Shown here: positions 1 to 9,116 of the stretch, piece by piece
Layout: every line of letters starts with the position of its first letter
Numbering within the stretch: the first letter of the stretch is position 1
Virus record (IMG/VR): IMGVR_UViG_2698536397_000007
Span: 1-9,116 of that record
From: a virus
Taxonomy: Duplodnaviria > Heunggongvirae > Uroviricota > Caudoviricetes
Strand: one strand, 5' to 3'
Length of the DNA stretch: 9,116 nucleotides
The notes under the pieces: model-generated
Seen by the model: the letters and a program-made list of their open reading frames with translations, nothing else
Told to the model about the DNA's origin: nothing
Databases searched by the model: none
Made by a program: the position numbers and the translations under genes

Positions 1-75
1 CACCCGCAAGGGCCAACGCCAATTGAATGGCTGAAACAGGAATACGAACGCCGGAAGGCAGCTGGTTTTATTTGA
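1..75 (+). CDS. 3' end of an upstream gene (partial; product unknown, possibly the last gene of the replication module)
   Basis: Frame open from the window edge to TGA 73-75 (…HPQGPTPIEWLKQEYERRKAAGFI*); no start codon inside the window. Product is a guess from position only. Confidence 0.35.
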   Translation, partial: HPQGPTPIEWLKQEYERRKAAGFI

Positions 76-108
76 ATCTGAGAAGCGATTTTGTAGGAGG
101 AAATTTTA

Positions 109-870
109 ATGGAAACCGTTTTTGACGCACTGAAAGCAATGGGAAAAGCCAGCTCTGTTGGACTGGCTGAGCGGCTTGATATCAGTCGTGAAGAGGTTCT
201 CAACGAACTGTGGGAACTCAAAAGAAATGGCGTTGTTGATAAAGCGGGTCACATCTGGTTTCTGGCTGGCGAAGGTGAATCCGGGGTAACCGAAGAGCAG
301 CCAGAACAGTCTGAAGTACCGGATGTGCTGACCGGGGAGGTCGAACAAAAAGTTACCGCAGACATGATGATTGAGTTTATCGGTCAGGAGGGGGCTAAAA
401 CGTGTGAGGAACTGGCGGATAAGTTCGGTGTTAGCATTCGCAAGGTTGCTTCCACGTTGGCGGTGGTAACCGCAACGGGACGCCTGGCACGCGTAAATCA
501 GAACGGTAAATTTCGTTACTGCATGCCGGGCGATAATTTACCAGCAGAGCCGAAAGCCGTGCCGGTAACGGAAAATGATGGTAAGGCCTTTCCTCAGCCA
601 GCAGGTGTTGCGTTACCAGTACAGGAATCTGCAACACAGGAAGATATTAAAACAGAAACAGTGGCGGACATTGTGCAGTCGTTGCCATCGTTTACCGAAA
701 CGCAAGCAGATGAGCTGATTTTTCTGTCCCTGTGCAGGGCAAACCTGGCGCTGCGCAGGGCGAAAAGTGATGTTCAGAAGTGGGAGCGAGTCTGTGCCGC
801 GCTGCGGGAACTGAACAAACACAGGGATATTCTCCGGGATATTACCGCCACCAGAGAGCTGCTGCGGTGA
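109..870 (+). CDS. Conserved lambdoid-prophage hypothetical protein with N-terminal winged-helix-like domain (DUF1627-like, family name from memory)
   Basis: ATG 109 preceded by AGGAGG at 95-100 (8-nt spacer); 253 aa; N-terminal segment [26 protein letters not shown] resembles a winged-helix fold, followed by an acidic linker; stop TGA 868-870 overlaps the next candidate start. Confidence 0.75.
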
Positions 871-1184
871 GTGGCTGGAAGAAGTGGCGCTGGGCGGAAA
901 TTATGATACTCCGGCAGTGTGCGGGAACGATGACAGTCGAAAGCATCGGCAGTCTGATTGGCCGTAGTGGGGCTGCCGTCAGGACGAAAGCGCGGGAACT
1001 GGGTATCTGCATGATGTTACGGGGTGATTATCACCAGTCAGCCAAATGTTCACAGCGTGATATTGAGCTGGCGCGGCAACTGCATCAGCGTGGCGTACCC
1101 CGACGGGAAATTGCCGAAAAGTTTGGGATGAAGTTGGGCGCAGTGAATAACTACGTTTATTTCGACAGGAGGGTTCAGGCGTGA
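867..1184 (+). CDS. Hypothetical small protein with two helix-turn-helix-like segments
   Basis: GTG 867 overlaps the upstream stop (GTGA); alternative in-frame ATG at 903. Segments [22 protein letters not shown] and [19 protein letters not shown] look HTH-like. Stop TGA 1182-1184 overlaps the next start. Start codon and function are uncertain. Confidence 0.5.
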
Positions 1185-1486
1185 GGGTGAGAATTTATAT
1201 CGCCGGTCCGATGACGGGATATGAAAATTTCAACCGTGAGGCGTTTCACAGGGCGGAAGAAGCACTGAAACGGGAAGGGCATACCGTTTTAAACCCGGCA
1301 GTACTTCCGGACGGACTGACACAGCCACACTACATGGATATTTGCATGGCGATGATACGCTGCGTGGATGCGATTTACATGCTGAAAGGCTGGCAGCGGT
1401 CGGCAGGCGCTAAGGCAGAACTGGCACTGGCGGAGAAACTGGGACATGCGGTTATTTTCCAGGAGGCAACCAGTGAGAAAAATTAA
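1181..1486 (+). CDS. DUF4406-like protein (nucleoside 2-deoxyribosyltransferase-like fold)
   Basis: GTG 1181 with AGGAGG at 1167-1172 (8-nt spacer); 101 aa; N-terminal IYIAGPMTG…NF…F…G…V.NP pattern typical of DUF4406/NDT-like proteins (recalled, not searched). Confidence 0.7.
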   Translation: MRVRIYIAGPMTGYENFNREAFHRAEEALKREGHTVLNPAVLPDGLTQPHYMDICMAMIRCVDAIYMLKGWQRSAGAKAELALAEKLGHAVIFQEATSEKN

Positions 1487-2036
1487 TTATCAGACGCTAC
1501 GTGAGATAGCAAAACTGGCAACCCAGGGCGAATGGGTCGCATTCATTTCGCCGGGCACTGATACATATGCGGTGCATACGCCGGGGGATGAACGTTGCGG
1601 AGACATTATCAAATGGCCTGGCTTTGATGACCAGAAAAATGCAGAGAACAACGCAGAATTTATTGCAGCTTTCAACCCTGAAGTAGTACAGGCACTGCTG
1701 GATGAACGGGAAGCCCAAAGCAAACGTATTGCAGAGCTGGAAGCTAATCTTGTGGCGCTGGCGGCGGAGAATGCACTTGCTCGTAAAGCAGTTCAGGCAT
1801 TCTGCGATGTTGTTGGCGACAACACCGAGGTTATCGCTGAGGAGGTTGGGCGAGATGGCGTTCTGGTTATCTTGGAGGCCATGAAAGCAACAGGAAATAT
1901 GCCTGCCACCGATGCTTTCCTGGCTGAAGTACGAGCGCAGGGCGTGGAGATGTTTGCGGAGTGTGCATACACACTTGAACATCATGATCACGCAGTAGCC
2001 TTCGCCGCTGAGCTTCGCAAAGGAGGCAACCAGTGA
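1473..2036 (+). CDS. Ead/Ea22-like prophage protein (paralog 1)
   Basis: GTG 1473 with AGGAGG at 1461-1466; the 17-nt start context aggaggcaaccagtgag is identical to that of the next gene (2021-2037). Conserved N-terminal Y-Q-LR…A-GEW and NAEFIAA-NP…LLDERE blocks are shared with the downstream paralog. The six-frame ATG at 1446 is a less likely start (no SD, 40-nt overlap). Confidence 0.7.
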   Translation: MRKINYQTLREIAKLATQGEWVAFISPGTDTYAVHTPGDERCGDIIKWPGFDDQKNAENNAEFIAAFNPEVVQALLDEREAQSKRIAELEANLVALAAENALARKAVQAFCDVVGDNTEVIAEEVGRDGVLVILEAMKATGNMPATDAFLAEVRAQGVEMFAECAYTLEHHDHAVAFAAELRKGGNQ

Positions 2037-2710
2037 GCAAGATTGACTATCAGGCATTGCGTGCTAAGGCAGAAAAAGCAACGTGTGGCGAGTGGTCGCT
2101 CGAATATGGAGAGGGACGATTTGATGGTGATGATGCGCTAATTCATCGTGAAGTTGCTGGATATATTCCCATTTGCAGAATTGAAGGAGCGCATCCTGAA
2201 AGCGGTTTCGATGAAGATTTCCAAATGGAACAGCAGGCCAATGCTGAATTCATCGCCGCAGCCAATCCAGCTACCGTGCTGGCGCTGCTGGATGAACGGG
2301 AAAGAAACCAGCAATACATCAAACGCCGCGACTAGGAGAACGAGGATATTGCGCTAACGGTAGGGAAGCTGCGTGTTGAGCTGGAAGCAGCAGAGAAGCG
2401 GATTGCTGAGCTGCAGGCGCGGGACGTTAAGCCAGTTGCATGGATGAGGAATGCTAACGTCACATCATTCATGTTGAGGTTCACAACCGATGAGAAATAT
2501 GCAGTTGAGCAATGGGGTGATGATGCAGTTGCCCTCTATCCACTCCCTGTAGCTTTCATCCCTGCATGCTTTACAGACGAAAGAAATCTCATGCATATCA
2601 ACGAGCGCGGGCGAGAAACGTCACTTATCTGGAGTAAGCAGAACTCAGACAGCGGCGACATTAAACTTTTTCGTATCGCCGCCGCAGCCGGTAAAGGAGA
2701 GGAATCATGA
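2033..2710 (+). pseudogene. Ead/Ea22-like paralog 2 interrupted by an in-frame TAG at 2333-2335
   Basis: GTG 2033 with the same SD as paralog 1. The frame runs 2033-2332, hits TAG at 2333-2335, then continues in the same frame with no further stop to TGA 2708-2710 (…YIKRRD*ENEDIALTVGKLRVELEAAEKRIAELQARDVKPVAW…). The downstream part has no SD of its own (first ATG at 2444). Confidence 0.55.
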
Positions 2711-3237
2711 GCACTATCACAAGAGAATGGCTGCAGCAGGCTATCAACGATTATGAAAGCGTTCGTGATGAGCTTCCTTTCGGGCTTGATGATTACCAGG
2801 GGAATATCCTGGCTTCCCTGCGTATCGCACTGGCATCTCTGGAAGCAGAGCCGGTGGCGTGGAAGGTAACATTCACGCAAATTGACCGTGAATATAACAC
2901 GTTCACTGGTATGTATTCTGACAAAGCAGAAGTCGAACGGTGGGTGCGGCTGCATAAAGCATGTAATTTTCGGGCAGATATAACACCGCTTTATACCGCC
3001 AAGCCAGTGCCGGTAACTCCGGATGGTTGGATAAGCTGTAGTGAGCGAATGCCGGATACCAAAACAGCCGTTCTTGTTGCCAGGGAGTTTGACAGGAAAG
3101 GTGACTGGCGAATGAAATGGGCGACTTACATCCCGGGGCATCCTGACGCTAATGATGGGTGGGTAGTACCTGGTGCGTCGTGGATACCATCACACTGGAT
3201 GCCGCTACCAGAACCGCCGAAGGAGGTGCGCCAATGA
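2707..3237 (+). CDS. DUF551-domain prophage protein
   Basis: ATG 2707 overlaps the upstream stop (ATGA), SD-like AGGAGA at 2695-2700; 176 aa; C-terminal WISCSERMPD…SHWMPLPEPPK matches the DUF551 signature as recalled. Confidence 0.75.
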   Translation: MSTITREWLQQAINDYESVRDELPFGLDDYQGNILASLRIALASLEAEPVAWKVTFTQIDREYNTFTGMYSDKAEVERWVRLHKACNFRADITPLYTAKPVPVTPDGWISCSERMPDTKTAVLVAREFDRKGDWRMKWATYIPGHPDANDGWVVPGASWIPSHWMPLPEPPKEVRQ

Positions 3238-3317
3238 GCTGGCCTGAGGCCTTCTCAAATGTTGGTATTGCAATGGCGGTGGCGCTGGTGGTGTATTCGA
3301 TTTGCCGCTGGGGATAA
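3234..3317 (+). CDS. Small hydrophobic peptide (27 aa, probable single transmembrane helix)
   Basis: ATG 3234 overlaps the DUF551 stop (ATGA) and has a perfect AGGAGG at 3221-3226 with a 7-nt spacer; encodes MSWPEAFSNVGIAMAVALVVYSICRWG, stop TAA 3315-3317. Too short for the supplied ORF track. Confidence 0.45.
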   Translation: MSWPEAFSNVGIAMAVALVVYSICRWG

Positions 3318-3327
3318 ATCGCCGAAA

Positions 3328-3361
3328 AAAGATCCCGCCACAAACATGAGCCGGGATCTTT
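3328..3361. terminator. Bidirectional intrinsic terminator between convergent transcription units
   Basis: 10-bp stem AAAGATCCCG (3328-3337) / CGGGATCTTT (3352-3361) with a 14-nt loop; A-run 3325-3330 upstream (a T-run on the minus strand) and T-rich sequence downstream. Lies between the plus-strand operon end (3317) and the minus-strand toxin gene end (3440). Confidence 0.5.
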
Positions 3362-3439
3362 GATTTATATAGCCTACGAATCCGCAGTAAGAGAGGGGCA
3401 GACGGTTTATTCTAACACCGGAATGATGTGGGTAAAAGT

Positions 3440-3739
3440 TTATAAGAAATCGGTTTCATAACTTTGCCCACCATGATAGATACCGACAATAAAGACTTTT
3501 CTGCCATCAACGGCAAAAGCAATAATCGTTCTGTGGCGGAAATGAGTTACCCGCATCCCCTGGCGAATATCATCGCGTTTATTGCCCCGATGCGGGAATG
3601 TAGAAAACCCATCAAGATAATCAAGAAGCGCATTGGCATAATTGTCAGCAATGACGTTCCCTGCTTTCTCCGTTATATATCTGTGCAGGTTGATTATTTG
3701 TTGTTCGGCCTCAGGAGTAATGATGACTTCATATGTCAT
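3440..3739 (-). CDS. ParE/RelE-superfamily type II toxin
   Basis: 99 aa (MTYEVIITPEAEQQI…RVTHFRHRTIIAFAVDGRKVFIVGIYHGGQSYETDFL), a size and pattern typical of ParE-like toxins; start 5 nt after the stop of the upstream RHH antitoxin gene on the same strand. Confidence 0.8.
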   Translation of the reverse strand: MTYEVIITPEAEQQIINLHRYITEKAGNVIADNYANALLDYLDGFSTFPHRGNKRDDIRQGMRVTHFRHRTIIAFAVDGRKVFIVGIYHGGQSYETDFL

Positions 3740-3744
3740 GCAGA

Positions 3745-4002
3745 TTACTTCCCGGATCGAATCGCGGCGCGAACCTGTGAAATGGAGCGTCCGTTGTTTG
3801 GGTTTTCGCGGATAGAATCAAGAGAGGGGGCGGCTGAATGCGTTAACCACGCTTCGATTGCTTTATCGCGCTCATTCAGTGCGCGAAGCCCTTCACGAAT
3901 GACCTCGCTTTCTGAAGCATAGGCACCGGAAGCCACACGGGCGCGCACCATGTCAGCCATCTCGTTAGTTAATGTAATGCTGAATTGTTGGGTTGTACGC
4001 AT
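3745..4002 (-). CDS. ParD-like ribbon-helix-helix antitoxin
   Basis: Start taken at ATG 4002-4000 (MRTTQQFSITLTNEMADMVRARVASG…) because GTGAGG lies 6 nt upstream on the minus strand; 85 aa. The longer six-frame ORF starting at 4065 has no SD. Antitoxin-then-toxin order is canonical. Confidence 0.75.
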   Translation of the reverse strand: MRTTQQFSITLTNEMADMVRARVASGAYASESEVIREGLRALNERDKAIEAWLTHSAAPSLDSIRENPNNGRSISQVRAAIRSGK

Positions 4003-4021
4003 GGTAAACCTCACGGAGTAG

Positions 4022-4065
4022 GATAGAACACTATTCGATGATAGCACGCTGCCTGTTGACGACAA
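4022..4065 (-). promoter_or_regulatory. Putative toxin-antitoxin promoter and operator
   Basis: On the minus strand: -35-like TTGTCG (plus 4060-4065), 16-bp spacer, -10 TATCAT (plus 4038-4043). Near the predicted transcription start are two GATAG direct repeats (4022-4026, 4039-4043) and an ATAG-n4-CTAT inverted repeat (4024-4035). A plus-strand TTGACG (4054-4059) suggests a divergent promoter. Hexamer matching by eye only. Confidence 0.3.
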
Positions 4066-4137
4066 CAGAAATCAGAGACAATATTGCCGCACGCCAGCCT
4101 GAACAACTGGCACCTGCTGCGCCAGCAGAGACAACCG

Positions 4138-4416
4138 ATGGCGCAAGATACCAAATTACACAATTCGGATAACTCCACCGCCCCTGCCAGCAGGCACGGG
4201 CGGCGTTCTCATGCATTCAAATCTGACTGGTTCCAGCATGACCCATGCACTGAAGAACAGGCCGAATGGCTGATCCAGTGCTACCGCAGACGTGGTTACG
4301 AGTTTCAGAAAGATCTCAGCTTCGATCGTCGTCACTGGATAATCTCCGTCAGGCTCCCTTATTCCGAACGCCCACCGCGTCCGTCCCGCACATTCCAGCA
4401 GCGCATCTGGAGGTAA
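4138..4416 (+). CDS. Hypothetical protein, translationally coupled to the DUF968 gene
   Basis: Open frame ending at TAA 4414-4416, 1 nt before the DUF968 GTG start, and containing that gene's GGAGG. Start uncertain: ATG 4138 or the six-frame TTG at 4084, neither with a strong SD. Confidence 0.45.
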   Translation: MAQDTKLHNSDNSTAPASRHGRRSHAFKSDWFQHDPCTEEQAEWLIQCYRRRGYEFQKDLSFDRRHWIISVRLPYSERPPRPSRTFQQRIWR

Positions 4417-4417
4417 C

Positions 4418-5476
4418 GTGCGGGTATTACTTCGACCTGTTCTGGTACCGGAACTCGGGATGGTGCTCCTTAAGCCGGGCCGTGAATCAATGTCAGCATT
4501 CCATAACGGCAGAATATTGGTGGAACCGGAACCGAAAAACATGCGCGGTCTGCCGTCCGGAGTCGTTCCTGCCGTTCGCCAGCCGCTGGCAGAGGATAAA
4601 ACATTACTGCCATTTTTCAGCGATGAGCGGGTTATTCGTGCAGCAGGTGGTGCAGGTGCACTGTCTGACTGGTTATTACGTCACGTGAAATCCTGCCAGT
4701 GGCCACACGGTGATTATCATCACAGCGAAACCGTCATTCACCGTTACGGTACCGGCGCGATGGTGTTGTGCTGGCACTGTGACAACCAGCTGCGCGACCA
4801 GACATCAGAATCACTCGATCAACTTGCTCAGCAGAATCTGGTTGCCTGGATGATTGACGTCATCCGTCACGCAATAAGCAGTACGCAGGAGAGGGAGTTA
4901 TCGCTGGCCGAATTATCCTGGTGGGCGGTCTGCAATCAGGTGGTGGATGCACTACCTGAGGCAGTAGTGCGTCGTTCGCTGGGATTACCAGCGGAAAAAA
5001 TCCGCTCCGTATACCGTGAGAGCGACATCGTACCGGGAGAGCAGGCCGCCACCAGCATACTGAAGCAGCGCACAAAAAATATTGCGCTGCCACTTCACGT
5101 CCACCAGCAACAAAATCCCCCCCAGGAAAAGACGTTAGTAAGCATCGCCGTTGATCCGGAGTCTCCGGCTCAGTACCTCCAGCGCCAGAAACCACAACGG
5201 GAAGAGATGCCTGTATACACGCGCTGGGTAAAAACGCAGAAATGCATGACGTGTGGCAATCAGGCAGATGATCCGCATCACATCATTGGTCATGGACTGG
5301 GAGGTATGGGAACAAAGGCTGACGATTTGTTTGTTATTCCGTTATGCCGTAAATGCCATAACGAACTACACGCCGGGGTAAAAGATTTTGAAGAGAAACA
5401 CGGCAGTCAGCTGTTGTTGCTGATTCGTTTTTTAATGCACGCGAGAAATTCGGGTGTTCTGAAGTGGAAAGCATAA
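4418..5476 (+). CDS. DUF968 (YdfU-like) protein with C-terminal HNH-type nuclease motif
   Basis: GTG 4418 with GGAGG at 4409-4413; 352 aa; C-terminus CMTCGNQADDPHHIIGHGLGG…DDLFVIPLCRKCHNELH is a CxxC…HH…CxxCH…H HNH/zinc-finger signature; stop TAA 5474-5476 abuts the rusA start. Same placement next to Q as ydfU in the E. coli K-12 Qin prophage (recalled). Confidence 0.85.
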   Translation: MRVLLRPVLVPELGMVLLKPGRESMSAFHNGRILVEPEPKNMRGLPSGVVPAVRQPLAEDKTLLPFFSDERVIRAAGGAGALSDWLLRHVKSCQWPHGDYHHSETVIHRYGTGAMVLCWHCDNQLRDQTSESLDQLAQQNLVAWMIDVIRHAISSTQERELSLAELSWWAVCNQVVDALPEAVVRRSLGLPAEKIRSVYRESDIVPGEQAATSILKQRTKNIALPLHVHQQQNPPQEKTLVSIAVDPESPAQYLQRQKPQREEMPVYTRWVKTQKCMTCGNQADDPHHIIGHGLGGMGTKADDLFVIPLCRKCHNELHAGVKDFEEKHGSQLLLLIRFLMHARNSGVLKWKA

Positions 5477-5842
5477 ATGACCGAGCGCATAGAATTTGTT
5501 TTGCCTTACCCGCCGACGGTGAACACTTACTGGCGACGCCGTGGCAGCACATATTTTATATCGGAGGAGGGAAAGCGCTATCGCCGGGCAGTGGCGCTTA
5601 TTGTTCGCCAGCAGCGGCTGAAATTAAGCCTGTCCGGACGGCTGGCAATAAAAATTATTGCAGAGCCACCGGATAAGCGTCGTCGTGACCTGGACAACAT
5701 TCTGAAAGCACCGCTGGATGCGCTGACGCATGCGGGAGTGCTCATTGATGACGAGCAGTTTGATGAAATCAATATTGTACGTGGTCAGCTTGTTCTTGGT
5801 GGTCGGCTGGGTGTGAAGATTTACAAAATTGAGAGTGAGTGA
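5477..5842 (+). CDS. rusA: RusA-family Holliday junction resolvase
   Basis: ATG 5477 immediately after the upstream TAA; 121 aa; LPYPPTVNTYW…DKRRRDLDNILKAPLDALTHAGVLIDDEQ matches the RusA signature with its conserved acidic residues. Confidence 0.9.
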   Translation: MTERIEFVLPYPPTVNTYWRRRGSTYFISEEGKRYRRAVALIVRQQRLKLSLSGRLAIKIIAEPPDKRRRDLDNILKAPLDALTHAGVLIDDEQFDEINIVRGQLVLGGRLGVKIYKIESE

Positions 5843-6411
5843 GCGTAAATATGATATATCCGGAAATTACAGGCAAAAGCGGCGAACATTTACGCCTGAA
5901 CACGCTGGAAGCAGTCTGGATCCAGGGGAAATTACGGATGTGGGGGCGGTGGTCGTATATCGGTGGGGGTAAATCCGGAAATATGTTTAACCGGTTACTG
6001 GTTTCGAAAAAGCTGACGAAAACAGCAGTTAATGAAGTTTTACGCAGAATGAAGAAATCTGGGCTGGATAAACCGGAACTTGAGGCATTTTTTCGGGATA
6101 TGACCAGAGGGAAGCAGAAGAGCTGGTTGTCACATTGTACAGACACAGAGGCGTTGATTATTGATCGCGTTATCAGTGAGGTGCTTGGGGAATATCCCGG
6201 GCTAATCAATATTCTCCGGCAAAGGTACGAAGGACGAGGAATGAGCAAACTGAAAATGGCCGAAAGGTTAAATGCAGATCATCCTGAGTGGACGTTGGTT
6301 ACGTGCAGACGCCGAATTGATCAGTGGTTGGGGATATCTGAATTTATGTTACATGCCCCCATGCGTATGGCTTTTGTTACAGAGAAAAAAATGTTGCAAA
6401 CTGATCAATAA
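5839..6411 (+). CDS. Putative late-gene antiterminator Q (phage 21/82 type, PF06530-like as recalled)
   Basis: GTG 5839 overlaps the rusA stop (GTGA); alternative ATG at 5851. 190 aa with an LE-VW…WGRW…G block reminiscent of Q21-type antiterminators. Position directly after DUF968/rusA and before a promoter-terminator unit fits Q. Identification is by synteny and weak motif recall. Confidence 0.55.
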   Translation: MSVNMIYPEITGKSGEHLRLNTLEAVWIQGKLRMWGRWSYIGGGKSGNMFNRLLVSKKLTKTAVNEVLRRMKKSGLDKPELEAFFRDMTRGKQKSWLSHCTDTEALIIDRVISEVLGEYPGLINILRQRYEGRGMSKLKMAERLNADHPEWTLVTCRRRIDQWLGISEFMLHAPMRMAFVTEKKMLQTDQ

Positions 6412-6422
6412 ACTGCTTCAAT
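6394..6422 (+). promoter_or_regulatory. Candidate late promoter (PR'-like)
   Basis: TTGCAA (6394-6399), 17-bp spacer, TTCAAT (6417-6422), straddling the Q stop codon. Followed by CGCAAG(G) direct repeats at 6435-6441, 6459-6464 and 6471-6479, and a terminator about 75 nt downstream. Weak hexamers. Confidence 0.25.
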
Positions 6423-6482
6423 CCGTATAAGCTTCGCAAGGCTGTATCGCGAGGCGAAACGCAAGTTTTTTCGCACAAGGAA

Positions 6483-6504
6483 GCCACCGGAAGGTGGTTT
6501 TTTT
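6483..6504 (+). terminator. Intrinsic terminator (tR'-like) downstream of Q
   Basis: Stem CCACC (6484-6488) / GGTGG (6493-6497), loop GGAA, followed by seven T (6498-6504). Confidence 0.5.
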
Positions 6505-6627
6505 GTGTCCGTAATATACAGCAGCGCAATAAATTCGCTGGTGGTTATTAATACCGTTCTTTCAGCTTGCTGGCTTTTTCGACAAGAGTTATTGGTGTGT
6601 CACGTTAACCGGAAAAGGGGAAAAGAC

Positions 6628-6825
6628 ATGCTGAAACAGCAGGATATGACAGAAACCGCCAGGGCAGTGTTTAATGAATTAAGCGTCACCGAACCGGCGA
6701 CAGTCGGGGAGATTGCGCAGAATACTTACCTTTCACGCGAACGCTGTCAGTTAATACTGACCCAGCTTGTTATGGCGGGTCTGGCAGACTATCAGTTCGG
6801 TTGTTACAGACGCCTTCAGTCCTGA
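6628..6825 (+). CDS. Small hypothetical protein (65 aa), possible winged-helix/HTH DNA-binding protein
   Basis: ATG 6628 with AAGGGG at 6615-6620 (7-nt spacer); MLKQQDMTETARAVFNELSVTEPATVGEIAQNTYLSRERCQLILTQLVMAGL…; stop TGA 6823-6825 lies inside a terminator stem. The six-frame GTG start at 6505 sits in the upstream terminator T-tract and was not used. Confidence 0.55.
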   Translation: MLKQQDMTETARAVFNELSVTEPATVGEIAQNTYLSRERCQLILTQLVMAGLADYQFGCYRRLQS

Positions 6826-6838
6826 AGGCTTTTTTATT
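6812..6838 (+). terminator. Intrinsic terminator
   Basis: Perfect 8-bp stem GCCTTCAG (6812-6819) / CTGAAGGC (6822-6829), 2-nt loop, followed by TTTTTTATTT. Confidence 0.6.
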
Positions 6839-6924
6839 TGTGGTAAATGGGCGGCTGGTGGGTGTTAGGGGCACTCACCAGCCATCTGCTCATGCGTCCG
6901 GATCACAAGCAAACCTCAGGCCCA

Positions 6925-9116: not shown

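Follow-up and report, generated by a model that had tools for sequence, protein, structure and literature searches.

We find that a short gene in the early region of an E. coli lambdoid prophage, contained within the 9,116-nucleotide stretch of viral DNA analysed here (the window), encodes a typical member of the catalogued family DUF4406 within a known superfamily, and that its product is very probably a catalytic, N-glycosidic-bond-cleaving enzyme of the NDT/DNPH1 superfamily. Our preferred reading, to which we assign a probability of roughly 0.45, is that of a stand-alone 2'-deoxynucleoside-5'-monophosphate (dNMP) N-glycosidase, possibly also a deoxyribose-5-phosphate transferase like the phage enzyme DmtZ, that would edit nucleotide pools early in lytic growth. 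The family is already catalogued, and placing the gene within DUF4406 is a correct identification and no discovery; what is added here is a functional prediction at the level of individual residues, together with two departures from the canonical enzymes.

The gene and its expression signals

The interval assigned to the DUF4406 gene (Table 1) holds a single plus-strand ORF in the ORF listing of the window, which opens with GTG and encodes 101 amino acids. Its translation contains the IYIAGPMTG...NP string, on which the earlier note had based its reading of the N-terminus, and the segment LNPAVLPDGL. In the tetranucleotide GTGA (1181-1184) the GTG start overlaps the termination codon of the HTH gene that precedes it, and the 3' end is overlapped by the annotated start (1473) of the downstream Ead/Ea22-like gene, so that the ORF is part of a translationally coupled string. 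A second in-frame GTG at position 1187 corresponds to the start chosen by many homologues. Flanking sites that might act as a promoter or terminator of the gene's own nowhere rise above chance. Comparison of the window copy with 32 distinct prophage copies gives a median pairwise dN/dS of 0.09, which marks a real coding gene under purifying selection, and an identical protein from E. coli 2012EL-2448 is already present in RefSeq (WP_032298829.1, 'DUF4406 domain-containing protein').

Table 1. Positions in the window of the DUF4406 gene, its neighbours and the codons discussed in the text; secondary structure is given in residue numbers of the protein.
Feature	Position	Strand	Remarks
DUF4406 gene	1181..1486	+	GTG start, 101 codons plus stop; single-domain product
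Shine-Dalgarno AGGAGG	1167..1172	+	8 nt 5' of GTG; read from sequence
Upstream HTH 'DNA-binding protein' gene	903..1184	+	RefSeq annotation of 99.6%-identical locus L001; PHROG 323 transcriptional regulator
Downstream Ead/Ea22-like gene	1473..2036	+	RefSeq annotation of L001; Pfam Ead_Ea22 E 1e-26
Tyr6 codon	1196..1198	+	b1; aligned to triad tyrosine DNPH1 Y24 (hhalign)
Pro39 codon	1295..1297	+	kept in 263/266 homologues
Tyr51 codon	1331..1333	+	264/266 conserved; one helical turn N-terminal of Cys55
Cys55 codon	1343..1345	+	triad Asp/Asn position; helix before b3
S74-A-G76-A-K-A-E80 (S-x-G-x-x-x-E)	1400..1420	+	predicted 5'-phosphate-binding Ser and nucleophile Glu
Predicted secondary structure			b1 4-8, a1 19-31, b2 35-37, a2 48-59, b3 64-67, a3 75-87, b4 90-93

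Prophage setting and distribution

Over its initial 5.8 kb the window shares 99.6% identity with locus L001, a prophage that E. coli 2012EL-2448 carries next to tRNA-Ser/mtfA. The backbone around the DUF4406 gene is lambdoid and of the Stx type. In the related prophage, repressor/cro-like, YdaT, O-like, P, DUF1627 and HTH protein genes lead up to DUF4406, which is followed by two Ead/Ea22-like genes, DUF551, ParDE (on the opposite strand), DUF968, RusA and Q, and then by a methylase gene, tRNAs and stx2b. This puts the gene where the earlier note had it, in an early prophage operon. The O/P-like replication genes precede it and the Q antiterminator gene follows, which is the nin-like, delayed-early section of the rightward operon.

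Homologues are found far beyond this prophage. When 1.84 billion representatives were searched with a profile, 18,162 clusters (at 50% identity) were returned with E values up to 1e-3 and 6,607 at 1e-10. Among complete E. coli genomes the gene itself, at a nucleotide identity of at least 80%, is present in 1,181 of 5,426 (22%), in one to four copies per genome that are almost all chromosomal. Searches using tblastn recovered 329 phage records, including N15 gp57, PY54, Vibrio, Arthrobacter, Mycobacterium, Gordonia and Rhizobium phages, and roseophages, and DUF4406 homologues occur in phages of both Proteobacteria and Actinobacteria. Of 80 enterobacterial viral contigs, 23 have an HTH gene upstream and 35 a DUF977-like gene, and the downstream genes are many and different; in ten distant phages the homologue is always a stand-alone protein of 95-125 amino acids whose gene has small genes for early functions, replication or recombination around it. 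No gene neighbour is conserved in the 80 enterobacterial loci or in the ten diverse phages, and these varying surroundings mark the gene as a self-sufficient mosaic cassette with no obligate partner. The operons in which many unrelated phages carry the gene also encode replication and recombination functions, and this placement, combined with the purifying selection noted above, fits an enzyme of DNA metabolism.

Domain fusions gave no clue to function, since 52 long representatives have no informative Pfam partner save one DUF551, and some of the apparent fusions result from reading on into the Ea22 gene that follows. BoostSeason gp55 carries an N-terminal domain of unknown kind.

The neighbourhoods also bear on the idea that the protein acts on DNA or modified nucleotides tied to phage DNA methylation, for example by ridding the nucleotide pool of methylated dNMPs or by removing bases from DNA. 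N15 (gp57/gp58) and Brujita (gp55/gp56) each have a DNA methyltransferase gene adjoining the homologue, and in TaylorSipht such a gene is located a few genes away. In addition, the natural role of DNPH1 is the removal of a modified dNMP, hmdUMP (PMC10603095), and the shortened domain described below would leave the pocket more open. Methylases are common in these regions, however, the adjacency is not general, and a DNA-binding feature is absent from the protein; we consider this explanation very unlikely.

Family membership and predicted fold

The protein matches Pfam DUF4406 (PF14359) over profile positions 2-91 of 91 with an E value of 8.5e-37 (125.9 bits against a gathering cut-off of 22). 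All of the residues that are invariant in the family (G9, F22, S74, G76 and E80) or nearly so (P39, P43, Y51, M58 and A77) are present in the window protein, conservation having been scored on 266 homologues and on 92 diverse homologues. PHROG 355, which is named 'nucleoside 2-deoxyribosyltransferase', is matched at 7e-48. Pfam DUF1937 gives a sub-threshold cross-match (2e-4), and Pfam Nuc_deoxyrib_tr (PF05014) falls below its gathering threshold (9e-3, 16.6 bits versus 28.8). There is no match to the window protein in NCBIfam, nor in the PDB when this is searched directly with the single sequence.

An AlphaFold2 model computed from an alignment of 31 homologues is confident (pLDDT 88.6, pTM 0.82) and predicts four strands and three helices in a mini N-(deoxy)ribosyltransferase-like arrangement, a flavodoxin-like a/b fold that is common to NDT, DNPH1, MilB and PA1492 (clan CL0498). 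When this model is compared with known structures using Foldseek, the top match is T. brucei NDT (2.5e-5), after which come other NDTs, MilB, DNPH1 and BcmB. Moreover, a family profile built from the 92 diverse members (<62% identity) retrieves T. brucei NDT over its full length as the best sequence-level match in the PDB (E 0.0014), with L. mexicana NDT, BlsM, BcmB and MilB as the next matches (profile matches range from E 0.0014 to 0.5). These profile and structure searches agree with the DUF4406 and NDT-like identity that the earlier note had proposed.

The same comparisons can be used to weigh a role in counter-defence, in which the enzyme would destroy a nucleotide-derived immune signal or its precursor by Glu-only chemistry suiting a good leaving group. 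Candidate targets are the NAD+-derived ADPR signals of TIR/Thoeris-type systems and the dAMP/dIMP feeding dITP signalling. None of the families in PADLOC-DB, including the NDT-like retron effectors, matches the window protein at E values up to 1, and NDT, MilB and DNPH1 are nearer to it than TIR in both sequence and structure; TIR, ThsB and SLOG domains give no sequence-level signal, have no S-x-G-x-x-x-E motif, and rank below the NDT-type matches. Tyr6, moreover, points to a 2'-deoxy sugar, which is absent from NAD-derived signals. Lambdoid phages are not known to encode a nucleotide kinase. The Kongming paper gives phage nucleotide kinases as the trigger of that system and phage depletion of dAMP as a means of countering it, and retron NDT-like effectors deplete adenine derivatives, but DUF4406 is involved in neither case. 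A defence-related role for the gene, which the earlier note had raised, is possible but unsupported, and we regard the destruction of an immune signal as quite unlikely.

Active-site residues

Members of the superfamily have a Tyr/Asp(Asn)/Glu catalytic triad, which is Y24/D80/E104 in human DNPH1 (PMC10603095) and Y6/N77/E103 in phage DmtZ (PMC12884076). We aligned DNPH1 and L. leichmannii NDT (LlNDT) to the DUF4406 family profile with hhalign, the LlNDT query being an exact match to its PDB entry and the DNPH1 query being identical to its entry except for the engineered E55Q. Alignments against single characterised sequences have E values of about 0.05-0.1 and ~1% probability, and so are individually marginal and of negligible statistical weight, and the profile matches to characterised enzymes given above are weak as well; as the alignments are mutually consistent, the residue equivalences given below rest on that consistency together with the similarity in fold.

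Glu80, in the helix that follows b3, aligns with the nucleophiles DNPH1 E104 and LlNDT E98 and with the glutamate of TbPDT, BlsM and Wayne DmtZ, and it is conserved in 254 of 256 homologues and in 92 of the 92 diverse ones, so that the catalytic glutamate anticipated in the earlier note is indeed present. The residue at position 6 is Tyr in 238 and Phe in 18 of 257 homologues. Where Tyr and Phe have been compared at this triad site in characterised relatives, it is Tyr that accompanies a preference for 2'-deoxyribose (PMC10603095, PMC7308715); MilB, for example, has Phe here, and its F17Y variant switches preference to deoxyribose (PMC10603095).

Ser74, six residues before Glu80, is invariant among the 92 diverse members, as are Gly76 and Glu80, and aligns with DNPH1 S98 and with the serine of BlsM and of DmtZ. 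The 5'-phosphate is coordinated by S98 in DNPH1, the MilB equivalent being S97 (PMC10603095). At the same position LlNDT (D92) and TbPDT have Asp; in NDTs an Asp or Asn binds the 5'-OH from here, and in nucleotide-specific members its place is taken by small residues that are uncharged (PMC12884076, PMC7308715). Pro39 aligns with a proline of T. brucei NDT, L. mexicana NDT and Wayne DmtZ, and has no counterpart in DNPH1 or BlsM. According to the authors of the DmtZ study, all known transferases share a conserved proline (PMC12884076).

Several of these observations would be expected of a genuine nucleoside 2'-deoxyribosyltransferase, which would exchange bases between deoxynucleosides for salvage. 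PHROG 355 and many GenBank labels carry that name, the top sequence-level match in the PDB is the T. brucei purine transferase, Pro39 is aligned to the transferase-conserved proline, and a metagenomic phage NDT (PF05014) is reported to have dA-preferring transferase activity (bioRxiv 2025.10.22.683976). The Pfam NDT model, however, stays below threshold, and NDTs (L. leichmannii, T. brucei and L. mexicana PDT, C. thermalis) differ from the window protein in that the Asp at the 5'-OH site (LlNDT D92) is replaced here by an invariant Ser. Nothing corresponds to their second-subunit Asn (NLM motif), since the window protein is without the C-terminal region and, with it, the other C-terminal residues of NDTs. 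Nor do the labels help, given that the family is variously called deoxyribosyltransferase, dCMP deaminase, MazG or hydrolase in phage genomes, and the same ~115-125-aa protein also goes by the names dCMP deaminase and MazG. These labels are homology guesses, and 'dCMP deaminase' and 'MazG' are misnomers given to genes of a single domain. Our search of the literature found no biochemical or genetic work on any DUF4406 protein, the family name occurring in three of the papers searched and in the title or abstract of none. We think it unlikely that the protein is a salvage NDT.

The triad position between Tyr6 and Glu80 is occupied by Cys55, which four independent alignments agree in matching to DNPH1 D80, the Asp of BlsM, the Asn of TbPDT and the Asn of DmtZ. 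Across 266 homologues position 55 is Cys in 219, Asp in 20, Thr in 9 and Ala in 8 (the family as a whole having C/D/T/A/G), and in 40 of the 92 diverse members there is an acidic residue at neither 53 nor 55. Asp53, in the YMDIC segment, was considered as the triad aspartate and ruled out, since all four alignments place Cys55 there and Asp53 is only 70% conserved.

The window protein also stops 8 residues past b4, so that the C-terminal third of NDT or DNPH1 (about 40-60 residues) is missing. In those enzymes, which are obligate dimers, a C-terminal element reaches the active site of the partner subunit, where it supplies S128' in DNPH1 and the NLM-motif Asn in NDTs (PMC10603095, PMC7308715), and ending so soon after b4 leaves the window protein with no counterpart to this element. 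Judged from the aligned sequences, therefore, the protein departs from the canonical enzymes in two respects, having a cysteine at the acid position and no C-terminal element acting in trans.

The base is stacked by I29 and I76 in DNPH1 (PMC10603095), and hhalign aligns Met11 to I29; Met11 and Tyr51 probably take the roles of I29 and I76, respectively, the Tyr51-I76 equivalence being drawn from helix register. Thr12, which is the residue aligned with DNPH1 R30 (MilB R23), is Thr or Ser in 251 of 261 homologues, and the loop after it contains a conserved Asn18-Arg19 pair. The second phosphate ligand is S128' in DNPH1 and R23 in MilB (PMC10603095), and no equivalent of S128' is present in the window protein.

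An incomplete triad and the loss of the trans-acting C-terminal active-site elements could be read as signs of a non-catalytic nucleotide-binding protein, either a sponge or a regulator, that has kept the NDT pocket and lost the chemistry, and in size the protein does resemble known phage sponges. Nevertheless, neither the nucleophile Glu80 nor the S-x-G-x-x-x-E motif varies in this very large family, which is typical of catalysis, and TadIV-1, the one sponge with which we compared it, has an unrelated helical fold; the paper on sponges names six further families. Loss of activity of this kind is, in our view, very unlikely.

Comparison with known systems and proposed mechanism

Among characterised relatives, DNPH1/Rcl (2'-deoxynucleoside 5'-phosphate N-hydrolase 1) differs in having Asp80 where Cys55 is found here, in being longer at the C-terminus by about 50 residues, among them the helical extension from which the partner subunit receives S128', and in having no equivalent of Pro39; its sequence similarity to the window protein is statistically marginal. 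MilB, BcmB and BlsM are CMP and hydroxymethyl-CMP N-glycosidases of ~160 amino acids that act on ribonucleotides in antibiotic biosynthesis, and BlsM has the triad Asp in place of Cys55. PA1492/DUF1937 (PDB 1T1J) belongs to a separate Pfam family and is described as uncharacterised (PMC7308715), so that no function can be transferred from it to the window protein.

It is the phage-encoded NDT-superfamily enzyme DmtZ that comes closest in its combination of residues, with a tyrosine equivalent to Tyr6, a non-Asp triad residue (Asn), the Ser-x-Gly-x-x-x-Glu motif and the transferase-type proline. DmtZ has been demonstrated to hydrolyse dAMP and to transfer deoxyribose-5-phosphate to another base (PMC12884076), and this likeness leads us to favour a dNMP-directed, retaining N-glycosidase. 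DmtZ, which is known from the Z-genome phages Ghobes (Gordonia) and Wayne (Arthrobacter), is nonetheless a member of a different family: Wayne DmtZ-DutZ has no Pfam DUF4406 match, and aligning Wayne DmtZ to the DUF4406 profile with hhalign reaches E 0.066 across 67 columns. DmtZ is also larger, with ~145 aa and five strands; it is joined to a dUTPase-like dATPase or encoded next to one, and it goes together with 2-aminoadenine genomes, whereas lambdoid phages have none of this dATPase and 2-aminoadenine context. PurZ, DutZ and DpoZ are absent from the window, and no dNMP-producing partner was found adjoining the DUF4406 gene of lambdoid prophages in the 80 enterobacterial loci. Two structural relatives in BFVD (39% and 32% identity) are named for a dATP/dGTP diphosphohydrolase N-terminal domain, and this domain corresponds to PF18909/DUF5664, as confirmed on Wayne gp51. 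Because a dATP/dGTP diphosphohydrolase yields dNMPs, the pairing named in these relatives would parallel the DmtZ-DutZ fusion; no DUF5664 or Dut match is present in 265 close homologues.

The analysis establishes the gene, its expression context, its family and fold, and the conservation and alignment of Glu80, Ser74 and Tyr6; what substrate class the protein acts on, by what chemistry, in which oligomeric state and to what physiological end is our inference. On our preferred dNMP N-glycosidase reading the following scheme can be proposed. The pR-type operon would supply the protein at an early stage of the lytic cycle, and the protein would cleave the N-glycosidic bond of a 2'-deoxynucleoside 5'-monophosphate. 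Glu80 would attack C1' to form a covalent deoxyribosyl-5-phosphate-enzyme intermediate, as in a retaining mechanism, while Tyr6 would orient Glu80 and select 2'-deoxy sugars. The 5'-phosphate would be held by Ser74 and the backbone of Gly76, with the base sandwiched between Met11 and Tyr51. Water might then resolve the intermediate, making the enzyme a hydrolase, or another base might do so, giving a deoxyribose-5-phosphate transferase like phage DmtZ. Either way, the outcome would be a dNMP pool that is edited or sanitised during phage DNA replication.

What speaks most strongly against a simple enzyme of the DNPH1 type is that the canonical general acid, replaced by Cys55, and the C-terminal trans element are both missing. 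These two absences keep open substrates with better leaving groups, such as nicotinamide or N-alkylated purines, or larger substrates. At its most speculative, and with a likelihood that we consider low, DUF4406 might represent a large, unrecognised class of phage enzymes with a minimal NDT fold and Glu-only chemistry, needing neither a general acid nor a trans-subunit lid, each of which destroys or rebuilds one specific non-canonical or signalling (deoxy)nucleotide, and which temperate phages carry as a portable counter-defence or pool-sanitising cassette.

Implications for DUF4406 and temperate phages

DUF4406 is one of the larger uncharacterised families of phage proteins, and the residue pattern described here, consisting of the nucleophile Glu, the nucleotide-type Ser, the deoxy-type Tyr and the transferase-type Pro, with neither a conserved acid nor a C-terminal lid, yields a concrete and cheap prediction, namely that its members are dNMP-directed N-glycosidases or phosphodeoxyribosyl transferases. 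If this is true, thousands of annotations would be corrected, and the family would provide a natural minimal scaffold for a group of enzymes that serves to synthesise nucleoside analogues and, in DNPH1, includes a target of cancer therapy. Should the target instead be an immune signal or its precursor, the family would represent a new anti-defence mechanism, and, if the wider class acting on signalling or non-canonical nucleotides exists, roughly one E. coli genome in five would carry a cassette of this kind. Confirmation of the dNMP prediction would also reveal how temperate phages benefit when they edit nucleotide pools.

Start codon, homologues and labels of the DUF4406 gene

The true start of the DUF4406 gene could be the GTG at 1181 or a second in-frame GTG two codons 3' of it (1187-1189), the latter matching the start position of many DUF4406 homologues (MK/RIYIAGP...). 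The first of these is favoured on the sequence because of its Shine-Dalgarno spacing.

Single-domain homologues in Arthrobacter and Gordonia phage loci (L004, L005 and L088) are labelled 'deoxycytidylate deaminase' or 'MazG-like pyrophosphatase', and these labels look like annotation errors spread among actinophage genomes. Nine representative DUF4406 proteins, including P0146, P0153, P0165, P0170, P0172, P0194, P0200 and P0201, share a recurrent N-terminal extension (the N-terminal 80-210 aa) that has no match in Pfam. BoostSeason gp55 (L086 2045-2806; PHROG 15484, 'hydrolase') carries another, uncharacterised N-terminal domain of 150 aa.

Features of the window and single-domain DUF4406 homologues in other phages
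Feature	Location	Strand	Remarks
Ead/Ea22-like genes	1446-2335		two in tandem
Second Ead/Ea22-like gene	2033-2335		truncated
88-aa ORF	2444-2710		uncharacterised; after Ead/Ea22-like pair (region 2336-2710)
ParE/RelE-family toxin ORF	3440-3739	-	
ParD-type antitoxin ORF	3745-4065	-	shorter as annotated in the relative
Q-type antiterminator	5839-6411		DUF1133/Phage_antitermQ; 190 aa
DNA methyltransferase	6976-7437 and 7317-8015	+	two overlapping ORFs (region 6976-8015)
DUF4406 homologue, L004	2980-3354		single-domain
DUF4406 homologue, L005	3004-3372		single-domain
DUF4406 homologue, L088	3504-3848		single-domain

Comparison with the prophage of E. coli 2012EL-2448

The second Ead/Ea22-like gene has a counterpart in this prophage (L001) that is annotated as missing its C-terminus. 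The toxin and antitoxin ORFs, which are set between DUF551 and DUF968, are oriented opposite to the early operon. A mosaic junction lies shortly 5' of the rusA end (region 5825-6549), and the window antiterminator lacks any match at the nucleotide level in the prophage, which is nearly identical elsewhere and encodes a different antiterminator of 273 aa.

The methyltransferase gene is single and intact (1059 bp) in E. coli 2012EL-2448, where the corresponding region is 95% identical and the blastn alignment has 4 gap positions; the two overlapping ORFs of the window likely reflect a frameshift, either as a pseudogene or as a sequencing error. Relative to this closest genome, a block of three tRNA genes and stx2b A/B (L001 22321-23986) is missing at 8045-8353, and ARAGORN finds no tRNA genes in the whole window. 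The backbone resembles that of Stx phages, yet it appears to be stx-negative at this site.

In N15 (gp57-gp58, L002 3001-4309) and likewise in Brujita (gp55-gp56, L087 1854-2797), phages that are unrelated to each other, a gene for a DNA methyltransferase lies directly against the DUF4406 gene or overlaps with it. A functional link is possible.

Follow-up and report, generated by a model that had tools for sequence, protein, structure and literature searches.

The region analysed here contains a 27-codon open reading frame (ORF), overlapping the stop codon of a DUF551 gene, which, judged by its sequence conservation, is a real and strongly conserved gene for a protein, located in the delayed-early accessory region (nin / ea) of phages. 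The small ORF is common in E. coli prophages, Stx phages included, and it is essentially unannotated. Its product is probably a translationally coupled, single-pass inner-membrane microprotein with a likely N-out/C-in orientation, which would be made together with the early phage genes.

Genomic setting and translation signals of the small ORF

The analysis was done on a stretch of 9,116 nucleotides, called the window in the following. Over positions 1-5824, the window shares about 99.6-99.9% identity with a prophage in E. coli strain 2012EL-2448 (NZ_CP027586). It comes from a lambdoid prophage of E. coli and represents the delayed-early region of the nin type. In the prophage of strain 2012EL-2448, the genes for replication protein P, a DUF1627 protein, a DNA-binding protein, a DUF4406 protein and two ead/Ea22-like proteins are followed by the DUF551 gene, the unannotated small ORF, a convergent ParE/ParD pair, a hypothetical gene and the genes for a DUF968 protein, RusA, an antiterminator and a methyltransferase. 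The features around the small ORF are:

2707..3237, + strand: DUF551-domain gene, 176 aa (Pfam PF04448, E 4.5e-20; RefSeq annotation of the matching prophage)
3221..3226, + strand: Shine-Dalgarno sequence (SD) AGGAGG of the small ORF, within the last DUF551 codons
3234..3237, + strand: ATGA junction, at which the small-ORF start overlaps the DUF551 TGA (termination-reinitiation geometry)
3234..3317, + strand: 27-codon gene for MSWPEAFSNVGIAMAVALVVYSICRWG (ORF translation, homology edges, pN/pS)
3329..3366, no strand assigned: G+C-rich hairpin (GATCCCG...CGGGATC), fold -19.7 kcal/mol, z -2.7

A preliminary description of this DNA had claimed that AGGAGG is located 7 nt upstream of an ATG which overlaps the DUF551 stop, and that the ORF starting there codes for a hydrophobic peptide of 27 aa; both were indeed found. 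The spacer between AGGAGG and ATG is 7 nt long (TGCGCCA), the start codon ATG occupies 3234-3236 and the DUF551 stop codon TGA 3235-3237; the local sequence across the junction is CCGAAGGAGGTGCGCCAATGAGCTGG. The small ORF is read in a frame different from that of the DUF551 gene, the C-terminal codons of which carry its SD. A start/stop overlap with a SD inside the upstream gene at 5-9 nt is the geometry of a coupled gene pair. It resembles the termination-reinitiation pairs (ATGA/TGATG) of bacterial and phage operons in the overlap of 4 nt or 1 nt and in the SD inside the upstream gene, but this likeness only names a mode of expression and says nothing on the function of the small-ORF product.

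The arrangement AGGAGG-N7-ATG occurs once in the window, with 0.09 occurrences expected. The hexamer AGGAGG is present nine times, always on the + strand (3.5 expected on both strands), and four of the others are located 6-8 nt upstream of annotated or likely starts at 109, 1181, 1473 and 2033, as seen by comparing the coordinates by eye. Since AGGAGG also precedes the starts of neighbouring genes, the ribosome-binding site of the small ORF is of the same kind as that of its annotated neighbours. A frame of 27 codons stays open by chance with a probability of (61/64)^27, or ~0.27, which is unremarkable by itself; the small ORF is above chance because it is conserved, not because it is open.

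The peptide starts with M-x-WPEAF, in which E5 is invariant in the family described below, continues with one hydrophobic helix and ends with a basic/aromatic C-terminus (CRWG). Residues 9-23 (NVGIAMAVALVVYSI) are hydrophobic, small residues are found on the helix at positions 11, 15 and 17 (G11, A15, A17), and with a total length of 27 aa the peptide has the size (<=50 aa) and hydrophobicity of a small single-pass membrane protein.

The hairpin at 3329..3366 starts 12 nt past the stop codon of the small ORF; 3' of it are TGATTT on the + strand and TTTTTT on the - strand. The convergent parDE cassette probably uses this hairpin as its terminator, and it may also act as a weak terminator on the + strand. 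Because its sequence is seen 3' of the small ORF only where ParE/ParD adjoins, with unrelated sequence at this place in other copies, the hairpin was assigned to the downstream module and not to the small ORF.

Occurrence in E. coli, phages and plasmids

A 161-nt query around the small ORF matched 3289 places in 1670 of the 5426 complete E. coli genomes (~31%), and many of these matches span the query from position 20 to 103/104, which is exactly from ATG to stop. By tblastn, full-length copies with 55-89% identity were found in 96 phage records, among them 933W, VT2-Sakai, VT1-Sakai, Stx2 II, Min27, BP-4795 and YYZ-2008; the lytic Vequintavirinae phage Av-05 also has a copy. Copies were further found by tblastn in 226 plasmid records, most of them ~90-100 kb in size, non-mobilizable and from E. 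coli or Salmonella, from which we infer that the carriers are phage-plasmids. No copy is present 3' of ea22 in lambda, and none was found in the K-12 prophages CPS-53, Rac and Qin, which is probably why studies of small proteins in model systems have missed the gene.

In a large protein search, the 52-aa frame extended upstream of the start matched only "hypothetical protein" entries of E. coli, Shigella, E. albertii and Salmonella. A scan of genome contigs with the pattern M[TSN]WPEAFx[TNA] yielded Escherichia, Shigella and two tiny, probably contaminant contigs, a result which sets no limit to the host range since the pattern is narrow.

Annotation of the small ORF was not found in any RefSeq/PGAP or phage record inspected; in these records the upstream coding sequence ends 4 nt (or 1 nt) inside it. 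The earlier statement that gene callers miss this ORF thus holds for RefSeq/PGAP and for the inspected phage records, but a few GenBank genomes contain the identical 27-aa sequence as a "hypothetical protein", for example BAI35516.1. PGAP names fragments of the small-ORF frame at contig ends "DUF551 domain-containing protein, partial". This label was rejected as a naming artefact, the peptide giving no hit with the DUF551 profile and being read in a frame different from that of the DUF551 gene.

Searches with the peptide and 21 family members gave nothing above threshold in Pfam, PHROG, NCBIfam and PADLOC, and a PDB sequence search with the peptide gave no match. The best of the weak Pfam hits was DUF7220, which scored 14.4 bits (E 0.05), below its cut-off of 28, and was hit by only 1 of the 21 members. 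The string "WPEAF" was found in full texts only as unrelated acronyms, and a description of the family was not found in the literature searched. Neither the Sakai small-gene paper nor the Enterobacteriaceae microproteome preprint nor the global smORF catalogue lists the peptide in its supplements. A Ribo-seq survey of EHEC Sakai covered intergenic ORFs of >=30 aa in uninduced cells and, because of these two limits, could not have seen an ORF of 27 aa. Small, hydrophobic and translationally coupled microproteins are well known as a kind, but the M-x-WPEAF family appears to be undescribed.

Conservation and coding signature

Conservation was analysed in 95, later 215, loci which had been chosen by motif. 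Exactly 27 codons were present in 94 of the 95 and in 189 of the 215 motif-selected copies, and homologs of other length remain in frame, owing to expansions of a 6-nt GCAATG (Ala-Met) repeat. The type of stop codon varies (TAA, TGA) at a fixed position. Downstream of the stop, the copies continue with at least 54 unrelated classes of sequence, among them hok/sok, the terminator of parDE, various hairpins and a following gene; 5' of the SD, at least 20 unrelated gene ends are found.

For the analysis of selection, the E. coli-type ORF was represented by 49 unique nucleotide sequences. Variable sites were found 12, 13 and 22 times at codon positions 1, 2 and 3, and between subfamilies dN was 0.06-0.33 with dS ranging from 0.3 to saturated. 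The pooled pN/pS was 0.29 in the frame of the ORF versus 1.07 and 1.99 in the other sense frames; stops interrupt these two frames in 46/49 and 49/49 sequences. The preliminary description had staked its claim on conservation of the reading frame in homologs, and indeed start, frame, length and stop are kept in hundreds of copies at saturated synonymous divergence and with the low pN/pS given above.

A low pN/pS (0.34) was also found for the antisense frame that shares its wobble positions with the small ORF. This frame is open in 49/49 sequences and is part of an ORF of 64 aa in the window (3149..3343, - strand). Across contexts, a conserved start codon, length, end or N-terminus of the antisense ORF was not found, and we take its low pN/pS for a mirror artefact, a known consequence of shared wobble positions. 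Because the antisense pN/pS is low as well, the call of the coding strand rests on the conservation of start and stop together with the operon context.

The conserved element could, instead of being on the opposite strand, be a structured RNA, but Rfam revealed no RNA family at the small ORF, or it could be read by a -1 frameshift as a membrane anchor of the DUF551 protein. The latter would be in line with the small-ORF frame being open for 25 codons 5' of the ATG in the window and with the "DUF551 domain-containing protein, partial" entries of PGAP. However, in-frame stops were found within 20 codons 5' of the ATG in 44 of 81 contexts, in 8 of them at a distance of only 1-5 codons. Since in-frame stops are this close upstream in many contexts, the ATG is the true start and a frameshift fusion is unlikely; moreover, the slippery heptamer X XXY YYZ of programmed -1 frameshifting is absent from 3150-3232. 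Clustering of the peptide with proteins of 121 aa had also suggested a DUF551 fusion, which was rejected because those proteins do not contain the peptide sequence. The antisense, RNA and frameshift readings are therefore disfavoured, and we regard them as highly improbable.

Coupling to unrelated upstream genes

Among the matches listed, the start codon overlaps the end of an open frame upstream, as ATGA or TGATG/TAATG, in 82 of 90 distinct contexts, and a SD-like tetramer is present at -17 to -5 in 86 of the 90. Conservation of the SD had been suggested as a check of the ORF, and the SD is retained, together with the stop/start overlap, behind many unrelated upstream genes. Again among the matches listed, 129 of 217 instances have a DUF551-type gene as their upstream neighbour, and the junctions of these show 24 distinct sequences; DUF551 is the commonest upstream partner and not an obligatory one. 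Other upstream genes are annotated as hypothetical, methyltransferase or DUF669, or were recognised by eye as DnaQ-like or DHH-type. Of the proposed coupling to the DUF551 gene, the overlap with its SD stands, but it is not specific for DUF551.

These data bear on the question of whether the peptide is a dedicated partner of the upstream product, which would tether or regulate a DUF551/Ea22-type protein at the membrane with coupling to fix the stoichiometry. The frequency of DUF551-type genes at this place and the SD being encoded by the C-terminal tail of DUF551 fit such a role, as does the description of DUF551 as a portable C-terminal domain (PMC10834534). We nevertheless consider it quite improbable. 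The upstream C-termini are of at least 20 unrelated kinds, and K-12 YfdS (DUF551) and lambda Ea22 are encoded without the small ORF; furthermore, the DUF551 query matched 2806 E. coli genomes versus 1670 for the small-ORF query, and an in-frame fusion of DUF551 with the peptide was not found among the homologs.

A wider family with the M-x-WPEAF motif

The pattern M-N-WPEAF was found in more than 120 viral contigs among the matches listed, versus one contig for a composition-matched decoy (M-N-E-W-A-P-F). Besides the E. coli-type copies, the matches listed include ~15 diverged peptides, which are 22-35 aa long except for one of 56 aa. In each of them a hydrophobic helix directly follows the motif and leads into a short tail that is mostly basic, as in MNWPEAFAIVGVAFAVAYLFSHMV and MNWPEAFAMVGVAFAVAWWLRS. 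A pattern that does not allow A at position 4 yielded about a dozen members starting with MGWPEAF, MSWPEAF or MEWPEAF. In total, the matches listed comprise 217 instances in 90 distinct contexts with 41 distinct peptides of 19-56 aa, selected at a mean Kyte-Doolittle value of >=1.5 over residues 8-22.

Since the motif was the search key of the wider family, its conservation there is by construction; independent evidence for relatedness comes from the helix, the short length, the charge pattern and the coupling. Among the matches listed, the C-terminal six residues have a positive net charge in 32 of the 41 peptides, and positions 11, 15 and 17, which are mostly G/A/S/C, are G in 28/41, A in 28/41 and A in 30/41, respectively. 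A tblastn search of the phage collection with one diverged member gave no match, probably due to its short length or the low-complexity filter. The small ORF probably belongs to a larger family of microproteins in phages.

The diverged members are located inside early DNA-metabolism (replication/recombination) operons and often overlap the start of the next gene, too. As identified by eye, the genes upstream of them code for a DHH-type protein, a DnaQ-like exonuclease or a YqaJ-type exonuclease and the genes downstream for a VRR-NUC-like nuclease, DnaN or RusA. The DUF669-type upstream protein is annotated as such in related Rhizobium phages, which confirms its identification. One member has an upstream protein with 98% identity to one of Sinorhizobium phage NV1.1.1; in the same slot, this phage has a different, unannotated hydrophobic ORF of 23 aa, MGWLLAIIALAAGLYFLDRWMVG. 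In a related phage, the slot is annotated: phrog_5479, a two-helix protein of 54 aa in Rhizobium phages (e.g. RHph_TM3_3_14B, QIG68695.1), shares with the MGWPEAF members the place between the DUF669 gene and dnaN as well as the TGATG overlap, and it begins with MGWP. It differs in being twice as long, in having two hydrophobic segments and in lacking the EAF of the motif, so that the likeness is one of slot and MGWP start, not an established homology.

The genomic contexts also raise the possibility that the peptide has no function of its own, the 84-nt block being a recombination "linker" of lambdoid modules or the act of translation alone being what matters, for example by shielding the 3' end of the operon from Rho or RNases. 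Indeed, the block is located at mosaic junctions with many different flanking modules and is often the last ORF before a hairpin. But a pN/pS of 0.29 with saturated dS is at odds with this, as is the conservation of amino acids across contigs of 39% to 69% GC with different codons; length and C-terminal charge are conserved as well, and the diverged members are operon-internal and overlap the next gene. A peptide without function is therefore very unlikely.

Putative function as an inner-membrane microprotein

The favoured reading, a coupled inner-membrane microprotein, would work as follows. The small ORF would have no promoter of its own; ribosomes that end the upstream gene at TGA would reinitiate at the ATG, or new ribosomes would load there on the strong internal SD. 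The coupled start implies that transcription and translation of the early operon would always yield the peptide, too. The product would be a single-pass inner-membrane microprotein of 27 residues. Its hydrophobic helix is flanked by charges of opposite sign, and by rules of thumb, namely the positive-inside rule, the acidic, aromatic N-terminus (M-x-W-P-E-A-F) would most likely reside in the periplasm or at the interface of the outer leaflet and the basic C-terminus (C-R-W-G) most likely in the cytoplasm, giving an N-out/C-in topology. Insertion would probably be of the YidC type. Because only ~7 and ~4 residues would protrude on the two sides, the peptide is expected to act within the membrane. 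The conserved face of small residues (G11, A15, A17) suggests packing against another helix, again by rule of thumb, and the partner may be another copy of the peptide or a membrane protein of the host or the phage. The effect could be a modification of the host early in lytic growth, with host transport, division, the protease or insertion machinery, or superinfection exclusion as possible targets.

Small single-pass regulators of the inner membrane are KdpF (29 aa), MgtS (31 aa), AcrZ (49 aa) and PmrR (29 aa), as well as SidA of Caulobacter, a division inhibitor of 29 aa. The peptide shares with them a length of <50 aa, a single hydrophobic helix, the scant soluble part, by which any activity is confined to contacts within the membrane, and the tendency to be missed by annotation. 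It has no sequence similarity to them (the KdpF family of NCBIfam gave E 2.1, and the PDB search was empty), and unlike them it is encoded by phages, carries the M-x-WPEAF motif and is coupled by a start/stop overlap in early operons. The major coat protein of phage Pf3 is a 44-aa protein that is inserted N-out/C-in by YidC and is a structural protein of the virion of this filamentous phage. Its short acidic N-tail, single helix and basic C-tail with R-W are like those of the peptide, and it may serve as a model for insertion without a signal peptide, but its structural role in the virion and its genomic context are different and a sequence relation was not detectable.

A toxin that damages the membrane, similar to type I toxins or small holins, would also be short and hydrophobic. 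Such a peptide would form oligomers in the inner membrane, dissipate the proton-motive force and thereby aid host shut-off, the timing of lysis or abortive phage exclusion. In size and composition the peptide is like the hydrophobic toxins TisB, DinQ and Ibs of 19-35 aa, the small-residue face at positions 11, 15 and 17 could support self-association, and the small ORF is found in the same prophage regions as type I toxins (Hok/Gef, TisB, DinQ), adjoining hok/sok or parDE cassettes in many phages; hokW of 933W is located ~290 nt downstream of the small-ORF copy of this phage. However, these neighbouring toxin-antitoxin cassettes are interchangeable and not fixed partners. Homology ends at the edges of the ORF, which makes a conserved antisense RNA or a private promoter and leader impossible, and Rfam was empty. 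A strong SD and tight coupling are the reverse of what is typical of type I toxins, the translation of which is repressed, and the HOK_GEF profile (PF01848) matched only 1 of 21 members, below its cut-off (E 0.079). With a strong SD and neither an antisense RNA nor a private promoter, the small ORF does not classify as a type I toxin gene. As to a holin, the gene is found outside the lysis cassette, in the nin, exo-xis or replication regions upstream of Q. A toxin or holin is therefore unlikely, and a coupled microprotein that acts within the inner membrane is preferred.

A bolder version of the preferred reading, which we hold to be possible though doubtful, is that the peptides composed of M-x-WPEAF and a helix are one ancient phage family of Gammaproteobacteria, Alphaproteobacteria and higher-GC hosts, coupled into early operons. 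Its members would act on a conserved machine of the inner membrane (e.g. the insertase/translocon, FtsH or the divisome) or anchor an early transcription-translation-replication complex to the membrane.

Significance

The small ORF is present in ~31% of the complete E. coli genomes and in the medically important Stx phages 933W, VT1-Sakai and VT2-Sakai, yet it is omitted by standard annotation. In the literature found, effects of the exo-xis region on lysogeny and induction are credited to annotated genes only, and a co-expressed putative membrane peptide in the exo-xis/nin regions could confound such studies. Confirmation of the wider M-x-WPEAF family would provide sharply defined and easily synthesised peptides of 22-30 residues for studying how phages manipulate the inner membrane of their hosts. 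And if these peptides are indeed one ancient family, they would represent a general and so far unnoticed host-takeover factor.

Genes upstream of the small ORF and coupling along the operon

The window contains an ORF directly upstream of the DUF551 gene and nine perfect AGGAGG hexamers.

2444..2710, +, 88-aa ORF (MRNANVTSFMLRF...), ATGA overlap with the DUF551 start at 2707
95, 386, 1167, 1461, 1840, 2021, 3221, 5565 and 8893, all +, AGGAGG hexamers (n = 9)

The ORF had no match in Pfam or PADLOC and is without annotation in the RefSeq prophage of NZ_CP027586 (E. coli 2012EL-2448), which is 99.9% identical; in that prophage, a truncated ead/Ea22-like pseudogene ends just 5' of the matching region. 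The nine hexamers, all on the plus strand, compare with 3.5 expected on both strands, and several of them are embedded in the last codons of the gene before them. Coupling appears to be tight along the entire operon of the window.

Comparison with the prophage of NZ_CP027586

Through position 5824, the window shares 99.6% identity with NZ_CP027586; the sequences are unrelated from 5825 to 6549 and similar again from 6550. Since the two are unrelated between 5824 and 6550, the antiterminator/DUF1133 segment has been replaced, and the stretch 5825..6549 is, judged by this alignment, a typical lambdoid mosaic junction. Further downstream, an N6/N4 DNA methylase (PF01555) is divided into two overlapping frames.

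6976..7437, +, N6/N4 DNA methylase, first frame
7317..8015, +, N6/N4 DNA methylase, second frame

The homolog in NZ_CP027586 is a single gene of 1059 nt that aligns to the window with 95% identity and four gaps; either a frameshift that has turned the gene into a pseudogene or an error in sequencing probably accounts for the split.

The frame antisense to the small ORF

The strand opposite the small ORF carries an open frame as well.

3149..3343, -, 64-aa antisense ORF spanning the small ORF

This frame is open in all homologs and has a low pN/pS of 0.34. A conserved start or conserved ends were sought among the homologs and none were found. Therefore, the antisense ORF was rejected as a gene and is regarded as a wobble-aligned antisense artefact.

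Variants, naming and stray copies of the E. coli-type peptide

Four homologous proteins (P0052, P0055, P0057 and P0059) contain two or four additional Ala-Met dipeptides (GIAMAMAMAVAL...), which result from in-frame expansion of a GCAATG repeat and add 4-8 residues to the helix. One of these variants is present on nine contigs, among them a 4.86-Mb chromosome. Fragments of the small-ORF frame at contig ends (for example EKC0363722.1 and EAB7042160.1; homologs P0002 and P0021) received the label "DUF551 domain-containing protein, partial" during automatic annotation at NCBI, and a 90% protein cluster combines the 27-aa peptide with unrelated DUF551 proteins of 121 aa; both the label and the mixed cluster are artefacts of naming and clustering. 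E. coli-type copies were also found on contigs of Xanthomonas pisi (locus L012, 431 bp) and Acinetobacter idrijaensis (locus L013, 369 bp). Their flanks are of E. coli type, too, with the DUF551 tail and hok/sok-like sequence downstream, and these copies most likely represent contamination of the two non-enterobacterial assemblies.

Diverged family members and other small hydrophobic ORFs

In two rhizobial phages, the slot after the DUF669 gene is occupied by other small hydrophobic ORFs with a TGATG overlap.

About 2052-2123, Sinorhizobium phage NV1.1.1 (OP484858, locus L291), unannotated 23-aa ORF (MGWLLAIIALAAGLYFLDRWMVG)
2067..2231, Rhizobium phage RHph_TM3_3_14B (locus L292), annotated 54-aa two-helix protein (phrog_5479), beginning with MGWPQ

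An odd neighbour was seen on the 138-kb viral contig IMGVR_UViG_3300036715_002161 (locus L126), where the MNWPEAF member is preceded by an ORF for a repeat protein with a PEP-CTERM-like end (…VPEPETYALILCGLGMIALKRRNRLV). On IMGVR_UViG_3300028592_000010 (locus L171; 69% GC), the 56-aa MNWPEAF member is directly followed by a second small hydrophobic ORF with a TWPEAV motif (…DTWPEAVEGVALVCSIAWALSAFFIAAAIAKKRGEDR) and then by a third, the additional ORFs lying about 200-330 nt 3' of the ATG of the 56-aa member. These small hydrophobic ORFs may be tandem paralogs.

Follow-up and report, generated by a model that had tools for sequence, protein, structure and literature searches.

We analysed a window of 9,116 nt (the whole stretch of DNA) and found on its minus strand a parD gene followed by a parE gene, with 5 nt between them. 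The parD gene (4002..3745; ATG at 4002, stop at 3745-3747) encodes an 85-aa antitoxin, and parE (3440..3739; ATG at 3739, stop at 3440-3442) encodes a toxin of 99 aa from the ParE clade of the RelE/ParE superfamily. The pair is a genuine yet ordinary two-gene toxin-antitoxin cassette that lies reversed inside a lambda-like E. coli prophage. These are the only two genes between the promoter and the terminator described below, and a third regulator gene is absent. A ParD gene likewise precedes the toxin gene in 16 of the 17 related loci examined across the Proteobacteria. As the first-pass annotation had proposed, the pair is the sole minus-strand coding unit of the window. All other genes are on the plus strand in a RefSeq locus of 99.6% identity, a comparison that covers the aligning parts of the window (1-5824 and 6496-8045). 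Pfam searches returned zero matches for seven other minus-strand ORFs of 64-201 aa (1497-2057, 2536-3141, 3149-3343, 4156-4542, 4860-5195, 5769-6248 and 7045-7506), and the plus-strand ORF of 152 aa antisense to parD and parE (3464-3922) was taken as a shadow ORF. The pair had earlier been given a right end at 4065, which is both the TTG of the longest ORF and the base where the -35 hexamer starts. We moved the start of parD to the ATG at 4002 because all homologues start with MRTTQQ and because a ribosome-binding site predicted from the sequence, GTGAGG (4009..4014, minus strand), lies 6 nt upstream of this ATG.

We compared both proteins with curated profiles. ParD scored above the cut-offs of Pfam PF03693 (32.1 bits, cut-off 21; residues 6-51) and of the NCBIfam model TIGR02606 for the CC2985 type (53.8 bits, cut-off 46.2; residues 8-51), both matches being confined to the N-terminal part of the protein. 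At the sequence level it also matched the solved ParD antitoxins 3kxe, 7b22, 6x0a, 8c24 and 5ceg (over residues 3-51 for the first four) and, among the PHROGs, phrog_6494 (E 2e-56). The ParD N-terminus is a ribbon-helix-helix (RHH) DNA-binding domain, and the C-terminal half presumably binds the toxin. ParE matched Pfam PF05016 over profile positions 1-89 of 89 (40.9 bits, cut-off 23) and the PHROGs family phrog_5232, described as 'toxin' (E 3e-43), while no NCBIfam model matched it.

Both PF05016 and the PGAP/NCBI name 'RelE/ParE family' cover RelE and ParE alike, and on these names the toxin could be a ribosome-dependent mRNA endonuclease of the RelE type. Because a PDB sequence search with ParE gave one weak match only (6x0a, E 0.007), this question was settled by the fold. 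The AlphaFold2 model of ParE (pLDDT 85) has two long N-terminal helices (9-26 and 28-46), which form the hairpin typical of ParE, followed by a three-stranded antiparallel sheet (61-67, 71-78 and 81-89). In a Foldseek comparison with the PDB, the best 23 matches were all ParE-clade (TM 0.62-0.78) and included Caulobacter ParE1, Vibrio ParE2, P. aeruginosa ParE and M. tuberculosis ParE1, whereas RelE, YoeB and YafQ reached only 0.37-0.49 (0.35-0.49 with HigB included). The Foldseek matches to YoeB, YafQ and RelE that might favor an endonuclease had E-values of 4e-3 and weaker. An hhalign comparison with E. coli RelE gave a probability of 0.5% and left the C-terminal catalytic residues of RelE unaligned, and the partner protein is a ParD-type RHH antitoxin and not RelB. 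We therefore consider a RelE-type activity extremely unlikely. Because the curated profile cut-offs were passed and the ParE fold was matched, the profile searches place the pair in the ParD and ParE families, and the concern attached to the original assignment, that such searches might lead to unrelated families, falls away.

Upstream of parD lies an extended -10 sigma-70 promoter (4065..4038, minus strand), in agreement with the earlier claim that the pair has a promoter of its own. It consists of a -35 hexamer TTGTCG (4065-4060), a spacer of 16 nt, and an extended -10 element TG-n-TATCAT (4046-4038). The match to the consensus is 9/12, and in our promoter scan such sites were no commoner in the region than in shuffled sequences. 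In an alignment of five genera that spans E. coli, Yersinia and Izhakiella, the promoter blocks GTCGTCAA and GTGCTA are invariant, as is the TGAG of the parD ribosome-binding site.

We identified a putative ParD operator (4018..4034; GTAGGATAGAACACTAT on the plus strand) located after the -10 hexamer and before the ribosome-binding site. Of 18 distant related loci, drawn from Enterobacterales, Burkholderiales, Desulfovibrio and Dyella, 16 have a palindrome of 17 bp, GTAGGAT-N3-ATCCTAC, in the corresponding position in front of parD, with 0-4 mismatches. This conserved palindrome is new in this analysis. One half-site of the copy in the window is perfect (4018-4024, GTAGGAT) and the other is degenerate; the left half-site is degenerate in the E. 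coli/Salmonella/Yersinia clade, and the operator core ATAGTGTTC-ATCCTA is invariant in the five genera. Although 4018-4034 is the only match to the palindrome with three or fewer mismatches in the window, we note that this is non-significant by itself (0.21 expected, and 38 of 200 shuffles reach it). What supports the putative operator is where it lies and that it recurs in 16 of the 18 related loci. The GATAG and CTAT repeats that had previously been described as operator-like are real, and represent the degenerate local form of this palindrome. Reading the upstream CTATC...GAATAG...CTATCC repeats as two separate operators was rejected, as only the promoter-proximal 17-mer is conserved across genera. 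The region 4022-4065, which had been proposed for a gel-shift assay (EMSA), cuts off the sole perfect half-site of the putative operator.

Downstream of the pair, 79 nt beyond the parE stop, lies a hairpin with the properties of a bidirectional intrinsic terminator (3328..3361), with an A/U-flanked G+C stem of 10 bp and U-runs on both strands. Its folding energy is -19.0 kcal/mol on the minus strand (z -3.7) and -15.3 kcal/mol on the plus strand (z -3.9), and none of 200 shuffles folded as well. The consensus terminator scan missed this hairpin because its loop is longer than 8 nt. The same scan flagged a weak site inside parE (3518-3499), which we disregarded. The hairpin is present in the copies of the cassette in phage ArgO145 and locus L025, and absent from those in locus L024 and Salmonella locus L006. 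The view that the pair has its own terminator was therefore only partly right: a hairpin with a U-run does lie downstream of parE, but it is shared and bidirectional, and is missing from two of the copies.

We delimited the cassette by blastn end points, which fall at 3234-4085 in ArgO145 (96.6% identity), 3442-4085 in Salmonella L006 (86.5%), 3441-4300 in L024 and 3234-4300 in L025. The minimal portable cassette (3441..4085, minus strand) extends from just past the parE stop to a divergent -10 element, and a larger block of 852 bp (3234-4085) is common to the window, ArgO145 and L025. The divergent element belongs to a relic of a back-to-back promoter on the plus strand (4053..4085), with TTGACG (4056-4061), 18 nt, and AATATT (4080-4085). 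The palindrome CTGTTGACGACAACAG (4053-4068) supplies the -35 element for both directions. ArgO145, Salmonella, Yersinia and Izhakiella carry the same plus-strand promoter (with a -10 element TATATT or TATAGT) and, downstream of it, isrK and C4 antisense RNA genes, and the homology of the window to these loci stops at 4085. In the left arm of the Stx2a phage ArgO145 the 852-bp block is also antisense, within a different operon. The parE region (3450-3749) has 43% G+C compared with 48-57% in flanking windows outside the cassette, and PHROGs places both genes in the category 'moron'. The autonomous moron arrangement suggested in the first-pass annotation is borne out by the two phage contexts, the lower G+C of parE, and the PHROGs category. 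The cassette thus has the attributes of a moron, namely its own predicted promoter and terminator and a discrete block found in different contexts, although the terminator is not in every copy.

We counted the pair in 328 out of 5426 complete E. coli genomes, invariably in the chromosome, and it is widespread among prophages of non-O157 STEC, EPEC and ETEC. The exact ParE and ParD proteins were each found on at least 1000 public contigs, labelled as RelE/ParE toxin and ParD antitoxin. In PA2-type Stx2a phages of O157:H7, parE is deleted to 7 codons, while parD is intact and its promoter kept. This shows the 'orphan ParD' of PA2-like Stx2a phages to be a parE-deletion derivative of the same cassette. 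The orphan ParD of PA2 is 87% identical to the ParD of the window, and every difference falls after residue 47. Because parE is deleted there and parD retained, the toxin gene must be dispensable to these phages. In phage phi346, an ORF of 93 aa that separates the orphan parD from an HTH gene was considered as a HigB toxin and rejected, as it has no Pfam match and is lipoprotein-like, with a signal sequence. Because this ORF is not HigB-like, the published description of the antitoxin as an orphan stands.

The loss of parE in one phage lineage raises the question of whether the pair in the window is itself a decaying, non-functional remnant. A neighboring methyltransferase gene in the window is frameshifted, and the prophage may for this reason be degrading. 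Against decay of the pair, both ORFs are intact, 20 of 20 family-invariant residues of the toxin are present in ParE, and the promoter, putative operator and ribosome-binding site are conserved. Moreover, among the 365 E. coli genomes with any match, the coding pair is conserved at 95% identity or more in 323. We consider it extremely unlikely that the pair is a remnant.

The cassette is a canonical, self-contained type II parD-parE moron, antisense to the early genes of the prophage. From family membership, we consider it probable that the antitoxin represses its own operon and that the toxin poisons gyrase, the two forming an addiction module. The bicistronic parD-parE unit has a single extended -10 sigma-70 promoter in front of it and the hairpin with its U-tract behind it. 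By analogy with the family, the putative operator would be bound, and the operon repressed, by dimers of ParD and more tightly by complexes of ParD with ParE, ParE would be wrapped and neutralized by the C-terminus of ParD, and ParD would have a shorter lifetime than ParE. Loss of the cassette, or a halt in its expression, would leave free ParE to poison DNA gyrase, with double-strand breaks and SOS induction, cell filamentation, and arrest of growth or death as the outcome. The net effect would be addiction, a penalty on cells that lose the prophage segment. Because it would be active only in the lysogen, and from its own promoter, the cassette would be independent of the opposing phage early operons. 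Chromosomally integrated prophages are rarely lost, and the benefit of addiction is arguable for this reason.

Our literature search retrieved no experimental study of this parD/parE pair. Several characterized systems resemble it. Caulobacter crescentus ParD1-ParE1 (3KXE, CC2985-type) and Mesorhizobium opportunistum ParD3-ParE3 (5CEG, 6X0A) have the same antitoxin-toxin order, an RHH N-terminus in ParD, the ParE fold (5ceg and 3kxe by Foldseek), and a palindromic promoter site. They differ in that the toxins are only 19-24% identical to ours and are encoded on the bacterial chromosome proper, whereas the pair in the window belongs to a lambdoid prophage. The RK2/RP4 parDE system shares the proposed mechanism, being a two-gene autoregulated addiction module whose ParE poisons gyrase and whose loss leads to SOS and filamentation (PMC10899753). 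It differs in being plasmid-borne, and RK2 ParE was unmatched when we searched the window toxin against the PDB by sequence. To our knowledge, the structure of RK2 ParE has not been solved. Shewanella ParESO-CopASO resembles our pair in that the ParE is prophage-borne and an RHH antitoxin binds inverted repeats of its own promoter, and there a ParE-type pair was seen to stabilize the prophage, CP4So (PMC8706911). The differences are a CopA/CopG-like antitoxin, another operator sequence and a P4-like phage, and for the window pair stabilization is presumed. PaaR-PaaA-ParE of E. coli O157:H7 prophages (5CW7) likewise places a ParE-fold toxin in an EHEC prophage (TM about 0.7), but the window has no third regulator and its antitoxin is an RHH ParD of 85 aa instead of a short PaaA without a DNA-binding domain. 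The window pair is accordingly not a three-component system of this kind, and the PDB sequence search gave no match of its ParE to O157 ParE2.

The same cassette and regulation could serve a ParE-fold toxin with a target other than DNA gyrase. The identity of the window toxin to any characterized ParE, including those with a proven target, is only 12-24%, and we know of no sequence motif established as diagnostic of gyrase binding. PfiT (9w3a), PrpT (7ycs) and O157 ParE2 (5cw7) are among the best structural matches, with scores equal to those of gyrase-inhibiting ParEs. Some ParE-fold toxins do not inhibit gyrase, with precedents in E. coli O157 ParE2 and M. tuberculosis ParE2 (PMC8706911), and PfiT of phage Pf4 is a regulator of prophage production (PMC13048266, PMC7264888). 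However, GyrA is the target of most ParE toxins (PMC8706911), and most characterized ParEs whose partner is a CC2985-type RHH ParD (TIGR02606) poison gyrase (PMC8706911, PMC10899753). The window pair also lacks the odd partners of the exceptions: it has no PaaA-like short antitoxin and no PaaR regulator, and, because ParE is only 99 aa long, no PfiT-like C-terminal extension. We judge a different target to be unlikely, and retain gyrase poisoning as the proposed activity.

The cassette occupies a variable site of the lambdoid prophage just upstream of a block of genes encoding a hypothetical protein, DUF968, RusA and Q. The slot had been likened to that of relBE-hokD in the Qin prophage of K-12, and the analogy stands for position. 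The flank at 4121-5370 is about 80% identical to Qin ydfU (DUF968) and its upstream sequence, relB-relE-hokD-rem lies just beyond, and the toxins share a superfamily. It does not stand for orientation: parDE is antisense, but the Qin genes point the same way as ydfU and Q, from which rem separates them. In addition, RelE is an mRNA endonuclease that pairs with RelB.

In other prophages this slot contains relBE-hokD, hok or other accessory genes, which would suit a main selected role in phage defense or competition as opposed to stabilization. Infection or the shut-off of host transcription would deplete ParD, and the freed ParE would abort the infection. The location is typical of prophage defense 'morons', and the cassette has its own promoter, predicted to be active in the lysogen. 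The PA2-type Stx2a phages, with an intact, promoter-bearing parD and a lost parE, would make sense if ParD served them as an antidote, a possibility raised in PMC12502783. On the other hand, no PADLOC-DB 2.0 family matched ParE or ParD at E ≤0.1, DefenseFinder does not recognize orphan antitoxins as anti-defense genes, and no classic antitoxin has been verified as such (PMC12502783). The orphan parD may simply be the remnant of a recent deletion in a clonal lineage. We regard defense as a possible main role, although a less likely one than the addiction proposed above. A more specific version would make the cassette a weapon between prophages: parD would be shut off by a phage entering the cell, or by antisense transcription running on out of the antiterminated early operon, ParE would be released, and the orphan parD of PA2-type phages would act as an antidote for infecting, or coexisting with, parDE lysogens. 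We offer this version as speculation and think it improbable.

The pair itself is already known, as identical proteins are so labelled in public databases across hundreds of genomes. As a routine, homology-annotated type II toxin-antitoxin module it matters little beyond correct annotation. Now that a probable operator (4018-4034) and the correct start of parD have been defined, a binding or reporter assay can be properly designed, and the bounds of the cassette are set (3441-4085 or 3234-4085) for deletion or transfer experiments. Should ParE poison gyrase, switching it on in an Stx lysogen could favor prophage induction through the SOS response (compare CcdB, PMC10899753). If the cassette were in addition a weapon between prophages, release of such a ParE would add to the SOS response by which Stx prophages are induced, and this would link the cassette to toxin production.

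Judged by its gene content, the window belongs to a mosaic lambdoid E. coli prophage. We established this content from the ORF list, Pfam and a 99.6% identical annotated RefSeq locus (aligned over window positions 1-5824). From left to right, the window encodes DUF1627, a DNA-binding protein, DUF4406, Ea22-like proteins, DUF551, the flagged pair, a small hypothetical protein, DUF968, RusA, a DUF1133/Q-like antiterminator and a DNA methyltransferase. The flagged minus-strand pair comprises parD (85 aa, ATG 4002 to TAA 3747-3745) and parE (99 aa, ATG 3739 to stop 3442-3440), separated by 5 nt (TCTGC), with GGGAAG 8 nt 5' of the parE start. Every homologue starts with MRTTQQ, and ATG 4002 is preceded at a distance of 6 nt by GTGAGG; we therefore placed the parD start there and rejected TTG 4065, which opens the longest ORF. 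The first-pass annotation described the pair as the only minus-strand coding unit. This holds, since the remaining genes of the annotated relative, within the part aligning to the window, are all on the plus strand, and the seven other minus-strand window ORFs (64-201 aa) have no Pfam match.

Profile searches bore out the proposed ParD/ParE assignment. The toxin matched Pfam ParE_toxin (PF05016) end to end (40.9 bits, cut-off 23), and the antitoxin matched PF03693 (32.1 bits, cut-off 21) and NCBIfam TIGR02606 (ParD, CC2985 type; 53.8 bits, cut-off 46.2). In PHROGs, the two are phrog_5232 ("toxin") and phrog_6494 ("antitoxin"), both in the category "moron". Because PF05016 spans ParE and RelE alike, we modelled the toxin structure, using a 23-sequence alignment. 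The model (pLDDT 85, pTM 0.76) opens with a pair of long helices at the N-terminus and continues into a sheet of three strands. In a Foldseek search of the PDB, the first 23 chains were all ParE-clade (TM 0.62-0.78), including PfiT, Mesorhizobium ParE3, P. aeruginosa ParE, PrpT, M. tuberculosis ParE1 and ParE2, O157 ParE2, Vibrio ParE2 and Caulobacter ParE1, whereas YoeB, YafQ, RelE and HigB ranked below them with TM scores of only 0.35-0.49. Profile comparison of the toxin with E. coli RelE gave a probability of 0.5%. Over its N-terminal 50 residues, the antitoxin matches the RHH domains of ParD proteins of known structure. With 1158 representatives at 50% identity (E up to 1e-3), the family is large. 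Of the 17 related loci that we examined, from Enterobacterales, Burkholderiales, Desulfovibrio, Dyella and one Beijerinckiaceae genome, 16 have a ParD gene directly 5' of the toxin gene.

A promoter scan placed the parDE promoter on the minus strand, with a -35 of TTGTCG (4065-4060), a 16-nt spacer and a -10 of TATCAT (4043-4038) with an upstream TG. It scores only 9/12, and such sites are no commoner in the region than in its shuffles. Stronger support for this predicted promoter comes from aligning the upstream regions of E. coli, phage ArgO145, Salmonella, Yersinia and Izhakiella, which share four invariant blocks separated by variable sequence: GTCGTCAA (-35), GTGCTA (extended -10), ATAGTGTTC-ATCCTA, and TGAG (ribosome-binding site). 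The third block is this locus's version of the palindrome GTAGGAT-N3-ATCCTAC. Of 18 related loci, 16 have the palindrome at the same position 5' of parD (six copies perfect, another eight with only one or two mismatches). The window copy, a putative operator at 4018-4034 to which the GATAG/CTAT repeats noted earlier belong, has one perfect half-site (4018-4024) and one degenerate one. A match with up to three mismatches is not significant in the window alone (0.21 expected), and the case for an operator draws on the palindrome's position and its recurrence across loci. It spans approximately -3 to +14 relative to the predicted transcription start, as expected of an operator that would block RNA polymerase. 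The N-terminal strand of ParD (MRTTQQFSIT), the putative DNA reader, is nearly invariant over the same loci, in keeping with the conserved half-site.

Downstream of parE, a hairpin at 3328-3361 (-19 kcal/mol on the minus strand, -15.3 on the plus) is followed by U-runs on both strands; not one of 200 shuffled sequences reached its stability. The pair had been credited with its own terminator; a terminator is indeed predicted, but it is bidirectional, belongs to a larger block and is missing from some copies of the cassette. The homology of the Stx2a podovirus ArgO145 coincides exactly with window 3234-4085 (96.6%), and in that phage the block sits on the left arm, towards the integrase end, there too antisense to its neighbours. 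Homology covers 3442-4085 in a Salmonella chromosome and begins at 3441 in E. coli OkiPb01697, where parE is separated from the early genes by a hok gene and one other gene. These end points define 3441-4085 as the minimal unit. At 43%, the G+C content of the parE region (3450-3749) is lower than the 48-57% of flanking windows outside the cassette.

The first-pass annotation also placed the pair in the slot filled by relBE-hokD in the K-12 prophage Qin. The position is correct, since window 4121-5370 is ~80% identical to ydfU (DUF968) and its upstream sequence and rem-hokD-relE-relB lies just beyond the end of this homology. The orientation differs: the Qin genes are co-directional with ydfU and Q, whereas parDE is antisense.

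Both edges of the larger block carry further features. The parD -35 sits within a 16-bp palindrome (4053-4068) that also yields a plus-strand promoter (4053-4085, TTGACG-18-AATATT). The same divergent promoter, with a -10 of TATATT or TATAGT, stands ahead of isrK and C4 antisense RNA genes in ArgO145, Salmonella, Yersinia and Izhakiella (Rfam, 53-81 bits; 5767-5949 in ArgO145, 3462-3648 in the Salmonella locus, and 3458-3643 and 2127-2312 in the other two, L016 and L021); in the phages among these an anti-repressor gene comes next. Window homology ends at 4085, and therefore only a promoter relic is left, now pointing toward the hypothetical-DUF968-RusA-Q genes. At the other edge, an unannotated plus-strand ORF of 27 codons (3234-3317) encodes a hydrophobic peptide, MSWPEAFSNVGIAMAVALVVYSICRWG, with no PHROG or Pfam match. 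Its ATG overlaps the DUF551 stop (ATGA), with AAGGAGGTG immediately 5'. It follows three unrelated upstream genes, each with an ATGA overlap, in ArgO145 (4907) and in two further cassette-bearing loci, L024 (3028) and L025 (3793). Because its copies differ mostly by synonymous or conservative changes, it appears to be a genuine gene for a small membrane protein.

Elsewhere in the window, homology to the otherwise 99.6% identical relative is absent over the segment 5825-6495, which contains the Q-type antiterminator (DUF1133/Phage_antitermQ, 5839-6411). That relative has a different antiterminator gene, making this a mosaic swap of the late-gene regulator. The plus-strand methyltransferase gene (6976-8015) is split over two reading frames. 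Compared with the relative's intact 352-aa gene, it lacks one base in each of two G runs (near 7388 and 7907); either the gene is a pseudogene or the sequence has homopolymer errors. Downstream are two tandem plus-strand copies of the STnc100 sRNA (8112-8320 and 8382-8590; Rfam RF02076, 130.7 and 183 bits). We found no tRNA or stx genes in the window. The relative carries tRNA-Ile, two tRNA-Arg and stx2b between the methyltransferase and its match to window 8353-9116, and the window prophage looks like an stx-negative relative of an Stx2b phage.

The full pair occurs in 328 of 5426 complete E. coli genomes, chromosomal in all, with carriers including O26, O103, O111 and O145 STEC and porcine ETEC. 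The window-type junction with the DUF968 upstream region was counted in 328 of the complete genomes and the ArgO145-type junction in 42. Public databases contain identical copies of the toxin and of the antitoxin on at least 1000 contigs each, under the names "type II toxin-antitoxin system RelE/ParE family toxin" and "ParD family antitoxin"; the GenBank record of ArgO145 labels them as a TA pair too. In PA2-type Stx2a phages, parD persists (87% aa identity) together with the promoter and operator described above, but only a 7-codon stump of parE (MAYEVPH*) is left, and a lipoprotein-like ORF and an HTH (HigA-like) gene have taken its place. This parE-deleted cassette (2194-2777 in the PA2 and phi346 loci) is present in 37 complete E. 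coli genomes; the four listed are O157:H7/EHEC strains. Deletion from the parDE cassette explains the "orphan ParD antitoxin" reported for these phages (PMC12502783). The annotated relative carries a second RelE/ParE-RelB pair beside its repressor gene (5619-6097 of that locus, outside the window, in the same prophage type), and its host genome has a second parD copy elsewhere with an ArgO145-type junction; a single lysogen thus contains several TA modules.

The pair is best read as a canonical, autoregulated ParD-ParE addiction module that has its own promoter, active in the lysogen. The gene arrangement, families, fold, conserved promoter with putative operator, terminator and portability are documented here. 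By analogy with the family, ParD or the ParD-ParE complex would repress at 4018-4034, ParD would be the labile partner, its C-terminus would neutralise ParE, and free ParE would poison gyrase. Work on other family members supports these steps: RK2 ParE is a gyrase inhibitor, and parDE loss leads to SOS and filamentation (PMC10899753); GyrA is the target of most ParE toxins, with exceptions including O157 ParE2, and a ParE-type pair stabilises prophage CP4So (PMC8706911). A role in defence is conceivable but gained no support from our searches: PADLOC had no model matching ParD or ParE, and our literature search found no experimental paper on this pair. The finding is correct, yet known at the annotation level, and its mechanism is ordinary. 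What our analysis adds is a conserved putative operator, a corrected start codon, the limits of the cassette and the origin of the "orphan ParD" of PA2-type Stx2a phages.

Follow-up and report, generated by a model that had tools for sequence, protein, structure and literature searches.

The locus and the product of its DUF1133 gene

The window, by which we mean the whole analysed stretch of 9,116 nucleotides, carries on its plus strand the gene of a DUF1133 protein (5851..6411), a unit of 111 nt that overlaps the end of this gene (6394-6504) and, as the first gene downstream, that of a small TrmB-like HTH protein of 65 aa (6628..6825). The open reading frame of the DUF1133 gene extends upstream to a GTG at 5839; the RefSeq homologues begin at the ATG at 5851.

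A Pfam search with the product of 5851-6411 gave DUF1133 with E=7e-104 and PF06530 with 33.5 bits (cutoff 26). The Q protein of phage 21 (Q21) is itself a member of PF06530 and showed a sub-threshold match to DUF1133; the matches between the two families are reciprocal. Q21 (6P18/6JNX) was also the sole meaningful match in the PDB, with E=5e-5 for the single sequence and 6e-8 for the profile. The hhalign comparison of DUF1133 with Q21 had a probability of 96.4% over 133 columns (Q21 residues 6-151) at 30% identity. The gene is located after DUF968 and RusA, in the same position as Q in relatives. Judged by these sequence comparisons and by the gene neighbourhood, the DUF1133 product and phage 21 Q are distant homologues.

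The hhalign alignment also showed that the Q21 loop (VARPRKMLCRGGG...) has about 13 residues with no counterpart in DUF1133, so that the long loop of the HT[loop]H motif is missing. Both helices of the motif, including the TCRR recognition helix, are retained, and we regard the DUF1133 domain as a variant of the motif. Since the absent loop residues contact the minor groove in Q21, DNA recognition by the DUF1133 protein may differ from that of Q21. An AlphaFold2 model built with 24 close homologues had a mean pLDDT of 55, too poor to serve as a test of the fold, and a Foldseek search of the PDB with this low-confidence model returned nothing below E=2.9.

Proteins of this type are labelled ‘DUF1133 family protein’ in RefSeq; one homologue has the UniRef name ‘Late gene regulator’, and a few database names mention an antiterminator. 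An antiterminator role of DUF1133 was already suspected earlier from remote homology: Table 1 of a survey of Stx phages gives DUF1133 (PF06576) as ‘Q antiterminator (HHPred)’ (PMC8136144). Our search of the searchable literature for DUF1133, PF06576 and the leader strings returned nothing on a promoter, a pause element or a terminator of this family, on its Q-binding site or on a short RNA, and it yielded neither transcript nor Hfq data for the locus. This result is of limited reliability, given that the same search missed PMC8136144 despite the presence of the term.

A predicted promoter and a candidate pause element at the end of the gene

The preliminary description had noted a promoter-like element over the stop codon of the Q gene, and such an element was confirmed over the stop of the 5851-6411 gene. 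Its -35-like element, TTGCAA (6394..6399), lies inside the coding sequence. The 17-nt spacer ACTGATCAATAAACTGC (6400-6416) holds the stop codon TAA (6409-6411) and a TG (6414-6415). This TG, one further base and the hexamer TTCAAT (6417-6422) would make up an extended -10 element (6414..6422). Among 28 homologous loci, 24 had TTGNNN at 17 nt from a -10-like hexamer, and the motif TG-N-TTNAAT was conserved across the family.

Transcription is predicted to start on the plus strand at 6427..6430, where the usual distance of 7-8 nt past the -10 element points to A6429 or A6430 and the annotated start of phage 21 points to A6427. We treat this start as a prediction only, because the A that is usual at -11 is absent from the -10 hexamer. 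A consensus scan for promoters and terminators reported no promoter here and gave the downstream hairpin on the minus strand only. The scan passed over 6394-6422 owing to the missing A at position 2 of the hexamer. It was equally blind to the annotated PR'21, to the terminator of PR'21 and to lambda tR', and its silence at this site is therefore uninformative.

Shortly downstream of the -10 element we found TAAGCT (6428..6433), a -10-like hexamer of the form TANNNT that is identical to the annotated sigma-dependent pause element (SDPE) of phage 21 and is thus a candidate for this function. A TANNNT hexamer was present exactly 5 nt past the -10 hexamer in 24 of the 28 loci. TAAGCT could also be the actual -10 element, with a start then at about 6440. 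A search at 17 nt upstream of it found no conserved -35 element for this arrangement; a TG-N extended motif precedes the hexamer at the TAAGCT position in class B relatives and is absent in the window.

A candidate Q-binding site in the promoter spacer

Directly after the -35 element is the 8-mer ACTGATCA (6400..6407), which matches the upstream Q-binding element of phage 21 (QBEu), ATTGAGCA, in six of eight bases. At this position the relatives have ATTGAGCA, AATGAGCA or AGTGAGCA, among them exact Q21 half-sites (ATTGAGCA in locus L015 and AATGAGCA in locus L014). At position 6 the 8-mer of the window has T where the family consensus has G. From the start of the 8-mer to the start of TAAGCT there are 28 bp, the same distance as in phage 21. 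A degenerate second subsite may be located at 6408-6415, where the resemblance is unconvincing.

We observed that the class of the putative recognition helix co-varied with the class of the 8-mer, across both leader classes. The helix variants TCRRR, TCESR, TCEKRIA, TCERRIE and TCRNRID were paired with distinct 8-mers; for example, TCRRR goes with ANTGAGCA and TCEKRIA with TTTTACGC. As the two sites are only about 100 bp apart, this association could reflect linkage by descent. The match to QBEu, the spacing and the helix association make the 8-mer a candidate for the first subsite of a Q-binding element.

The preliminary description had drawn attention to CGCAAG direct repeats between the promoter and the terminator. 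The repeats do exist (CGCAAG at 6435-6440 and 6460-6465; TTCGCA at 6433 and 6470), and their significance did not hold up. By our own estimate, about 0.6 repeats of a 6-mer are expected by chance in about 75 nt. We rejected them as Q-binding or otherwise functional repeats, given that they are 6-mers at chance level of which only the first copy is in the conserved part of the leader. The Q-binding site is likely to be in the promoter spacer rather than at the CGCAAG repeats.

Leader and terminator

The leader consists of two parts. The first is a conserved core, TAAGCTTCGCAAGGCTGTATCGCGAGGCGAA (6428..6458), with a small 5' hairpin (6431-6434 pairing with 6439-6442). It was nearly invariant among class A relatives, whose proteins are 48-99% identical. 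No covariation was detected in the 5' hairpins of the leaders of the relatives; the pairs are invariant, and this neither supports nor refutes a conserved RNA structure. With no covariation, the core is constrained as sequence, and it would correspond to the stretch that a paused RNA polymerase covers. The second part is a variable segment (6459..6479) with a run of six U and the second and third copies of CGCA(C)AG, and it is not conserved outside the E. coli variants of the window type.

The leader is followed by an intrinsic terminator (6480..6504, plus strand), GAAGCCACC-GGAA-GGTGGTTTT with seven T at 6498-6504, as the equivalent of tR'. Its stem is formed by CCACC (6484-6488) and GGTGG (6493-6497) around the loop GGAA, and can be extended to 6480-6501 via A-U and G-U pairs. 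Compensatory changes in the stem were seen among the relatives. The terminator reported earlier at about 75 nt from the promoter was thus found again, as a hairpin with a T7 tail about 75 nt past the predicted start. In SfV, Stx2_EH1910 and phiP27, which have other Q types, a terminator is present at the same aligned position, and their homology to the window begins there.

Conservation among homologous loci

The elements described above were combined into the composite pattern TTGNNN-N17-N6-N5-TANNNT, which we looked for in 28 homologous genes from many Enterobacteriaceae. The pattern was found at the 3' end of 24 of these genes, and in 23 of the 24 a terminator was located 38-53 nt past the predicted start, giving RNAs of 66-87 nt. 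The rest of the same 362 kb had, on both strands, 79 matches to the pattern, four of them with a terminator. Compared with the remainder of the loci, the composite pattern shows an enrichment of about 40-fold. It is kept despite unrelated flanks, and the stop codon takes positions between -22 and +24 as counted from the -35 element. A subgroup (L003-L005, L113, L115-L117) had another promoter (TTGACT-18-TATATT) and no TANNNT at the expected place.

A blastn search of phage genomes with the unit itself matched only the promoter and the leader core, in a few uncharacterised phages, and the Stx1 and Stx2a phage records in the phage collection showed no similarity to the unit at blastn sensitivity. 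An Rfam search over 6394-6504 returned no family at E<=1. Just outside the unit, an ‘rpsB sRNA’ match at 6510-6626 was weak (E=0.74) and was taken as a chance match.

Comparison with late promoters of other phages

For phage 21 we used the annotation of GenBank OL657228 and the structures 6P18-6P1C and 6JNX. The annotated order in this phage is the Q stop, the -35 element, QBEu/QBEd in the spacer, the -10 element, the start, the SDPE TAAGCT and, no more than about 50 nt on, a terminator; the order in the window is the same. In both, the annotated or predicted promoter begins only a few bases from where Q stops, the spacer carries an 8-mer of the type A-N-TGAGCA with TAAGCT starting 28 bp after it, and a very short leader, of about 50 nt in phage 21 and about 75 nt in the window, runs into an intrinsic terminator, with late genes downstream. 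On the other hand, the -35 and -10 elements of the window are offset by 2 bp relative to the QBE and the SDPE, its -10 element is TTNAAT with an upstream TG, its second half-site is degenerate, and the leader and terminator sequences are unrelated to those of phage 21.

The lambda PR' promoter has the same logic, with a pause element at the start of the transcript: a -10 element TAAATT, 6 nt and AACGAT in lambda, compared to the -10 element, 5 nt and TAAGCT here. Lambda Q is, however, a member of PF03589, a different Pfam family, and lambda has no sequence similarity to the unit of the window. The tR' hairpin of lambda is about 190 nt past the start, and the terminated PR' RNA is 194 nt long.

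StxS is an sRNA derived from PR' in Stx1 and Stx2a phages, where a 258-nt PR'-tR' transcript is processed by RNase E to 74 nt (PMC7547250). The RNA predicted for the window would share with StxS the short length, the constitutive initiation at a late promoter and the termination ahead of toxin or late genes. StxS belongs to the clade of 144-aa Q proteins, in contrast to the DUF1133 protein of the window. The likeness in size between the two RNAs is coincidental, as the 74 nt of StxS are an RNase E product of the longer transcript. The preliminary description had taken the lambda and Stx phages as the model of the switch. The Q-dependent logic of that model fits; the lambda-type Q does not, since the Q protein here is of the phage 21 type (PF06530/DUF1133) and not of PF03589. 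For this reason the closest model is PR'21, with its terminated RNA of about 50 nt.

Genes downstream and distribution of the unit

The TrmB-like protein was identified by annotated homologues in locus L001, phiP27 and SfV and by a weak Pfam match to TrmB. Its gene has a terminator of its own (6812-6829), one of four plus-strand terminators further on in the window (6812, 8290, 8559 and 8692). The window ends within an esterase gene. In locus L001, a Stx2b prophage with 99.5% identity, the genes downstream are a methylase, tRNAs, stx2b, the esterase, a holin and a lysozyme; holin and endolysin genes follow directly in L010, L013, L017, L026 and L007.

An identical unit was found upstream of stx2b in the clinical isolate 2015C-3121. 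The 111-nt unit was present in 614 of 5,426 complete E. coli genomes (about 11%), including strains of O157:H7, O145:H28 and O111. It is unannotated there: the features under the match were ‘none’ in O157:H7 and other genomes. Phages with stx2b, stx2d2 and stx2g were described as having similar Q proteins and poor inducibility (PMC3491183).

The window also contains copies of STnc100. In other prophages STnc100/PasD lie near Q genes of the PF03589 type. We considered the STnc100 copies as the true late promoter and rejected this, as the window has no PF03589-type Q and the Stx2b relative has tRNAs and stx2b in place of one copy. They are better seen as extra terminated units that a Q-modified polymerase would cross.

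A probable Q-dependent switch for late genes

The 111-nt unit very probably serves to turn the late genes of an E. coli lambdoid prophage on and off. We hold with good confidence that the locus is a late antitermination cassette of such a prophage in which the DUF1133 protein, a member of the phage 21 Q family, acts as Q. The computed part of this reading is the protein homology to Q21 and the conserved architecture and spacing. All features of such a cassette are present and conserved at the level of sequence: the Q-family gene, the predicted promoter, the QBE-like site, the -10-like pause element, the short leader, the intrinsic terminator and the late genes. They support the Q-dependent switch resembling PR'-tR' that had been suggested for this place.

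We infer an active promoter and its start point, a paused polymerase, a Q protein bound to its site and readthrough that depends on this protein, and we propose the following course of events. Host sigma-70 RNA polymerase would initiate at the promoter over the last Q codons, with a start near 6427-6430. Sigma would then re-bind to the -10-like TAAGCT (6428-6433), and the polymerase would pause about 16-18 nt downstream of the start. Without Q, transcription would terminate at the hairpin and T7 (6480-6504) and an RNA of about 75 nt would be released. Once accumulated, Q would bind in the spacer, at the 8-mer or 8-mers of 6400-6415 that lie 28 bp ahead of the pause element, load onto the paused polymerase and make it terminator-resistant. 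Transcription could then cross the terminator at 6480-6504 and the plus-strand terminators at 6812, 8290, 8559 and 8692, and run into the genes of the TrmB-like protein, methylase and esterase, into the lysis and structural genes and, in close relatives, into stx2b.

The unit might instead be a stand-alone gene of a prophage sRNA of the Hfq type, transcribed from a constitutive promoter of its own up to its own terminator and unrelated to antitermination, and the late genes would be driven from elsewhere. The predicted RNA (6425-6506) does fold well, with -31.7 kcal/mol and z = -4.0 compared to shuffled sequences; its 5' hairpin, internal U6 run and terminator with a U7 tail are sRNA-like, and sRNAs abound in such prophage regions (STnc100 in the window; Pas sRNAs). 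Yet conservation is confined to roughly the first 30 nt, which bear the pause-element motif, and the rest varies. The unit also travels with a Q21 homologue and retains the QBE-SDPE geometry of Q21, and the relatives have no other late promoter or Q gene before the lysis genes. We therefore find a stand-alone sRNA improbable; it is moreover not an exclusive alternative, as a terminated PR' RNA can double as an sRNA, as StxS does (PMC7547250).

Another explanation makes the DUF1133 protein an activator of a weak late promoter and the hairpin an attenuator or the end of an early operon. A -10 hexamer without A at -11 would suit an activator-dependent promoter, the HTH of the protein is related to sigma region 4 (10.1101/651190), and ‘Late gene regulator’, the name of one UniRef homologue, would fit as well. 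A terminator 38-53 nt past the start, as seen in 23 of 24 loci, would however defeat a simple activator, and the four further terminators ahead of the late genes call for processive antitermination. The TANNNT motif and its 28-bp spacing to the 8-mer, in turn, match the loading site of Q21. Together, these observations leave the activator quite improbable.

Very improbable is a chance promoter match in front of the terminator of an early-right operon that ends with the DUF1133 gene: the consensus scan found no promoter, promoter-like hexamers are frequent in AT-rich intergenic DNA and the relaxed pattern occurs 79 times elsewhere in the 362 kb, but 24 of the 28 loci share the geometry although their flanks are unrelated and their stop codons shift, phage 21 has the very same pause hexamer, and phages with bona fide Q genes have terminators at the same aligned position.

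A bolder proposal goes beyond the antitermination cassette, and we put it forward tentatively, as possible though rather unlikely. The leader of about 75 nt (~6429-6504) may be an abundant, constitutive, Hfq-binding sRNA of the lysogen, analogous to StxS and unrelated to it in sequence, with host or toxin mRNAs as possible targets in trans; and, as the second half of the same proposal, the DUF1133 Q proteins may form at least five mutually orthogonal helix/QBE pairs on a fixed 28-bp geometry.

A promoter, a pause signal and a terminator behind Q are an ordinary kind of element; for the widespread DUF1133 type of Q, such a switch was previously unmapped. The analysis nominates a candidate prophage sRNA, and the naturally diverged pairs of helix and DNA site, from an antiterminator family with known structures, could be used to test how proteins of the Q21 type read DNA. 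The mapped promoter, Q site, pause element and terminator give a handle on the control of toxin and lysis genes in these phages.

Gene content and the upstream Q-like protein

The window comes from an E. coli lambdoid prophage, of which it is the late-regulatory region. Its plus strand carries a DUF968 gene (4418-5476), rusA (5477-5842), an ORF of 186-190 aa with a DUF1133 label (5839/5851-6411), a small TrmB-like ORF (6628-6825), a DNA methylase gene (6976-8015), two Rfam STnc100 matches (8112-8320 and 8382-8590), and, from 8818, the first part of a sialate esterase gene.

Judged by its sequence, the protein encoded at 5839/5851-6411 is a phage-21-type Q. Pfam assigned it to DUF1133 (E=7e-104), with PF06530 ('Phage antitermination protein Q') also above the cutoff; Q21, the antiterminator of phage 21, matched PF06530 and, below threshold, DUF1133. 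The Q proteins of lambda, SfV and the QuuQ type belong to PF03589. In a single-sequence search of all PDB sequences, Q21 (6P18, 6JNX) was the sole meaningful match (E=5e-5), a profile of 26 homologues reached Q21 at E=6e-8, and hhalign covered Q21 residues 6-151 with a probability of 96.4%. The predicted structure (pLDDT 55) was too uncertain for fold comparison. Nearly all homologues are named 'DUF1133 family protein' in the databases; a few carry the name 'antiterminator' or 'Late gene regulator'. In a survey of Stx phages (PMC8136144) the family is entered as 'Q antiterminator (HHPred)'. A weak point is the DNA-binding loop, which is shortened in comparison with Q21; by sequence we place the protein in the Q21 family, as a variant in this loop.

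Layout of the proposed promoter-terminator unit

The preliminary description had claimed a promoter and a terminator hairpin behind the Q gene, and both were found in the sequence where it had put them. On the plus strand, a -35-like TTGCAA (6394-6399) is followed by a 17-nt spacer (6400-6416), which includes the stop codon (6409-6411) and a TG (6414-6415), by a -10-like TTCAAT (6417-6422), and by the hairpin CCACC-GGAA-GGTGG (6484-6497, extendable to 6480-6501) with a T7 run (6498-6504). The RNA between the promoter and the T7 end had a predicted fold of -31.7 kcal/mol (z = -4.0). The CGCAAG repeats described in between are present, but they are chance-level 6-mers, and no copy except the first falls within conserved sequence. 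A consensus promoter scan reported nothing at 6394-6422, since the -10-like hexamer has T as its second base. In phage 21 the consensus scan likewise overlooks the annotated late promoter and its terminator, and in lambda it overlooks tR', the terminator of the short 6S RNA.

The layout appears to copy that of PR'21, the late promoter of phage 21, whose element positions we took from the annotation of its GenBank record (coordinates of locus L036). There, the Q stop is at 1653, the -35 TTGACA at 1660-1665, the Q-binding 8-mers ATTGAGCA and AATGAGCA at 1668-1683, the -10 at 1683-1688, the transcription start at A1695, the pause element TAAGCT from 1696, and the terminator end at 1744. The window has a candidate Q-binding 8-mer, ACTGATCA, at 6400-6407 (6/8 to the half-site QBEu), a predicted start at 6427-6430, the candidate pause element TAAGCT at 6428-6433, and a terminator end at 6504. 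Counted between their first bases, the 8-mer and TAAGCT are 28 bp apart in phage 21 (1668 to 1696) as in the window (6400 to 6428). The -35 and -10 of the window are shifted by 2 bp relative to these two elements. Lambda is alike in logic, with the -10 TAAATT, 6 nt, and AACGAT. There are three further weak points: the second half-site appears degenerate in the window, the -10 hexamer is atypical, and TAAGCT, the annotated pause element of phage 21, may itself be the -10 here.

Conservation among homologous loci

The comparison covered 31 loci, with a single genome taken for each species, and 80 viral contigs. Of 28 non-redundant genome loci, 24 had the composite pattern TTGNNN-N17-N6-N5-TANNNT at the 3' end of the homologous gene, and their spacer was 17 nt in every case. 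Stop codon positions ranged between 22 nt upstream of the -35 and the inside of the -10 hexamer; since the stop shifts so widely, coding constraint cannot explain the pattern. An intrinsic terminator followed 38-53 nt past the predicted start in 23 of the 24 pattern loci, giving an RNA of 66-87 nt; outside these sites, the same 362 kb contained 79 pattern matches, 4 with a terminator. The terminator stems differ in sequence among relatives, with compensatory changes. The first ~30 nt of the leader are nearly invariant inside each of two classes, class A, which includes the window (TANGCTTCGCAAAGCTGTATCGCGAGGCGAA), and class B (TAGGCTCGGGACGTTAAAGCGAACTGAGCA), and the remainder varies.

A subgroup of close homologues (L003-L005, L113, L115-L117; 75-79% identical) had a different, near-consensus promoter, TTGACT-18-TATATT, followed by a short leader with two hairpins and a terminator; no TANNNT motif was found at the family position. 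In this subgroup the stop codon TGA lies within the -35 and the promoter just after the gene.

In many relatives (class B loci L011-L024 and L029, about 3555-3585) the promoter itself codes the last ~8 Q codons, with the stop TAA within the -10 TTAAAT. There the QBE-like 8-mer and the spacer code the C-terminal tail (for example ...LQSEQESA), so a single stretch of nucleotides serves both as code for the protein tail and as the putative DNA target of that protein. Separately, the promoter and leader core of the window (6408-6458) had 86-88% identity to phage records ON470609, ON470614, PP818812 and others, among them several isolated Escherichia siphophages (vB_EcoS series) and one record whose host label was unexpected, Actinobacillus phage vB_Apl-pPE4.

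Pairing of the putative recognition helix with the 8-mer

The helix aligned with the Q21 recognition helix (TCRREVD) had several variants, and the 8-mer immediately behind the -35 differed with the variant. TCRRR occurred with A-N-TGA(G/T)C(A/C) in 13 distinct loci (L014 and L015 among them match Q21 half-sites exactly), TCESR with A(A/G)TTGCGC (L022, L024, L026, L029), TCEKRIA with T(C/T)TTACG(C/T) (L006-L008 and the L061-type group), TCERRIE with TTTGACGT (L090-type group), and TCRNRID with ATTTATCC (L027, L028). The pairing was maintained in both leader classes, which supports the 8-mer as the putative Q-binding element. On the other hand, helix and 8-mer are only about 100 bp apart, and their association may reflect co-inheritance. 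The spacer of the near-consensus promoter subgroup also has TTATCC in common with the TCRNRID loci.

Position of the unit in the prophage mosaic

The top E. coli match to 5800-6900 was an Stx2b prophage (99.5% identity) with the window's genes followed by tRNAs, stx2b, esterase, holin and lysozyme. In several relatives, holin and endolysin genes directly follow the terminator; the window and its E. coli relatives have a cargo module (TrmB-like ORF, methylase, tRNAs/stx or STnc100, esterase) that separates the switch from the lysis genes. The module is common to phages with other Q types (SfV, Stx2_EH1910, phiP27), which have an intrinsic terminator at the position aligned with the window's. 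Their homology to the window starts there. The switch is therefore the Q-specific part of the mosaic, with the junction at tR'. The consensus scan found four further plus-strand terminators downstream (6812, 8290, 8559, 8692), which fits a need for processive antitermination.

The ~120 nt from the terminator to the TrmB-like ORF (window 6496-6630; aligned L034, L035, L002) are almost invariant, e.g. TTGCTGGCTTTTTCGACAAGAGTTATTGGT, are common to phages with three different Q types, and exceed the flanking genes in conservation; they are possibly a leader/RBS region or another regulatory site. Compared with the Stx2b relative L001, whose methylase gene is intact (352 aa), that of the window lacks one base in each of two G runs, near 7386 and near 7907. 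This splits it over two frames, 6976-7437 and 7317-8015, and reflects either a pseudogene or homopolymer sequencing errors of the source assembly.

The tandem STnc100 matches scored 131 and 183 bits (gathering score 47). Each copy has TTGAC(A/G) ~13 nt upstream and a strong terminator at its end (8290-8309, 8559-8580). L001 has tRNA-Ile/Arg/Arg and stx2b in place of the segment with the first copy and retains the second ahead of the esterase gene. According to a preprint, STnc100/PasD is associated with esterase genes and with Q genes of the PF03589 type; the window's copies may be orphan late-leader RNAs that belong to a different Q type. A strong minus-strand terminator (8598-8619, GCCCGCGTCTCCCGGCGCGGGC and T7) directly follows the second copy, no minus-strand gene upstream of it being identified within the window, and a plus-strand terminator (8692-8707) lies just ahead of the esterase gene.

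Proposed mechanism and relation to known systems

No sequence relation was found between the unit and lambda 6S RNA, StxS or any Rfam family. The analogy drawn earlier with StxS, the PR'-derived sRNA of Stx1/Stx2a phages, holds in principle but fails in size, the StxS precursor being 258 nt and the 74-nt species a processing product (PMC7547250). The literature searched did not describe the cassette for a DUF1133-type Q, in a search that was incomplete and missed the DUF1133 entry in PMC8136144.

Homology, motif identities, spacing and conservation are computed results; promoter activity, start site, pause, binding and Q-dependent readthrough we infer from the Q21 and lambda systems (10.1101/651190). 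Initiation would be constitutive, near 6427-6430, with a sigma-dependent pause at TAAGCT. When Q is absent, transcription would stop at 6480-6504 and free an RNA of ~75 nt; when present, Q on 6400-6415 would load onto the paused polymerase and allow readthrough into the late genes. The unit would work in like manner to PR'21. It was found, unannotated, in 614 of 5,426 complete E. coli genomes, O157:H7, O145:H28 and O111 strains among them.
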